A DNA stretch of 64,000 bases, taken from positions 32,001-96,000 of the IMG/VR virus record IMGVR_UViG_3300032234_000388. One strand, 5' to 3'. Each line of letters opens with the position of its first letter. The stretch's first letter is position 1. Below are positions 1-64,000 of the stretch, in pieces. The position numbers and the translations under genes are program-made. The notes beneath the pieces were generated by a model. It saw only the letters and a program-made list of their open reading frames with translations. It was not told the DNA's origin and did no database searches. The DNA is from a virus (Duplodnaviria > Caudoviricetes).

Positions 1-25
1 GTTGTTTTTACGCAACAAATTTTGG

Positions 26-55
26 TTGACAATCCTGTCCAAACTGTAGTATAAT
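26..55 (+). promoter_or_regulatory. sigma70-type early promoter
   Basis: TTGACA(26-31)-18 bp-TATAAT(50-55), then AAGGAG SD before ATG 80. Confidence 0.8.
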
Positions 56-79
56 ATACACATACTAAGGAGAGCGACG

Positions 80-280
80 ATGTATGATATTGTGACTAAC
101 CCGATTCCTAAAACAGGATTCTTTGCTACCCCTGAATCATATCAGGATTTGATGGACTACTTGGATCGGTTCAACGGTTCAGAGAAAGCCCTGGCAATGA
201 CTATTGCTTGTATGAGTCTTAACCTAGCACACAAACTGGTTGAAGACAACATTCTTAACAAAGAAGTATTCGGACAATAA
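80..280 (+). CDS. hypothetical early protein
   Basis: 66-aa ORF with promoter and SD. Confidence 0.75.
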   Translation: MYDIVTNPIPKTGFFATPESYQDLMDYLDRFNGSEKALAMTIACMSLNLAHKLVEDNILNKEVFGQ

Positions 281-289
281 GGAGCCTGT

Positions 290-916
290 ATGCCAAATTG
301 GTGTTCAAACAACCTAGTTCTAACACACGAAGATCCAGCAATGATCAAGCGTGCCTATGATGCACTTGAGCGTGGCGAGTTCCTTAGTGAGTTCATTCCA
401 GTTCCTGAGCAACTTAAGATTGTTGCTGGCATGGTCAGTGATGAAGCAGAGCAGGCTAAGTTAGAAGCAGACACTGCTCGCAACTTAGAAGAGTTGGGCT
501 ACGGCAACTGGTATGACTTCTGCGTAGGTGAGTGGGGAACCAAATGGGACTGCGGTGAGCAGGGCAACAGCGATATCCACCCAGGCGGTCGGATGCTACA
601 CACATTCTTTGAATCAGCGTGGAGCCCTCCGGTTAATGCCTACGAGAAGTTAGTGGACATGGGTTTTGGTGTAGAAGCCATGTATTACGAAGGTGGTATG
701 GCCTATGCTGGCACATGGAGCAACGGCAACGACGACTACATTGATCTCAGCGAGTTGGGTGCAGACGATATCGAGCGTGACTACCCTGAAATCGACGAGT
801 GCTTTGGTATCTCAGAGTGCATGCGTGAGTATGAAGCAGACAACCAAGAAGAATTGTCAGAGTGGCTCAAAGACGGTGTTGAGCAGAACAAGAAACTGGG
901 GTTGATCGCACAATGA
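290..916 (+). CDS. DUF1281/YubB (Api92-like) ferredoxin-like fold protein
   Basis: MPNWCSN, WYDFCVGEWGTKWD and FESAWSPP motifs; AAGGAG SD. Confidence 0.75.
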   Translation: MPNWCSNNLVLTHEDPAMIKRAYDALERGEFLSEFIPVPEQLKIVAGMVSDEAEQAKLEADTARNLEELGYGNWYDFCVGEWGTKWDCGEQGNSDIHPGGRMLHTFFESAWSPPVNAYEKLVDMGFGVEAMYYEGGMAYAGTWSNGNDDYIDLSELGADDIERDYPEIDECFGISECMREYEADNQEELSEWLKDGVEQNKKLGLIAQ

Positions 917-1089
917 GAGAGATGAAGTTCCAATTTACAGTGATCTGCGCCGGCGAAGGCCGGGCAGATGACACACTGGTCGAATCCATGATTGATTTGG
1001 CCATGCAGGATCTGGTCTATGACGACGAGTTTGTCGCCGCCCTAGACGAGAAAGAAGCAGTGACCATTCAGGTGTCTAGAATTGGATAA
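913..1089 (+). CDS. 58-aa acidic hypothetical protein (not in ORF track)
   Basis: MREMKFQFTVIC...IQVSRIG; ATGA overlap with upstream stop. Confidence 0.65.
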   Translation: MREMKFQFTVICAGEGRADDTLVESMIDLAMQDLVYDDEFVAALDEKEAVTIQVSRIG

Positions 1090-1097
1090 TTGAATGG

Positions 1098-1126
1098 TTG
1101 ACTGTTTGGGCTAGCTATGTTATAAT
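1098..1126 (+). promoter_or_regulatory. sigma70-type early promoter
   Basis: TTGACT-17-TATAAT. Confidence 0.8.
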
Positions 1127-1182
1127 AGTAGCTCGAGTAGTAGTAACTTAACTTTAACACACACAGAAGGAAGTAGACTAAA

Positions 1183-1485
1183 ATGGCAACAGCAAAGAAA
1201 TTCGCAGTAGCAGGTGTTTCAACTCTAGCAGGTAAGACTAAGATTCGTTTCGCCAACGATACAATGCGCATCAAGATCTTGGCTAAAAACGGACACACAA
1301 ACGTTGAGTTGGTCAGCCTCCCACACGAGATGACCAAGGGTGAGATCGCAGCACACTTGACCAGCATTGGTTTTGGCTCAGGATCTCCAGCTGTACAAGC
1401 AGCTATTAGCTATATAGCTAAGAAGAATCCAGCTCCAGAAGCTGTGAAGACTCCTGCCGTGAAGGCAGCAGCAGTTACTGCCTAA
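1183..1485 (+). CDS. basic Ala/Lys-rich hypothetical protein
   Basis: 100-aa ORF between a promoter and a terminator. Confidence 0.75.
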   Translation: MATAKKFAVAGVSTLAGKTKIRFANDTMRIKILAKNGHTNVELVSLPHEMTKGEIAAHLTSIGFGSGSPAVQAAISYIAKKNPAPEAVKTPAVKAAAVTA

Positions 1486-1520
1486 ACCGATTCGCTCCCG
1501 GGATTGGCAGTTTGTGGTAC

Positions 1521-1550
1521 ACCCAGGCCCTAAAAAGCCTGGGTTTTTTT
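1521..1550 (+). terminator. intrinsic terminator
   Basis: ACCCAGGC/GCCTGGGT stem followed by a T-run. Confidence 0.85.
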
Positions 1551-1576
1551 GTGGCTCTAATACAACACCGTTTGGA

Positions 1577-1605
1577 TTGCATTTTGGACAAAGTTGTGTT
1601 ATACT
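1577..1605 (+). promoter_or_regulatory. sigma70-type early promoter
   Basis: TTGCAT-17-TATACT with TGn extended -10. Confidence 0.75.
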
Positions 1606-1632
1606 AACAGTATTAACACATAGGAGCTAACA

Positions 1633-1860
1633 ATGCTAAACACAACACATAAACGAGTTACACTAATAAAAGAAGTTATGTGGAACGAGCAAATGGACGG
1701 CAACGAACTGTTTGATGCTGTACTTAAGGACGAAGCTGGGGAAGTGCGTGTTATGCGTTGCTGTGAGTGCTTTGACATAGACTTTTTTATGCAGCATGAG
1801 TGGGACGACTGCATTACACTAGAGGAATACGTTGTAGAATACATTGACAACTGGAAATAA
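1633..1860 (+). CDS. acidic hypothetical early protein
   Basis: AGGAG SD; 75 aa with no Pro or Ser. Confidence 0.75.
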   Translation: MLNTTHKRVTLIKEVMWNEQMDGNELFDAVLKDEAGEVRVMRCCECFDIDFFMQHEWDDCITLEEYVVEYIDNWK

Positions 1861-1870
1861 GGAGCGGACT

Positions 1871-2161
1871 ATGCTAACAACAACAACACAATTACGTGAA
1901 ATTATTAGAGAAGTGCTAGCGGACGTTGGCGGCGCAGCTTGGACTACTTGGACTGACAGAAGAGCACACGAACGCAAACAACGAACTAACATGCGCTATG
2001 TAGTGTTTAAAATTGACAGAGTTGGCAGAGACGGAGACATAGGCTGTGTTGAGGCACGTGTTAACGTGTTGTTGCGTATACGCGGATTTAGCAACAGAGT
2101 GCGTGTTACTAGCAATTATAAATTTGGCGGCTACTTACGTGCTAATGCACAATTAGGTTGA
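1871..2161 (+). CDS. basic hypothetical early protein
   Basis: AAGGAG SD before ATG 1871; no Pro. Confidence 0.75.
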   Translation: MLTTTTQLREIIREVLADVGGAAWTTWTDRRAHERKQRTNMRYVVFKIDRVGRDGDIGCVEARVNVLLRIRGFSNRVRVTSNYKFGGYLRANAQLG

Positions 2162-2186
2162 CATTTTGGACAATGTGTGCTATAAT
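2158..2186 (+). promoter_or_regulatory. sigma70-type early promoter
   Basis: TTGACA-17-TATAAT, perfect consensus. Confidence 0.9.
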
Positions 2187-2217
2187 GTACACATAAACTA
2201 AGCAACTAGGAGCGAAA

Positions 2218-2457
2218 ATGAATAAAATTAAAATTGTAGACACAGTGGATAACAGGTACTTTGTTAGTGCTACAACTAGCGGAAGTACTAGCGACATTTA
2301 CTTAACAGATGGCACTACAACTGTTAAGCTAGAGGACTGTTTAATTTGGGACAGTGAGCTGTTTGAGGACGCGGAGTTTTACGACGTTGTTAAACACTGT
2401 AAAGCTAACGGCGGAGTAGGAGTAGACAGCTACGAGGGCTGGAGCATTGTTGCATAA
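2218..2457 (+). CDS. hypothetical early protein
   Basis: AGGAG SD; 79 aa with no Pro. Confidence 0.75.
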   Translation: MNKIKIVDTVDNRYFVSATTSGSTSDIYLTDGTTTVKLEDCLIWDSELFEDAEFYDVVKHCKANGGVGVDSYEGWSIVA

Positions 2458-2462
2458 AGCGG

Positions 2463-2491
2463 TTGACAAATTGGACAAAAGGTGTTATACT
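2463..2491 (+). promoter_or_regulatory. sigma70-type early promoter
   Basis: TTGACA-17-TATACT. Confidence 0.85.
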
Positions 2492-2539
2492 ACACATGTA
2501 GTACAAATTAACTAACTTCGGAAAAGAAAGAAAGAACAT

Positions 2540-2764
2540 ATGAACAAATACCAAAAGGCCGCAGCCCTAGACCTCGTCAAAATTACGGGCATCGTAGTAG
2601 CAGTCAGCATCACAATGAACATACTGGCCCTGTACTTCACAGTGGCACAGATCCTAATTGGACTAGGTCTAATCCTAATGACCTACACGGGCTACAACCT
2701 GTTCCAACTGCGTGTGGATCAGTTACGAACCCTGGACGAGATCCGCGAGCGTCAGAGTAAATAA
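2540..2764 (+). CDS. small two-TM membrane protein
   Basis: two hydrophobic segments. Confidence 0.7.
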   Translation: MNKYQKAAALDLVKITGIVVAVSITMNILALYFTVAQILIGLGLILMTYTGYNLFQLRVDQLRTLDEIRERQSK

Positions 2765-2768
2765 TACT

Positions 2769-3164
2769 ATGGAACTATTGATCGCTACGCTAATAGCATT
2801 TGCCGCAGGTTGGTACGCGGGCAGCTGGATAACCACACACCTGTTGGCCTTGAGCTTCCGACAGATCCTCCAGGATTTGGGGGTAAAGAACTCACAACTG
2901 CGTGCTTTGGCGGAGGATGTGGGCATAGAACTCCCAGCTGTGAACGAGAGCACTGAATCCGGGGATCAGCTAACACCCCTAGAGATAGTCCTGGAGCAGC
3001 ATCAGGGCGTGCTCTATGCTTACCGCAAGGACAACCAACAGTTCCTAGGCCAGGGCACAGATCGTGAGGGCCTGATCGATAGTATATCAAAGCGTATGAC
3101 GGATGTACGTCTAATCATAGATTCTGCAGACGGCGCTGATCTGTTGCAAAAACGCAACACATAA
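2769..3164 (+). CDS. hypothetical protein with N-terminal TM anchor
   Basis: TAAATA(2758-2763) 5 nt before ATG 2769; MELLIATLIAFAAGW. Confidence 0.7.
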   Translation: MELLIATLIAFAAGWYAGSWITTHLLALSFRQILQDLGVKNSQLRALAEDVGIELPAVNESTESGDQLTPLEIVLEQHQGVLYAYRKDNQQFLGQGTDREGLIDSISKRMTDVRLIIDSADGADLLQKRNT

Positions 3165-3169
3165 ATCGG

Positions 3170-3198
3170 TTGACATTTTGGCTGTTTCTGTGTATAAT
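3170..3198 (+). promoter_or_regulatory. sigma70-type promoter, probably leaderless transcript
   Basis: TTGACA-17-TATAAT, ATG 6 nt downstream. Confidence 0.85.
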
Positions 3199-3204
3199 GT
3201 ACAC

Positions 3205-3438
3205 ATGAACACACAAAAGCTAAACGAACTAATTCAATGGACGGGCACAGTATTTGTGCTCTGTATGTACGCTGCAATGAACCTAGCACCCACAAACACA
3301 ACACTGATACAACTGTTGGGACTGTTGGGTGCAGCCAGCTTCTTTGCATGGACTGTGCGTGTTCGGAACCGTCCGCAGCAGTTGATTAATGTAGTGGCTA
3401 TTGTGTTATGCGTAGTAGGACTAGCAAAGGGACTATAA
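3205..3438 (+). CDS. three-TM membrane protein
   Basis: three hydrophobic helices; start moved to ATG 3205. Confidence 0.65.
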   Translation: MNTQKLNELIQWTGTVFVLCMYAAMNLAPTNTTLIQLLGLLGAASFFAWTVRVRNRPQQLINVVAIVLCVVGLAKGL

Positions 3439-3443
3439 GAACT

Positions 3444-3677
3444 ATGATTACTATTAGTGGACTAACACCCAAACAAAAGGCCCTGCTCACAGTCATGTGG
3501 GACATAGACAGTGTAGAACGAGTACAGGAGTTCATCCGTACACTGCCTGCAGCTGATGCACGTGATGCACACAGTCTACTGCAGATGGCCATATGGGAAT
3601 CAATTGAACAACAGGAAGGACTAGAAGAGTATGAGCAATTGGCTAAAGATTGTATTAGTCGTACTAGCAGTAAGTAG
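3444..3677 (+). CDS. hypothetical protein
   Basis: MITISGLTPKQKALL...; packed directly after the previous gene. Confidence 0.65.
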   Translation: MITISGLTPKQKALLTVMWDIDSVERVQEFIRTLPAADARDAHSLLQMAIWESIEQQEGLEEYEQLAKDCISRTSSK

Positions 3678-3843
3678 TACAGCAGGCTGTAGCATTCTGC
3701 AGCAGGATCGTAGGGATGCGCCCTGGGACCCTAAGGGCAGCCGCACACTGTTGGATCAGATACCCAATGAAGATGGCGCTGCACTCAAGAGGTGTTGTGG
3801 CCATTTGAGACAGTGTTCTGCACACCAGACGCCGAGGTGTTGA
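3631..3843 (+). CDS. putative small lipoprotein
   Basis: signal peptide ending in lipobox-like STAG-C. Confidence 0.5.
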   Translation: MSNWLKIVLVVLAVSSTAGCSILQQDRRDAPWDPKGSRTLLDQIPNEDGAALKRCCGHLRQCSAHQTPRC

Positions 3844-4179
3844 GGTCGGTCGGTGGACCATCAGGTGGTGGTGGGGTGGCTGGGGCTATATGTTAGTAGC
3901 TGCTAACTTAGCTAGTAGTGGTAGCAAATCACCACCTTGAAATGAAAAGTACTCCACCCTAATTTTTTTGCGCTCTAATTTTTAGGCCTCTAGGACCCAT
4001 TTGGGCTACATATTAATCTATGCAAATTCCCACACAGTATCCCACTCTAGATTTCATTGACATTATCATTCTACTAGAACTCATACAAAATCGCCTTGCC
4101 CTCACTGTTTTTCAATTGTAAAAAAACTGCGCGGCCATTTTTTATTCTAGCTAGACCCATTTGGGCAATATATAATACT

Positions 4180-4362
4180 ATGAACGATCTCTACAACGAA
4201 ACCATTGAACGTCACGGTAAGACCTATCGCTACGACCCAGATCATGACTGCTACTATGCTGTACACTGTGATCGATCACCATGGGATCAATGGGGCTGGA
4301 TTGTTGTGATACTGGTGTTGAGCGCAATTGCTTTATACTTTGAATTTAGCCCTATTAGATAG
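4180..4362 (+). CDS. small protein with C-terminal TM helix
   Basis: MNDLYNETIERHGKTYRYDPD...WGWIVVILVLSAIALYF. Confidence 0.6.
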   Translation: MNDLYNETIERHGKTYRYDPDHDCYYAVHCDRSPWDQWGWIVVILVLSAIALYFEFSPIR

Positions 4363-4393
4363 TCAATTGGCTCTAGGCTAGTAAATACTGGAT

Positions 4394-4618
4394 ATGCTTA
4401 TAGTATATCTAGAGCCATTTCAACAGCGTCAATATCAGTTGATACAAAGCTGGGGCACACACGTTCGTGCATGGCCTAGATCATGGTCGCAGCAGGATTT
4501 ATATAACGCAGCCATTCCCACTGATTGGTGGCTGTTGTTCAGCACTGCGCAGTACGCTGATCTATGGTTATTACAGTATCCAGAACAAAGTAGAATTATA
4601 CGCACACTGTTTGATTGA
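4394..4618 (+). CDS. hypothetical protein
   Basis: TAAATA(4382-4387) 6 nt before ATG. Confidence 0.55.
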   Translation: MLIVYLEPFQQRQYQLIQSWGTHVRAWPRSWSQQDLYNAAIPTDWWLLFSTAQYADLWLLQYPEQSRIIRTLFD

Positions 4619-4799
4619 GTTTCGGGATCACTGTACACGCACCGTAGATCAAAGATCCGGGGCCACTACGAGATCTACTGTTTCTGCGCTACCGCTGCGC
4701 TGCTTCGCAGCTTACTTCGTAATTACGCAAAAAAATTTTTGCGCTGTCGCTTCGCTATCATAAATTAGCCACAGCTTGAAATCTGCTCTTAAATACCCC

Positions 4800-5408
4800 A
4801 TGAGTCAAATCACGCCCTTGTTCAGTATGCCCATGTACACAGATCTAATGGATCTTGCACACTGTCCTGATCACGCACAAACACAGTTTACAGAATTTTG
4901 GGATCTCAGCCAAAGTGCCAATAATCACATACTAGATCATGAATCGTGGAGGCCCTTGCGTGATCAAATCAACAGATGTCTCAGCGAGTTCTTTCACACC
5001 TATCTGTCTGCAGTAGAGGGTGTAGAGCTGACCATCACACAAAGCTGGATCAATCGCTATCTGCAGGGGCAGGCACAGCCCAGACACTTTCACTCGAATT
5101 CTGTGTTTTCGGGTGTGGTCATGCTGTGTGATCATCCTTCTAGTATTGAGTTTTATAGTCCGCATCGCAGCAATCATCGCTGGGATGTTCACACACTCAA
5201 TCTGTGGAACAGTCACAGTTGGCGCATGCCCTGTGAGCGAGGACTGCTGATCATCACGCCCAGTGTGCTGGATCATCAAACACAGATCAACCAAAGTGAG
5301 CAGGTTCGATGGAGTTTGGCCTTTGACACTGAGATCACTGGGGACACACAATGGGTAAGGCAGATCTCCGAAACTGTGCAGGGCCTGGCCAGATTCGGCC
5401 AGCGTTAA
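4800..5408 (+). CDS. putative 2OG-Fe(II) oxygenase (TIGR02466-like)
   Basis: SWIN...HFHSNSVFSGV...PSVLDH...RWSLAFD; TAAATA 4 nt upstream of ATG 4800. Confidence 0.8.
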   Translation: MSQITPLFSMPMYTDLMDLAHCPDHAQTQFTEFWDLSQSANNHILDHESWRPLRDQINRCLSEFFHTYLSAVEGVELTITQSWINRYLQGQAQPRHFHSNSVFSGVVMLCDHPSSIEFYSPHRSNHRWDVHTLNLWNSHSWRMPCERGLLIITPSVLDHQTQINQSEQVRWSLAFDTEITGDTQWVRQISETVQGLARFGQR

Positions 5409-5430
5409 AATGTGCGCAGTTAAATATCTC

Positions 5431-5526
5431 ATGCCTAGACTACTAGTATTATTCATGAGCCTTGTTGCTCTTACCCTTCCTCTAATGGCCCTTGCGGCCC
5501 TAACCATGATTGGTGCGCTACTATGA
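5431..5526 (+). CDS. 31-aa hydrophobic peptide coupled to the antiporter (not in ORF track)
   Basis: MPRLLVLFMSLVALTLPLMALAALTMIGALL; TAAATA 4 nt upstream; ATGA overlap with 5523. Confidence 0.65.
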   Translation: MPRLLVLFMSLVALTLPLMALAALTMIGALL

Positions 5527-6692
5527 TCACAACATTTTTTATTATTGCTGCCATGGTGTTGGTGCCATGGATTGTATGGCGAATTCTACGACTAGAATCT
5601 TGGATGCCCTTGCCCATGTTTCAAATATTCTGCGGCATACTGGTTGGACCTTCAGCATTTGGAGCCTATCATCCGGAACTGTTTACTCAGCTGTTCACTC
5701 AGCCTGTTAGAGCCAGTTTAGATACCATACAGACTCTGGCCATCATTGTGTTTGCATTTATGGCTGGATTGGAATTGAAACCTCGTGAAGTATTGGCCAC
5801 AGAAGGCAAGGGCATTTGGCTCAAGGCCTTTCAAGTTATAGTTCTGCCTATTGCACTAGCTGCGGTGTGTTTCTATGCATTTTTTGATTCAGGAGTGTGG
5901 CATGATCCTCGTGCAGGAGTAGTACAGTTTGCTTGGGCAATGGGTGTGGCCACTTGTATAACTGCACTGCCCATGTTGGTTATAGCTTCAAAGAGCGTGG
6001 GCATCTATGGCACTGATCTATATCGCAGACTCCTAGCCTTGGTGACCTTTGACGATCTTATCCTGTGGTTGACCATAGGTTTGATCATAGCCTTTGGCAA
6101 AACCATGATGCTGGCATCCCTATTCTTTGCAGCCACTGCACTGGTATATTGGCTGTATCCTAGACTTATGGATTGGTTAGGTGAAAGCTCTTGGCCCACA
6201 CTCACAGTGGCTTTGGTCTTTACTTGGGCAGCGTTTAGCCATTGGGCTGGACTACATTGGTTATTGGGCGGATTCCTAGCTGGTATGATCATACCTCGAC
6301 ACACCACAGCTTGGTTGGGCGGCATGGCTGAACATCAGATGTATTGGCTAATGCCTGTGTTCTTTATCTGGACCGGACTCAAAGTACAGTGGTCTAGTCC
6401 GTTGGCTGTGATCATTGGCGCTGCCGTTGGCATGTACCTAATTGCTGTGATCACCAAGTTTGTGGGCGTTTGGCTAGCCTATAGATCCGAGGGCATGCGC
6501 ATGGTCATGTTCAAAACAGCTCTGCTGCAAAACAAAGGTCTGATGGAAATATTCCTAGCCACAGTGTTGCTCAAAGCACAGATTATCACAGGTGACATGT
6601 TTGCTGCAGTTGTGATCATGAGCTTGATCAGCACAGGATCTGCAGTGCCGTTGGCTCGGTTGTTCGACATTAAACAGCACAAAACTGTATAA
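5523..6692 (+). CDS. cation:proton antiporter (CPA2/Kef-type Na+(K+)/H+ exchanger)
   Basis: about 12 TM; GILVGPS, GLEL, ITALP, TFDD, LGGFLAG and KGLME motifs. Confidence 0.85.
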   Translation: MITTFFIIAAMVLVPWIVWRILRLESWMPLPMFQIFCGILVGPSAFGAYHPELFTQLFTQPVRASLDTIQTLAIIVFAFMAGLELKPREVLATEGKGIWLKAFQVIVLPIALAAVCFYAFFDSGVWHDPRAGVVQFAWAMGVATCITALPMLVIASKSVGIYGTDLYRRLLALVTFDDLILWLTIGLIIAFGKTMMLASLFFAATALVYWLYPRLMDWLGESSWPTLTVALVFTWAAFSHWAGLHWLLGGFLAGMIIPRHTTAWLGGMAEHQMYWLMPVFFIWTGLKVQWSSPLAVIIGAAVGMYLIAVITKFVGVWLAYRSEGMRMVMFKTALLQNKGLMEIFLATVLLKAQIITGDMFAAVVIMSLISTGSAVPLARLFDIKQHKTV

Positions 6693-6700
6693 ATATTATC

Positions 6701-6913
6701 ATGGAACAACAATATCTTATATCTAAAGCTCGTAACACAATCACAGGACAGACTGTTAAGAATCAGGATCTAACAGGCGCTAGATTTTTGTTGACACAGC
6801 GATTTTTATGTCAGGAAGTTGCTGATCAATTGGCAGCCAAAATGACTGAACGAACAGGCGACACGTGGGTGGGTTACTGCGAAGCCTATACTCCCTCGCA
6901 GCGTCGAGTCTAA
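6701..6913 (+). CDS. hypothetical late protein
   Basis: TATAAATA(6688-6695) 5 nt before ATG. Confidence 0.7.
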   Translation: MEQQYLISKARNTITGQTVKNQDLTGARFLLTQRFLCQEVADQLAAKMTERTGDTWVGYCEAYTPSQRRV

Positions 6914-7348
6914 TTACTTGTACAGGTAGTTTACAGTGTCAGGATTTTCTCTATAGGTTTCTGCACCGTTTTTATGGTGGAATCTACGAGCCATTTCGGT
7001 TTTAGGACTGAGCGTGACATAGGTTTCTACTTCAGGGTGTTGTCGTTTGATTTCAGCCTGAGCTTGCTCAATTAGGGTACGACCCGCTCCTGCAGCATAA
7101 CTCCATATTGTATAAAAAACCGCTGTATTGGTATGCACCGCAGCTTCGGCTAGGTCGCCCACTGCTGCCGGAATTCCATCCAAAAATTTCACGCAGGTCA
7201 CTGCCAAAGGTTGATCGTTGTCGTCTTTGAGCACATATATTTCTGAGTTTTTGTTAACTCGAAATTCAGGTGGCAGTTCCGGACGAACAGGATCGTCCTT
7301 GATAAGATTGAGTAGGTTGTCTGATAGATCTCTAATTATGTGTAGCAT
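6914..7348 (-). CDS. GNAT-fold protein resembling the malonyl-CoA decarboxylase catalytic domain
   Basis: TAVFYTIWS..GAGRTLI..VTLSP. Confidence 0.55.
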   Translation of the reverse strand: MLHIIRDLSDNLLNLIKDDPVRPELPPEFRVNKNSEIYVLKDDNDQPLAVTCVKFLDGIPAAVGDLAEAAVHTNTAVFYTIWSYAAGAGRTLIEQAQAEIKRQHPEVETYVTLSPKTEMARRFHHKNGAETYRENPDTVNYLYK

Positions 7349-7423
7349 GTCGTGTCCCAGGTTGGTATAATATGCGTATTTATTAATAGACCAAAAAAAT
7401 CCTATTTTTGGCTCAGCTTGTCA

Positions 7424-7452
7424 TTGACCGAGTAAATATTTTACTGTATAAT
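7424..7452 (+). promoter_or_regulatory. sigma70 promoter with nested TAAATA late promoter
   Basis: TTGACC-17-TATAAT; TAAATA at 7433-7438. Confidence 0.75.
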
Positions 7453-7482
7453 GTACTAATAATCAACTTCAAGGAGTTCAAA

Positions 7483-8157
7483 ATGTTTGCAACAAGTACA
7501 ATCCGATCTGCGTCAGAAATCAATTCTGCCATGGGTCGTGTTTATGGTCACATGAGTGTGGCTGTGGTAATCAGCATGCTGGCCAGTCTGCTGGTAGCCA
7601 GTTCACCTGCGCTAATGGCTGTGTTGTTTGGCACTGGGCTTAAATGGGTCGTAATGTTTGCTCCATTGATTGCCATATTGGGTATGAGCTTGGGATATGA
7701 GCGTATGAGCAAGAACACCATACAGATTCTACTGTACGGGTTCGCAGTACTGATGGGATTGAGTTTTGCCACTATCTTTGTGGTCTATCAAATTGGTTCA
7801 ATAGTCACTGCATTTATGGGTGCTGCTGTGCTGTTTGGCACACTGAGCTTTTATGGTTATTTTACCAAGAAAGATCTAAGTTCGTGGGGAACATTCCTGT
7901 TGGTAGGTTTAATTGCTCTGATCATTACCAGCATTGTTAATATCTTTATTGGCAGTTCTGTATTGGCCATGACGCTGTCAGCAATTGCTATTATTATATT
8001 CTTGGGTTTGACTGCCTATGACACACAGCGTATTCGCGAATTGGTCACGTATGAAAATGACGGCAAAGCAGAAGTCATGGGCGCACTGAGCCTATACTTG
8101 AACTTTATCAACATCTTCCTCAGTTTGCTACAGTTGTTTGGTAATAGAAACGACTAA
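7483..8157 (+). CDS. Bax inhibitor-1/YccA family membrane protein
   Basis: 7 TM; TKKDLS, TAYDTQRI and ALSLYLNFINIFLSLLQLFG motifs; AAGGAG SD before ATG 7483. Confidence 0.9.
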   Translation: MFATSTIRSASEINSAMGRVYGHMSVAVVISMLASLLVASSPALMAVLFGTGLKWVVMFAPLIAILGMSLGYERMSKNTIQILLYGFAVLMGLSFATIFVVYQIGSIVTAFMGAAVLFGTLSFYGYFTKKDLSSWGTFLLVGLIALIITSIVNIFIGSSVLAMTLSAIAIIIFLGLTAYDTQRIRELVTYENDGKAEVMGALSLYLNFINIFLSLLQLFGNRND

Positions 8158-8867
8158 TTTAAAACGTTAGTCTGTTGTTCTAAAGAGAGCTCGGCATCTT
8201 CCAGCTCTCTTATTTTTTCTGTGATTTGATCAATAAGACCTAGGTTTCGAAGTATTTTGAAAACTAGGTTTTCTACTGACCACTCACCCGCACGAGCCAG
8301 TCCAGCTTTGCGCATCTGTGTAATTTTGTCTTTGACTGTGCGCAGTTTGTCTAGATCTTTACTTAATAACGCCTGCTCAATTTGAGCTAGCACTGCATCT
8401 TTTTTAGCTTCTATAGCAGCATCATCTAGTGTGGGTTTAACTTTCTTGGGTTCAACTAGCCACTTGCCTTGAATCAGACTGTATACCCCTGTTGAGTGAT
8501 GCGGTTCGTCTTCGCCTTGCACATAACACTCTACAGGCAAACCTCGAATAGTGATTGTATGCTGTTCTGCCCACAAGGCCTTTTTAGCTGTGAACAGTTC
8601 ACGTTGTTCGTCTGTAGGAGTTCCGGGAATGATCAGATGCAGGTCTAGATCTGAGTATTCAGTCCAGGTATAGTTGGCATTGGATCCAGTGATTGTGTGA
8701 TCTATCACATCGATGTCAATGCCAATAAATTCTTGAAAAGCCTTGGCTATATCTTCTAGTTTGGCAGCAACTTCAATGTCTAGAGTATCATCGTTCCAAA
8801 TTTTAGGATTTAGACGACGATTTACTGTTACTATATCAGCGGATTCGTTTAATTCTCTTAGACGCAT
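8154..8867 (-). CDS. Pol-beta superfamily nucleotidyltransferase-domain protein
   Basis: ITGSNANY...SDLDLH...VECY; late TAAATA 4 nt upstream. Confidence 0.7.
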   Translation of the reverse strand: MRLRELNESADIVTVNRRLNPKIWNDDTLDIEVAAKLEDIAKAFQEFIGIDIDVIDHTITGSNANYTWTEYSDLDLHLIIPGTPTDEQRELFTAKKALWAEQHTITIRGLPVECYVQGEDEPHHSTGVYSLIQGKWLVEPKKVKPTLDDAAIEAKKDAVLAQIEQALLSKDLDKLRTVKDKITQMRKAGLARAGEWSVENLVFKILRNLGLIDQITEKIRELEDAELSLEQQTNVLN

Positions 8868-8870
8868 GCA

Positions 8871-9122
8871 TTATTTAGCCCACATTAGGCTGTACAAGCT
8901 GGCCAATTTATCTGAGTAAATTTCTGCAACTACATAGGTATACGGATCACTGGGTTTTTGTTCTACAACCATTTGACATTCTCTAGAGTCTTGGCTCTTT
9001 AACCATTGTATGTGATCAATTCCGGCCTGCCGATGTACAGCTGGCCAATCTATGTATATGTTGCCCGTACCGTCTGATTCTGGATCAAAGTACCGAGCTA
9101 GTTCAAAACGATGCGTCTTCAT
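8871..9122 (-). CDS. hypothetical protein
   Basis: ORF packed between the helicase and the nucleotidyltransferase. Confidence 0.6.
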   Translation of the reverse strand: MKTHRFELARYFDPESDGTGNIYIDWPAVHRQAGIDHIQWLKSQDSRECQMVVEQKPSDPYTYVVAEIYSDKLASLYSLMWAK

Positions 9123-10524
9123 CACTGCTCATGTTGTTTAAAATTTCACGCAATTTAGTGCTTTCGACCTGTGCTCTAACCTTGCCTACTGATGCACCCT
9201 CTGTGGGCTCTTCACGCTGTATTTCAGTCTTGCGTTTGATGCTGTCAATAATACTAGAAGTACCACGATTACCGCCACTAGTACTTTCTTGTTCGTCTTC
9301 TGGTAAGTCGCTGATCTTAAGGCTTTCTAGATTAAACTCTAGATCTACTTTCATACCCACACCACTTGATGAACGAGTTTTCATTAACTGTATTTGATAA
9401 CGTCCACGTTCACGCATGGCTCGACTTGTAAAGATACCGAATACGTTATCCGCAGTTTGAATCTTAGATAGGCCACCTGAAATATGACTGTGATCAAACT
9501 CAACTTCTTCAACCGCACCACGATTCAACTGTGCCGCAGTGACTAGTACACAATTCTTTTCTACTGCTAGATTACGCAGTTCTTCTGACACATATTTGTC
9601 TTTGATAAACAAATCTGCTGGACTAATCTTCTTGCTAACAGGCATTAGTAAGTCTAAATAGTCTACTAAGAGAATATCTACTTTCTTACCTACTTTGATT
9701 TCATACTCTTTTAAGTATGCTCTTAGATCATTAGCAGTCTTGCCCGATGGCATATATTTGACCTGCAGCATACCTGACTTCTTGCCAATCATCTTAACTT
9801 TCATTTCAACGTCGTCAAGATCTCTAAAAATCTCTTTAGTTGATATTCCAGTAAGCATACTATCAATACGCATCGATACTAGTGCTTCTGAAAGTTCTAA
9901 TGTTAGATAGACAACATTAAGTCCCTGAAGTGCCCAATTGACTCCCAAGTTAGCAAGAAATAAAGATTTACCTGCCCCGGATCCACCTGCAAAAATATTA
10001 AGTTCTCCACGATTCATTCCTCCAAATAGTCTACGATCCATGCTAGGCCATCCTGTACTAATCTGGCCATTCTTATCTTTGATGCCTAACAATCGACCAC
10101 GAGGATCAGCAAAGTAGTCTGTGCCCATATCACGAGCAAGTCCTATCTGTACTGCTTCTTTGATCATAACTTCCACAGCACCGTAGTCGCTTTTTTCTAG
10201 TAGATCTGCTGAACTAATAATTGCACGTTCTAATGCTTTATGACGAGTAAACGATTCAAACTCGTCCATGAACCATTGCATGTGACCATCTTTTAAATCT
10301 TCTGGGCGTCTAAGTTCTGTGCGACAGCTGGCATTGACCATTTCATAGTCTGGCAACACATTATAGTTTTTTGCATACTCGTTCATAAACTCTGCAGCAT
10401 CCTGCAGTTTACGTTCAAATAGCGTGTGATCAAAAATACCTTGACAGCGGACAAACACTTCTGCATCTGCCAGCATGATTTCAAGATATAATTTTTGTAC
10501 TTCGAATCCGTAATCTTTTATCAT
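9103..10524 (-). CDS. gp41: DnaB-like replicative helicase (T4 gp41-like)
   Basis: GGSGAGKS Walker A, LELSE, VDYLDL, AAQLNR, MKTR. Confidence 0.93.
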   Translation of the reverse strand: MIKDYGFEVQKLYLEIMLADAEVFVRCQGIFDHTLFERKLQDAAEFMNEYAKNYNVLPDYEMVNASCRTELRRPEDLKDGHMQWFMDEFESFTRHKALERAIISSADLLEKSDYGAVEVMIKEAVQIGLARDMGTDYFADPRGRLLGIKDKNGQISTGWPSMDRRLFGGMNRGELNIFAGGSGAGKSLFLANLGVNWALQGLNVVYLTLELSEALVSMRIDSMLTGISTKEIFRDLDDVEMKVKMIGKKSGMLQVKYMPSGKTANDLRAYLKEYEIKVGKKVDILLVDYLDLLMPVSKKISPADLFIKDKYVSEELRNLAVEKNCVLVTAAQLNRGAVEEVEFDHSHISGGLSKIQTADNVFGIFTSRAMRERGRYQIQLMKTRSSSGVGMKVDLEFNLESLKISDLPEDEQESTSGGNRGTSSIIDSIKRKTEIQREEPTEGASVGKVRAQVESTKLREILNNMSSDEDASF

Positions 10525-10541
10525 ATTAACTATTATACACT

Positions 10542-12011
10542 CTAATTAAACACAGGTAAACCATGTAGTTGACTCCAGGTCCTAGCATCGGCATGATCAT
10601 TGATCATCGGTTGCCCTTTGATATTCAAACTGGTATTCAACAGCATAGGACAGCCCGTAGCTTCGTACCATAACTCTAATAATTCTCTAAATTGCGGATT
10701 ATCGGATTTACTGACCGTTTGTACACGGCTGGTTCCGTCGGTATGTACGATGGCCGAATAAGACTCAGATTCCAAACAAGGCGCAATAAATTGCATGTAA
10801 GCTGTTGATTTTGTTGGCATTTTAAAGTACTGATTTGCAAATTCTTCTAATATTGCAGGGGCAAAGGGTCTAAACTGCTCTCGGTGCTTTATATTGTTAA
10901 TTGCGACCTTTATTTCCGGACCACGCGGATCTGCTATCAAACTGCGGTTTCCTAAGGCTCTAGGACCAAACTCTGCAGGACCGCGAGCAAGTCCGCACAT
11001 TTTGTGTTCGAGCAGATGAGCAACAATTTCTTTATTGCTAGCCTTATAGCCCATATCATATCCTAGATACGGGCCTTGCCAATCTATATGCGTTTTCTTA
11101 TGAGCAAGTACTGCACCAATTGCACTGCCGCTATCTCCGGGTGCCGGCATTATCCAAACACGATCGAAGTATTTGTAGGCAATAGGGTTAGCGGCACAGT
11201 TTAGAGCACATCCTCCCATAAACACTAGATTTCTACTTGAGCTGGTTCTAACGGCCTGCTGTAAGACTCGCTCAAATGCCATCTCGTATACAGCTTGTGT
11301 AGCTGCTGCTATATCGTACAAATCTTGCTGTGTTGTTAATTCAGGACGCCACCAATTACATCCTCGATGTAAATTTTGTTTAATCCTGTAAACATGTTCA
11401 TAATCATCATTAGGAAAACTAACAAAATCATTTAATAGGTCTCTGATAAATCTATTAGGGTTTCCTAGTGCTGCCATGCCCATTAAGATATATTCTTCTT
11501 CGTTGGGCTTTAAGCCGCAGCGTTGTGTCATTGCACTATAAAACAATCCTAAACTGTTTGGATATTCTAGAATGTATCGTTTGTGTAGGTTAGTGCCAAC
11601 AGCATCCCACTGTGTTAGACATTCAAATTCGCCAATGGCATCGATTACTAGTACACAGGCATCTTCAAACCCGCTAGTGTAATAACCTGCGGCTGCGTGT
11701 GTTTGGTGATGTCCAAAAGTTTTAATCGGTGTTCGAATATTAAACTTTCTAAGATAATCTTTTACATTATTATTCTGCCATCCTTGCCCGGCAGTTAACT
11801 GCCTTAGAGTTTTTAACCAAGGACGTTCGTACCAGCAAACTAATTCAGGTTTACCAAATGTTCGAGCATGTTCTATTAATTCATAACTGAGATCTGGATC
11901 GTTCTTAAGTTTACTAAACCGTTCTGATTCGCTGGCAAATACTAATTTGTCATTGTCAAACACGGCCAAGGCAGCATTATGGCTGGCTGCAGATATTCCC
12001 CAGGTAATCAT
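10542..12011 (-). CDS. NodU/CmcH/TobZ family carbamoyltransferase
   Basis: HHQTHAA, DAIGE, GGCALN, EFGPRALGNRS, REQFRPFAP, LLNTSLN. Confidence 0.95.
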   Translation of the reverse strand: MITWGISAASHNAALAVFDNDKLVFASESERFSKLKNDPDLSYELIEHARTFGKPELVCWYERPWLKTLRQLTAGQGWQNNNVKDYLRKFNIRTPIKTFGHHQTHAAAGYYTSGFEDACVLVIDAIGEFECLTQWDAVGTNLHKRYILEYPNSLGLFYSAMTQRCGLKPNEEEYILMGMAALGNPNRFIRDLLNDFVSFPNDDYEHVYRIKQNLHRGCNWWRPELTTQQDLYDIAAATQAVYEMAFERVLQQAVRTSSSRNLVFMGGCALNCAANPIAYKYFDRVWIMPAPGDSGSAIGAVLAHKKTHIDWQGPYLGYDMGYKASNKEIVAHLLEHKMCGLARGPAEFGPRALGNRSLIADPRGPEIKVAINNIKHREQFRPFAPAILEEFANQYFKMPTKSTAYMQFIAPCLESESYSAIVHTDGTSRVQTVSKSDNPQFRELLELWYEATGCPMLLNTSLNIKGQPMINDHADARTWSQLHGLPVFN

Positions 12012-12124
12012 TTGTAAATGAACGGATCCCGTTTCCTAAGTTCTGCAATTCGTTTTTTTAATTTTTTGTAATCACGGTACCGTTGTATCGGACTATATAA
12101 AAAATTAAATATTTTCTTTAGCAT
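12008..12124 (-). CDS. 38-aa PFIY peptide coupled to the carbamoyltransferase (not in ORF track)
   Basis: MLKKIFNFLYSPIQRYRDYKKLKKRIAELRKRDPFIYK; ATGA overlap with 12011. Confidence 0.7.
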   Translation of the reverse strand: MLKKIFNFLYSPIQRYRDYKKLKKRIAELRKRDPFIYK

Positions 12125-13130
12125 ATTCTAATCTCTGTAATTTGTGTTCCTGCTGTTTCTTTGCCATGTTAATTTTAATACTGCCGTGTTGTGCAGTCTG
12201 AATAGCATCAACAATGACAAATAATTTACCATATCTTTGCACAGCATCGGCAACATCTTTAACATCGTCTTCCCACGTAGGCATTGCCACAGCCCAGCCT
12301 AATTCTGCTGCACGATCAAACAGCACCAGTCCTGCACTATCTTGATCAGGTATTACAATAATTTCGCTGCCTAGACTATTAATTATTCGACTTTGCTGAT
12401 CTGCAACTTCGTTAGTGAGTAGAGCCATTCCGCCTATAGCTAATGCATCTAATGGACCTTCACAGACGAACACATATTTTTGTTCTTCTTTCTGTGCATC
12501 AACATTGAATACAAAATGCGGATGTTGATCTGATAGATATTTTGGTTTTCCGTCTGTAATTTTTCTGGCGGTATTACCTACAATGCGTCCTTGATAGAAG
12601 AACGGTATGATCACTCTTTGCTCGTAGCCTGAATTAGGACTCCAATAGAAATTGCCGTCTAAGGGATTATAACCTCTATTGTAAACATATTCTAATACAG
12701 GAACAATTTCTGCAGGCATGTCTGCGCCAAACTCTGCCCACTCTTTTAATGACAAAGATCCTTCTGGCAATGGCTTGTCTGTAAAGTCTATCTTAGGCTG
12801 TTGTTGCTCTGGCTTATATTCGGGTCCTTCGGTTTTAAGACTTTCGAATATCATTGTTTTGATATCGTCTTCGTTAGCGCCTAACCAGCGACTAAGTGTT
12901 TTCATCTTTTCACCAAACGGTGAGCCAGGCTGCCATCCTGTAGAAAATTTGCAATTAAAACAGTTGAAGACTATGCCATCGCCGTCAAACCGAATGCCGC
13001 CACGTTTACGAGTATCCGGACTATGCCCGCGATGCCCGCAACATGGTGCATTAAAACTAGTCCAACCACTGGGGCTCGATTTAGCTCGCGGAGGGAGTAG
13101 TGTTCGAAATTTGTCTACGACTAAAGTCAT
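12105..13130 (-). CDS. gp61: DNA primase (T4 gp61-like)
   Basis: Zn finger (PCC...CFNC), RVIIPF, PKY, CEGPLDA, PDQD, KDVAD TOPRIM motifs. Confidence 0.88.
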   Translation of the reverse strand: MTLVVDKFRTLLPPRAKSSPSGWTSFNAPCCGHRGHSPDTRKRGGIRFDGDGIVFNCFNCKFSTGWQPGSPFGEKMKTLSRWLGANEDDIKTMIFESLKTEGPEYKPEQQQPKIDFTDKPLPEGSLSLKEWAEFGADMPAEIVPVLEYVYNRGYNPLDGNFYWSPNSGYEQRVIIPFFYQGRIVGNTARKITDGKPKYLSDQHPHFVFNVDAQKEEQKYVFVCEGPLDALAIGGMALLTNEVADQQSRIINSLGSEIIVIPDQDSAGLVLFDRAAELGWAVAMPTWEDDVKDVADAVQRYGKLFVIVDAIQTAQHGSIKINMAKKQQEHKLQRLEYAKENI

Positions 13131-13136
13131 AGCACA

Positions 13137-13165
13137 AGTATACTATCTGTACAACACCTTGTCAA
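13137..13165 (-). promoter_or_regulatory. sigma70 promoter of primase, probably leaderless
   Basis: TTGACA-17-TATACT, ATG 6 nt downstream. Confidence 0.8.
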
Positions 13166-14216
13166 GAGATCCAACAACAATATTGGTGTCAGCCAAAACA
13201 AATGTTTTTACCCCATTATAGGATAATCCTGTCCAATTAACTCCAGTAATACCGCCGATGTCGTTTACAGCTGATACTGTGATAGTTAAATCGTTAGTGA
13301 CTAATTCTCCGCCTAATTTATTACCTGGAATTAGAATAGTATTGCCAATTTCGTAGCCTTTACCAGCGTTTCCAACGGACACATTATAATTTAACAGCAT
13401 GGTCTGAGCAATAGTAAATGTAGCAGTAGAAGAGCTCTGTGTCGGTAAATGTTTGATTCTAAACCAGTTGTATTTGCCGGTAATATTTTTATATCGCTGT
13501 GTAGTAAGATCAACGGTAGAAATGTCAACCCATTTATATGGGGTAGCTCCCTGTTCATCTAAGCTGCCTTGGATGGTCACAGTTCCGCGATAGTTTGTAG
13601 AGTAAAATTGAAATGTGTGCAGTCCGCCTGCACTGTTAAAGGTTGGCTTAGCATCAACAATACTGCTGATGTAAATTTTTGGATCTTCGCTGCCTGCAGT
13701 AAAGGGATTTATATATTCAAACTTATCAATAGACACACTAGGTGTAACTTCACCTAGAACATCACCTAGAACTTCAATAGTTCCAAGAGTGTCGTACTGG
13801 CTGTCCATATACATAGCAATTCTAGAAGTTACACGATAATCTGTAGAATCAACAGTTTCTCTAACTTCTTTGATAATACTATAGTCGTAAAATCCAGGAT
13901 CGATATCTAACATTTCATACTCTGTTAGAATAACCGTGACCTTGCCTGTGGCTAGATCCATAGATGAAAAATCTTTCTGAAAAACTAAATCTTTTGTTTC
14001 TCTAGTAATGAGATTAAATACCAAAGTAGAACCAGTTATGTTGCTGGCTTTTTGATCACTGTTACGAACCTGAACATCAATGCGATTATCAACACTGCGA
14101 TATATTTTTAAATTTCGATTGTACACTCTACGATACCTCTCTGTCGTCCAGGAATCTAACGGGTTTGTAAACACGTCTAACTTATTTGAATATAAATAAA
14201 CAGGATTAAATTGCAT
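13143..14216 (-). CDS. putative virion structural protein
   Basis: beta-rich, Thr/Asn-rich; TAAATA upstream at 14238-14243. Confidence 0.55.
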   Translation of the reverse strand: MQFNPVYLYSNKLDVFTNPLDSWTTERYRRVYNRNLKIYRSVDNRIDVQVRNSDQKASNITGSTLVFNLITRETKDLVFQKDFSSMDLATGKVTVILTEYEMLDIDPGFYDYSIIKEVRETVDSTDYRVTSRIAMYMDSQYDTLGTIEVLGDVLGEVTPSVSIDKFEYINPFTAGSEDPKIYISSIVDAKPTFNSAGGLHTFQFYSTNYRGTVTIQGSLDEQGATPYKWVDISTVDLTTQRYKNITGKYNWFRIKHLPTQSSSTATFTIAQTMLLNYNVSVGNAGKGYEIGNTILIPGNKLGGELVTNDLTITVSAVNDIGGITGVNWTGLSYNGVKTFVLADTNIVVGSLDKVLYR

Positions 14217-14247
14217 ACATTAGAATACCTTTAGCATTATTTATCGA

Positions 14248-14619
14248 ATGAGAATAACAGAAAACCTACAAGAAAATTTTCCATTTATCAGCGTTATAAA
14301 TCACGTTAATCAAGAATACGTGGGCATAATCATCAACCAAGATGCTCAAGTTACCAGCGTATATGATTATGCAGCTATACGCACTGATGAAGAAAAAGCA
14401 AGATTTTTAGAACTCGGCGAAGTATGGTGGTGGGAATCAAACCGTCAAATACCTATTAACATTTTTTTACTTAAAGAAATTGTTGAATTTCGATATGCTA
14501 TTAGAAACTTTAGCACCAAAGACGTAAAAGTATTGTTAGGCCCGTGTACCAGTTTAAATGATATTATTGTAAAACGAATCAAGCGTAAGTCAATTACACT
14601 CGTTAGAAAAACTAGTTAA
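14248..14619 (+). CDS. hypothetical protein
   Basis: 123-aa ORF with WWWESNRQIPINIFL. Confidence 0.7.
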   Translation: MRITENLQENFPFISVINHVNQEYVGIIINQDAQVTSVYDYAAIRTDEEKARFLELGEVWWWESNRQIPINIFLLKEIVEFRYAIRNFSTKDVKVLLGPCTSLNDIIVKRIKRKSITLVRKTS

Positions 14620-15194
14620 CTATATTCATAACTAAGCTGTTCACAGATTAAATTCATCTGAACAACAATGGCCACAGCGTAAGCAGTTGCGTGGCTTTTC
14701 TTAAAGAAGTATTCTTCATTTTCGGGTTTCTTCCAAACCTCGTTTAACACAGTGTTCCAATCTTTTCCAATCAAATAACGCTTGGCGGGCCTGATCATAG
14801 CCAACACCGCAGCCAACTGCTCGATCGTAGTTGGCTTCATCTTTCTCAGAATCTCTCCGTGTCCGTTCACATGAAACAATAGACTGCTGAAGCTGTCGTC
14901 CTCTAGTAGATCCCATAGTGGTTCCTTGTTCATTAACTCCGTAAGATGTGTTTCGTCTCGAACACCCTTATAGATTCCAACATTTAAAAAATCTATTTTG
15001 AAATATCCTTGCTCTTCTGCTTCGTCGTAAGGTATTGCACACAAGTTGTTTATAGCACTCACCGGTACTTCATGAAGATACACTCCTGTGTTATGTTTGA
15101 CTAGTTTGTTATCTTCTAGACGACTAGCTTTAACATGTTTGAATAATGTTAGAGCTTGTTCTCTATCTAGAAAGTCTATGTCAATATCAGGCAT
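14616..15194 (-). CDS. miniature DNA polymerase III alpha (DnaE)-like protein
   Basis: MPDIDIDF, KHNTGVY, GYFKIDFLNV, LAMIRP, FKKSHATAYA in only 192 aa. Confidence 0.8.
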   Translation of the reverse strand: MPDIDIDFLDREQALTLFKHVKASRLEDNKLVKHNTGVYLHEVPVSAINNLCAIPYDEAEEQGYFKIDFLNVGIYKGVRDETHLTELMNKEPLWDLLEDDSFSSLLFHVNGHGEILRKMKPTTIEQLAAVLAMIRPAKRYLIGKDWNTVLNEVWKKPENEEYFFKKSHATAYAVAIVVQMNLICEQLSYEYS

Positions 15195-15393
15195 TTTTGA
15201 TCTCTGGAGGGGCCCAAGTAGCATAATCAATTTTTTTCCATTGATTTATTCCTGGAGTGGTATACGGAGTATATATTTCGCCGGTTTCGCGATCCACTAG
15301 CAGCCATTTCTCTACACACTTAGTAGTTATGGTTAGTGTCTGAGGTTTAACAAGTTCAGGCACTATCGTTCCGTCGATTAATGTTCTAGTCAT
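15187..15393 (-). CDS. hypothetical protein
   Basis: tightly packed ORF. Confidence 0.6.
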   Translation of the reverse strand: MTRTLIDGTIVPELVKPQTLTITTKCVEKWLLVDRETGEIYTPYTTPGINQWKKIDYATWAPPEIKNA

Positions 15394-15620
15394 TATTGTA
15401 ATCTCGTAGTTTCAAAAAGCAGTAAGGGCAGAGTTTCTGCTAAAAATTCTGCATATTCTTCAGCGTCTTCTGAGGATTCGAATCCTGTAAACTTTACATA
15501 AACTGTTGGTTCCTCGTCCGATGATGTCATTACTTCGATATCAATGTCGTCACGAGAAATAAATTCTTCGTTATCGGCTAATTCTTCTTCTACAATTTCT
15601 ATTTCTGGTCTTTTTGGCAT
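15393..15620 (-). CDS. acidic hypothetical protein
   Basis: TAATG-coupled on both sides. Confidence 0.65.
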   Translation of the reverse strand: MPKRPEIEIVEEELADNEEFISRDDIDIEVMTSSDEEPTVYVKFTGFESSEDAEEYAEFLAETLPLLLFETTRLQ

Positions 15621-16303
15621 TACATTATCCTCGCCTCTTTAACAACATCTTTGATTAGTTCCACATCTGCAGGCAGAGATTTAAATCTACGAATCCAAAA
15701 TTGAGGATCTACAATAGGCCCTACAATTTCTAATTGTTCGTCATTCATACGTTGCAACAGTTCTTTGCCCGACTTGGTATTTAATATTAACCACGGGCTT
15801 ACAAGACCCTCTTTGATATCGTGCGTAGCACGGTTAAGATTAACATATTGAAAATAATGTTCCCAAGGAGCAGAATTAGAGTCTGCCCATTCCATCATTG
15901 TTTTAATTGTACGTTGTATAGCACCGTCGGCTGGTTCTATTTTAATCAACTCTTTAATGTATGAGTCGTACAATTCATCACGGCACCAATGATCTAACTT
16001 TATTCCGCTTTTAATCACATAGTCAATAAATCGTTCTGGATAGATAGGAGCAGTATTGATCATAAAACTGCCAAATTTAACAAAGGCAGTATAGTAAGGA
16101 CTAGATGCAAATTCTTCAAAAGTTTTAGCTGTCTTGCCTTTTTGTGTAAGCTCGTAGAATCGCTGATAGGTTAGCAGTCCGGCCTGTACGTGACGCTCAT
16201 CTCGGCCAAGGTGTCGACGTTTTTGCTCGCAGACATGCACAACTAAAGTTTTTTCTTTAGCAAAAAGTTTACCGCAATGCTCACACTTATAACTTAAGTC
16301 CAT
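15620..16303 (-). CDS. zinc-finger protein
   Basis: YKCEHCGKLFAKEKTLVVHVC; probable start ATG 16303. Confidence 0.65.
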   Translation of the reverse strand: MDLSYKCEHCGKLFAKEKTLVVHVCEQKRRHLGRDERHVQAGLLTYQRFYELTQKGKTAKTFEEFASSPYYTAFVKFGSFMINTAPIYPERFIDYVIKSGIKLDHWCRDELYDSYIKELIKIEPADGAIQRTIKTMMEWADSNSAPWEHYFQYVNLNRATHDIKEGLVSPWLILNTKSGKELLQRMNDEQLEIVGPIVDPQFWIRRFKSLPADVELIKDVVKEARIM

Positions 16304-16766
16304 TGATCGCTTTTTTGTCCCAGCCAAGATCTTCGCAGTATTGTTTGATTTCTTTGTCTGTGCTAATTGCTGCAAGTGTTGCAATGTCGCTCCTTTTCAT
16401 ATTTGGAAATAGTTCTGCTAGAAGTTCTTCTTTCTTGTTCTTTTCACGCTTCAGAGGCAACCACTCGTGAAACTGAGTCTTTTTGCTTTCATGACTACAC
16501 ATGCATAAAGTCTGCCATTGCAGTTTGGGATGTTTGGCAATGTCATTCCAGTGTTTGTTGTAAAACTCATTGACTGTTAACAGATAGTGTTCTTGTAGTT
16601 CTCTGTTATTAGTTTTAACATTGCTGATATATCGATTAAGAGTCCATAAGTCGCCCTTAATCTCTTTTCGGCCATCTTCTGAAGCAGCATCCCACAGTTC
16701 TTTCAATCCCATGTCAACTGCTGGAATCATATCTTTAAAAAGGTCTACGTGTTTATTTTTGCCCAT
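16287..16766 (-). CDS. putative clamp loader small subunit (T4 gp62-like)
   Basis: LNRYIS..HPKLQWQTLC..FHEWL pattern, size and replication context. Confidence 0.5.
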   Translation of the reverse strand: MGKNKHVDLFKDMIPAVDMGLKELWDAASEDGRKEIKGDLWTLNRYISNVKTNNRELQEHYLLTVNEFYNKHWNDIAKHPKLQWQTLCMCSHESKKTQFHEWLPLKREKNKKEELLAELFPNMKRSDIATLAAISTDKEIKQYCEDLGWDKKAINGLKL

Positions 16767-17013
16767 TATCTTTACTCAGTTCATATAGTATTTTAACACG
16801 ATCTATAGCATCTTGCAAGACTTTATTTTCCTTTGCTGCTTCGACCACATCTGTCCAAAATTGACTTTGTTGTTCAACATAATCTTTTTGTTGTTTAATA
16901 AAAGTTCTACCAATTTCAAACCTTTCAGAATGTGATGCTCCGAATTCTCGAGCATAAGTAATACCGTCTACATGTTCGTAGATATAAGTAGCACCCGGTT
17001 TAAGTGATCCCAT
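16753..17013 (-). CDS. hypothetical protein
   Basis: packed ORF. Confidence 0.65.
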   Translation of the reverse strand: MGSLKPGATYIYEHVDGITYAREFGASHSERFEIGRTFIKQQKDYVEQQSQFWTDVVEAAKENKVLQDAIDRVKILYELSKDNGQK

Positions 17014-17021
17014 GTTGATAA

Positions 17022-17702
17022 CTATAGCAGTTCGGGATTTCCAGTTAAGGATAATGCTGATATATTTTTAAAGTATGCAGGATGCAATCTAACAACGGTA
17101 GGAGAAATTACTTGAATATCAACTAGTGCATCGCCAATTTGGTTATCAGCCGGAACAAATCCGTTTATTGAAATCCAATCAATTAATTTTTTAGCAGCAT
17201 GAGGTTTGATAATATATCCATATGCTCCTCGCATATAATTGCCTGTTTGATTTTTTTCTAAAAATTTAGCTGTTGGATTATTATACTTATTGATTGATAT
17301 TTTAGAACCTGCTTGATTTTCAATGCAATGATTATACTCACTAGAGAACGGATCTAAATTATCTAACTTTAATACATCTTGAAATTGTTCTAAGACATTA
17401 TCGGGCAATCTGTTAATAAAATAACCATCATGTTCTAAAATAACATAGGGAACATTTTCGTCGGCACATTTTTTCCAAAGATAATAATGACTTAAAAAAC
17501 AACCAAACACGCCTGCTCTTCCTTTTTTAAATTTATATTTGGGTTGAATTTTTAATCGAGCTAAGTGTTGTTGATAATCAAGACCATTTATTGCATCAAA
17601 ATATTCCACGTGAATATTTAAAGTTTTTGCTTGCTCAACACATTCAGCAGCATATTTTTCTGAAATAGGATTATTTTTTAATCTTATTATATAGGTTTTC
17701 AT
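17022..17702 (-). CDS. glycosyltransferase family 25
   Basis: FDAING, GCFLSHYYLW, ILEHD, AYGYIIKPHAAKKL. Confidence 0.88.
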   Translation of the reverse strand: MKTYIIRLKNNPISEKYAAECVEQAKTLNIHVEYFDAINGLDYQQHLARLKIQPKYKFKKGRAGVFGCFLSHYYLWKKCADENVPYVILEHDGYFINRLPDNVLEQFQDVLKLDNLDPFSSEYNHCIENQAGSKISINKYNNPTAKFLEKNQTGNYMRGAYGYIIKPHAAKKLIDWISINGFVPADNQIGDALVDIQVISPTVVRLHPAYFKNISALSLTGNPELL

Positions 17703-17868
17703 GTACAAATTCCTTATCTAAGTCGTGTAGTGTTTCTACAAATTTATAGTTTAAACTTTTTAATAGCTGTTTGGTTTTTAGATTAAATTTTTCAGCCTGC
17801 TCGACACATTCTTTTGCAATTTTACAAGAATGATCGTTATCTCTTAATCTAATAATAAATGATTTCAT
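17671..17868 (-). pseudogene. chimeric remnant: GT25 N-terminus fused to an FkbM-like C-terminus
   Basis: N-terminus MKSFIIRLRDND..ECVEQAEK resembles MKTYIIRLKNNP..ECVEQAKT of the adjacent gene. Confidence 0.5.
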
Positions 17869-18212
17869 AGAAATCCTTGATCTCTTACAACATTCCATGC
17901 AATAGCTGTTTGTAGGCCACCCGGTTTAGGATCATTAACTACGATTCGTTCACCTAGCGGTAGATCAAATATTGCGTGATTGTATCGAAGACCGTTGTCT
18001 TTTAAAATCTTTAGACTCGATTCTTTATACTCTTCCGACCTACCTGTAGTAATTATAATATAATCGCCTGTTGGTATTGAGTCCCATAATTCTTTCACTC
18101 CAGGCAACAACTCATCATTATTAGTTAGATAACCGTTGTGTTTTAGTATTGTACCGTCGAGATCAATAAACCAAGTATGACCTAGATTTTCAGAAAGATT
18201 AAAAGGTATCAT
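17865..18212 (-). CDS. HAD-family phosphatase (capsule-biosynthesis type)
   Basis: FIDLDGT, TTGR, VND. Confidence 0.8.
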   Translation of the reverse strand: MIPFNLSENLGHTWFIDLDGTILKHNGYLTNNDELLPGVKELWDSIPTGDYIIITTGRSEEYKESSLKILKDNGLRYNHAIFDLPLGERIVVNDPKPGGLQTAIAWNVVRDQGFL

Positions 18213-19726
18213 GCTTTTTTTAATCCTTGTTCCAGATAATATAATCCGAGATAAAAACTTCCAATGACACTATCGATGTCATCCTTAGCGTATCCACTCA
18301 ATGCCAACCAAATAAGTCCGTGTAATATTTCAATCTTGGCAACATCTTGCCCAAAGAAATCTGCAAATATTTCATGGCCAACATTTGTAAATGTAGATTC
18401 TTCCATCAAAATTTCCACAGTTTCGCTGTCTACATGTAGTTTGAATTTTCTACGATTAAATGTATCATACCCACCGATTGCTGAATAATACACTTTTGCA
18501 AAGTCATACATAGGATCGCCCCATATGCCGGGCTTGGCAAAATATCCACGAGGATCAATAAACCATGCTCGAAGATTTTTGTCTATAAGACTATTACTGA
18601 ATGTAGGATCTCCATGTATAGGAGTGAAGTATGATGGTTTAATAAGAGAATAAATTAAATCCATACTATTACTATCGTGGAATATATTTTTACATTTTGT
18701 TCCGTTGATTGTAATAGCTTTCTGATCAAAGTTAGGGATAATACCAGAAACACTTTCTACTCTAGTAATTGTTTTTGTAATATATGTTTCTTTGACATCT
18801 TCTTCGACTACAGCCTGTGTACCGAGATCGTGTAATGATACTAGTGCATCTAAGTAGTCTGCCAGAACTGCACGTTTTTCACGCTCGGTGAGATCATTCA
18901 TTTGATAGGCATGTTGACCCTGAATACGTTCCATTACATACGGCTCGGTAGCAATTATTTTTGGAATTCTTCTGAAGCCTAATTCACTAGCACTCTTGTA
19001 CCACGCTTGTTCTTTGTCTATTAAGTGTGCGTAGTTAGGATCGATGGCCCGTTTTTCTACAGTATTTTCTAATATCTTAACTTCATTAAAGAATCTACTA
19101 AAACCTGCACGATCGTTTTGAGTTTCAATTGTTGCAAAATCGCCAAGCTCTTCTAGGTCATTACACACCGCAGTTTCAAAGATAGGAACATTGCGGCTAA
19201 ACCATTTAACAAATTCTCCACTAGCCGGCGGCTCTGGAAAATATTCAGCTCTACTTGCATAAAAGATTCCTGGTATTCCATTCGGGCCTGGTTGCTCGTA
19301 TAGTTTGCCGTCATTACCTTGAGTCCATCTACAGGTAAATGCGTTAGAAATGAACACCAATGGAACATTTTCTTTAATTACAATGTCAGGCATAGTTCCA
19401 ATAATTAAATCACTCCACATAATCATTAATTCCGAATCGGCAGGTACAGCCTTAAGGGCTTGTGCAATCCCACTGCAAGTACCTTTTTCTTTGGTCTGTG
19501 TTAGTGTAAATTTAATACCGGGAGGATTAACCTGAAGATATTTTTCAAGTTGATCAAAAGCGTAGTCGCCTATGATGTGAAAATGTGCATTTGGAAATCT
19601 ATCAAACAAATGATACAGAAGAGGCTTGCCCCTAACACTAACTAGGCATTTAGGTTTATTCCAAGTATGGTGGCGTAGCCTACTACCGCGGCCGCCTGCC
19701 TGGACTATAATGTGCAGTTGGGTCAT
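18209..19726 (-). CDS. NTP-transferase fused to an APH/choline-kinase-like domain
   Basis: QAGGRGSRL..KPK N-terminus; IHGDPTFSN..FIDPRG..YDFAK C-terminus. Confidence 0.85.
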   Translation of the reverse strand: MTQLHIIVQAGGRGSRLRHHTWNKPKCLVSVRGKPLLYHLFDRFPNAHFHIIGDYAFDQLEKYLQVNPPGIKFTLTQTKEKGTCSGIAQALKAVPADSELMIMWSDLIIGTMPDIVIKENVPLVFISNAFTCRWTQGNDGKLYEQPGPNGIPGIFYASRAEYFPEPPASGEFVKWFSRNVPIFETAVCNDLEELGDFATIETQNDRAGFSRFFNEVKILENTVEKRAIDPNYAHLIDKEQAWYKSASELGFRRIPKIIATEPYVMERIQGQHAYQMNDLTEREKRAVLADYLDALVSLHDLGTQAVVEEDVKETYITKTITRVESVSGIIPNFDQKAITINGTKCKNIFHDSNSMDLIYSLIKPSYFTPIHGDPTFSNSLIDKNLRAWFIDPRGYFAKPGIWGDPMYDFAKVYYSAIGGYDTFNRRKFKLHVDSETVEILMEESTFTNVGHEIFADFFGQDVAKIEILHGLIWLALSGYAKDDIDSVIGSFYLGLYYLEQGLKKA

Positions 19727-20316
19727 ACTATTTTTTTAAAATGAATATCTGCTTCTTTATTCCATTGGTCAGGAACAACAGTGTATTCGAAATTATGGGT
19801 TGTCAACCATGTGCATATGGATTCTACGTCATTAATGGTATTTTTGTAAAGAGCAATGTTATAGGCAGCCTCACATCTACCTTCCTGTACTATTGAAATA
19901 TAATCACCTAAACTTTTTAATACATTAAAATCATTACCTTGAGCATCAATCCAAAGATAATCAATCTTCGTAATATTTTTATTTTTTATAAGTGTATCAA
20001 GTCTCATACATTGCACATTAACACTTCCTTCCCATTCCCATGTCGCATTCTTTAAGTCCGGCCAAGATTCTTTTAAATCATCTGAAAACTCATGTAAAGA
20101 AGATACACCCGCTGATATATTAAATTTTTTATCTGTTTCATCTAAGTCCACGGCTGCTGCTATTATGTGAACATTTTTATTTTGATTAAAGATTTTATTT
20201 AATCGTTTAACATATGCAGGATTTGGTTCAAATACAAAGACAATATTATCTGGGTCAGTAGTCCACTGTACTGTATCGGTTCCCTTGTGTCCACCAACTT
20301 CTACGATAGTTTTCAT
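19723..20316 (-). CDS. FkbM family methyltransferase
   Basis: EVGGHKG, FEPNP, RLDT, IDAQGNDFNVL. Confidence 0.85.
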   Translation of the reverse strand: MKTIVEVGGHKGTDTVQWTTDPDNIVFVFEPNPAYVKRLNKIFNQNKNVHIIAAAVDLDETDKKFNISAGVSSLHEFSDDLKESWPDLKNATWEWEGSVNVQCMRLDTLIKNKNITKIDYLWIDAQGNDFNVLKSLGDYISIVQEGRCEAAYNIALYKNTINDVESICTWLTTHNFEYTVVPDQWNKEADIHFKKIV

Positions 20317-20987
20317 TTTAATTTCTCCATATCTGTAGCAAATGAAGTGTGTAAGTATTCTTCGTAGGCTTTTGCATCACGTTTTTTTGAATTGTCTACA
20401 TCAATACTAACAGCATCGGCAACACCATTTTCTCTAGTATAATGTAGATGTTGAATTTTTACATCATCAAATCTATATACAGATCCTAGATGATTAGACA
20501 TATCTCTCCAAAAGTCGTCGGCATACATACATCGTAAAGTGGGCGGAACCATATATCCTAATCGCTTAACAATACTAGAATCCATTACAGGAAAATAAAT
20601 CCGACCCTTCTTGTTAATCATATCGTTGCCGTAGACAATCGCATTTTTTCCTAATTCCTGCATTTTTGAAATAAATCTTTCTTCGTAATTAGCAGTATGA
20701 AAAATGCAATCGTCTTCATTAAATGCTAGATATTTGTATTGATCAACATACCGCATGGCAACAGAATTAAGAATAGCAAGGAAAGACGATCCCGGTATCT
20801 TAGGATTTTTTTCCCATATAACTGTAGAAAATTTTTCAATTAGATGATCGCAACTATGGTCGTCATCATCTAATGCAATTAACATATCTGATAGACCACC
20901 AGTAGTAGCTACCCAAGAATTTAAAAATCTTTCTAATTTTTCAGGTCTATTTCTAGAAGGAACTATCCAGAGAATTTTTTCTTTCAT
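20313..20987 (-). CDS. GT-A (GT2-like) glycosyltransferase
   Basis: IVPSRNR, DDDD, NEDD, YADD, HLH. Confidence 0.75.
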   Translation of the reverse strand: MKEKILWIVPSRNRPEKLERFLNSWVATTGGLSDMLIALDDDDHSCDHLIEKFSTVIWEKNPKIPGSSFLAILNSVAMRYVDQYKYLAFNEDDCIFHTANYEERFISKMQELGKNAIVYGNDMINKKGRIYFPVMDSSIVKRLGYMVPPTLRCMYADDFWRDMSNHLGSVYRFDDVKIQHLHYTRENGVADAVSIDVDNSKKRDAKAYEEYLHTSFATDMEKLK

Positions 20988-21328
20988 TTTGTGAAACCTA
21001 CAGTTTCCCTAGCAATATCGTCATGATCGAATTCTGCCCAGTACAATTCAAATGCGATGCAATCAGTAACAGCTTCAAATTGATGATATTCGCCGGGAGC
21101 AACCTTGGTATATTGTCCAGGCTTTAACAATGTTTCATCAACTAGATCATAGTTATTCTTCCATACACGAATAATCATTTCTCCTGATTCAACAAAGAAT
21201 CCATTCCATTTAAATTTATGTTTATGTTTAGAGCAAACTCCGCCTGCCTTGGCTTCGATGCGATGAAATTCTAACACCCCGTTGGCTTCTAATAATTCTG
21301 TTTGACCCCATACTTTACCAGCTTTCAT
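20984..21328 (-). CDS. cupin (sugar isomerase-like)
   Basis: KVWG, CSKHKH, PGEYHQF, ELY. Confidence 0.75.
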   Translation of the reverse strand: MKAGKVWGQTELLEANGVLEFHRIEAKAGGVCSKHKHKFKWNGFFVESGEMIIRVWKNNYDLVDETLLKPGQYTKVAPGEYHQFEAVTDCIAFELYWAEFDHDDIARETVGFTK

Positions 21329-21558
21329 AATTTTCCTTTAATTGCTGCTAACAAATACTCTTCTTTTGTTAGCCATTTGTATTCAAATACAGGTGTACCA
21401 GGACCTGTAATTGTTCTTGTTCCTTTGTAAGCATATTTTAACCAAATATACTTTTTACTTATCTCGCACTGTCTTGGCCATATAATAAATTTATATTCCC
21501 AAATTGACCGACTCCATCGATAGTCGCCGTTAACTTTGCCCACATAACTGTGCCCCAT
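21325..21558 (-). CDS. hypothetical protein
   Basis: ATGA-coupled ORF. Confidence 0.6.
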   Translation of the reverse strand: MGHSYVGKVNGDYRWSRSIWEYKFIIWPRQCEISKKYIWLKYAYKGTRTITGPGTPVFEYKWLTKEEYLLAAIKGKL

Positions 21559-22064
21559 CATACCACTTTATGCATCTGTAAAATTTCGCTCTGTCTGCTA
21601 ACTTCTTTAACAAAATATGCGCATGGTGGATTATCCCCGTCGTGTAAGGGAACAGTTAGTAGCTGACCATTTTTCATCTTAGGAAAATACCAACGCACAT
21701 CTTGAAAAATGTTTACAATTTCAATAGGCATAAATTCTGCTTTAAATCCTTTAATTGGATTAAAAACAAATGCGTCGAAGCCTCGTTCATTAATTGATGT
21801 TAATGGCAGCACTTCAGGATCTAATCCACATTCTTTATCTCCTACCACCATGCACCAATCCAAAGGCATCTGTACTTCGTAGCCGCCAATGTTCAGCAAA
21901 ATGGCAGGACTGTTAAAAGATTCTAAAAAGATCAAAGGCATAAAGAAAAAGTCTGGATCATTAGGATTACTGTTATCTAATACTGAAAATCTTGTATCTT
22001 CATCTACTTCATCTGGCAGCTCGTTTAGATCAAAAGCTGTGTTGTTTAGTGTTAAAATTCTCAT
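21558..22064 (-). CDS. hypothetical protein (possible degenerate Hint fold)
   Basis: coupled to uvsW; beta-rich. Confidence 0.65.
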   Translation of the reverse strand: MRILTLNNTAFDLNELPDEVDEDTRFSVLDNSNPNDPDFFFMPLIFLESFNSPAILLNIGGYEVQMPLDWCMVVGDKECGLDPEVLPLTSINERGFDAFVFNPIKGFKAEFMPIEIVNIFQDVRWYFPKMKNGQLLTVPLHDGDNPPCAYFVKEVSRQSEILQMHKVV

Positions 22065-23515
22065 ATGTTTACCTTGGTTATTGTGAAAGGATATTTTGCA
22101 TCCTTGTAAAATTTCTTGCGTTCTGTGAGATGACGTTTAGCATACTTGCATGCTGACGTAATGTCCCATATCTCTACATGATCTTTATCTTCAGCTTTTC
22201 TAATACCGCGACCAATGCTTTGAATGACACGGACGAACGATTTTCCCGGTTCAATGAGTACAAGATTAAAAATTCTAGGAATATTGATACCGACAGCAGC
22301 AACACCATAGGTAGCAATAATAATCTTGCCATCGCTAGTTTTAATTTCATCATATTCCTCTTTTCTATCATCCAGTTTCATTCCGCCACTGACAAACACA
22401 GCATCCGGTATTAAATCCATAAGTTTATTACCAGTGTCAATTCTATTGATTAACACCAGTGTGTTGCCAGTTAAACTGACTTGTTTAATCTGTTTGCTAA
22501 TCCAGTCTAGTCTATTAGGATCAGTGACTAAGAAACTGTATTCGTCTTGATAACTTCGAAATACCTGTACATCGTTAGTTTGTAGTACATTAATTTGCAA
22601 GTTTGCTAACACACCTTTTTCTTGTAGGTCGTGTGCAGATACCTGATTAATTACCGGACCTATACTAGCTAGTATGCCTTGAAACTCCCATGCTTCTTTA
22701 GGCACAGTACCAGTTAGTCCCCAACGAATAGGACAGTTCTTAAAGTTTTGTGTTAATAGTTTTGTCAGCACTTCTGCTTTGGCCTGATGAACCTCGTCGA
22801 TAATAATTGCATTAACACCTTCACAAAATTCAGCTAATGAAAGGCTATCTTCGTCGTAGCTTTTTTTATCTAGGACGTTAAGACTCTGCCAAGTACATAT
22901 AGTGTGTGTTTTGTTTAATTCTTTTCGATCACCAAAGTATACACCAACATCTAATCCTAAGTTGACATAGTCCTCTTCTGTTTGAACTACTAGACTTTTG
23001 TTAGGAACAATGACCATAGTACGTCCATATGGTTCGCACAAGGATGAAAGAGTCGCTGTGGTAATTGTTTTACCTGCTCCTGTGGCTACTTCTTGTAGAC
23101 TTTGCGGATTTTCTAAAAACTTGTTTACTACATCATACTGATAGTCACGCAATATAATAGGATCACCTGCATTAGGATGTCCTTTAGGCCAAGTCTTGCC
23201 TTGGTCAGCCCAGTAATTTTCTGTCACAGGCGTAAATTTAATATCTTGCGGCTGACGTAAGTCTTCTACTTCTATCTCGTAGCCGCTTTCGGTTATAATA
23301 GGTAATATAATATCGAGGTGAGCAAGATAACCTGTGCCACCAATGCTAAAATATGTTTTTGTGCCATCCCATCTTCCTAGTTTATATGCGGGCATATGAC
23401 GAGCGTAAGGCAAATCAAACTTTAATTTGTTGACTATTTTTCTTCGTGTTTCTACACTTAGGCCTTCTACCTTAATGTTTACTTCGTCTTTAATTGTAAG
23501 TTTACAGCTCGACAA
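22061..23515 (-). CDS. uvsW: UvsW-like SF2 helicase
   Basis: LRDYQ, ATGAGKT, DEVH, LTGT, QSIGRGIR. Confidence 0.92.
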   Translation of the reverse strand: MSSCKLTIKDEVNIKVEGLSVETRRKIVNKLKFDLPYARHMPAYKLGRWDGTKTYFSIGGTGYLAHLDIILPIITESGYEIEVEDLRQPQDIKFTPVTENYWADQGKTWPKGHPNAGDPIILRDYQYDVVNKFLENPQSLQEVATGAGKTITTATLSSLCEPYGRTMVIVPNKSLVVQTEEDYVNLGLDVGVYFGDRKELNKTHTICTWQSLNVLDKKSYDEDSLSLAEFCEGVNAIIIDEVHQAKAEVLTKLLTQNFKNCPIRWGLTGTVPKEAWEFQGILASIGPVINQVSAHDLQEKGVLANLQINVLQTNDVQVFRSYQDEYSFLVTDPNRLDWISKQIKQVSLTGNTLVLINRIDTGNKLMDLIPDAVFVSGGMKLDDRKEEYDEIKTSDGKIIIATYGVAAVGINIPRIFNLVLIEPGKSFVRVIQSIGRGIRKAEDKDHVEIWDITSACKYAKRHLTERKKFYKDAKYPFTITKVNI

Positions 23516-24689
23516 TTTGTTGTCCTCTTTGTTCTGACGGCTTAATATCCCCTAGATAAATCACACAAGGATGGCTTTCAAACCAGTCTTTGGTTATCTG
23601 ACTTGTAGGCGGATACAAGTTATTAGTCACTAACATTTTAACATCTTCTGTGTGTTTAAACAACCACTTAGCCGGCTTATATTCGAATATTAAAATTTTT
23701 CCATCTTCAACCTTGCCGCCTACACCGTTGCTCTTTATCCAACCGTTAATTCCAGTATCAGCATTTTTTAATTCTCTAAAACATACTCGGATATCACTTC
23801 TAGATACCCCAGCAAGATCGGCATCTCTAACAAAATAATCTAACCACGAAAGCGTGTTGCCTGTTCGGTCCAACACTACTACTAGCTTGCCTGTGATTGA
23901 ATTGTACAAAGAAAATAGTTCTTTATTAGTTTTAATCCAAAATGAATTTGAAGTACTAGCAGCAATAGTTTCTACAATATTTGTTGGCTGTCCTTGATAC
24001 AAATACCCCATGCTTTTCGCCAACAATAAATTATCTCCGTAGCTGCCAACAGCTTTTTTATTCCAAAAAGTTTCAGCATCTTCTGTAGCGTTGTTGAGAA
24101 CGACTGTGTCGTTTACTGCGGTAGAAAACGGCAAAACTTGTTCAGCATTTTGCCAAATTTCTTCAACATCGCTAAGAGCAATCATAAAAGTATCGTCAAT
24201 TTCAAAATTATGTTTTTGTGCAAACTCATAAAGCTGCACAAGATTAAAATCATACAGACTTAAACACCTAACCTTTTTTTCTGTATTCCAGAATGATGTT
24301 GTATGATGGTCAAGACCGCCATGAATTTCACTGTCAAACTCTTTTTTTAGCTGATATGGAAATTTTAGGCAAACCCAAACCTGACCTTTGTCGTCTTTGT
24401 CTACATAAATTCTCTTTGACAGGTCTAAGACTCTAAACGGTTGTCTCCACTGTACAACAGACAACGTATTGGCATAATCCAACCCTGCCATTGCGGCAAT
24501 GGTTTTGTATTTTTCCAGTAATTTTAAGAGAAAATTTGCCTGATTTTGAGTCAGCGGCTCGCCGTTAATTATTTTGAGATAAAAACTTTCCATAGGAGAA
24601 AGATCTTGCTGTTGGCAAGGTAAATTCTCTTTGTGATATAGTTCATAGAAAGATTCAAATAGATCTTCTGCGAATACCGATGTTAACAT
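23502..24689 (-). CDS. hypothetical protein
   Basis: 395-aa ORF heading the uvsW unit. Confidence 0.75.
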   Translation of the reverse strand: MLTSVFAEDLFESFYELYHKENLPCQQQDLSPMESFYLKIINGEPLTQNQANFLLKLLEKYKTIAAMAGLDYANTLSVVQWRQPFRVLDLSKRIYVDKDDKGQVWVCLKFPYQLKKEFDSEIHGGLDHHTTSFWNTEKKVRCLSLYDFNLVQLYEFAQKHNFEIDDTFMIALSDVEEIWQNAEQVLPFSTAVNDTVVLNNATEDAETFWNKKAVGSYGDNLLLAKSMGYLYQGQPTNIVETIAASTSNSFWIKTNKELFSLYNSITGKLVVVLDRTGNTLSWLDYFVRDADLAGVSRSDIRVCFRELKNADTGINGWIKSNGVGGKVEDGKILIFEYKPAKWLFKHTEDVKMLVTNNLYPPTSQITKDWFESHPCVIYLGDIKPSEQRGQQIVEL

Positions 24690-24695
24690 TTAAAC

Positions 24696-24724
24696 AGTAT
24701 ACTGTCTAAAAATATGGTTGTCAA
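24696..24724 (-). promoter_or_regulatory. sigma70 promoter, probably leaderless
   Basis: TTGACA-17-TATACT, ATG 6 nt downstream. Confidence 0.8.
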
Positions 24725-25566
24725 CTGATTTTTTTGACTATTTCTGGTAAGAGTCTTTGAAGGGGAATACCTTGTGCAATTTCTTTAACTGTCCACTCTG
24801 TATGACAAAGTTTTAAGAACCATTCTTCTCTGTCAGGTAGTTGAGGATTATCTAAATTTTTCCAATTTGTTGACATCGGCGCTGCTAAACTTGACGAATC
24901 ACATAAAATTGGTATGCCCTGAATAGCAGCTTGTACTGCAGGCCCACTGTTATAGTTAATCACACAATGATATCCATATAGAATATTAAAATCGTCATAA
25001 GTGTTTGGTACACGTTGAGGACGTTCAAACAAAATACCCGGCATTTTAAATGGAAAGGAGGATCGAGGATGGGGTCTAACAATGATTCTTCGGTGGGTAT
25101 GTTGTTTTATTTTGGCTATAGTCTCTTCGCACCACGTTTTCATCAACGGCATACCCTCCCACTGCAGACTATCCTGGTGTTGACAGGCAATTAGTATTTC
25201 GCCTCTACGATGAGTTGGGATAGATTTTAATTTTACATCTAAAACAGATGGTCGATTATTGTCGAGTTCGGTGCTATTGCCAAATATTCCCTGATTGTTG
25301 ATATGATTCAAAGAAATGCGCCACGTTTCACCTCTTTTGAGATTGCCTACTTCGATAATGATTACAGGCTTGTTGAGATTTTTGCATTCATAATAGATTT
25401 GCTGGTTAGCTTTCATTCGGCCAGCCCACAATACTGACCAAATCACAACAACATCCTCGTTGTCTGTGACACTTTCGTGTCCAAGAGCTTGAAGTCCTCG
25501 CTCGAAGGCATCAAAAACTGGTACACTGTTTAACGCACCGTGTTCGCGATATAATCTGAAGCGCAT
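24721..25566 (-). CDS. KpsS/KpsC-like capsule-polysaccharide GT-B protein
   Basis: IEVG, VRPHP, NSGPAVQAAIQGIP, EWTVKEIAQG. Confidence 0.65.
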   Translation of the reverse strand: MRFRLYREHGALNSVPVFDAFERGLQALGHESVTDNEDVVVIWSVLWAGRMKANQQIYYECKNLNKPVIIIEVGNLKRGETWRISLNHINNQGIFGNSTELDNNRPSVLDVKLKSIPTHRRGEILIACQHQDSLQWEGMPLMKTWCEETIAKIKQHTHRRIIVRPHPRSSFPFKMPGILFERPQRVPNTYDDFNILYGYHCVINYNSGPAVQAAIQGIPILCDSSSLAAPMSTNWKNLDNPQLPDREEWFLKLCHTEWTVKEIAQGIPLQRLLPEIVKKIS

Positions 25567-25593
25567 AAAGTCCTATAAATAACTGAGTATTTA

Positions 25594-25998
25594 ATGATTA
25601 TGAACAAATTCCAAAAAAGATTACGTAAACTTAATAAAAATCAGGGCAATGCCGTGGTCATAGGTACTGCTTTCGGCAATCTTGAAAATATTTTAGAAAT
25701 TTACAACACTGTGTTTGTAATTGATGAGAATTTTTCAACTGTAAAGGCGAAAAATCTGGTCTATAAAGAAAATTTCGATAATTTAAACGCAATCACAGAA
25801 GTCAACGCAATATTTTTTGATTTATCTCGGATTGATCGGTTCGAAATGGTCAAAGAGTTTTGGCAAAGAAACAATTCAAAGGTAATTATCGAAGGAGATG
25901 AACCAATTGGTCGAGAATTTTCTAAGCCTTTGTATGATACCGGGTGGGGATGTACTAGTAAACAGGGATTGTTCCATGTATGGGAAAAATTAAAATGA
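25594..25998 (+). CDS. hypothetical protein (possible degenerate methyltransferase fold)
   Basis: TATAAATA at 25574-25581; AVVIGTAFG. Confidence 0.55.
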   Translation: MIMNKFQKRLRKLNKNQGNAVVIGTAFGNLENILEIYNTVFVIDENFSTVKAKNLVYKENFDNLNAITEVNAIFFDLSRIDRFEMVKEFWQRNNSKVIIEGDEPIGREFSKPLYDTGWGCTSKQGLFHVWEKLK

Positions 25999-26831
25999 AA
26001 ATTGCGGTAGTCACAACATTTCACGAAAAGGGTCTACAAGAATATGGCCAAAGAATGATTGAAACATTCTGTACTAACTGGCCTGCAGAAGTAAAATTAC
26101 ACATTTATCCAGAAATGTGTAATCCTGCAATTAAAGATCACAATCATGTGACACTAAAACGGCTTGAAGAAATTCCAGAGTTAATGGCATTTAAAAATCG
26201 TTGGAAAGATGTGCCAAAAGCCAACGGAGATGTTAGTGCTGATCCTATTAGAAGTCGAAGAAAAGATTCAGGAAAAGGATTCAAGTGGCATGCTATTCGA
26301 TTCGCACACAAAGTCTATGCAATATTTGACTGTGCTCGAGAAACTGATGCAGATTTTTTAATATGGATGGATGCAGACACCATTTGCCACAGTCCTATCA
26401 CTATGCAAGATCTATATAAAATGATTCCTTCGGATTCTGAACTGTGTTATTTAGGAAGAAAAGGAAAATATTCGGAGTGCGGACTGTATGCTATGAATTT
26501 ACGTAGTGCTAATGTGCAGGCTTTCTTAAAAGAATTTCAAAGATACTATGATCAAGCAGAACAAGGAATTTTTCAATTAGCTGAATGGCATGACAGTTTT
26601 GTTTTTGATGCAGTGAGAGTAAAATTTCCACAGATGAAACAACTAGACTGGGCGGCACACCTACACGACTTGCGTCCAGCACCGGGCATGAGTTCTGGAG
26701 AAGGCCATCCATTAATTAATAGTCAATGGGGTGCTTGGCTGGATCATCTCAAAGGCGGTAGAAAGAAATTAGGTCGTAGTAAACGTGAAGACTTAAAAGT
26801 TCAAAGAACAGAAGCATATTGGCAGAGGTAA
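25995..26831 (+). CDS. GT-A glycosyltransferase (GT6-like motifs)
   Basis: IWMDAD DxD motif; EWHDSFVF. Confidence 0.7.
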   Translation: MKIAVVTTFHEKGLQEYGQRMIETFCTNWPAEVKLHIYPEMCNPAIKDHNHVTLKRLEEIPELMAFKNRWKDVPKANGDVSADPIRSRRKDSGKGFKWHAIRFAHKVYAIFDCARETDADFLIWMDADTICHSPITMQDLYKMIPSDSELCYLGRKGKYSECGLYAMNLRSANVQAFLKEFQRYYDQAEQGIFQLAEWHDSFVFDAVRVKFPQMKQLDWAAHLHDLRPAPGMSSGEGHPLINSQWGAWLDHLKGGRKKLGRSKREDLKVQRTEAYWQR

Positions 26832-26834
26832 TCC

Positions 26835-27611
26835 ATGTATAATTTTTTGTGTGTGGGAGGCGACAAATACGGATGTCTTCAATTTACTGAAGGCAGTAAT
26901 GGAAAAATTGTCACGGTAGATGAAGCACTAGAGTCTGATACATCTATTCCGCTGTGCTGGGCTGGTTCATATAAAGAACTCTTGTATCATCATTGTCTGG
27001 AGAAAAAGAGAATATTTTATAATTTAGATACAGGATACTTTGGAAATACAAAAAGAAAAGACATTATTAGAGTAAGTATTAATGGTTTTCAAAACTGTGA
27101 TCCTATAAAACCAAGGCCTAATGATCGTTGGACCAATTTAAATATTTCAACTGTTTCTATATCAAGAGGTTCGTCAATAGTTGTGGTTCCGCCTGATCCA
27201 AAAAAAATGAAAGCATTAAGACTTGGCACAGAAGATGAGTGGGTGAGTGCGACAATATCCGACATTAAAAAGTATACCGATAGGCCGATACGTGTTAGAT
27301 ATAGACCTTTAAGCAGAAGCGATAGGATGGGGAGCGATTCATTTTTAAATTATATCAACGATACTTGGTGTGTTATTGGACATTCGTCTAACGCCCTATT
27401 AGAAGCAGCAATGGTTGATATCCCTGTTATTAGTTTAGGACATTCTTCCACTAAAAGTCTTTACACAACTTCACTGAGTGATATAGAATTAATTACCCCT
27501 GCAGATCAAGAATTAAAACAGGCCTGGTTAAATCATCTATCGTATTGTCAATTTACTAAAGATGAATTAGCATCTGGTGTGGCCTGGAATTTACTTTTAA
27601 CCGAATCGTGA
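26835..27611 (+). CDS. KpsS/KpsC-like GT-B protein
   Basis: DTGYFG, YTDRPI, SSNALLEAAM, LSYCQFTKDELASG. Confidence 0.65.
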   Translation: MYNFLCVGGDKYGCLQFTEGSNGKIVTVDEALESDTSIPLCWAGSYKELLYHHCLEKKRIFYNLDTGYFGNTKRKDIIRVSINGFQNCDPIKPRPNDRWTNLNISTVSISRGSSIVVVPPDPKKMKALRLGTEDEWVSATISDIKKYTDRPIRVRYRPLSRSDRMGSDSFLNYINDTWCVIGHSSNALLEAAMVDIPVISLGHSSTKSLYTTSLSDIELITPADQELKQAWLNHLSYCQFTKDELASGVAWNLLLTES

Positions 27612-28304
27612 TGCATACGGTCCTGGCCCAAGATACCTACCAAACTGTTTAGAATCCGCAGGCTTGTTATGCCCAGATTTTGGAGCCCATAAAAATACTC
27701 TTTTACTTTTGGTAAAAATAGTTTCATAGTTTAGATTTTGCATAAATTCGCAACAGACATCTATGTCTTGATTTACTTCAAATATAACCCACGGCTGTTG
27801 TTGTTTGATAAGTTGTTCAGCTCCTCGCAACACTTCTAGTTCCCAACCTTGAACATCAATTTTTATAAGATCAACATTAGTCAGCTGCTCATCATCTAAT
27901 CGAACCACTGGGACTGTATATGCAGATTTAACTCCTGGTCTACATAGCTTGCCGTCACCGCAGTTTTTTCCGGCCTGATGAAAATCGGCCTCACCTTGAA
28001 AGTCAGCTACTGCTTTAGTTCTAATTTCAATACCGTCTGCTACATTGGCCTGCAAACATTCAATATTTTGTTTAGATGGCTCATAACCAATAATCTTTGA
28101 AAATTTTCCAATCATAGGAAAACACCATATGCCAACGTTTGCTCCTACATCAATAAAAGTTCTTTTATTAGGTAAATGTTCTAAAATTTGTTCTCGATAT
28201 TTTCCTTCATACGAAGGAGCAGATTTATCACTGTCATTTTCTAATACTCTAGTTATTTTTTGGTCGTCGTCGGGAACATACCACCCGTTGTGCATTAATT
28301 TCAT
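27597..28304 (-). CDS. FkbM family methyltransferase
   Basis: DVGANVG, YEP, RLDD, KIDVQGWELEVLRG. Confidence 0.9.
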   Translation of the reverse strand: MKLMHNGWYVPDDDQKITRVLENDSDKSAPSYEGKYREQILEHLPNKRTFIDVGANVGIWCFPMIGKFSKIIGYEPSKQNIECLQANVADGIEIRTKAVADFQGEADFHQAGKNCGDGKLCRPGVKSAYTVPVVRLDDEQLTNVDLIKIDVQGWELEVLRGAEQLIKQQQPWVIFEVNQDIDVCCEFMQNLNYETIFTKSKRVFLWAPKSGHNKPADSKQFGRYLGPGPYASRFG

Positions 28305-29224
28305 ATATACCTTTTAAAAAACTGCCAAGCGGCGCTTGACTTTAACTCATCAAAATTCCAATGACACATTGACAATCTTTCTATCCATGTCTGCCTATCG
28401 ATCATCACTGGGTCTTCTATTCTACTTATATCAGTGTTAGCCACCGCAAAACTTTGGCTGCACTGAGGTTGGGGATCTGTAAGAAACGCAGGAATTCCTT
28501 CTATAATACTGGCCACACTAGGACTACTATTATAGACCACAGTAGCCCAGGCATTTTGTAAATCTTCTCTAAGATCAGCTTTAGTACTAAGTGATACTGA
28601 TTTGTGATTTATTTTGAGATAACCGCCAATTTTTTTATCTCCAGGGTGTGCTCTAACTACAATTGGACGCTTGCTATATTTTCTTATCTCTAAAATGGTT
28701 GAATTCATCCATTGTATTACATCTAATCCTCGCATGCTCCAACCGCCATTTCTCTGCAGGCAAATTAAAATATGATTACCTTGGGTTCTCCAAGGTTTCA
28801 ACTCTATTCCCAAATCTCTACTAATTTGTCGCCAACGATTAGGATCTATGTCCTGATCAAAATAAAATCCTGTGGTAGGAAATACTCCGTCAAAACTATA
28901 TCTTAGATAATGTAGAGGGTTTAACTTATTTGAGTACAAAAATAAACTACTATCTACTATTAAAGATCTACGTTGATTTTGTTTTTGTAATGCTACTGCA
29001 TTTTGTCGTAGTTGTAGATGCGGCGCAGACTTTCCATGCTCATGTACAAATCCTTGTATTAATGCTACATCACAGGGTAGAGCATTGAGGCCTCGATGAG
29101 CAATAGCAGAATCTCCTGCCGCAATAACGCCTTGGCAAAAATAATCTAAAATTTGAGGTTTTTCTAAGTTTCGATTATTAGGAGGAATTCCGGCATAATA
29201 GGCCACTGCAGTTAATTTAGACAT
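28301..29224 (-). CDS. KpsS/KpsC-like GT-B protein
   Basis: VRAHP, NSSPSVASIIEGIP, HWNFDELKS. Confidence 0.65.
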   Translation of the reverse strand: MSKLTAVAYYAGIPPNNRNLEKPQILDYFCQGVIAAGDSAIAHRGLNALPCDVALIQGFVHEHGKSAPHLQLRQNAVALQKQNQRRSLIVDSSLFLYSNKLNPLHYLRYSFDGVFPTTGFYFDQDIDPNRWRQISRDLGIELKPWRTQGNHILICLQRNGGWSMRGLDVIQWMNSTILEIRKYSKRPIVVRAHPGDKKIGGYLKINHKSVSLSTKADLREDLQNAWATVVYNSSPSVASIIEGIPAFLTDPQPQCSQSFAVANTDISRIEDPVMIDRQTWIERLSMCHWNFDELKSSAAWQFFKRYI

Positions 29225-30314
29225 TGTGATATTTCCTAATAATGTCTAACGCGGTACCGTCTACTAGTTCGTCATAGGTAAACTGACAGTAACTAAGCCA
29301 GGCTAACCAGTCGCCCACCGGGCCATAATACAAATCATTAATTTGTGAAAGACTATTTCTAGTGACTGAGTTGCTAACATGTTTATCGAGAGTGATTGCA
29401 GGAATTCCGGCCCATATAGATTCTACAGCACTGTTAGAATTAATACTAATAGTGCAGTAATAATCGCCGTCGATTAGAGTTTGATAAAGGCTAGTTCTAG
29501 TCTTCTTGTTAATTTTTGATCGTACTTCAACAGGTCTGTCTGTATATTTTTTTAATTCGTTTATAACCTGCTCAGTCCAAGATTTTGCATCTACGTGCAT
29601 GATACTAGCAGCAAAGGGTCCAGGCTCAACAATTAATATTTTTTTGCCATCATTGCGCCAAGGCCTTGGAAAATTTGTGAAGTTTTTTAATCTATCTGCG
29701 GGAGCCACGAAAGGTGCATTAAAGTGTAAGTGATTTCGAGTAAGTCTATGCCACTTTTTATTAGACTCAATAAAATTAGTATATCCGCTGTCTATAAACC
29801 AAAAAGGAAAATTATTATCAATTTTATTAACTATAATATTTTCATTGCCTACTGTATTTCTTAAAAGACAGTCTTCTTGAACATTATTAAAATGTTTTCG
29901 TCGTACTAACTCTCCGTTAGGATCCAAATTTAGTCCTACAGACTTAATAAATCCAACTACTTTACTTTCTTTGTAAAAATCAATTACTGTCTGTTCTCCT
30001 AACTTGTTTAAAAAATAGTTAGTGTGATCGTTAATATTTGTATAATAATTTTTTCTATACAGACTAATAACTTCGTTAACTTCTTTAACGTATGTTTCTA
30101 AATCTTTTCGAATTGCTACATGAAGTTTTTCTTTGAACTTTAATTTAAATTTGGGAATATTAAGACCGCCTTCGCGTCCTTTTTTTTCTAGTATCCAATT
30201 AATAATAGGTTCTAAGTATGTATTTTTTATCTCTACAGAACTAACTTCATTGCGCACATCTATTAGACTGGTTAGATAATTAGCTATTTCCTTATCGTTA
30301 AGTAGAAGTTTCAT
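29217..30314 (-). CDS. KpsS/KpsC-like GT-B protein with N-terminal extension
   Basis: DSGY, YTDRPV, NSNSAVESIWAGIP, LSYCQFTYDELVDG. Confidence 0.65.
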   Translation of the reverse strand: MKLLLNDKEIANYLTSLIDVRNEVSSVEIKNTYLEPIINWILEKKGREGGLNIPKFKLKFKEKLHVAIRKDLETYVKEVNEVISLYRKNYYTNINDHTNYFLNKLGEQTVIDFYKESKVVGFIKSVGLNLDPNGELVRRKHFNNVQEDCLLRNTVGNENIIVNKIDNNFPFWFIDSGYTNFIESNKKWHRLTRNHLHFNAPFVAPADRLKNFTNFPRPWRNDGKKILIVEPGPFAASIMHVDAKSWTEQVINELKKYTDRPVEVRSKINKKTRTSLYQTLIDGDYYCTISINSNSAVESIWAGIPAITLDKHVSNSVTRNSLSQINDLYYGPVGDWLAWLSYCQFTYDELVDGTALDIIRKYHNV

Positions 30315-31057
30315 TGATTAAGTAATCTCCATGCAGTGCCGTTGGCTATTTCTTCACCGGTAAATTGTCCGTATGCCAAAGCAGCACAGTGCTGCGCAAC
30401 CAATGCAGAATCTGGATACCAGGGTGTAGAGATCTTTGAAAGATCGGTCAACGCCAGTGGAGACGCTGCACACGGCACAGTCACAAACGCCGGGACTCCG
30501 TAGGCAATAGATTCCATGGCAGCAATACTATTAAACGCTACGGTAGCAAATATTCCTGTATCCAATACATCGTATATACTGTTTGTGTGTCTAGCGGATC
30601 TTGACCCCTTATGCTTTATAATAACTGGCATATCTGTATATTTTTTAATTTCTGCTGTTGTTGTGTCCAACCATTGCTGCATATCGTATCCAAAATAATG
30701 GCAAGATTTAGGATTAGATACTACTAACAGAATCTTATCCCCTCCTGTTTTCCACCCAGGCCAGCGCAATCTTTTATCGCCTTTAACTAATGCTTCCCAC
30801 CTATCTGCCGGCTTTGATTGTATTATAGATTTTTGTAATTCGTTTTTAACTACTCTATGATAAATTTTTCGGCCACCGGGATTTCCTTCACTGACAAAAT
30901 TTCCAAAATACCCAGTATCCATGTAATAAAAATCTTCACCCCTGTTAATGCAAGCGTGAATATGTTTTCTACTGGTGATTCCTCTAAAAATAGGAGGGGC
31001 GTCCCCTGGTATAGTTTTACGAAAAATACCTTCCCATGAGCAATCTTCATCTTGCAT
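30311..31057 (-). CDS. KpsS/KpsC-like GT-B protein
   Basis: DTGYFGN, NSIAAMESIAYGVP, LAYGQFTGEEIANG. Confidence 0.65.
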   Translation of the reverse strand: MQDEDCSWEGIFRKTIPGDAPPIFRGITSRKHIHACINRGEDFYYMDTGYFGNFVSEGNPGGRKIYHRVVKNELQKSIIQSKPADRWEALVKGDKRLRWPGWKTGGDKILLVVSNPKSCHYFGYDMQQWLDTTTAEIKKYTDMPVIIKHKGSRSARHTNSIYDVLDTGIFATVAFNSIAAMESIAYGVPAFVTVPCAASPLALTDLSKISTPWYPDSALVAQHCAALAYGQFTGEEIANGTAWRLLNQ

Positions 31058-31844
31058 TTAATAAAATCTCCATGGCTTTGCCATTGCGTAATTCACTATT
31101 ATGAAACTGTCCGTACGACAGGTGACAGCCCCATGCATATAATTTATCCGAGTCTGGATAATAGGGTTCGTTAATTTTTGATAAATCCTGTAGACTTACA
31201 GGACTAGCAGCATTTGATGGAGCTAAAGTAAATGCTGGAATTCCATGAAATATTGATTCTGTGGCTGCTACACTGTTAAATGTCACTAATGCAAACACAT
31301 CATCGTCCAGTGCTTGTTGCAGAGTATCGTGTACAGTTCTATCTATTCGTTTGGCCGCACGATCTCTTATTTCTACGGGTCGATCTGTGTATTTTTTAAT
31401 TTCGTTCACTGTGTAGTCTAACCAAATGTCAAGATCGTATCCGTAAAATCTCATAGGTTTTTCGTCGGGTTTGGCTATAAGAATTTTTCTTCCGTTTTTC
31501 TTCCAAGGCTGAAATTGTTTTTTAAAATTTTTAAATCGATCATCTTTTCTAGGAATTATTTCGCCGTGCTGTAGATCATTTTTTACAATTCGATGCCAAA
31601 ATTTCCACCCGTTAGGATTTGTTGAAGTTCTTTCATTACCAAAATAACCAGTATCTACATAATAGAAATCTCTTTGATCTTCCCAACATTTATGAATAAT
31701 TTTCTTTTTAAGTATTCCTCTCATTACAATAGGATCTGTGCTGGAGTCGTAGACAAAGTTTTCAGTGTTAGTAATTTTGCCTTTAGAGCCGGCAGCCAAC
31801 ATATTGATATACTCGTCTTGTCCGTCTTTACTTAGGAAGATCAT
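31047..31844 (-). CDS. KpsS/KpsC-like GT-B protein
   Basis: DTGYFGN, NSVAATESIFHGIP, LSYGQFHNSELRNG; probable start ATG 31844. Confidence 0.65.
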   Translation of the reverse strand: MIFLSKDGQDEYINMLAAGSKGKITNTENFVYDSSTDPIVMRGILKKKIIHKCWEDQRDFYYVDTGYFGNERTSTNPNGWKFWHRIVKNDLQHGEIIPRKDDRFKNFKKQFQPWKKNGRKILIAKPDEKPMRFYGYDLDIWLDYTVNEIKKYTDRPVEIRDRAAKRIDRTVHDTLQQALDDDVFALVTFNSVAATESIFHGIPAFTLAPSNAASPVSLQDLSKINEPYYPDSDKLYAWGCHLSYGQFHNSELRNGKAMEILLNAR

Positions 31845-32511
31845 GTTGTAGACAATATTCTGTGTAGATTCGTTCACGATGCCATTCATCACCCATTGGA
31901 GTCGTGGCAAATTCATGAAAGCTAGGAGTACCTAACGTGTAGTGTAATAATTTAGCATCAAGATTAGTACCAAACTCATCAGGCAACCAATTCCATTCAA
32001 TAGGTAAATCGCCGATTAATGAATCATCTAACCAACTAAATCTGTGCACCTGTGCACCTGTAGCGTTTTGTACAAACTCAGGAGTTACAACAGTGTTTGC
32101 AGGATGACCGCAATTCCAAAGAATAACAGAGCTCCAGTTTTTACGAGGATAATTTTCATTCTTTGAACCAAGATATTTCTCAGTCATTTTAGTTTTATAA
32201 TCATGCTTGACTACCATAACTGCTTTAGTTTCGTCACGTAGTGCCCATAGCTTTTCGATATCATCACGTAGCAACATATCGCCATCCATAAAAATTGCCC
32301 AACCCTTATATTCCATTAGATGGGGTACAAGAAATCTACTATAAATGAAATGATTACTACCGTCAGTATGATGTTCTTTATAATCTTTCATTATGTTTAA
32401 TGCCAACGGATTTAAACTGACCGGTTGACTTGAATGTCTAATAATACTGTTTGTACATACATGATATGCTATGGCTTCTCTTGGGTCAAAGCCTATAAAA
32501 ATTGGAATCAT
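31828..32511 (-). CDS. GT8-like glycosyltransferase
   Basis: FIGFDPRE, SRFLVP, FMDGDM, KNWSSV, EWNWL, HYTLGTP. Confidence 0.85.
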   Translation of the reverse strand: MIPIFIGFDPREAIAYHVCTNSIIRHSSQPVSLNPLALNIMKDYKEHHTDGSNHFIYSRFLVPHLMEYKGWAIFMDGDMLLRDDIEKLWALRDETKAVMVVKHDYKTKMTEKYLGSKNENYPRKNWSSVILWNCGHPANTVVTPEFVQNATGAQVHRFSWLDDSLIGDLPIEWNWLPDEFGTNLDAKLLHYTLGTPSFHEFATTPMGDEWHRERIYTEYCLQHDLPK

Positions 32512-33269
32512 CGTCTTTCAATGTCCTCTTCAATACACTGTTCTCCGTACTGTATCTCTACAATCTTTAAAGGATTATCATAAGGGTTTGTAAGTTGATG
32601 CCATTCTTGTTTAACAACATGCAATTGATCATGTTTATCTAATTCTGCAGATGGTAGTTGGTAATCTAATGGAGTAGCTCGATTAACCACTGCCTGCCCG
32701 TCGCTGACTATCCAGTATTCTGACCGCAACCTATGTTTTTGCATTGACAAACTTTGGCCAGGATTAACTGTAAGCTCTTTAACTTTCATTCCGGGAACTT
32801 CGTGTAAAACTCGATAATATCCCCATGGTCGTTCAGTTTTAGGTGCTTTCCATTCTTGTAGTATCCACGAACTAGAATTAGCTTTATTGAATCCGCCAAC
32901 ACCAAATACAAATTTTAGATTGTCGTCTACCAGATCCATTTCTGGAATATTGTCGTTAGTTCTATCACCACCATTGGCAAATATAATTTGATCAGCTGGA
33001 TAACGTTGTCTAATTATTTGAATAGCATGTTTGGCTGACCCATCGCTGTCGTTAAAGTCGATGACACTATCTACGCCAACAATATTACGTACAATTTCTG
33101 CACGTTCAGCAAAAGGCATAAACGGTGCACCCTTTTTACGAGTAAGCCATGCGTCGGAGTTGACTCCTACTATTAAAATATCGCCTAGCTGTTTTGCAGC
33201 TTTAAAATAGGCGATGTGCCCAGAATGGAGCGGATCGAATCCGCCAGTAATCAGTACAATACGTTTCAT
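32508..33269 (-). CDS. cytidylyltransferase fused to a mannose-6-P-isomerase-like cupin
   Basis: GGFDPLHSGH, NGGDR; RPWG..LSMQKH..SEYW..EIQYG. Confidence 0.88.
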   Translation of the reverse strand: MKRIVLITGGFDPLHSGHIAYFKAAKQLGDILIVGVNSDAWLTRKKGAPFMPFAERAEIVRNIVGVDSVIDFNDSDGSAKHAIQIIRQRYPADQIIFANGGDRTNDNIPEMDLVDDNLKFVFGVGGFNKANSSSWILQEWKAPKTERPWGYYRVLHEVPGMKVKELTVNPGQSLSMQKHRLRSEYWIVSDGQAVVNRATPLDYQLPSAELDKHDQLHVVKQEWHQLTNPYDNPLKIVEIQYGEQCIEEDIERR

Positions 33270-33277
33270 ACAGCTAT

Positions 33278-34006
33278 TTATCTGCGTATATTACTGTGCT
33301 GTTTGTTTAGAGTTTTTAAAAATTCTTGAACAGTTATTTTAGGAACGAATCCTAACGATTTTAAAATTGTTAAATCAGCCAATGTTTTTTTACGCTCAAA
33401 CTTCGTATTATTATTCAAAGGTAAATCTGGTTTAATATCTTTTATTGTTATTGACTGCCCAGATCCAATATCAACAGGGCCGGTAATAGTTGAATGTATT
33501 AGTAGGTTGATTGCTTCACATACGTCACTGATGTGTACAAAATCTCTTTCGTGATCGGTTACATAGGTTAATGTATTATTAATTAACTTATGAAAAAACA
33601 TTCCGTTTCTAGGAGTTGGGCCATATACTGTGTGAAGCCTCATAAAACATACATTACTGTGAGGTATTTTTTCAATAACGTGCTTGGTAGCAGCGTAAGG
33701 ATTTAAATGAGGTTCGTATTGCGAACTTGAACTGGCTACAAGGACTCTGTTATTTTTATAAAAATCTAATACCCGGGCCGTTCCTTCTACATTATTTTTC
33801 CAATACTTAGCAGGATCGTTTATGCTTTCTCGAACACCACCAATACCAGCTAAATGTATTACTATATCACATTTTGGAAAATCACAGTCAAGGATGTCTT
33901 GAGAAGATTTTAAATCAATTCCTATTACAGTATGATCTAATTCTTCTAAATATTTTTTAAGATTACTGCCAATAAATCCTTGATCACCTGTGATCAAAAT
34001 AATCAT
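33278..34006 (-). CDS. NAD-dependent epimerase/dehydratase
   Basis: TGDQGFIGS, HLAG, YAATK, RDFVH. Confidence 0.9.
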   Translation of the reverse strand: MIILITGDQGFIGSNLKKYLEELDHTVIGIDLKSSQDILDCDFPKCDIVIHLAGIGGVRESINDPAKYWKNNVEGTARVLDFYKNNRVLVASSSSQYEPHLNPYAATKHVIEKIPHSNVCFMRLHTVYGPTPRNGMFFHKLINNTLTYVTDHERDFVHISDVCEAINLLIHSTITGPVDIGSGQSITIKDIKPDLPLNNNTKFERKKTLADLTILKSLGFVPKITVQEFLKTLNKQHSNIRR

Positions 34007-34458
34007 AATGTTGCGTCTTCTAATCCTGCAGTTCTAAGTTTGACAATATTTGATACTTGCCATTGCTTAATATCTAAGGCTTTGATAATGCCTAACCACT
34101 TGTTTCTTAACAGAGCAAAATCGTTGATGATCTTTTCAAAGTCTACAACATCAGCTTCGCCCTCTACAAACTTTTCACAGTCTCTAGAGGACAAGCTGCG
34201 TTGATAGTTTTCAAGATACTTGCGAAAATGCTGACTACGAAGTCTACGAAGTTCGATATTTAAGTATTCAAGGATACCTTCAATTTCTTGAAGTTGATTA
34301 AACCGTTCTTCAACAATGCCAGGCATGTTTGACGAGATTTTTTCAAGACTTCCTGACACTTTACAATCTATTTTAGCTGCTAACAACTCAGCTTCATAAT
34401 AAGCCACTGCATCAGGAATATTTGAAATATCTTTTGAAACTTTATCGTACCAGTTCAC
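34003..34458 (-). CDS. uvsY: UvsY-like recombination mediator
   Basis: helical, C-terminal NIVKLRTAGLED; next to uvsX. Confidence 0.75.
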   Translation of the reverse strand: MNWYDKVSKDISNIPDAVAYYEAELLAAKIDCKVSGSLEKISSNMPGIVEERFNQLQEIEGILEYLNIELRRLRSQHFRKYLENYQRSLSSRDCEKFVEGEADVVDFEKIINDFALLRNKWLGIIKALDIKQWQVSNIVKLRTAGLEDATL

Positions 34459-34701
34459 TTAGTCCTCGTAGTCGTCGTTGTAATCACTTTCATCATCTTC
34501 CTCAATTTCCTCACCATCAATAGCATACTCGATAGCTTGGTCTAGATAAGGATCTACTCCTTGCAGACTTTCTAGTACTGAATCCTTAACACCATAGTCT
34601 AGTAGTGTATTAACATAGTCTGCGGCAACATCTTTACGATGTTTTTCTGGAATGTGTTCAATGATTACAGTCCATAAGTCAGCAATTAAATCTTCTTTCA
34701 T
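34459..34701 (-). CDS. acidic hypothetical protein
   Basis: coupled ORF between uvsX and uvsY. Confidence 0.7.
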   Translation of the reverse strand: MKEDLIADLWTVIIEHIPEKHRKDVAADYVNTLLDYGVKDSVLESLQGVDPYLDQAIEYAIDGEEIEEDDESDYNDDYED

Positions 34702-35777
34702 TCTGCGCTCTCCGTTTCAGGTTCAACATTATTAGTTATCTCTGAATCAGTAGTTTCACCGTGTTTTGCAATATCTTGCATTACAAGATCGAGCCCGTCT
34801 TTTTCATTACGTTCCCATGCCTTACGGAACTGTTTGATGATTTCGCCGTCTTTGGTCACGTATACAAGGCTGTTACCTTCTTTCTTGAGCATGCCTTTAG
34901 CTTCAAACAGGTCGACTAATCCACTATATGGACTCATACCTGTTTCATAAGGAATCTCAACCTGTACACTTTCAAACGGTTTAGCATAACGTGTTTTCAT
35001 AATTTTACAAGCTGCACGAATACCTTGTACAGTTGAGGTCTTGTTGCCGTCTGCATCAAGTTTTAATTTCAATTTACGCATAGCAACTACAATAGAGCTA
35101 GCGTAGATGAAACCTTGACCGCCGCTGATCTTGTCATCAGGATCAAACATGTCTTGGCTTGCGTATGTATGATTAGTTGCTACTAATCCAATACCTAATG
35201 AACCAAACATATTCACACAATTTCGAACCAGTGCTGTTAATGCTTTGGGCTTACGGCCCATGTCGCCTTTCAAATCACCTGCCTGGAACTGATTAACGTC
35301 TGTAGGTGTTAACAACATACCTAACGAATCAATAACAAACAATACTTTAGGACGTTCGTCTTCGGGCATTGTCTTGTATTCTGCAACAAACTCTGTAATA
35401 GTCTTTGCTACGTCGTCAATCATAGCCATGTTAAGTTTTAACAACTTATCCGGACTTGTGTCGACATCAAGTGCGTGTAGCCATTTTTCGTCGAGTGCGT
35501 TTTCTGTATCAATTAAAATTGGAAAGATTCCTGCTCGTTGTGCGTTTGCTACTAGATTACCTGAACAGATAAACGATTTACCTGCACCAGATTCTCCTGC
35601 AAATACTGTCACTTTACCTAGCGGAATACCACGATTAAAATCGCCGCTAATCAAATAGTTTAGTGCATAATTGTTGGTGCTGACCCAATCAGTTGGGTCG
35701 TTGAATCCAATACTTAATCCATCGATGGACTTAGTAATAGACTTTCTAAATTTCGATATATCGAATGCTTTTGTCAT
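34698..35777 (-). CDS. uvsX: UvsX/RecA-like recombinase
   Basis: GESGAGKS, DTENA, IDSLG, NHTY, SGGQG, KTR. Confidence 0.93.
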   Translation of the reverse strand: MTKAFDISKFRKSITKSIDGLSIGFNDPTDWVSTNNYALNYLISGDFNRGIPLGKVTVFAGESGAGKSFICSGNLVANAQRAGIFPILIDTENALDEKWLHALDVDTSPDKLLKLNMAMIDDVAKTITEFVAEYKTMPEDERPKVLFVIDSLGMLLTPTDVNQFQAGDLKGDMGRKPKALTALVRNCVNMFGSLGIGLVATNHTYASQDMFDPDDKISGGQGFIYASSIVVAMRKLKLKLDADGNKTSTVQGIRAACKIMKTRYAKPFESVQVEIPYETGMSPYSGLVDLFEAKGMLKKEGNSLVYVTKDGEIIKQFRKAWERNEKDGLDLVMQDIAKHGETTDSEITNNVEPETESAE

Positions 35778-35792
35778 GTTGTTTGCCTTTTA

Positions 35793-36539
35793 TTAATTTT
35801 TAGTCCAAAAACGAAACGGACACTTCTTTCTAAATAATTTTGATCTATATAAATTTATCATAGATTGTGCAGCTCTGTAATTTTCTTCGAGACTGTTTTT
35901 TGGTACAAAGAACTTTAATCTCGAACATGCTTTTTCTAATGACTCTATAGTGTCGTCTTGTTCGACTCTAATCAAATTAATCTTCTTGTTTGACTTTAAT
36001 CTAACATAAAACAACGGGTCACCTCTTGCTATTGACATAACTTCTAAATCATTCACAACTTCAAACGCAGGAGACACTGGACGTATCCATTTTGAGATAT
36101 CAAACTCCCCCGGTATTAAGTTAGTGTTTCTAATAAAGTTTGTTTTTTCCATATTAGCAGGAAGCATTTCTAGCATGACAGAATTTTTGCTGTAAAAAAT
36201 ATATGAAAATTCTAAACTAAACATTGAGAACGCAGTATTCTGTGCTAGTCTTGGAAAAATATGATCATTGTAAAATTTATGATTAAAGTTATTAGTTATT
36301 AATATTTTTCTTCCATCACTGTCTTTTTCAATTTTTAATTCCAAGTCTACCGGACTTCTTATTACAAACGTGTTTGCATAGTATTGCTGAAAGGCTGGAC
36401 ATTTTAAATATTCAACATCAGTATTACGTTGCGAAACTAGATATTTTATAATCGGTTCTGGTTCAAAATACCCAACATTGTGCCAATCCCCATTGAGCAA
36501 AAATGGGCACCAGTAAATATTTTCTTGTTTATTCAGCAT
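35793..36539 (-). CDS. hypothetical protein (KCPAF...KCPF type)
   Basis: 248-aa AT-rich ORF between gp32 and uvsX. Confidence 0.7.
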   Translation of the reverse strand: MLNKQENIYWCPFLLNGDWHNVGYFEPEPIIKYLVSQRNTDVEYLKCPAFQQYYANTFVIRSPVDLELKIEKDSDGRKILITNNFNHKFYNDHIFPRLAQNTAFSMFSLEFSYIFYSKNSVMLEMLPANMEKTNFIRNTNLIPGEFDISKWIRPVSPAFEVVNDLEVMSIARGDPLFYVRLKSNKKINLIRVEQDDTIESLEKACSRLKFFVPKNSLEENYRAAQSMINLYRSKLFRKKCPFRFWTKN

Positions 36540-36546
36540 AGAAAAA

Positions 36547-36569
36547 TGTGGGGGAATTATTCCCCCACA
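36547..36569 (-). terminator. intrinsic terminator after gp32
   Basis: TGTGGGGGAA/TTCCCCCACA stem, T-run on - strand. Confidence 0.85.
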
Positions 36570-36576
36570 ATCACTT

Positions 36577-37557
36577 TTACTTCTGACGATTGCGAATCAT
36601 TGCAAGAATGTCTTGCGCACGACTAGCACCTTCTGCTGATGCTGCTGGCTGAGCTGCCGGAGCACTAGTTGTTGGTGCTGGCTCATCATCGATTTGATCA
36701 TCGATAGGAGCTGCTGCCGGAGTACGAGCTGCTGCCGGCTTGTTAGGATCGCCAGTCACTTGTCCCATGCCTGCTGGTTTGAAGTATTGACCCCAACGAT
36801 CCATGTCATAGGCTTCGCCGTCGACTGATGCTTCGAACATTTCTTTCATTACCTTAAGCTCAACATCAGTTGGCTTCTTAGGAAGAAAATCGCTTAGATT
36901 ATGAAGACCGTGTGCTTCAATAGCTGCAGTTTCTTCTGCTGTCAATGAACGCTCACGACGGCTCCACTTTGAAGTAGAGTAGTCTGCGAAACCGCCTTTG
37001 CTGGTTTTAGCAATACGGAAGTCTAGACCTTTGAGAGCATCAGTTGGCAACTCATCTAACTCAGGATCCATCAATGCTGAACGGATGATCTGATAGATCT
37101 GAGGACCAATGATAAATCTGCGAATTGGGTTCTCTGGAACTTTGTCTTCCTTGATAGGATCTTCAACTACAAAGCCTTGGAAAATGTAAGAACGTTTCTT
37201 CCAATACTTACGACCCATTTCTTCTAGTGACTTGTCTTTGAACCAACCACGCACTTCTGAAAGAATTGGACATACTGAACCATCGTTGTACATTTCAACG
37301 CATGGAACTTGTACCTGTACTGGACGTGAATCTGTTTCACCTTTGATACCGGCGAACGGAAGTTTGATCATTGCACGTTCTACCCAGAAGAATGTGTTGT
37401 TTGGATTACCGTCTGGCAATAAGCGTACTACCGCCTCTTTGCCTTCTTGCATATTCCAGTGTGGGTAAATTGCGTTGTCGCCGCCGCCTGTTGATTGTCC
37501 TGTGGACTTTGATTGTGCTTCTTGAAGTTTTGCACGAATTTCTGCTAATGTTGCCAT
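36577..37557 (-). CDS. gp32: single-stranded DNA-binding protein (T4 gp32-like)
   Basis: VRLLP, CPI, KTSKGGFADYSTSKW; strong GGAGG SD. Confidence 0.85.
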   Translation of the reverse strand: MATLAEIRAKLQEAQSKSTGQSTGGGDNAIYPHWNMQEGKEAVVRLLPDGNPNNTFFWVERAMIKLPFAGIKGETDSRPVQVQVPCVEMYNDGSVCPILSEVRGWFKDKSLEEMGRKYWKKRSYIFQGFVVEDPIKEDKVPENPIRRFIIGPQIYQIIRSALMDPELDELPTDALKGLDFRIAKTSKGGFADYSTSKWSRRERSLTAEETAAIEAHGLHNLSDFLPKKPTDVELKVMKEMFEASVDGEAYDMDRWGQYFKPAGMGQVTGDPNKPAAARTPAAAPIDDQIDDEPAPTTSAPAAQPAASAEGASRAQDILAMIRNRQK

Positions 37558-37614
37558 TGTATTTGCCTCCTAAGCCTAAAATGGTTTTTACTACATGCCT
37601 TTCGCATAACAACT

Positions 37615-37643
37615 ATTATGCGCTTTTTATTTAGCAAAGTCAA
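37615..37643 (-). promoter_or_regulatory. sigma70 promoter with nested TAAATA for gp32
   Basis: TTGACT-17-CATAAT; TAAATA at 37628-37633. Confidence 0.65.
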
Positions 37644-37685
37644 AGATTTTGCAAAATATTTTGGTTCAATTTAACCAAAAAGAAA

Positions 37686-37700
37686 GGGCACCTAGTGCCC
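37686..37700 (-). terminator. intrinsic terminator
   Basis: GGGCAC/GTGCCC stem, TTTCTTTT on - strand. Confidence 0.7.
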
Positions 37701-37726
37701 CCTTCTTTAGTACTGCCGACGAATTC

Positions 37727-39595
37727 TTACATGCCTGATAGTTCTTTAATACGAGCTAGTTCAGCTAATTCTGGATTTTGTTCTGTTGTTTGCTGTGGTG
37801 CCATGCGTTCTACAAATTTACGAGCAACGTGTTCTGCCTGTTCTCCAAACTTCTTGCCTACCATTGTGCAAACACCTTCTGGTCCCTTAGGGAATGTGCC
37901 TGAATCTTTGTCGTAAAATGAAGTGATAAATTCTGCTAATTCTTGAACATTCATTTTGCCTGACTCTTGTTCTTCGCTGCCTTCATCTGTTTCGCCGCGA
38001 TTCTTAGCCAGTGTATCTTTGTGGCTAAGTTTGCCTGCTGATTTTTCTTTTTCAAGATCTTTTAAAGTCAATGGCTCTTCACCTTTTTGCTTGCGTAGGT
38101 ATGCTGGAACATCGCTTTTCTTAACATCTTCCTGTTGTCCATACGCAACTGCATCGTTGTCTGCTGCTTGATCAGCATAGGCCATTGGATCTTCAATGTC
38201 ACCAAAATCAATTTGTTCTAGTGTTTCTGGAGCATTGGCATTTAACCAATCTTGTACAATCTGTCGAACATCTGCGTTTGCATCTTGTTTAGCTGTTTCT
38301 TTGATCTGATTGTATAGTGAGGGATCTTCGATAATGCCTTTTAGACTTTCAATAGCATTGGTTCCATCTACACCTGCTGGAAACACGTCTCCAACTAGCT
38401 CTTGTAGATTTTGAATTGCTGCCGCTTGTTCTTGTGGATCTTCGCTAACGATGGCTGAATCTTCACCTAAGCTCATAACCCAATTTTCAAACTTGGCAAA
38501 CGGGTCATTATCTTCTAAATCGATTTCAACATCTTCATTGGCTATTTCTTCTTGTGTGGTCATAGCGACTATGTCGTCGTAGCCTATTGTGTTTCCTTCT
38601 TTCATTAGTCTATATAAGACCGGAAATACACTTGCGATATCTTCTTTAAAGTTTTTAACTGTGAATTGATCTGTAAATTGTTCTACTACATCTTGTGGAA
38701 CTTCTAATGGCTGTTGCTCCTGAAATGATTCTTTATAAGCCTCATAATGACTTTGCTTTGACAGTGCTCTAACTTGCTCACGCAATCTGTTTAACTGCTC
38801 AGATGATCTTTCTACAACATTGTTGGTCTCAGAGTTCATTAGGTCATTGCGAACAACATAGTTGCCAAAGCTCTTGAGTTGTGCAATCTCTTCACTCATA
38901 CGGATGATGCTTTCGCCAATTGCATCGTAAGGTACACCACCGTTGGCTACATGGCGTTGCATTGCCCGAGCACCTGCTAGGTGAATGAACGGATATTTAA
39001 AACGCTCACCGTCTGCATTTTCAACAAATAGTCCAGCAATATTACGACTTCTAGCACCAGGTGCCATGTCGTCACTTAGTTGCTGACTGTGTTTGATAAT
39101 TAGGCGTGTGTTTTCCAGCTTTTGGTAGCTAACTGTTTTAGTACCGTACATTGTGCTTTCACTCATAATACTTTCTCCGACGGGGTTTTGTATAGTGTTT
39201 GGTTCTGTTTGTTTGGGTTGTGCATTTTGACTTAGGAATGCATAATCTCTTTTATCAAGATTATCTTTAGCAATATCTCTAGTGTCGAAGCTCAATAGTC
39301 TGCGTTTAGCAAACGTCCGTAATTCTTTTAAGAAACCGTACCAGTTGTCTTTCTGACCATCATCCATTGATTCTGTAATGCCATTGCTGAAATAAACTTT
39401 CATAGAATTGGGTTCTGCTAGACTAATGCTAACATGTCCAATTGGTTGTTCACCTTCCATATAGTCAAAATCGAAGAAGCGGGCTTCTTCAGGCATGATA
39501 GTAATAGCACCAGTTTCTGCGCCCAGTTTAAGGCCAGAAAATCTGCTGCGAATTTTATAGAATAAATCTTGTGCGATATTGTTTCTTGCGTCCAT
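37727..39595 (-). CDS. large acidic late protein, probably head-associated
   Basis: TAAATA 5 nt before ATG 39595; next to terminase; C-terminal ELARIKELSGM. Confidence 0.7.
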   Translation of the reverse strand: MDARNNIAQDLFYKIRSRFSGLKLGAETGAITIMPEEARFFDFDYMEGEQPIGHVSISLAEPNSMKVYFSNGITESMDDGQKDNWYGFLKELRTFAKRRLLSFDTRDIAKDNLDKRDYAFLSQNAQPKQTEPNTIQNPVGESIMSESTMYGTKTVSYQKLENTRLIIKHSQQLSDDMAPGARSRNIAGLFVENADGERFKYPFIHLAGARAMQRHVANGGVPYDAIGESIIRMSEEIAQLKSFGNYVVRNDLMNSETNNVVERSSEQLNRLREQVRALSKQSHYEAYKESFQEQQPLEVPQDVVEQFTDQFTVKNFKEDIASVFPVLYRLMKEGNTIGYDDIVAMTTQEEIANEDVEIDLEDNDPFAKFENWVMSLGEDSAIVSEDPQEQAAAIQNLQELVGDVFPAGVDGTNAIESLKGIIEDPSLYNQIKETAKQDANADVRQIVQDWLNANAPETLEQIDFGDIEDPMAYADQAADNDAVAYGQQEDVKKSDVPAYLRKQKGEEPLTLKDLEKEKSAGKLSHKDTLAKNRGETDEGSEEQESGKMNVQELAEFITSFYDKDSGTFPKGPEGVCTMVGKKFGEQAEHVARKFVERMAPQQTTEQNPELAELARIKELSGM

Positions 39596-39606
39596 AAGTG
39601 TATTTA

Positions 39607-41193
39607 TCAAAGGCCCATACTAACAAAGATAGGCATTGGCATCTGCTCTTCCGAGATTTTTTCAGTCATTTTGTCGTAAATGTGCGGATCCCAGTCTGCA
39701 AGCACATTGGCCATACGTATAATCAATAGGGTAGCACTGACTAAGTCATCGTGCTCACCGGTTTTTGCTCCAAATCCAACACCGTGTGCTACAAAGGTTT
39801 TTAACTCCGAAATCAACGGTTTAGATTTTAATATCATCTTGTTTGTTTCTAACATGTTTTTAAGTTGACTGCAACAGGTAATTTTTGAACGATGAGTAGT
39901 ATTAAATCCTTTACGGAATTTACGTACATGACCCTTACGCATAGGTTCACTTAGAAATAAGCCATGAAAGTTTTCTTCACCTAGATCGCTAATAACAATC
40001 AATGCTGCTTCACCTAGAGTATTGTTTTCTACCGAATAATAAATTTGTGGAGTCCCACCTTTTTCGACTCCCCTGTCGTTAATATACCTTAGTATTTCTC
40101 GCATGTGTTTGACTTGAGCCTGTATTGGTGTTAGATTGTGATGCCATTCTGCTACCTGTACCATAGAGGGCATTTCAAATACTTGTATGGCTCCATAGTC
40201 TCCGCCTGTGCCTAGACTAGGATCAAGAGCCACTAGATATGTTGCTTTGGGATCTATGTCTTTATACCAACGAGTTTGACCCATGGTCATTGTTGGATCA
40301 ACTCCTTTCATTTCTGCTAGACGTACAGCATTAACTAGAGTTTCATCAAAGATCAAGAATTCGCAATCAAATTCTCTACGGAAACGCTCTTCACCAATCT
40401 TGGCACGTTCTGTTTGTGCCCATGCTTCGTCACGATCTGGGTGTTCATTCCAATGTGCAAAAAAACTATGAAATCCGTTGGTGCCTAACTTTTGTTCATT
40501 ACCGTACTCGTCAAATCTTTTGTTAGCTTCAGTCCAGATTAACGCAAACTGATCTTCGTCCGAGTTTGGAGTTGATGTAATAATACACTTACCACCTGTT
40601 GACAATGTTGGTGATAACGCAGTCCAAAACTCTTTGGCTTTCTCTGGCGGTTGCACAAACGCAAACTCATCACAATAGATCAATGAAAGAGATTTACCGC
40701 GACCAGTATTTTCAGTTGTAGTAGTTGCCTGTATACGTGATCCGTTATCATACTCGATTGAATTTCTATTATAGGTATAAACGCCCGCTCGGATAAAGTC
40801 AGGCAAGTTCTCATATCCAAATCGATAACGATTCATGATGTCCTGCGCACCTTCATACTTGTGAGCAGCAATTAGTACCTGTGCCTCAGGAATAAACATT
40901 GTGTACCATAACAGATAGCCAGTAGCACAGGTAGTTTTACCCATTTGGCGAGGCAACATAGCAATACACTGTTTGTTAGAATGATAAGATTCAATTAGCC
41001 GTTCTTGAAATTCATACGGTTCGAATGGAATAGAACCGCGTGTTGGATGCTGAATCTTTAAAAAGTTTTTACAAAAATACAAAGGACCAGTAATTGGATC
41101 CATGCAGGCTTCGAGATGCTTGACTTCCTCTAGAGTATATTTCTGAGGAGCATGAGCTTTTTTAATTAAATTACCGTCGAGACTTTTTCCCAT
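39607..41193 (-). CDS. gp17: terminase large subunit (T4 gp17-like)
   Basis: PRQMGKT, IYCDEFAF, TSTPN, LDPS, VENN, HDDLV. Confidence 0.95.
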   Translation of the reverse strand: MGKSLDGNLIKKAHAPQKYTLEEVKHLEACMDPITGPLYFCKNFLKIQHPTRGSIPFEPYEFQERLIESYHSNKQCIAMLPRQMGKTTCATGYLLWYTMFIPEAQVLIAAHKYEGAQDIMNRYRFGYENLPDFIRAGVYTYNRNSIEYDNGSRIQATTTTENTGRGKSLSLIYCDEFAFVQPPEKAKEFWTALSPTLSTGGKCIITSTPNSDEDQFALIWTEANKRFDEYGNEQKLGTNGFHSFFAHWNEHPDRDEAWAQTERAKIGEERFRREFDCEFLIFDETLVNAVRLAEMKGVDPTMTMGQTRWYKDIDPKATYLVALDPSLGTGGDYGAIQVFEMPSMVQVAEWHHNLTPIQAQVKHMREILRYINDRGVEKGGTPQIYYSVENNTLGEAALIVISDLGEENFHGLFLSEPMRKGHVRKFRKGFNTTHRSKITCCSQLKNMLETNKMILKSKPLISELKTFVAHGVGFGAKTGEHDDLVSATLLIIRMANVLADWDPHIYDKMTEKISEEQMPMPIFVSMGL

Positions 41194-41210
41194 ACTTTAT
41201 TTACTGAAAA

Positions 41211-41234
41211 AAATAGGCTCCGAAGAGCCTATTT
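41211..41234 (-). terminator. intrinsic terminator with cUUCGg tetraloop
   Basis: AAATAGGCTC-TTCG-GAGCCTATTT plus T-run on - strand. Confidence 0.88.
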
Positions 41235-41250
41235 GGTTTTATTTATAAAA

Positions 41251-41700
41251 TTAATTAAATGACAAACCTGTTAGTGTACTGTTAGTCACTGTAACGTCAT
41301 TTTCAGCTGTTCCTAGCGCAATACGAATTTCATCTTCAATGTTTTCGTAGCTACCGTCAGCTGAGCTTGATGCTCCAAAACCGTCACCAGTATCTGTTTT
41401 ATTAAGATGTACTAGTGCAATAAATTGATTAGCACCACTTGCTGTAGGAATTCCAACATAATACACTTCGGCTAGATCTTGCAGAGCTGTAACTGCTTTG
41501 TACAAGTTGCTGTTAGCCACTGTTGGAGTGGTAGTAAAATTAATTGTTGCAGAGACAATTTTTAAGGCCTGTAATTGCGGTGTTCCAAATCTTGTGTAAG
41601 GTCCAACACCGGAGGCTCCATCGCCTAATAATCTTCTTGCGTTGGCATCAACATTACCTGATACGCCGCCACCAATTGCTACTCCGTATAAATCAGCCAT
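41251..41700 (-). CDS. putative virion protein
   Basis: Ala/Gly/Thr-rich; AAAGGAG SD; late operon. Confidence 0.65.
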   Translation of the reverse strand: MADLYGVAIGGGVSGNVDANARRLLGDGASGVGPYTRFGTPQLQALKIVSATINFTTTPTVANSNLYKAVTALQDLAEVYYVGIPTASGANQFIALVHLNKTDTGDGFGASSSADGSYENIEDEIRIALGTAENDVTVTNSTLTGLSFN

Positions 41701-42380
41701 TATTTTGCTCCTTTAGCTTCTGCTAATCTTTGTTGTAATTCTGCACGAATTTGACTACGTAAGTCTGTTGATTCTGCAGCCATTGCGTTATCACCGCCTG
41801 CTGCTGCTTTGTGCATTGATTTCTTTTTGTGTAGATCGTCGCCGTCACGAATTGCAGCATCCATATCCATAGTTTCTGGTTCGCTATCATCTAATGAATT
41901 ACCAAATGCTTCTTCTTTGTCTTTTTTCTTCTCCATGTCATGATCATCCATGTCATGGTCGCCGTCACCGTCTTGATCAAGACCCTTAATTTCCATGTCT
42001 TTCTCGCCGCCTGGCATATCATCGTTGTCTGCATCTAAATCAGGCAACATCTTTAACGGTGGTAGTTCTGGTTTGATGCTATCAATGCTTGGTCCTGGAC
42101 CAGTTAAACTAGGCATTGGAGGCATACCGCCTTGTGGCTGATTAATCATATCAGGATTAACCTTGGTCATCAACTTCATTAGGCTTTCGATGTTGTCCAT
42201 ACCTTGAGCATTTAGATTAACACTCATTGAAGGATGTGCTGGAGGTGGAGTTTGATCTGCCATTGGAGGAGTCATTCCCATCGGACCGCACTCGTCTACA
42301 TCTGCGGTTGGTGCTGCTATTGTTTCAGTTGTTGGTTGATCTAACTCAACCATCTTTGCTAGTAATTGTTGAAAATCCAT
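41700..42380 (-). CDS. acidic Pro/Met-rich low-complexity protein (possible prohead core or internal protein)
   Basis: DQDGDGDHDMDDHD; late operon. Confidence 0.6.
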   Translation of the reverse strand: MDFQQLLAKMVELDQPTTETIAAPTADVDECGPMGMTPPMADQTPPPAHPSMSVNLNAQGMDNIESLMKLMTKVNPDMINQPQGGMPPMPSLTGPGPSIDSIKPELPPLKMLPDLDADNDDMPGGEKDMEIKGLDQDGDGDHDMDDHDMEKKKDKEEAFGNSLDDSEPETMDMDAAIRDGDDLHKKKSMHKAAAGGDNAMAAESTDLRSQIRAELQQRLAEAKGAK

Positions 42381-42383
42381 TTA

Positions 42384-42950
42384 TTAACTCCCTAAGGCGC
42401 TCTTAACGCCAGTCTTATCTTGTTTGGCCTTAGGTAGTTTATATTCCCCTTGTCCGCTTTCTTTTTTTTGTTGTTTAGCAGTTTTGCTTAAATCTTTTAA
42501 GAAACCTTTGTTAAAATCATCACCAAAGTAATCTTTGTGTTTGATTTTTGTATTTGCTGCATCAAGATCGTTTTCGTCTAACAGTGCTTCGCCAGTTGGT
42601 TCAGCGGCAGCTAATATCTGCTCTTGTTCGCTAGGTTCATTTGCGCCGCGCACTCTAAAGCAAGCTTCGTCGATACCCATGTTTTTAACTTCTACTGTAA
42701 TTTCAGGACTAGTAACTGGATATTCGCAGATAACTTCAAACACTGTAACTTCCATGTTAGTCAGTTCTGGGAAATCTAGTGGGCTTTCTTGTATTGGTGT
42801 TGTGGTTAATTTTTTAACAGTCATTACACCGCAGCGGCCCAACCGTGCAGTTAGTCCTTCTTGAAATTTCTCAGGAAGTTCGCCAGCAACTTTTACCTTA
42901 AAGCTATAGACTTTTTTGCTTTCGGTAAGATATTCTTTAAAAGTTTTCAT
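42384..42950 (-). CDS. late protein with a T4 capsid-targeting-like N-terminus
   Basis: MKTFKEYLTES; TAAATA 5 nt upstream. Confidence 0.7.
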   Translation of the reverse strand: MKTFKEYLTESKKVYSFKVKVAGELPEKFQEGLTARLGRCGVMTVKKLTTTPIQESPLDFPELTNMEVTVFEVICEYPVTSPEITVEVKNMGIDEACFRVRGANEPSEQEQILAAAEPTGEALLDENDLDAANTKIKHKDYFGDDFNKGFLKDLSKTAKQQKKESGQGEYKLPKAKQDKTGVKSALGS

Positions 42951-42958
42951 AGTAATAT

Positions 42959-43441
42959 TTAGTCCTTTTGCCCTAATTTTTTAAGTAGCTCATTACGGTC
43001 AGTAATTACGTAACCCTGCCCATTGATAACATCGTTAGGGTCATCGTTAGAATCTTTGTCAATTTTTAACTTCTTAAGTTGTAAATCAACTGCTTTGAGT
43101 TTTTTGTCAATTTTGGCAGTTTTAGCTGCAATAGCATTGCCCATCATAGAGCTTGCTACTTCAAAAATACGTCCGCTGTAGCGAACTTCTACGTTCATAC
43201 CTAGATCCATTAGATCGTCATAGGCCTGTTCAGCTTTGGTAGCTAAGTGATCTAATTCTCGATCGTCTAATTCGTCCAATTCTTTAATCTGCGGCAGTCC
43301 GCGGGTAATTTCTTGAACTGCACGATATTGATCGTCGATACTGCGAACTTCCTGATGTACGGGTACTTTTACAGGTTCGGGAGCAGGTTCTACTGTTTCG
43401 GTAGTGTCTAAATTGAACAGTTCTTCTAGTTTTTTAGTCAT
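42959..43441 (-). CDS. putative terminase small subunit (T4 gp16-like)
   Basis: GRIFEVASSMM, coiled coil, C-terminal TDRNELLKKL; TAAGTA 4 nt before ATG 43441. Confidence 0.55.
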   Translation of the reverse strand: MTKKLEELFNLDTTETVEPAPEPVKVPVHQEVRSIDDQYRAVQEITRGLPQIKELDELDDRELDHLATKAEQAYDDLMDLGMNVEVRYSGRIFEVASSMMGNAIAAKTAKIDKKLKAVDLQLKKLKIDKDSNDDPNDVINGQGYVITDRNELLKKLGQKD

Positions 43442-43448
43442 ACTGTAC

Positions 43449-43886
43449 TTATTTCCGTTTGCCACCTTGGTGGAAAATATCGCCTTCGTTTACTATGCGA
43501 AATTTAATACCCTGCTGCTTGCACCAGGCGCCCGCAGCTTCCCATTTAGCTAGATTTTTAACATACTGTTCTTGATTGTATCGGCTTTTGCCCACACTTT
43601 CTAATTTGGTTTGACTTAACGGTTTTACTTCTACAACTTCTGCATGCTTACTTTGATTCTTGTCTATGTATACTACAAAAAAGTCTGGTACATAGATTGT
43701 ACTCTTACCAGTTAAGGGATCACGATAGGGAATCTGTATACTTTCACTAGCCCAACTCTGTACTCCGGGATGTTCGTCTAACATACGCATGAAAACAAAT
43801 TCCCACGAACTTCGAGCCAGCGGCATTTTCTTTCCTACATACTTGGCAGGATTTTTCATTTCAAATTTACCCTGTGCAAATTTCAT
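43449..43886 (-). CDS. gp4: head completion protein (T4 gp4-like, TnsA-type nuclease fold)
   Basis: RSSWE, WASE, YVPDF, EVKP, AKWEAA. Confidence 0.88.
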   Translation of the reverse strand: MKFAQGKFEMKNPAKYVGKKMPLARSSWEFVFMRMLDEHPGVQSWASESIQIPYRDPLTGKSTIYVPDFFVVYIDKNQSKHAEVVEVKPLSQTKLESVGKSRYNQEQYVKNLAKWEAAGAWCKQQGIKFRIVNEGDIFHQGGKRK

Positions 43887-43888
43887 AG

Positions 43889-44254
43889 TTAGGCCGCAAT
43901 GTTTCGTATTTGATTGGGTTTTACGTCTGTGGTTTTGTATCCTAGTATAGAAGTAGGAACACGATTGTTGTTAAGAATTTCACTTACCACTTGACTAAGT
44001 TGTGATCCAGTGAATGATTGTAGACTGTCTAGAATTTGACCGATTGGCGTGCCGTCTATTTTTGCTTGCCGTAGCAGAGTCATACTCACTGTAATAGCTG
44101 CGTCACCATCAAAACCTTTAGATTCAAAAAAGGCCTGTGTGTAATTAACATCGTTGGCATTGAACTCTAGTGCAGCTTCACCGTAGGATCCAAAATATAA
44201 TTTTGTACCGGCAGCACTGTCTTCAATCGGTTGGCTTGGTAAATTAGTTGCCAT
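43889..44254 (-). CDS. hypothetical virion-module protein
   Basis: late operon context. Confidence 0.65.
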   Translation of the reverse strand: MATNLPSQPIEDSAAGTKLYFGSYGEAALEFNANDVNYTQAFFESKGFDGDAAITVSMTLLRQAKIDGTPIGQILDSLQSFTGSQLSQVVSEILNNNRVPTSILGYKTTDVKPNQIRNIAA

Positions 44255-44255
44255 C

Positions 44256-45335
44256 TTAATCTCCGCCTAGTAAATTCCGTCGTACACCGGTAGTGGTTGG
44301 TTCGGTAGATGCACTTTTTGGAAACACGCTGCCTACAACTCCGCCTACGGTTGAAATTGCTGTGCCAATGTTTCGAGGATTGCTAAGAATATTAATAGCT
44401 TCTGATTTCAGCTGTGCTGACGACAGCTGTCTAACATTTTTATAGGTATTAATAGCACCAATGGCTGTGCCTAGGAATCCACCAACACTATCAAAAGCTA
44501 CTCCCGATCCAATACTTCCAAATATTTGTTCAATGCCGTCAAGTACACCGCCATCGCCTGTGAGTGTTGCTACTCCTCCGCCTGCTACGGAGATAGGACT
44601 TGGCACTGAATCGTAGTGCAGAGTGGCAAATCCTTTGGGATTATTATAACGAACCTGTCCTGCAGAATATTTTACTGCTTCGTATTCTAGACTCATGGTG
44701 TTGTCATTAAACTCTGAAGCAGCATAGTCCATGCTGCCGTGACTCCACGATTTGATTCTTGGATTGATCAGTGTGTATCCTAGGAATCGTCTACGACTCA
44801 TGGTATAGATACTCACACTTTTAAAGAAAGGCTCAGTGATGTCATTATCCATACCGTATCTAAAATTGTCTTTGACTGTTTTAGTTGGACGTAGATGATT
44901 GGCTTCATAAGCTGCCATTGGATTTTGTCTGTCGCCGATATAGTAGCCATAATAGATGGCCCACATAGCGTTGATTACTCCTGCAGCATCGTCGTGAAAG
45001 GTAAGATTCACTGGATCATAATTGATCTGTTTGTAAATTATTTTTTTTCTGTTGTATTGATTCTTAACCACAGAGTCAAACGAGTATTTAGGTAAGTCTG
45101 CAGCTTTGACTAATAGTCCTATTTCTTCTGCATGATTGTTTACAAAAGAAGGTGATCTAATAGCAAACTTGTTAAGCTCAAATCTCACATAATAGTTAAA
45201 TTTGGTGCGAGGCGCTAGCCTCATGCCGTTATCTATGAACAGTCGAGTAGCGTGTTGCCAATTGGCATGTTGCCCTTTGGGATTTAGTACTCCCTCTGCG
45301 ACACCGGTTAGAAACCTTGTAAAATATTTGGACAT
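44256..45335 (-). CDS. tail tube-like / baseplate tube initiator protein
   Basis: LVKAADLPK..YDPVNLTFHDD..LEYE gp19/gp54-like pattern. Confidence 0.65.
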   Translation of the reverse strand: MSKYFTRFLTGVAEGVLNPKGQHANWQHATRLFIDNGMRLAPRTKFNYYVRFELNKFAIRSPSFVNNHAEEIGLLVKAADLPKYSFDSVVKNQYNRKKIIYKQINYDPVNLTFHDDAAGVINAMWAIYYGYYIGDRQNPMAAYEANHLRPTKTVKDNFRYGMDNDITEPFFKSVSIYTMSRRRFLGYTLINPRIKSWSHGSMDYAASEFNDNTMSLEYEAVKYSAGQVRYNNPKGFATLHYDSVPSPISVAGGGVATLTGDGGVLDGIEQIFGSIGSGVAFDSVGGFLGTAIGAINTYKNVRQLSSAQLKSEAINILSNPRNIGTAISTVGGVVGSVFPKSASTEPTTTGVRRNLLGGD

Positions 45336-45355
45336 AATAATATTTATGTCACAAA

Positions 45356-45380
45356 AAAAGCTCGAATAAATCGAGCTTTT
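45356..45380 (-). terminator. intrinsic terminator after tail tube
   Basis: AAAAGCTCGA/TCGAGCTTTT stem. Confidence 0.8.
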
Positions 45381-45397
45381 CTTGAGTACAAGTTTAA

Positions 45398-46048
45398 TTA
45401 CCCTTGTGTTGTTGAAGCACCAGTTACAGCTGACCCAAGTGTACGGCCTACTGCTGCACCAATACCACCAATTGGGCTAGTTGCTGCGGAACCTGCTGCA
45501 AACTGTACCAAGTTATCGTAGGCCATTGTTAGTGCAACGGTCATGTGTTCGTTGGTAGCGTAGTTGGCATCACCGTAGTCTACGTTTTGTAGGAAACAGC
45601 CATACAGTTCAAATGTTTCTAGTGTTTCTGGAACCAATGTACCGTTGCCACCGTCTAATACTTCAATACGCATAGTAAACTTATAGTCAATACCTGAACG
45701 AGCGGATGCCTGTTCCATAAAGTCATATTGCTTCTGGATCTGTTGACCAACTAGTTTCTGTACTTGACCGCTGGCATCATCACGTAGTGTTAACGTTACG
45801 TTTTCTAGTGTGTACTTACCAGCAAGTTTTACTTTAGAGTTATAAACATCCAGTGTCATTTCTTCAAATGAAACTTTTGGTCTAGTAACTTCTTGAACCT
45901 GTTTGGTAAGTTCAGTTGCTGCGGCAACTCCAAACCCTAACAATGTGACCCTAAAGCGATATTTTAACTTAGGCATCAGCAGCACTTGCGTGCTGCCTGC
46001 TGTGTTTTGAGTTGGAATTCCTAGGTTGTTAAGCGATGTAATTGCCAT
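45398..46048 (-). CDS. gp19: tail tube protein (gp19-like)
   Basis: follows the sheath; VTRPKV..KLAGK..TLTLRDD..LYGCF..YD. Confidence 0.85.
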   Translation of the reverse strand: MAITSLNNLGIPTQNTAGSTQVLLMPKLKYRFRVTLLGFGVAAATELTKQVQEVTRPKVSFEEMTLDVYNSKVKLAGKYTLENVTLTLRDDASGQVQKLVGQQIQKQYDFMEQASARSGIDYKFTMRIEVLDGGNGTLVPETLETFELYGCFLQNVDYGDANYATNEHMTVALTMAYDNLVQFAAGSAATSPIGGIGAAVGRTLGSAVTGASTTQG

Positions 46049-46050
46049 TT

Positions 46051-49000
46051 TTAAATTTCTCCTGTGTTCTTGACACGCAATGGAATGTAAATGAACTCAA
46101 CTGCCTTAACAGGTTCAATCGCAATGTCAACATATAATTCGTTACGATCGATTCTTGCAGGAGTATTGTTGCTTTCATCACAAACAACCGCAAAGTCGTA
46201 TAGTGCTCGTAGACCTACTAATTCAAGCAATAGACTTTCAACTGCCTGTTTAATTTCGTCACGTGTGATCTTATCATTAGGTTCAAAGATGTATGGACGA
46301 GCAAGTTTGTTTAGCTGACTGCGTAGATATACTACCAAACGTGCTACGTTGATGCGATCTAATGCTGATGCATTTCTTGCACGAGTCTTTTGACCATAAG
46401 CAACTAAACCAACACCGTTAAAGAATGGAATTGGATTAACTTTTAGATCATAAAGTGTATCACGTTGACCTTCGTTTAATGCCACTGTTTGGAACTCACC
46501 GCTTAATGCATCAATATAACCAACTGCTGTTGCATTAGTAATACCACCACGACGTGTTCCTGCAGGAGCAAACCAAGGATAACTTACGTTGTCACTTAGT
46601 GTAATTGTTTTCAACATCATGTGTGATGCTGGAACAACTGCTGATGCACCGCTTAGGTCAGTTGTAAATCCGTTTGGATAGTAAACTGCTGCATATTCGT
46701 CAAATGTAACAATACCATCATCACTGTTGTCTGTGACTAGATTAGCGTTGGTACCCCATGTGGTTAAACTTGTAGCATCACTGGCCAAACGCAATGGTGT
46801 GTCACCAATAACAAACGCTGTAACACCGCGGTCGATGTTTAGATTAACTAGATTGCTTAGTAGCTCTGGGTATCCGGGAGCAGCAATCAAATTAAAGTTG
46901 CGACGCTCTTCATCACGGATTTCTGAACTTGTATCAACCACACTCTTCAATGCCTGCACAACAACCTTACGTTGTGCATGACGACCAAATGTTCCTGAAC
47001 CGTCTTCGTTATTGCCTGAAGCAGTTACCCAACGATCTGTCCAGTACGATGCCATTGATTGGCCTTGACCGCTAACAAATGCATTTCCTGCTAATGTACC
47101 TACGCTTGTTCTTGGATTCTGAACAGTAGTATCAATATATCCATTAGCATATTGTTTGACATTTCCGCCGCTTCGACGTAAATTCCATAACAACATACCC
47201 TTTGGATATAGTGCTGGATCTGGTGCATCTGGGTCTAAGAAGTTGTTAACTAACAAATCAGCAATAGTTGATTCTGTAGTTGAAGTGCCAGCAGTATTCC
47301 AGCGAGCATCTGCAAATAATACTCCATCTTCTGTGGTTTGATCTGACTTATCAACTAATTCCCAGCGTTGTTCTACATCGGCAATATCTGTTAAATTACT
47401 GTTGTATCTATAGATAGTTGGGAAATTTTCCATGTCAGCAGTGCTAATCCACAAATCGCCAGTTTGAGTTTTTACACCAACATCACCGCTTACATAAGGA
47501 TTTGAAGCTGCAACGATAGGAGCATAATTTGCTCTTGTTGTAGCAGCATCAAAGAATGGTGCCGTGGAATGTCTGTAGCCTACCCAAGTATTACCATTAT
47601 GAACCATGATATCTACTTCGGAGTAGTTTTGGTTAAACCATAACTGTCCATCAAGCGGTTCATTTAATGGTGCATCTGGTGATGCTGCAAATCTTGGATC
47701 TGTGGCTGCTAATGGTTTCCATCCGGACGCCAAATAAGCATAAGCTGCTGCAGCGGGTGCGGAGTAAAAGTTTTCAGTGCCTGTACGTGAATTTAAATTG
47801 TAGGCTGTAAAAATATCAGCAATTGCTGTACCTACAGTATTAGATAGTGTAAAATCTCCACCAAGTTTATGTGAAATAGTTAATCTGTTTGATTCAGACC
47901 CAGGAGTAACACTAACTGCGGTTACAGAAGCTACAATATTAGTAAATCCTGCTGCATTGATTCGTGCTGCAATTGTGTCGGCATCAGTAGCATTGCCTGC
48001 GGCTGTAAATGTAATAGATCTTGCAGTGTCTAATGCAAGCGCACCTTTCAGCGATTCTGCTAAAGTAAATGTTTTAGAACCAGGAGATATAGTACCACTC
48101 TTGATAAGATTAGAAGTAATGCTAGTAGCAGCACTAGCAGCAACATTTCTATACCATACACGGAAAGTAGCTGTTGTTGGCGAATCATCAAATCCAGAAG
48201 TTTCAGTAGCATTGCTCTGCACAAACACTGCATTTTCGCCGATGTTTGCTCCGCCGCCGCTGCGATCTAAATAAAATAATGCCGCTGAAGTTGTATTGTA
48301 AATAGGAGCATCGGACCTTACCCAAGATAATGTGGCTGAACTCCAACGTTTAGCACTCCAACGAGCTCCGTTATTTGGCTCAGTAGTCTTGATCCATACA
48401 GACCCTGTTGGTGCACCAGCAGTTCCAGAATTATCTGTAATTTTATATGTTGGTACACTTGTGTGTGGGCTTTGTTGCAGTCTTGGTGCTAGATATGTTC
48501 CTGCAAAAGATGTTGTACCGCTAACCCATGATCCAGTTCCGTTAGTTAGAGTTACGTTGCCTTGACCGGCTGTGCTATCTTGCGTATCAGAAGTGTAACC
48601 ATCTGAATAAATGTATAATATATTACCAACTGCTTGAGCGGTAATACCATCAATTGCAGTTTGACGAATACGAAGAGCAATGTCGGCTGCTGTTGCATTA
48701 CTAAATGCCGCGCCTAGTTGAACATTATTGATTTCTAATGTTCCAGATATAGTAGCTGAAATAGTGCGCGAAACTACTGCATGACTTGCTTTCCATTCTG
48801 GGGAACCAACTAATACCCACTGGCCTGCTGCAACTGCAGTTCCGCCGCCTGCAGCATTGCCGTTGCCTGCAGATTTATAATAGATTCTAGCATATTCTTC
48901 TTCTGCACCAAAAATGGTATCGCCTTCTACAGTTTGGAACACAACGGCATAGTCGCCGATCTGGCCTACAGATGCCTTTGGAGCATTGTTTTCGATCTTA

Positions 49001-49530
49001 GATGGAAAATCTGCGTCTGTTAATACTAAAGGTATCTTGTGAGTAAACTTTTGTCCGCCCACAGTATCGGCTGCTTGACCGTTCCATTCTTGGATACCCC
49101 AGAGAGTTGCTTGGGTGTCAATCCACCATTGGCCGTTTGTAGGATTAGCACCCGGAGCGTCTGCCTGTGCTTGTAGTTGATCTAGATCAATATCTGCACG
49201 TACAATAAATGCTGCGTTGCTGACTCCTAGCAGGCTGTATGCTGCTAACAGTCCGTATTCGTTTCTTTCTGATCCATGAATTGGTGTAGAACTTGCTGTC
49301 TGTTCAAAGAACGGTACACCAAATAAATCCACTAGATCTCGTTGGCTGGTTAATTTAAATGCCTTGCCAGCGTTGGCTTTAGTAGTTGCGGATGCTGTGC
49401 CTGTGCCAGCCCCGTTTGTTTTGTCTTGCGCAGTTGCTACAACGATAAGAGGAGTTGTACCAGGTTCAGCTGGTGTATAAAAACTCTCGTCGATTACCGT
49501 AACTTGTACGCCTGGTGATTGTAGTGCCAT
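46051..49530 (-). CDS. gp18: tail sheath protein (gp18-like) with large insertions
   Basis: SPGVQVTVIDES; PWFAPAG, RDTLY, RINVARL, FEPND, IEPVKAVEFI. Confidence 0.93.
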   Translation of the reverse strand: MALQSPGVQVTVIDESFYTPAEPGTTPLIVVATAQDKTNGAGTGTASATTKANAGKAFKLTSQRDLVDLFGVPFFEQTASSTPIHGSERNEYGLLAAYSLLGVSNAAFIVRADIDLDQLQAQADAPGANPTNGQWWIDTQATLWGIQEWNGQAADTVGGQKFTHKIPLVLTDADFPSKIENNAPKASVGQIGDYAVVFQTVEGDTIFGAEEEYARIYYKSAGNGNAAGGGTAVAAGQWVLVGSPEWKASHAVVSRTISATISGTLEINNVQLGAAFSNATAADIALRIRQTAIDGITAQAVGNILYIYSDGYTSDTQDSTAGQGNVTLTNGTGSWVSGTTSFAGTYLAPRLQQSPHTSVPTYKITDNSGTAGAPTGSVWIKTTEPNNGARWSAKRWSSATLSWVRSDAPIYNTTSAALFYLDRSGGGANIGENAVFVQSNATETSGFDDSPTTATFRVWYRNVAASAATSITSNLIKSGTISPGSKTFTLAESLKGALALDTARSITFTAAGNATDADTIAARINAAGFTNIVASVTAVSVTPGSESNRLTISHKLGGDFTLSNTVGTAIADIFTAYNLNSRTGTENFYSAPAAAAYAYLASGWKPLAATDPRFAASPDAPLNEPLDGQLWFNQNYSEVDIMVHNGNTWVGYRHSTAPFFDAATTRANYAPIVAASNPYVSGDVGVKTQTGDLWISTADMENFPTIYRYNSNLTDIADVEQRWELVDKSDQTTEDGVLFADARWNTAGTSTTESTIADLLVNNFLDPDAPDPALYPKGMLLWNLRRSGGNVKQYANGYIDTTVQNPRTSVGTLAGNAFVSGQGQSMASYWTDRWVTASGNNEDGSGTFGRHAQRKVVVQALKSVVDTSSEIRDEERRNFNLIAAPGYPELLSNLVNLNIDRGVTAFVIGDTPLRLASDATSLTTWGTNANLVTDNSDDGIVTFDEYAAVYYPNGFTTDLSGASAVVPASHMMLKTITLSDNVSYPWFAPAGTRRGGITNATAVGYIDALSGEFQTVALNEGQRDTLYDLKVNPIPFFNGVGLVAYGQKTRARNASALDRINVARLVVYLRSQLNKLARPYIFEPNDKITRDEIKQAVESLLLELVGLRALYDFAVVCDESNNTPARIDRNELYVDIAIEPVKAVEFIYIPLRVKNTGEI

Positions 49531-49634
49531 CCCATTTTCTCCTGGTAATAGTTGCTCATATTATTTAGCGGGTTAGACTAAAATTGGGCAGTTATAACAC
49601 TAGATAAAGGGGGCAAAAAGGTGTAAATATTAAT

Positions 49635-49970
49635 ATGAGACCGCTTTGCAAATGCGGACAGCGACCCTGTGCTGTCAACTATAAAAAGAATGATAAAATC
49701 TACTATCGTAGGCTTTGCGAGATATGCATGGCTAATGGTTTATATCACGGTATAGCTCGATGGCAGCGAGCTGGTTATCGCCTAAAATCGCAGTGTGAAA
49801 AATGCGGACATCGTAGCCCACATCTCGAAGTGTTTAGGGTATTCCATGTGGACGGCAATCTAGATAACTGCCGTCCTACTAATCTAAAAACAGTGTGTTG
49901 TAATTGTGCTCAGGTATTAGGCAAGGAGGGTATTGCTTGGCGCCAGGGTGATTTGATCGCTGATTACTAG
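49635..49970 (+). CDS. HNH-like Zn-finger protein
   Basis: CEKCG..HVDGNLDNCRPTNLKTVCCNC; TAAATA 5 nt upstream. Confidence 0.7.
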   Translation: MRPLCKCGQRPCAVNYKKNDKIYYRRLCEICMANGLYHGIARWQRAGYRLKSQCEKCGHRSPHLEVFRVFHVDGNLDNCRPTNLKTVCCNCAQVLGKEGIAWRQGDLIADY

Positions 49971-50573
49971 AGTCTGCGCCTGTTGATATAGTGCATCTAT
50001 AGTGCTGTTGTTATCAATAACTGCATCAAACTTTGTGCCTACCCAAGCAGTTTCTGAAGCGTGAATTTTTAAACGCTTTAGATCGTTTAGAGCCACATTA
50101 CTACCGCGATTAGCATCTATTGCTGTTTGATACCACTCGGGTAATTCGCCACGCTGTACCCAAACTATTTGTCCGCCCGCATTTTTAATAGAGCTAATTT
50201 CATTAGGGAAACGGCAATCTGATATAACCACGTGATCTTTACTATTGCGGAGTTTATTTTCTAAGCTAGCAATCCAAATATCGTCGTGAAATGCCTTACG
50301 ACAGACTTCTGTGCCCCAATACTGTAAAACCCATCTAGGAGTTAATGTAGGCATATCGAGTCTAGCAGCCCACCACGGATCAACTTGCTCTCGCCACTCA
50401 CGGGCTTCTTTGGTACGACCTTCCAGCATAGTTCTGTCCCACCCAAACACGGCTGCAACTGCATCCTTTAAAGTTGATGCAAAACTTTCTCTACGAAATT
50501 CATGAAAATTTACTAGATAGTCAGCGATAGTATCTTTGCCGCTGCCAATAAATCCGCATACACCTATAATCAT
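49917..50573 (-). CDS. gp1: deoxynucleoside monophosphate kinase (T4 gp1-like)
   Basis: GFIGSGKDT, SFA, TPRWVLQYWGTE, SDCRFPNE, HASE; GGAGG SD. Confidence 0.9.
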   Translation of the reverse strand: MIIGVCGFIGSGKDTIADYLVNFHEFRRESFASTLKDAVAAVFGWDRTMLEGRTKEAREWREQVDPWWAARLDMPTLTPRWVLQYWGTEVCRKAFHDDIWIASLENKLRNSKDHVVISDCRFPNEISSIKNAGGQIVWVQRGELPEWYQTAIDANRGSNVALNDLKRLKIHASETAWVGTKFDAVIDNNSTIDALYQQAQTLVISDQITLAPSNTLLA

Positions 50574-50593
50574 AACATCCTCCAATTAAAGAT

Positions 50594-50622
50594 ATTATAC
50601 AATAGATTTTTTAGATTGTCAA
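50594..50622 (-). promoter_or_regulatory. sigma70 promoter of dNMP kinase
   Basis: TTGACA-17-TATAAT. Confidence 0.85.
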
Positions 50623-50625
50623 ACT

Positions 50626-50961
50626 TTAATAATAAGGTTTTGGTGTTTTTGGCTTACCAGGATTGTTCAGCTTGTTGGCCAACACACTGGCAGTATTAAT
50701 CGACTTAGTACGATCCGTTCTCCGCGCGGCCTGTGTTTTAGTACGAGCGCGAGTAGTTTTCATTTTCTGTGATTTGGCTTGATTTACAGGTTGATGACAC
50801 TTTGAAGGATGACTTACTTGACGACTTTTTCTTGGTCCGCTAGTACAACGAAATTTTAATTTAGCAGTTCCGCTGCGAGCAGTTTTTTTACCAACACCCC
50901 ACACCATTTTGGCTTCGTAGTATTGTTCGTCGGACTCAAATATAAATTCTGATGCTCGCAT
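50626..50961 (-). CDS. small basic protein, possible internal head protein
   Basis: MRASEFIFES leader followed by a Lys/Arg-rich body. Confidence 0.6.
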   Translation of the reverse strand: MRASEFIFESDEQYYEAKMVWGVGKKTARSGTAKLKFRCTSGPRKSRQVSHPSKCHQPVNQAKSQKMKTTRARTKTQAARRTDRTKSINTASVLANKLNNPGKPKTPKPYY

Positions 50962-50965
50962 TTTA

Positions 50966-51724
50966 TTATCCAGTAATAAATGTATAACCAATACCGCCAG
51001 CAACTAAAGTGACCAACTCTTGCGTTAGTCTATCAATGTCTGCTTGTCCTTCTGACTTCATTGCAGATCCGTTGAGTGCTGTGCCGCCTTGTGGTCCTGC
51101 AATACTTGCAAACTTCTCACGTGCTTGACCTAACATAATTTTACAGTTGGCCAAAGTATAATCTTTGATCCACTGTCCAGCATATACGTCGTCTATGATA
51201 GCAAAGTCTGGCTTGACGTTATAAACCTGTAGCATTACAGACTCTTCGCCGCGTGGGCGTTGATGAATGATTAGTTTACGACTTTGTGGGTGCCAGGTAA
51301 AGTTAATAAAACTACCAAACATTTTGCCTACCTGTTCTTGGTACTGGGCAAACAGTTCATAAGTTAACAATCCGCCCATGTTAGTCGATGACAACAAATA
51401 GGTATTAGTATAGGCCAAATTAAACGGCTCAAATACTGTACCGCCAGTGCCATTACCTGTTCTAGATCCAACGCTTCTGCGAAAAATCTGTCGAACCTGC
51501 TGTATCTCTTTAGGAAGGATATATTCGTTTTGGCTTTCTGTAAGAGTTAAAAACGCATAACTTTCTTCTACAGAATTATCACTGCGCTGGCGAAAAACAC
51601 CCAACGCTCTGTTTAATGCTGTTTCGTAGTGTATAGGGTCTAATTCTACGTCAATCATGCCTTCGCCCAGCATGGCTTTACAGTAGTCAAAAACCTGTTG
51701 TTTTGCTTGATCAGATGTGCTCAT
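50966..51724 (-). CDS. gp13: neck protein (gp13-like)
   Basis: IDVELD, WIKDYTLANCKIMLG..KF..GG..LNG. Confidence 0.8.
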   Translation of the reverse strand: MSTSDQAKQQVFDYCKAMLGEGMIDVELDPIHYETALNRALGVFRQRSDNSVEESYAFLTLTESQNEYILPKEIQQVRQIFRRSVGSRTGNGTGGTVFEPFNLAYTNTYLLSSTNMGGLLTYELFAQYQEQVGKMFGSFINFTWHPQSRKLIIHQRPRGEESVMLQVYNVKPDFAIIDDVYAGQWIKDYTLANCKIMLGQAREKFASIAGPQGGTALNGSAMKSEGQADIDRLTQELVTLVAGGIGYTFITG

Positions 51725-51729
51725 ATTGT

Positions 51730-51750
51730 TATTTATCGTAGCGGTAAATA
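51730..51750. promoter_or_regulatory. back-to-back late promoters
   Basis: TAAATA on - (51730-51735) and on + (51745-51750). Confidence 0.75.
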
Positions 51751-51757
51751 TATGACT

Positions 51758-53164
51758 ATGCCAAGACTCAGTTTATACCGGCCCAACAAGGGCAACGACT
51801 TCAAATTTATTGACAAAACCGCCTGGGAAATGTTCCAGGTTGGCGGCACTGATGTACTAGTACACAAATACATTGGGCCAGGAGCTTCTGTACAAGGTGC
51901 AACTCCTAGTACCCCAGAATATACGGGTGGCGATAATCCTTTTAATATTCAAGATCTATTGTTTTTAGAAAACAGAGATCGAAAATATGATCCCGATGTT
52001 TACGTATTACGAGGAGTGTATAATCTATCAGATATAGATTTTAATCTAAGTCAGTTTGGTTTGTTTTTACAAAATGACACAATCTTTATGACGTTTCACA
52101 TCACCGATACTGTGGAAAAATTAGGAAGAAAAATTATTGCAGGTGATGTTATTGAATTACCCCACTTAAAAGATGACTATGCACTCAATGATCTAAGCTA
52201 TGCACTAAAAAGATTTTATGTTATAGAAGAAGTTAGCAGAGCTGCAGAAGGATTTTCAGCAACTTGGTATCCACATCTATATCGTGCCAAGTGTAAGCCG
52301 CTGGTAAACAGTCAAGAATACAAACAGATTCTCGATGGCATTGCTAATACTGACGCAGACAAAGGCACATATAACCCTAACATTACTTACTACTCTGGAG
52401 ACATTGTCACAGGTCCAGACGGTAAGAAATATGAAGTTGCCCAAGAAGTCACAGGAATTGCGCCACCTAACAACACCTACTATCAGTTGGCAGACACTCT
52501 ACGAGACATTATGTCTACCTACAATCGAGAGATGCAGATTACTCAAGCGGTATTAAATCAAGCTGAGGCTGATGCTCCCAAGAGTGGATATGATACTAGT
52601 AAATTCTATACTCTTCAGCGAGACAGCGAAACAGGTCGAGCAGAGTTGATTACAGTAGACAATGATATTATAGCTGAATATAGTGTAGATCGACAAACAC
52701 AGGCCACCGACGTAGATGGAAATTTATTATTTGACGAAAACGGCGACGCAGTTTATGTTGGCATTACTGCTGCAACTATGTTGCAGACTGCCGACGGCAA
52801 AGGCTATGACGGATACCTCACCGAAGACGGCATACCGCCCAACGGTGCTCCATTCACTGCAGGCATTGCGTTTCCAATCAATCCAGTAGAGGGACAGTTT
52901 GCTCTGCGTAAAGATTATCTACCACATAGATTGTTTAGATTTAACGGTAGTCGTTGGGTCAAGTTTGAAGACAATGTGCGCATGACCATGAACAATCTAG
53001 GCAGTGAAAATGTTGGCGAAGGTGATCTGTTTGAGGGTAAAGAAATTCGACAGACACAAAAAACAACATTCATTAATAATACTACAACTAACGAAATTGA
53101 CGGTCACACTGTTAAAGAAAAACAAAGCCTATCTAAGGCACTTAGACCACAGGCGGACGAATAA
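51758..53164 (+). CDS. gp14: neck protein (gp14-like) with C-terminal extension
   Basis: DLLFLEN, LSQFGL, GDVIELP; lies between gp13 and gp15. Confidence 0.7.
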   Translation: MPRLSLYRPNKGNDFKFIDKTAWEMFQVGGTDVLVHKYIGPGASVQGATPSTPEYTGGDNPFNIQDLLFLENRDRKYDPDVYVLRGVYNLSDIDFNLSQFGLFLQNDTIFMTFHITDTVEKLGRKIIAGDVIELPHLKDDYALNDLSYALKRFYVIEEVSRAAEGFSATWYPHLYRAKCKPLVNSQEYKQILDGIANTDADKGTYNPNITYYSGDIVTGPDGKKYEVAQEVTGIAPPNNTYYQLADTLRDIMSTYNREMQITQAVLNQAEADAPKSGYDTSKFYTLQRDSETGRAELITVDNDIIAEYSVDRQTQATDVDGNLLFDENGDAVYVGITAATMLQTADGKGYDGYLTEDGIPPNGAPFTAGIAFPINPVEGQFALRKDYLPHRLFRFNGSRWVKFEDNVRMTMNNLGSENVGEGDLFEGKEIRQTQKTTFINNTTTNEIDGHTVKEKQSLSKALRPQADE

Positions 53165-54684
53165 TGGATTATTTTTATGACGGGCAGATAAGACGATACG
53201 TCACACAATTTATGCGTGTGTTCATAGGTTTTCAATACAAAGCCGGTGACGGTACCTTATCCACTGTGCCTGTGCTTTATGGAGACATGACTAGACAGGT
53301 AGCAGCTATCATTCAAGAAAACTCAGAAAACAAAATGCCTTCTGTTCCAAGAATTGCCTGCTATATTTCAGGTTTAGAAATGGCCACTGATCGATTAAGT
53401 GACCCAACCTTTGTCAGCAAGGTACACATTAGAGAACGTAGGTACACAGATGCAGGTGGCACTAGAGATTATCAAAATGTTCAAGGAGGCAACTACACAG
53501 TCGAACGGTTAATGCCCACTCCTTATAAGTTAACTATGAAGGCAGACTTATGGACTTCGAACACTGATCAAAAATTACAATTGTTTGAACAGATTGCTGT
53601 GCTGTTTACACCTAGTTTAGAACTTCAGACTACTGACAACTACATAGACTGGACCAGCTTGAGTACCATGTATCTAACTTCTACCAACTTTACTAGTAGA
53701 AGTATACCGGCTGGTGCAGAAAGTGAAATTGATATCTGTACTATGGAGTTTGAAATGCCAGTGTGGATTTCACCGCCAGCCAAAGTTAAAAAATTGGGTA
53801 TTGTACAGTCGGTAATTTCAAACGTGTTTACAGAAAGTGGAGACATTGTTGGCCTTGACGATCTTGTGTTTAATAGGGCCAATGGAAAATTTGGAACAAC
53901 CACAAATAATTACAGAGTGTTGCTGTTTAAATCTAACACAGGCAGTCTGTCAGATCATCAATATGATCTTACTCTAGTAAATCCTGTACATGCTATATTG
54001 GCAACAGGATTAGATCAAAAAGAATATTCCAATGGTGAGCCGGTTGAGTGGCAGGCTATACTAGAACTGCAAGGCGGCTACACACCTGGCAGCGAAATAT
54101 GGTTTAAAAAATCTGACGGTACAGAAATACTCGGAACATTTGTAGTTAATCCGTTAGATGGCACTGTGTTAACTGTGACTCTGGATGCCGATACCTATCC
54201 AGGCAACACCGATATTACAGGTTTGACAGAAACTAGAGGCACTGTAGATGCTATTATTGATCCTTACAAATATAATCCTTTAGAAGTGTATGGCAATCAT
54301 GCCGCTATTCCTGTGGGGCTTAGATTTTTAATGTTAGATGCAGTCAACAACAGCGAAAATCGAGGCGGCTTTATAGAGTATCCTAGCAATCCTGCAGATA
54401 GTACTAGTGTTCCTTATAGGGGCCCACAGGCGTGGCGTGAACCTAGCAACAACGACAGCTCTTGGGAAAATCAAGATGGCACTGACCCTGTGATTGCAGC
54501 TAATTCTATCATAGAGTGGAACGGTAGTCAATGGAGTACCATTTGGGATCCTGCAGAAGCCGATACTAACATAGTAATCCAAAATATTCGTACAGGTATC
54601 AAATACAAGTGGGATGGCGAACAGTGGCTCAAAGCCTTTGAAGGCGAGTACGGCCCAGGAGATTGGAACTTTAAACTCGTCTAA
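53164..54684 (+). CDS. gp15: tail sheath stabiliser/completion protein (gp15-like), extended
   Basis: YFYDGQIRRY, VPVLYG, PRI, MPTPY, QLFEQIAVLFTP. Confidence 0.8.
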   Translation: MDYFYDGQIRRYVTQFMRVFIGFQYKAGDGTLSTVPVLYGDMTRQVAAIIQENSENKMPSVPRIACYISGLEMATDRLSDPTFVSKVHIRERRYTDAGGTRDYQNVQGGNYTVERLMPTPYKLTMKADLWTSNTDQKLQLFEQIAVLFTPSLELQTTDNYIDWTSLSTMYLTSTNFTSRSIPAGAESEIDICTMEFEMPVWISPPAKVKKLGIVQSVISNVFTESGDIVGLDDLVFNRANGKFGTTTNNYRVLLFKSNTGSLSDHQYDLTLVNPVHAILATGLDQKEYSNGEPVEWQAILELQGGYTPGSEIWFKKSDGTEILGTFVVNPLDGTVLTVTLDADTYPGNTDITGLTETRGTVDAIIDPYKYNPLEVYGNHAAIPVGLRFLMLDAVNNSENRGGFIEYPSNPADSTSVPYRGPQAWREPSNNDSSWENQDGTDPVIAANSIIEWNGSQWSTIWDPAEADTNIVIQNIRTGIKYKWDGEQWLKAFEGEYGPGDWNFKLV

Positions 54685-54697
54685 GCTAAGTACGAGC

Positions 54698-55078
54698 ATG
54701 CAACAGCGTGCCGGATTATTATTCTTAGCCAAAACCACAGGCAGAGTTTTATTAATTTTAGAAGATTCAAAGTGGACTGTGCCTACATTCGCTAGGCAAG
54801 GTACCCTATTTGAAGACGCAACGTTATTGATGAATCAATATTGTCAGGGTAGAATAATACCGATTGAACTATATCTAAGTCAAGATCGAGGTTTTGAATA
54901 CGGCACATACGTATGTTTAGTTGACCAAGAGTTTTTAACCCTAGCTAAAGAAACAATATCTTGGAGCCATCTTGACCATTTGCCAAAACAATTGCATAAC
55001 GGGCTTAAGGTCACATTAAATAACATACTAATTCGAACTAAAATAGAAACAATATTGGAGTTAAACAATGCTAAATGA
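54698..55078 (+). CDS. degenerate NUDIX-like protein
   Basis: AGLLF..GRVLLI..WTVP without a Nudix box; TAAGTA 5 nt upstream. Confidence 0.5.
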   Translation: MQQRAGLLFLAKTTGRVLLILEDSKWTVPTFARQGTLFEDATLLMNQYCQGRIIPIELYLSQDRGFEYGTYVCLVDQEFLTLAKETISWSHLDHLPKQLHNGLKVTLNNILIRTKIETILELNNAK

Positions 55079-55340
55079 AATACACAAATCAGATAGATTT
55101 AAACAAGACTATGAGCGATATTCATCTGCAATATCTCAATTACCCGACAGTGATTTTAAAGATCAAATGAATAACACTCTAACAAAGTTAATAAATGAAA
55201 TTAAAAAATTAGACAGTCTTCATTTAGAAATGGTATACACTAGACAGTTGCCGTCTATGGGAACCGACATCAAATCAACTATTACCGAGTTGAGACGTGA
55301 TCTAGAGACCAATCTCAAACGGTATCTTACTCCCAATTAA
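55068..55340 (+). CDS. hypothetical helical protein
   Basis: GGAG SD; 90 aa. Confidence 0.6.
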   Translation: MLNEIHKSDRFKQDYERYSSAISQLPDSDFKDQMNNTLTKLINEIKKLDSLHLEMVYTRQLPSMGTDIKSTITELRRDLETNLKRYLTPN

Positions 55341-58300
55341 GCCTGCGCTTCGCCCCATCTTAAAATAACGCTGGTATTTGTAGGACTTCCACTAACCTTA
55401 TACACGTTAATGGCCAGTACGTCTGGCCCGTTTGGAAATGCTCCTCTACCACCAATTGCTGTAGCTGTTAATTCTTTCAATGATTCTAAACTTAACTCTC
55501 CCGATTCTCCCGGGTTGGCAATAAACGAAAATACTTGTTCACCAGGTAATGCATATAAGGCACCAAACTGCCAAGTAATTGTCGAAGAAGCATTAATAGT
55601 TGTATTTGCTGATTGAGAGAATGTCACACGATAAATTGTGGTTGCTCCGTAGGTTCTAGTTTCTACAGTGTTTACCGCAGTTCCAGCTGGAAAGCTAGTT
55701 ACTGAGGTAGCAATTCGAGTACCGACCACAGCTCCAGAAGATAACCAACTAGCTGAAGTAAAGAATAAGAAGTTTCTGTTTACATATGAAGCTGCTGTAC
55801 CGGCTGCGGTTACTGTGACTGTTATATTATTTCCAGATCCTGTGGCTGATGATGCATTAGCAGGAGCACTCATTATAACTCGAGTATAGTTTGTTCCGCC
55901 GATATTAACAAAGCTCGGAATAATACTAGTAATAGTCTGTCCAGCATTTATAAATGTTGTAAGAGTATAAGTTAGTCCAGTAGGAGTTCCAGCAGTAGTA
56001 GTGACTCCGCCGCCGCCTTCTGTAGTACTCAAAGTAAATGTTGTGCTTCCGTTAGTTGCTACAATAAAATATTGTGTACCAGAAGAATATCCACTTATGC
56101 TACCAGTACCACCAAAGGTTCCAGTAATTGTGACACGTTGACCAACTGACAGGGTAGTTGATGTACAACTAAATTGTCCGGCCGTTCCAGTTATTGCTAC
56201 CGAGGCCAATGTGACACTATTTCCTGGAGCAATACTCAATACATCACTAACAACTATTCCCGATCCTGCAATGGATGAGTCAGTTACAAGAAAATCTGAT
56301 CTTGAAGTAGAAAATGCTCTACCATATGTAGCTGTGACAGCACTGGTGCTGGTGACTGAAATGTTATTTCCTGCGCCGGCTGTGCTAGTAGTAGAACCGT
56401 TGGCACTCATGATTACTCTAGCATATGCTGTTCCTGCCACAGTAACAAAATTTGGAGTAACACTAGAAATTGTTTGGCCGCCAGTTAAAAACGTTATCGC
56501 AGTTAATACGTCGGTTGCAGCAATTGTTGATCCTGCAAATTGTGTCTGAGTAATTAAGAAATCATTCCTACTGGCGCTAATTGCTGTGTTGTAAGTTTGC
56601 GATGCGCGAATAGTTATAGTCACTGCAACGTTTTGTGCACCATTACTAGCTGCCAAGTTGCTATTCGCGCTGGCATTTCCACTCATAATTATTCTAGCAT
56701 AACTTACGCCAGCAATAGTAATAAAGTTTGGAGTAACACTAGAAATTGTTTGGCCGCCAACTAAGAATGTAGTTGCTGATAAGCCATCAGTATTTCCAAT
56801 GGTCGATGTCAATGCTGCAAATGAACTTTGAGTAATTAAAAAATCATTCCTAGATGCTGATAATGCTCTTCCGTATGTTCCGTTGACCTGCAGTGTGACG
56901 TTCTGGCCAGCGCCAGGAGCACTGCTAATTGATGGTAAATTGTTCAGTACAATTCTAGTAAAGGTACCTCCTAGATATCCTCTAGTGATAGATTGTATAG
57001 TGCTATTAACTCCTGTTCCAGTAATTGTATCATTAACTGCCAGCGGGGTAGCTAAACTATCAAATTGCGTATTTGATATCAACACATCACTTCTAGTGGT
57101 ATCAACAGCTCTAACATAACTGTTATTACCGTAAGGCTGACCGTTGGCCTGTCCTAGTGCTGTAATAGTTTGACCAAAACTTGCAGCAGTCACCGGAGTG
57201 GTTGTTGTGTTAAATGAAATTGCTGTTAATGCATTAGTGACTGGAGTAAAACTTGGTGCTGTAAGAGTAGTTGTAAATGCCCCTTGAACTGTAGCTGTAG
57301 TTTGTCTAACATCTCCACTCCATGTCACAGAACCACCAGCTGCAATCTGTGCAAAGCTAGGCTGTCCACCTGCTGCTTGAGAACTTAAACCAGTCCAAGT
57401 AATGTTAGCAGGATTAATAGGATAATTAATTGGATTTAATACCCCTTCAACAACAATTGCACCGCCGCCAGCTACTGTATCCGAGCTAATTGCAATGCTT
57501 GATAATAACAATTGCGCACGATTTAATAATTCTCGATCGCCTAAGTCGCCAATCACTGCGTTTGACACCGACGGTGCTAATCGAATTAAAAATGCAGTAT
57601 TTTTTTCTAAGGTAGCCGATATCGCTGTAGCTGCGTAGTTGAAAATGTATCCTCGATCGCTGTCAAACTGACCGTCAATCATAAATGCTGAACCCCAGTG
57701 ACTGATGATCGGAGTAATAGTATTAGAAATTAAAACTACGCCTGTTCTTTCAGTGTGTAAGGTTGCAACACCTGCGCTAAATGTTCTTGTAGAACCGGAA
57801 ACAAATTGTGTTAAATTTGCTGCTCGAGTACAACCAGTAAGGGCAGAACCGTTATTTCCTGTGAAAGAAATTAATTCGTTATCTATATATACTGTTCCTG
57901 AATTTGGAAACCAGTACAAATCCTCAGCACTCATAGGTATTGTTGTTTGATTACTAGTCATTGCAGCATTTAATCTGCCTCTGGCTCCTTCGTTGATCAC
58001 TTCATAACGAACTGGCTGATTACCAGTTCTCATATATGCTTCTGAATTTACGTTCGAATTACGGAATCGATGTACAAAAAGATAATTTCCATCTGATCCT
58101 CGAAGCATAAAATCAATAAATCCTGCACCGTACCAAGTATGTTGAATACCAATCATTTGCATCTTAGTCACATCAAGATTATAACCGCTTGGACCTGCGC
58201 CATTACAGGTATCTAAATTCCAATCTTCTTGTGGAACAATTAGATCTTGTACTTTGGTAATTTTAACACTTGATACATTAGTCACTCCTCGATAATCAGG

Positions 58301-61300
58301 AGACACTGTCATTAAAGTATCATTAGTTAGTTGAGTAACTACGTGTGTCATTCCCCTAATTACAATTCGATCACCTGTTGCCAACTGTTGTGTAAATCTA
58401 GTATTAGCTCCGGTTACTATATTTGAATTAACGTTAATACTAATAGTTCCTGCTATTTGGAATGTACTTGATCTACGAACAACAGCCATACGTTGGCCAT
58501 CGTATTGCCAGAACATACCGTTTTGATCGTCAAATATACCAGAACGAACTGTTGATCCGTGCCAGTTTTTTATAGACATTTGACATGGACTACCAAGAAC
58601 CGGGCTAGTTGATCCTAATCTTTGTGTTGCTATAAATGACAATTGTCTTTCGTTGCCTATACTTGACACAGTATATGTGCCGTTATATCCAGAGGTAGCA
58701 ACTCCGCTGATTACTATAACTCCTCCTACTTGACATCCGTGATCGGTGTCATCACAAATTATAGTAATAGTGCTGCCAACTGCAGTTCCGTTTGATATAA
58801 TAGTGCGAATATCATAGCTTGGTGCAAATAAAGCACCGGTATTATACATAACACCCTTACCTGATTGATAACGAATATACTTTTTACTCATACGAATTGC
58901 GGTAGCACCGTGTGCTGGACCAGCAGTGCCTAGTTGTACTCCGCCGTCGAACGGTCTATGTATAAAAAATGAGTCTGGTCGGCCAAATAAATTGCCTACT
59001 AATGTATTATCAACAAGGCCAGCACCTCGAGCTGTATATCTTAAAGTTGTTGGGGTTGGAACTTGTTCTACAAAAAATGGACCGGCTGCTAGTTGGGCAT
59101 TAGTACCAGAGCTTGTAATTGATGTCGTGATAGTGTTTCCAGGAATAAATCCATGAGCAGATGCAAAGGTAACTTCGATGGTAGCAATAGCAGAAAAATT
59201 GATTCCAGTGTTGTCGCTGAGTATTTGTGCAGTAGTAGGTTCGCTAATAGTAATAGCACTGATAAAGTTTCTTGAGGGTGCAGTAACTGCAGTTCCAGAA
59301 ATCGATACCGTTTGAATTACTCCACCTGCAGTAATTGTTGCTACTTGAATAGTTGCTTGTGTAAATAATGACTGAACTTCAAACGTTCCGCCAGCAGCGC
59401 CATCTTGTACAACAGTTACAACATCAGTTGCAGCATAACCAGAACCTGAATTTACAATAGTCACTGAAGCTATGCCACCGCTGCCGTCGTCTACAATGTC
59501 AACAATACAGCCAGTGCCGCCTCCTGAACTTGTTGTGACTAATCCAGCTGCTGTAGAATAGCCTGTCCCTGCTACAATGTTAGTTGAGGCAGCAATTCTT
59601 CCAGCTGCTCCAATAGTAATTGTTTCCCCAATTGCATATCCCTGTCCAGGTGAATTTATTGCAACGGTATCTATAATGCCGCTGGTTTGTGTAATATCAA
59701 CTGTAAGGCCAGTGCCGCTGCCTGAGCTGGTGGTGATCACTGCAGACGAATTACTATATCCTGTGCCGCCGGCTAATGATGCAGCATTTAATGTTGCTAC
59801 ACTATCAACAGGTGTGGCCGAAGTAACTGTAATTGTTGCGTTGTTTGCAGGGGCGGCTCCGCCTAACGCAGTTCCAGCAATTAATATAGTATCATTAGCT
59901 ACATATCCAGACCCTGGAGTAGATGTAGTAACAGCATATGTTGGTGTTCGAGATACACTAAACACTGCTCCAACACCGTTACCTGATGTTGATCCTGATA
60001 ATCCTGCAAATGTTTGCGTTGTTCCTCGTATATTAGTTGTAATGCCGCCGCTAAGTGTAACAACATTACCTGTAACGTCAGTAACTCGAACCGCTACACC
60101 GTCACCTCGATCAAATATCAATCCCGGTCCAATACCTGTTGTGCTAGTAACTGTAAGAGTATTGTCACCGGTGGTGGCATTTGACAATAATGTAGTAGAA
60201 GCTGCAGTGCCGCCTGCGCCTGTTACCGCTGTAATTTGAGACCCGCCAACCACTCCTGTGCCGGTTAACGGTGCTCCTATCGGAGGTGGTGCTGAACTAA
60301 ATCCTATTGAAGTACTACCAATAGGAGTGATTAAACTTGTAGTAATAGTTCCAGAACTACCGTTTGATAAAACATTAAATGATGGTAGTCCGACTGCAGA
60401 GCCGGTATAATAACCGCCCTTTCTTAATTGTGTATATGTACTAGCTAGAATTTCTCCGTCTGTTGTACCCACTTTTGCTTTGGCAAAAAATGTAAATGTT
60501 GATGTTGTTGGCACAGTAGATACTAAGAAACTGCCTTCACCACGACTAAATCCTTGTACAGAATTACTCAATGCTTTAATTGTAATAGGATCTCCAGGAA
60601 GTAATCCGTGATTTCCAATAGTTGTTACTGTTATCTGACTAGCTCCAATGCCGGTAGGTGCGCTGGCATTTGTAACTACGTTAACAACAGGAATTTCTGT
60701 TCCCGGAATTTCGTAGATTGAAGGATAATTGCGCATCAATCCAATTGCTTGCCACTTGGTCGGTTGTAGTCCATACTCAAAGTCAGCGTCAAGCATACTT
60801 TGCGGAATGCCAACCCGTTGACGTTCCATAGCATCAGTAGCTATGGAATTCATTCTAACAATTTGTTCTTTACCTTCAACAAAAATTTGTATGTTGTCGG
60901 TGACCATCATGTTACTTGTGTCAATGTCAAAAGTAACTGTGGTGATTTTATCTACACCGTACAGTGCTCCTGGAAAACTTGTATCAAGAGTTTCAGTATA
61001 TGTAATTTCAGCAGCTAGTCTATCATCGGCAAAATTATACATGATGATATTTCTTGAGGCATTTGTGATCAATAACAAATCTTTGATCTTAAAATACCCT
61101 GGCATTTTAATATAGCCGCGATTTGAAATTTTTGTTGGTACGGCAGCCAGTCCGTTTTCGATTACCTCGAGGATAATATTACTAAGTTCTTTAACTCTTG
61201 TAGCGGCAAATACTTCAACGTTGGCTTCAAAATCGATTACTTGACTAACAAGTATTTGTCTATTAGAAAAAACAGTATTTGTTAAAATAAAGTTTTCTAT

Positions 61301-62179
61301 TAAATCTCGAATGAAGGTATGAGCAACTATTTCTGGTTGGCGATCACCGTCAACCTGTGCTACCCCATTTTCCCAATATTTTTCAGCATTAAAAATTGTT
61401 TGACGATTACCACCGCGTTTAAAATCGCTGATATAACCTTCTAATATATAACTTATATCACGTCTACATTTTTCTACATTATAAGTGTAGTTCACATAAG
61501 GAGAAATATTATTAGCTGAATTAAATTGTATAAAGGCTATTGCCTCTTCTTGAATAAATCGTTTATTAGCTTCAATCAGTGTTACTGCATTCAATAGCAG
61601 CGTATTATTTTGACTGCTAGGGGCAACCGGGTCGGGCAATGCGCTCAGGCCAGTGTCAATGGTATCGATTAAAAAGTCAGCTAATGTTGTAATTTCAGCA
61701 ATACTTTGTAGACCGCCTGCTGTTGGCAGTATAACTTGAGATACATCTTCAAGATTTAATGGGGTGGCAAGAGTGTTAGTTAAAATATTTGTTATAATTA
61801 ACGATTTTAAATAGGTATGGGTGTCAACTTCAACATCAGTAGACACCACTTGAACAACTCCGTCAATATAATAATTTGAGGCAACCGCATACGTTAATGA
61901 ATTTCCTCCATAGGTCAAATCATAAATGAATGCGTCTAACACATATCCGGTATCTCTTCTACATTTTGTTTCTCTAGTGGGTCCATATACATAATTAAAA
62001 TAAGGACTTAGTGCGTTGTCGGCATTGAGAGCAATTTGATTTTTTATATACTGACTCATTTCTTCTATTATAAAATTTTTATTTGCTGTCAGTAATGCAA
62101 CTGCATCGGTGTATTGTCCGAATGCTGGAGGCACTACTCCTGGAAAAAATTTATAATTTTGAATTTGCTTCTTTGCCAT
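55337..62179 (-). CDS. 2280-aa virion structural protein (tail fibre or baseplate appendage)
   Basis: Thr/Gly/Ser-rich beta repeats, two N-terminal KCRRD repeats, C-terminal ~95-aa repeats. Confidence 0.75.
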   Translation of the reverse strand: MAKKQIQNYKFFPGVVPPAFGQYTDAVALLTANKNFIIEEMSQYIKNQIALNADNALSPYFNYVYGPTRETKCRRDTGYVLDAFIYDLTYGGNSLTYAVASNYYIDGVVQVVSTDVEVDTHTYLKSLIITNILTNTLATPLNLEDVSQVILPTAGGLQSIAEITTLADFLIDTIDTGLSALPDPVAPSSQNNTLLLNAVTLIEANKRFIQEEAIAFIQFNSANNISPYVNYTYNVEKCRRDISYILEGYISDFKRGGNRQTIFNAEKYWENGVAQVDGDRQPEIVAHTFIRDLIENFILTNTVFSNRQILVSQVIDFEANVEVFAATRVKELSNIILEVIENGLAAVPTKISNRGYIKMPGYFKIKDLLLITNASRNIIMYNFADDRLAAEITYTETLDTSFPGALYGVDKITTVTFDIDTSNMMVTDNIQIFVEGKEQIVRMNSIATDAMERQRVGIPQSMLDADFEYGLQPTKWQAIGLMRNYPSIYEIPGTEIPVVNVVTNASAPTGIGASQITVTTIGNHGLLPGDPITIKALSNSVQGFSRGEGSFLVSTVPTTSTFTFFAKAKVGTTDGEILASTYTQLRKGGYYTGSAVGLPSFNVLSNGSSGTITTSLITPIGSTSIGFSSAPPPIGAPLTGTGVVGGSQITAVTGAGGTAASTTLLSNATTGDNTLTVTSTTGIGPGLIFDRGDGVAVRVTDVTGNVVTLSGGITTNIRGTTQTFAGLSGSTSGNGVGAVFSVSRTPTYAVTTSTPGSGYVANDTILIAGTALGGAAPANNATITVTSATPVDSVATLNAASLAGGTGYSNSSAVITTSSGSGTGLTVDITQTSGIIDTVAINSPGQGYAIGETITIGAAGRIAASTNIVAGTGYSTAAGLVTTSSGGGTGCIVDIVDDGSGGIASVTIVNSGSGYAATDVVTVVQDGAAGGTFEVQSLFTQATIQVATITAGGVIQTVSISGTAVTAPSRNFISAITISEPTTAQILSDNTGINFSAIATIEVTFASAHGFIPGNTITTSITSSGTNAQLAAGPFFVEQVPTPTTLRYTARGAGLVDNTLVGNLFGRPDSFFIHRPFDGGVQLGTAGPAHGATAIRMSKKYIRYQSGKGVMYNTGALFAPSYDIRTIISNGTAVGSTITIICDDTDHGCQVGGVIVISGVATSGYNGTYTVSSIGNERQLSFIATQRLGSTSPVLGSPCQMSIKNWHGSTVRSGIFDDQNGMFWQYDGQRMAVVRRSSTFQIAGTISINVNSNIVTGANTRFTQQLATGDRIVIRGMTHVVTQLTNDTLMTVSPDYRGVTNVSSVKITKVQDLIVPQEDWNLDTCNGAGPSGYNLDVTKMQMIGIQHTWYGAGFIDFMLRGSDGNYLFVHRFRNSNVNSEAYMRTGNQPVRYEVINEGARGRLNAAMTSNQTTIPMSAEDLYWFPNSGTVYIDNELISFTGNNGSALTGCTRAANLTQFVSGSTRTFSAGVATLHTERTGVVLISNTITPIISHWGSAFMIDGQFDSDRGYIFNYAATAISATLEKNTAFLIRLAPSVSNAVIGDLGDRELLNRAQLLLSSIAISSDTVAGGGAIVVEGVLNPINYPINPANITWTGLSSQAAGGQPSFAQIAAGGSVTWSGDVRQTTATVQGAFTTTLTAPSFTPVTNALTAISFNTTTTPVTAASFGQTITALGQANGQPYGNNSYVRAVDTTRSDVLISNTQFDSLATPLAVNDTITGTGVNSTIQSITRGYLGGTFTRIVLNNLPSISSAPGAGQNVTLQVNGTYGRALSASRNDFLITQSSFAALTSTIGNTDGLSATTFLVGGQTISSVTPNFITIAGVSYARIIMSGNASANSNLAASNGAQNVAVTITIRASQTYNTAISASRNDFLITQTQFAGSTIAATDVLTAITFLTGGQTISSVTPNFVTVAGTAYARVIMSANGSTTSTAGAGNNISVTSTSAVTATYGRAFSTSRSDFLVTDSSIAGSGIVVSDVLSIAPGNSVTLASVAITGTAGQFSCTSTTLSVGQRVTITGTFGGTGSISGYSSGTQYFIVATNGSTTFTLSTTEGGGGVTTTAGTPTGLTYTLTTFINAGQTITSIIPSFVNIGGTNYTRVIMSAPANASSATGSGNNITVTVTAAGTAASYVNRNFLFFTSASWLSSGAVVGTRIATSVTSFPAGTAVNTVETRTYGATTIYRVTFSQSANTTINASSTITWQFGALYALPGEQVFSFIANPGESGELSLESLKELTATAIGGRGAFPNGPDVLAINVYKVSGSPTNTSVILRWGEAQA

Positions 62180-62194
62180 TTAGTTTTCCTTGTT

Positions 62195-62926
62195 TTAACT
62201 CATCGCAACGCCAAAGGCGATTGCTCTTGAATCAACATATTTTTTATTTGATGCGTGATTACTATTAGTAGGAGTTGTTTCGATTACTACATTTGAGTTA
62301 GCTATAACATCCCCAGCCACTGTTAAATTATTTAAAGTTCCGACTGTATTTAAATTAGATGTCACAACTGACGAATTTATTGTTGTTCCAGAAAGTGTGT
62401 TTGCCGCAGCAGTAACAGTAATGTTTGAACTACCATTAAAATTTACTCCATTAATTGTTCTAGAATTTTCAAGAGTAGTTGCGGTTGAAGAATTACCATT
62501 AACATTTCCGGTTAGATTTCCAGTCACATTACCAACAACATTACCTGTATGAACACCTGCCGAATTACCAGTCAAGTCGCCAGTCACATTACCAACAACA
62601 TTACCTGTATGAACACCTGCTGAGTTGCCAGTTAAATTGCCAGTCACATTACCAACAACATTACCTGTATGTATACCTATAAATTGTGATGCAGTAAGTG
62701 TGCCAGATCCTAGATTAAAGCTAACGTTAATTGCTCCAGACTTAATGTTTGATAGGTCGTCTCTGAGCAAGGTAATACCGCCTACTGTACCGTTGTACAG
62801 TCTTAGGGTTCCTTTTTCTTGATCAAAAAATACTTCACCGCGAGATCCCAGCTTTCTATCTAAAAAAGCATCTTCTTTTGGAATTATTCGAATGCTATCA
62901 AATACTGGATTACGGACGCCTGACAT
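62195..62926 (-). CDS. short tail-fibre-like protein
   Basis: GNVVGNVTGNLTG repeats; ATTLENSRTINGVNFNGSSNIT; ASNKKYVD. Confidence 0.75.
   Translation of the reverse strand: MSGVRNPVFDSIRIIPKEDAFLDRKLGSRGEVFFDQEKGTLRLYNGTVGGITLLRDDLSNIKSGAINVSFNLGSGTLTASQFIGIHTGNVVGNVTGNLTGNSAGVHTGNVVGNVTGDLTGNSAGVHTGNVVGNVTGNLTGNVNGNSSTATTLENSRTINGVNFNGSSNITVTAAANTLSGTTINSSVVTSNLNTVGTLNNLTVAGDVIANSNVVIETTPTNSNHASNKKYVDSRAIAFGVAMS
62521..62671. repeat. 60-bp tandem repeat (about 2.5-3 copies)
   Basis: CAGTCACATTACCAACAACATTACCTGTATG starts at 62521, 62581 and 62641. Confidence 0.9.
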
Positions 62927-63011
62927 TAATTTTTACACTCCACTTATTACAAGTATTTATCAACAACTATAATTAAATTTTATCAGCATTATAATAGCAT
63001 ATAAATATGTC

Positions 63012-63590
63012 ATGCGAATAGAAAAAGACATCGGAATTTGGGAAAATGTACTCACCTCTGAGGAATGTCAGTCCCTAATAAGTCATTACGAAACACTTAC
63101 AAAGTTAAATCTTACATATTCAAGATTGGAACTTAATGATTCAATATCACATCATAAGGCCGATAGTGCTGCTTTTTTATTAGACTCACAGAGTTTAAAA
63201 ATGACTCCTGACCAATCTATTTTAGGAAATTTTTTAAGAAAATTTTGGGAGTGTTACGGGCAGTACACACAAAAATACAGCGTATTAAACGATGCAGCAA
63301 AACATCGAATACGATCAATGAAACTACAAAAAACATTGCCGGGCGAAGGATATCATATTTGGCATTTTGAATCAGACTCGCCAGAACGAGCAGATCGAAT
63401 CTGCGCATGGGGAATCTATCTTAATAGTATAGAATCTGGCGGAGAGACAGAGTTTTTGTATCAAGGAATTAGGGTGCCTGCAGTGGAAGGAACTTTAGCG
63501 TTATGGCCTGCAGGATTTACGCATACTCACAGAGGGAATCCTCCCCTGTCCGGTGAAAAGTATCTACTTACAGGTTGGGTTGAATTTTAA
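63012..63590 (+). CDS. 2OG-Fe(II) oxygenase (prolyl-hydroxylase-like)
   Basis: WHFE, YLN..GGETEF, WPAGFTHTHRG; TATAAATA 4 nt upstream. Confidence 0.9.
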   Translation: MRIEKDIGIWENVLTSEECQSLISHYETLTKLNLTYSRLELNDSISHHKADSAAFLLDSQSLKMTPDQSILGNFLRKFWECYGQYTQKYSVLNDAAKHRIRSMKLQKTLPGEGYHIWHFESDSPERADRICAWGIYLNSIESGGETEFLYQGIRVPAVEGTLALWPAGFTHTHRGNPPLSGEKYLLTGWVEF

Positions 63591-64000
63591 TGGAACGTCT
63601 TGAATTATTTCCCACTAGTTTTTTTACGTTTAACAATCCAAACATCGATAATGTCGAATTAATAAAAAATCTTCAAAAATATACCGATAAAATGAAACGC
63701 GGTAATATTTTAAGTTCGTTGCATCTGTTACATGATAAGCCAGAACTTTCAGAATTGTTTAATTGGATTAACTCGTGTCTAGAAGAAGTCCGTGTAGTAG
63801 AAAAATATGACTGCGAAAACTTTAAAATTACCAATAGTTGGTTTAATATTGCACTAGCCAATTCTAATATGGCTATTAATTATCATCGACATTCAATGAG
63901 CTTTTTCAGTGGCGTTTATTATCTTACTGAAGGGGCTCCTACTTTTTTTGAAGATCCTGTTCTGCATAGGACACAAGCTCAGATCGAAGTGTTAAGATTT
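63590..64000 (+). CDS. putative 2OG-Fe(II) oxygenase (TIGR02466-like), truncated by window end
   Basis: MERLELFPTS..ITNSWFN..HRHSMSFFSGVYYL..FEDP; TAATG coupling. Confidence 0.8.
   Translation, partial: MERLELFPTSFFTFNNPNIDNVELIKNLQKYTDKMKRGNILSSLHLLHDKPELSELFNWINSCLEEVRVVEKYDCENFKITNSWFNIALANSNMAINYHRHSMSFFSGVYYLTEGAPTFFEDPVLHRTQAQIEVLRF

Follow-up and report, generated by a model that had tools for sequence, protein, structure and literature searches.

The window analysed here, a stretch of 64,000 nt, belongs to the record of an uncultured lake giant phage that is 198,723 nt long (~199 kb) and 56% complete. Toward its left end lies a run of small genes, and all of the features of this region are on the + strand. 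We use "YC" for TC or CC on this strand, which is the message strand, and "island" for a YC-free tract and its genes. Upstream of the island in the window is a gene for a 100-aa protein. Its stop codon is followed by a small hairpin (1486-1502), read directly from the sequence and lying outside the YC-free tract, whose loop is complementary to GGAGCGAA, the motif found in the leaders of the island genes; a hairpin of this kind also precedes the islands in the related loci L001, L022 and L033. The intrinsic terminator of the upstream gene (1521-1551) consists of a stem of 8 pairs, 6 of them G-C (1521-1544), and a T-run, and bounds the island on the left. The final YCs ahead of the void are at 1556 and 1568.

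The YC-free tract (1570-2517) begins just before the first island promoter (1577-1605; TTGCAT, 17-nt spacer, TATACT, with a TG upstream of the -10), which drives genes 1 and 2. The left edge therefore sits at a terminator/promoter junction, as had been proposed in a preliminary description of this DNA. Gene 1 (1633-1860; family A) encodes an acidic protein of 75 aa with a CCEC...H...C motif, and gene 2 (1871-2161; family B), which starts 11 nt past the stop of gene 1, encodes a basic, Arg-rich protein of 96 aa. An internal promoter (2158-2186; TTGACA, 17-nt spacer, TATAAT, TG; a 12/12 match), itself free of YC, is followed by gene 3 (2218-2457; family C), encoding an acidic protein of 79 aa. 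The promoter of gene 4 (2463-2491; an 11/12 match, with TG) is still within the YC-free tract. The right border (2518-2764) is reached in the 5' leader of gene 4, where the first TC falls. Gene 4 itself (2540-2764), encoding a membrane-like protein of 74 aa, has an ordinary YC density, and there are 40 YC in the 400 nt downstream of its promoter.

Between 1570 and 2517 the + strand has 948 nt and not one YC. Our count agrees with the gap first described, from the CC at 1568-1569 to the TC at 2518-2519, and puts its length at 950 nt. The tract would be expected to hold 91 YC by genome frequency and 63 by its own base composition, and the minimum across 20,000 mononucleotide shuffles was 43. More than 20 YC had been reported in each ~300-bp flank; we counted 34 (1270-1569) and 31 (2518-2817). 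In the whole record the runner-up gap measured 184 nt (+ strand), gaps on the - strand reached 135 nt at most, and a comparable void was found for no other dinucleotide. Since the + strand of the tract abounds in GA (71) and GG (49), the bias is strand-specific, again as claimed.

The void has marked consequences for coding. Because the message strand lacks TC and CC, the proteins encoded at 1633-1860, 1871-2161 and 2218-2457 contain no proline, and their serines are specified by AGC or AGT in 9 of 9 cases, which bears out the earlier reading of these proteins. The codons TTC, ATC, GTC, CTC, ACC and GCC are all absent from the three ORFs. C after a purine, on the other hand, is enriched, and GAC is used in 19 of 22 cases.

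Relatives of the three genes occur in dozens of further lake samples. We examined 30 metagenome loci with homologues of gene 2 or gene 3 (47-95% protein identity), and the ban on YC was kept in all 30. Gene 3 homologues (47-67% identity, 30 loci) had 0 YC each, within voids of 290-1,423 nt. Gene 2 homologues with 95% identity in L001/L002 and 89% in L003 were YC-free, and so were gene 1 homologues in L001, L003, L018, L024 and L033, as well as a 36-aa C-terminal fragment of the gene 1 family at the contig end of L008. The pooled non-redundant islands comprised 14,865 nt with 0 YC, and their flanks had 80 per kb. Nothing else was missing from the islands at the di- or trinucleotide level, and neither U content nor TT was lowered. 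Proline was absent from all 44 distinct island CDS (3,640 codons). A sequencing artefact was rejected as the source of the void, since more than 30 assemblies, produced in many studies, show the same ban.

The preliminary description would have taken absence of the void from functional homologues, together with a lack of effect of recoding, as a sign of a one-off scar. Such absence was found only in distant family C homologues (37-39% identity) in other phage lineages, which have 6.5-10 YC per 100 nt. Normal YC in these homologues indicates that the ban is lineage-specific rather than a scar. In the first 50 kb of PA5oct, its early region, we found only mildly YC-poor stretches and no void. 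Within the record itself, ~19 further early promoters of the sigma-70 consensus type head genes whose YC is ordinary. The ban is thus restricted to one lineage and to a subset of genes. It is also old, persisting among homologues down to ~50% protein identity.

The islands are built of exchangeable parts. At least six small-protein families (A-F among them) occur in promoter-headed cassettes; promoter repeats flank the small ORFs, and families A-F are shuffled, present or absent, at these repeats. The contig joints were 1849>2158, 2184>2456 and 1501>2156. In L001 and L003 unrelated genes take the place of gene 3 and the ban still holds. This arrangement resembles the mobile early cassettes of T4-type phages, in which promoter-early stem-loop modules reportedly shuffle small early genes. 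In both, every small early gene has a strong sigma-70 promoter of its own, nearly identical from one gene to the next; genes change order and may be present or absent, and the joints lie at promoter repeats. In contrast to the islands, no dinucleotide ban is described for the T4-type cassettes, and most island cassettes have no stem-loop between genes.

The island proteins gave no family in searches of Pfam, PHROGs or the ESM Atlas, and gene 1 in particular had no match in these three collections. DNA searches, near and distant, and tblastn with the three island proteins and the upstream 100-aa protein returned nothing among 50,697 phage records, and neither gene 2 nor the family C alignment found a match in scans of IMG/VR. 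Structure models of families C (pLDDT 95) and D (pLDDT 90) matched nothing above noise in the PDB (Foldseek, VIA-align): the best match of family D was the anti-Thoeris sponge Lockin (Z 4.3) and that of family C an anti-Cas9 protein (Z 3.6), both tied with unrelated chains. A single metatranscriptome held part of the stretch, as four short contigs, none inside genes 1-3. The genes had been described as early ones with putative takeover or anti-defence roles, and our analysis supports this view of them as early, promoter-headed small genes of that presumed type.

How is the void maintained? A C-to-T hypermutation scar on the coding strand (YC to YT), one-off or ongoing, would be a mutational account, as full deamination at TC and CC would likewise leave no YC. 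It shares with APOBEC-type hypermutation the same two dinucleotides, TC and CC, and the strand asymmetry. However, simulated conversion of YC to YT in 124 neighbouring genes gave 31% T and 137 TT per kb, whereas the islands have 23% T and 75 TT per kb, with AC raised to 98 per kb; within 1570-2517, too, TT and CT are not raised. Conversion would also make 1.68 stops per 100 codons, so that the three window genes would have stayed open with P = 0.015 and all 44 island CDS with P of ~3e-27. Serine was not lost but retained through AGY (4.2%, AGY only, across the 44 island CDS vs 4.9% in neighbouring genes). Moreover, the ban holds across sequences differing at 9-12% of bases and across the unrelated genes that replace gene 3. 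With no TT/CT excess, intact frames, codon compensation and long conservation, the islands are unlike the products of APOBEC-type hypermutation, and the dinucleotide counts, codon usage and simulated conversion refute a scar; we regard it as next to impossible.

Synonymous choice in the islands follows the ban closely. TTC was used for 0 of 115 Phe codons and ATC for 0 of 193 Ile codons, and the bases preceding codons that start with C were 386 purines and not one pyrimidine (in neighbouring genes 47% of these bases are pyrimidines). Where they are allowed, C-ending codons are favoured (GAC 85% in islands vs 56%). Because homologues at 47-95% identity conserve the ban, and because of this synonymous compensation and the intact frames, we conclude, in agreement with the preliminary description, that the tract is under selection: it is kept YC-free at the nucleotide level and is not the result of chance or of a single event. 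Several sources of such selection were considered and rejected. A tRNA- or codon-level cause does not fit, since codon junctions and non-coding RNA also obey the ban. Avoidance of UV photoproducts is contradicted by abundant TT and by a template strand full of dipyrimidines, and avoidance of frequent nickases, PAMs or restriction sites would not be strand-specific in the observed sense. A need for unstructured mRNA was rejected as the driver; island RNA is less stable than GC-matched neighbours by only ~1.3 kcal/mol per 120 nt.

The borders of the islands show where the ban applies. Of 9 first promoters, 6 have YC between the -35 and -10 elements; of 39 internal or terminal ones, 3 do (Fisher p = 5e-4). 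The first promoter of the window (1577-1605), for example, is conserved in L001/L002 and has a TC in its spacer there. In L014 a CC lies 3-4 nt past the -10 element, upstream of the likely RNA start and inside the open-complex bubble. Leaders, intergenic RNA and internal promoters are also YC-free, and the void extends to the next gene's leader or to a terminator. The ban therefore starts at the first transcription start and applies to the transcribed part: tolerance of YC in first-promoter spacers and its rarity in internal promoters make it a property of the transcript. At most loci the island transcripts continue without a terminator into YC-containing genes.

These borders bear on the explanations that place the ban in DNA. 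A YC-specific agent might attack the single-stranded non-template strand in the transcription bubbles or R-loops of very strongly transcribed genes; the agents proposed are an ADP-ribosyltransferase, a deaminase (APOBEC- or SsdA-like) or a dC-specific endonuclease like T4 endonuclease IV, whose preference is for TC. In favour of this are the strand concerned and the way in which the voids follow transcription units, and ssDNA cytosine deaminases classically act at TC and CC. Yet neighbouring genes with the same consensus promoters have normal YC, and so does gene 4, which is read through from the island; the CC of L014, although within the bubble, comes before the likely RNA start; and an agent acting on DNA would endanger the remaining genome during replication. 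We consider this explanation improbable. Another suggestion, made in the preliminary description, was a context-specific modification of phage DNA that impedes the host RNA polymerase, at the G of GA/GG (7-deazaguanine type) or the C of YC, so that the template of these genes must stay unmodified. It had been prompted in part by a putative carbamoyltransferase gene at 10.5 kb; the gene is real (10542-12011, minus strand) and could be counted in favour, but nothing links it to the tract. Neither TGT/DpdA nor QueC was found in the 56%-complete record, with both controls positive, and the + strand of the island is full of GA and GG, which its promoters contain as well. The ~19 other host-type early promoters head genes without the ban, and a duplex-level modification would not explain why the ban lapses in untranscribed first-promoter spacers. 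This suggestion is not borne out, and we think it highly improbable. The other candidate put forward earlier, a nuclease acting on RNA or ssDNA, a deaminase or an ADP-ribosyltransferase, is viable, with the island borders pointing to the transcript as its target.

To our knowledge, Rho is the sole factor known to read 5'-YC-3' on RNA; it was absent from the earlier list of candidates. A message without UC or CC would offer Rho no loading site. In a Rho-bearing host, which this explanation supposes, such immediate-early genes could be read to the end before ribosomes follow the polymerase or before Rho is neutralised, and YC-containing early genes would act as delayed early genes, as in T4. The primary-site (PBS) cleft of Rho binds one 5'-YC-3', up to six per hexamer (PMC5314796), a specificity that matches the missing word exactly. 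It is already known that avoidance of Rho shapes the composition of coding strands and that this poses a barrier to phage and foreign genes (PMC13323073, Nat Microbiol 2026). The position of the ban on the transcript, leaders and intergenic RNA included, is consistent with this, as is the retention or enrichment of purine-preceded C, which the Rho clefts do not bind. In the record as a whole, purines make up 54.4% of the coding strand of genes, with 7.4 YC per 100 nt in sense vs 11.3 in antisense. By terminase, the closest cultured relatives are phages of Proteobacteria, bacteria that have Rho. As to other possible pointers to the host, psbA was not found in the record, the 2,279-aa protein at 55337-62176 has no phycobilisome domain, no close genomic relative was found for the Na/H exchanger of the record, and relatives of Bax1-I occur in MAGs of Betaproteobacteria and Bacteroidota, different phyla and partly on short contigs.

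On the other hand, loading of Rho is cooperative and needs several spaced YC over 60-90 nt (PMC5314796). A lone YC in a YC-free kilobase should then be close to neutral, yet the count is exactly zero in 44 of 189 CDS, and every proline has been given up in these zero-YC CDS. Although Rho occurs nearly everywhere, neither the early region of PA5oct nor the distant family C homologues show the ban. The unlowered U content and TT also speak against Rho. The known Rho-avoidance bias (PMC13323073) resembles the islands in its strand-specific depletion of UC and CC on the message, which shapes codon choice, but it is graded, genome-wide and directed at pyrimidines. The islands are absolute, confined to TC and CC, 0.3-1.4 kb in length and limited to a few early genes, with proline deleted. 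No description of such a Rho-evading ban was found in our literature searches. Taken together, Rho evasion is a serious candidate, if less likely than not, and it stands only slightly behind the reading that follows.

The reading that we slightly prefer, while giving it less than an even chance, is that the islands answer to a YC-specific enzyme that acts on RNA site by site. YC counts per CDS are bimodal: 44 CDS have 0, while 2, 3, 2 and 6 CDS have 1, 2, 3 and 4, and those with residual YC mostly hold single conserved Pro codons. This distribution points to a cost at each site, because a reader needing several sites would leave the last YCs neutral. One possibility that weakens this argument is that tiny per-site effects in very large phage populations could purge synonymous YC. 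Another point against an enzyme is that the island transcripts run on into YC genes, so downstream cuts would leave the 3' ends of the island mRNAs unprotected. We know of no enzyme with YC specificity on RNA. The Pfam families TGT, QueC, CDA deaminase, RegB, ADPrib_exo_Tox, DarT and EndoU had no match in the 56%-complete record, and the control genomes were silent for four of them.

In the enzyme scenario the islands would be immediate-early mRNAs kept without 5'-YC-3'. An agent in the freshly infected cell would act on single-stranded RNA at each C that follows a pyrimidine, either cleaving the RNA or modifying the base (by ADP-ribosylation, deamination or similar), and every single YC site would be costly. 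Ordinary mRNAs, with 7-10 YC per 100 nt, would be hit many times and YC-free messages spared, which would allow the small island proteins to be made while the activity is on. These products may include a factor that later switches the activity off, or serve other takeover or anti-defence functions. We infer that the activity could come from the phage, as host shut-off, or from the host, as defence.

There are precedents for parts of this scheme. Messages that lack a recognised word survive MazF-type mRNA interferases while others are cut (reviewed in PMC5408214), and the islands fit such motif avoidance: one short word is wholly absent, on the message strand only, from coding and non-coding RNA alike. 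The interferase motifs are 3-7 nt, whereas the island word has two letters and costs one amino acid. The CmdTAC system is closer, in that an enzyme of phage-host conflict reads a dinucleotide in ssRNA and blocks translation: CmdT ADP-ribosylates A in the GA of single-stranded RNA in phage defence (PMC11618068). A per-site agent of this kind would make a message without its dinucleotide immune. CmdTAC differs in its word: GA is common in the island, with 71 occurrences in 948 nt. Neither a CmdT-like gene nor a YC-specific counterpart was found in the 56%-complete record. ADP-ribosylation of cytidine does exist (PMC12945103). The ACA-less messages known to us in the case of MazF are engineered constructs or statistical trends, not conserved multi-gene islands, and we know of no report of phage genes avoiding GA in response to CmdTAC.

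The loss of 2 of 16 dinucleotides and 1 of 20 amino acids indicates a strong and specific force in the first minutes of infection. If that force is Rho, the islands would be the cleanest natural demonstration of Rho as a front-line barrier to phages, and they would provide a recipe for termination-proof transcripts. Should it be an enzyme, lake giant phages may, as we tentatively suggest, face one so far undescribed, which cleaves or modifies RNA at every pyrimidine-preceded C, whether as a phage shut-off weapon, injected or made at once, or as a host defence, and the YC-free islands would be an immune first-response set that includes the antidote. Such an enzyme would represent a new class of weapon against RNA that carries its own bioinformatic marker, and both the enzyme class and its counter-measures would be findable from sequence alone. 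With either reading, the ban makes it possible to pick out the immediate-early or anti-defence genes of uncultured giant phages by raw sequence.

Strand-specific dinucleotide counts over the whole 198,723-nt IMG/VR record (CheckV completeness 56%) confirmed that the tract of about 950 bp at window positions 1570-2517 is unique. Between the CC at 1568-1569 and the TC at 2518-2519, the + strand contains no TC and no CC (together, YC), while the two 300-nt flanks contain 34 and 31. The expected number is 91 from the genome-wide frequency or 63 from the tract's own base composition, and the minimum among 20,000 shuffles of the tract was 43. The next longest YC gap in the record is 184 nt on the same strand and 135 nt on the opposite strand, and no comparable gap was found anywhere in the record for any other dinucleotide. 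GA (71) and GG (49) are present at normal levels on the + strand. The void is therefore strictly strand-specific, as the preliminary description had stated.

The tract starts just 3' of an intrinsic terminator (stem 1521-1544 plus a T-run) and contains a first promoter (1577-1605), the co-transcribed gene 1 (1633-1860, 75 aa) and gene 2 (1871-2161, 96 aa), a promoter with a perfect TTGACA-17-TATAAT and a TG (2158-2186) that precedes gene 3 (2218-2457, 79 aa), and a further promoter (2463-2491), all on the + strand. The left edge thus lies at a terminator/promoter junction, and codon counts agreed with the earlier claim that the three proteins lack proline and encode serine only by AGY (AGC or AGT). 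The codons TTC, ATC, GTC, CTC, ACC, and GCC are also missing from these genes. The first TC is in the leader of gene 4 (2540-2764, + strand), whose YC content is ordinary. About 19 other consensus sigma-70 promoters occur in the early region (genome 15-35 kb) and their genes have 20-49 YC per 400 nt, so the ban is not general to early genes.

A CCEC...H...W..C pattern resembling a small metal-binding site is conserved in gene 1 and its homologues. Upstream of the tract, 3' of the stop of a 100-aa gene, is a small CCG/CGG-closed hairpin (1486-1502) whose loop, ATTCGCTCC, shows complementarity to GGAGCGAA, the ribosome-binding leader in front of the island genes; hairpins of this type are also found immediately 5' of the islands in three metagenome loci (L001, L022, and L033). 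As a YC-free message is unable to carry such an anti-SD sequence itself, the hairpin might regulate island translation in trans or in cis.

Homologues of gene 2 occur on the metagenome contigs L001/L002 (95% identity) and L003 (89%). Although 9-12% of their aligned bases depart from the window, none of these differences introduces a YC into genes 1 and 2. In place of gene 3, L001/L002 have an unrelated 55-aa gene with a single CC, at its lone proline codon, and L003 has a YC-normal gene. The family of gene 3 (family C) is wider than that of gene 2: homologues with 47-67% identity and 41-49% GC were free of YC in 30 of 30 loci (6 from exact look-up and 24 from a metagenome scan). Their voids extend for 290 to 1,423 nt, and two short contigs contain no YC over their full lengths of 1,178 and 772 nt. 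The pooled non-redundant islands amount to 14,865 nt with no YC, compared with 80 per kb in the flanks, and no other di- or trinucleotide is missing from them. The void is thus kept by homologues at 47-95% identity but not by family C members at 37-39%, which have 10 YC per 100 nt on a 55%-GC phage contig and 6.5 on a 37%-GC contig; one member at 44% identity contains just one YC. The ban is therefore a property of a phage lineage or setting, not of the protein. In the 55%-GC locus L041, a distant family C homologue (2501-2830) lies in an early-gene array in which all genes have 8-16 YC per 100 nt, a natural YC-normal counterpart that is a possible experimental control.

At least six small-protein families recur in the islands in shuffled order, five of them (A, which includes gene 1, and C to F) across distant loci and family B (gene 2) in close relatives only. 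No island protein contains proline; most are acidic and family B is basic. Most of the families have their own near-consensus promoter and a AGGAGCGAA-type ribosome-binding site. Lake-sample contigs bridge single cassettes or the whole island, with joints at promoter repeats (window 1849>2158, 2184>2456, 2188>2463, 1501>2156, and 1501>3011), like the mobile early cassettes of T4-type phages; recombination between near-identical promoters adds and removes early cassettes. None of the island families matched Pfam or PHROGs, genes 1 and 2 had no usable match in Atlas, and the confident models of families C and D matched no solved fold above noise. Parts of gene 3 (within approximately residues 10-76) match segments that recur 4-17 times in very long proteins from other metagenomic organisms (P0006, of 3,527 aa, P0008, P0013-P0016, and P0019); its product may have arisen from a repeat module or may imitate one.

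The large terminase (39607-41190, minus strand) shares 54% identity with those of PA5oct-like Pseudomonas jumbo phages, 52% with that of Sinorhizobium phage Phosso, and approximately 43% with those of Rak2-like phages. The phage also encodes a T4-type sheath, gp15, a DnaB-like helicase, and a RecA-like protein. Sequencing runs that contain small parts of the stretch are labelled freshwater or lake metagenomes. No psbA was found in the 56%-complete record, and Pfam detected neither a phycobilisome domain nor any other in the 2,279-aa protein at 55337-62176 (minus strand). A Bax1-I/YccA-type membrane protein (7408-8157; Pfam E 8e-55) and a Na+/H+ exchanger (5523-6692) are encoded. The former gene is 60-64% identical to genes of MAGs labelled Betaproteobacteria, Crocinitomicaceae, and Haliscomenobacter, a scatter across phyla that indicates no consistent host. 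Across 159 long ORFs of the record, coding strands are 54.4% purine and have 7.4 YC per 100 nt in sense versus 11.3 in antisense, a weak, genome-wide version of the island asymmetry.

We compared 44 distinct island coding sequences (3,640 codons) with 145 neighboring ones. Proline accounts for 0% of island codons and 3.0% of neighboring codons, and serine for 4.2% (all AGY) and 4.9% (58% AGY). TTC is used for 0 of 115 phenylalanines (about half in neighbors), ATC for 0 of 193 isoleucines (43%), and GAC for 85% of aspartates (56%). All 386 island codons that start with C follow a purine and none a pyrimidine, compared with 47% after a pyrimidine in neighbors. These figures are evidence of selection at the nucleotide level. 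The number of YCs per gene is bimodal: 44 genes have none while 2, 3, 2, and 6 genes have 1, 2, 3, and 4, respectively. Genes adjoining islands (for example L016:469-702, L006:1074-1346, and L032:4054-4317) form a halo with 1-4 YCs (up to 7 in some), mostly at single conserved prolines, and one halo family has YCs only at a conserved Phe-Pro (FPVQ). The ban thus yields only where proline seems indispensable.

One explanation for the void is a scar of YC-to-YT deamination, which is expected to raise T, TT, and CT and to halve C. TT and CT in the tract are no commoner than in the genome as a whole, and C is enriched after purines (AC observed/expected 1.93; codon counts GAC 19/22, AAC 9/12, TAC 7/9, and GGC 10/17). 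Simulated full conversion of 124 neighboring genes gave 31% T and 137 TT per kb, compared with 23% and 75 per kb in real islands, and introduced stops at a rate of 1.68 per 100 codons; at that rate, the probability that the frames stay open is 0.015 for the three genes and approximately 3e-27 for the 44 island genes. The T and TT levels, the enriched purine-C, and the intact frames rule out such a scar. YC occurs between -35 and -10 in 6 of 9 first promoters and in 3 of 39 internal or terminal promoters (Fisher p = 5e-4); the latter are transcribed by read-through, and their three YC-bearing members mark breaks or ends of voids. At their right border, voids stop within the leader or the opening codons of the following gene, or else at a terminator. 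This promoter contrast and the right borders indicate that the ban is a feature of the RNA, or at least of the transcribed stretch, which argues against duplex-level explanations and makes the context-specific base modification of the preliminary description very improbable. Protection of the non-template DNA strand is unlikely too, as neighbors with the same promoters are unprotected.

Two readings fit these data. We tentatively favor an agent that would act on single-stranded RNA at each YC, by cleavage or base modification. Such an agent would account for why YC is entirely absent, why proline was given up, why halo genes keep only the prolines they cannot do without, and why only some lineages and some early genes obey the ban. 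We know of no YC-specific enzyme, and no candidate was found in the 56%-complete record. CmdT is a defence enzyme that modifies mRNA at a specific dinucleotide, GA (PMC11618068). The other reading, avoidance of the termination factor Rho, is only slightly less probable. Each of the six primary clefts of Rho binds one YC (PMC5314796), Rho avoidance is already known to shape coding strands and hinder foreign genes (PMC13323073), and the sense strands of the record's genes are rich in purines. However, Rho does not load unless several spaced YCs are present, which should make the last few almost neutral; Rho is almost universal while the ban is not, given the early region of phage PA5oct (its first 50 kb), which has no void, and the distant family C homologues; and neither U nor TT is depleted in islands.

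Our literature searches turned up no account of early phage genes stripped of YC. Two known concepts come nearest: the coding-strand code imposed by Rho, and mRNAs that evade sequence-specific RNA enzymes by lacking their motif. Unlike either, the island ban is absolute, two-letter, and island-restricted, and it deletes an amino acid. If an agent acting at each YC in RNA is responsible, the YC-free genes would be the subset of early genes that needs to be expressed while that agent is active.
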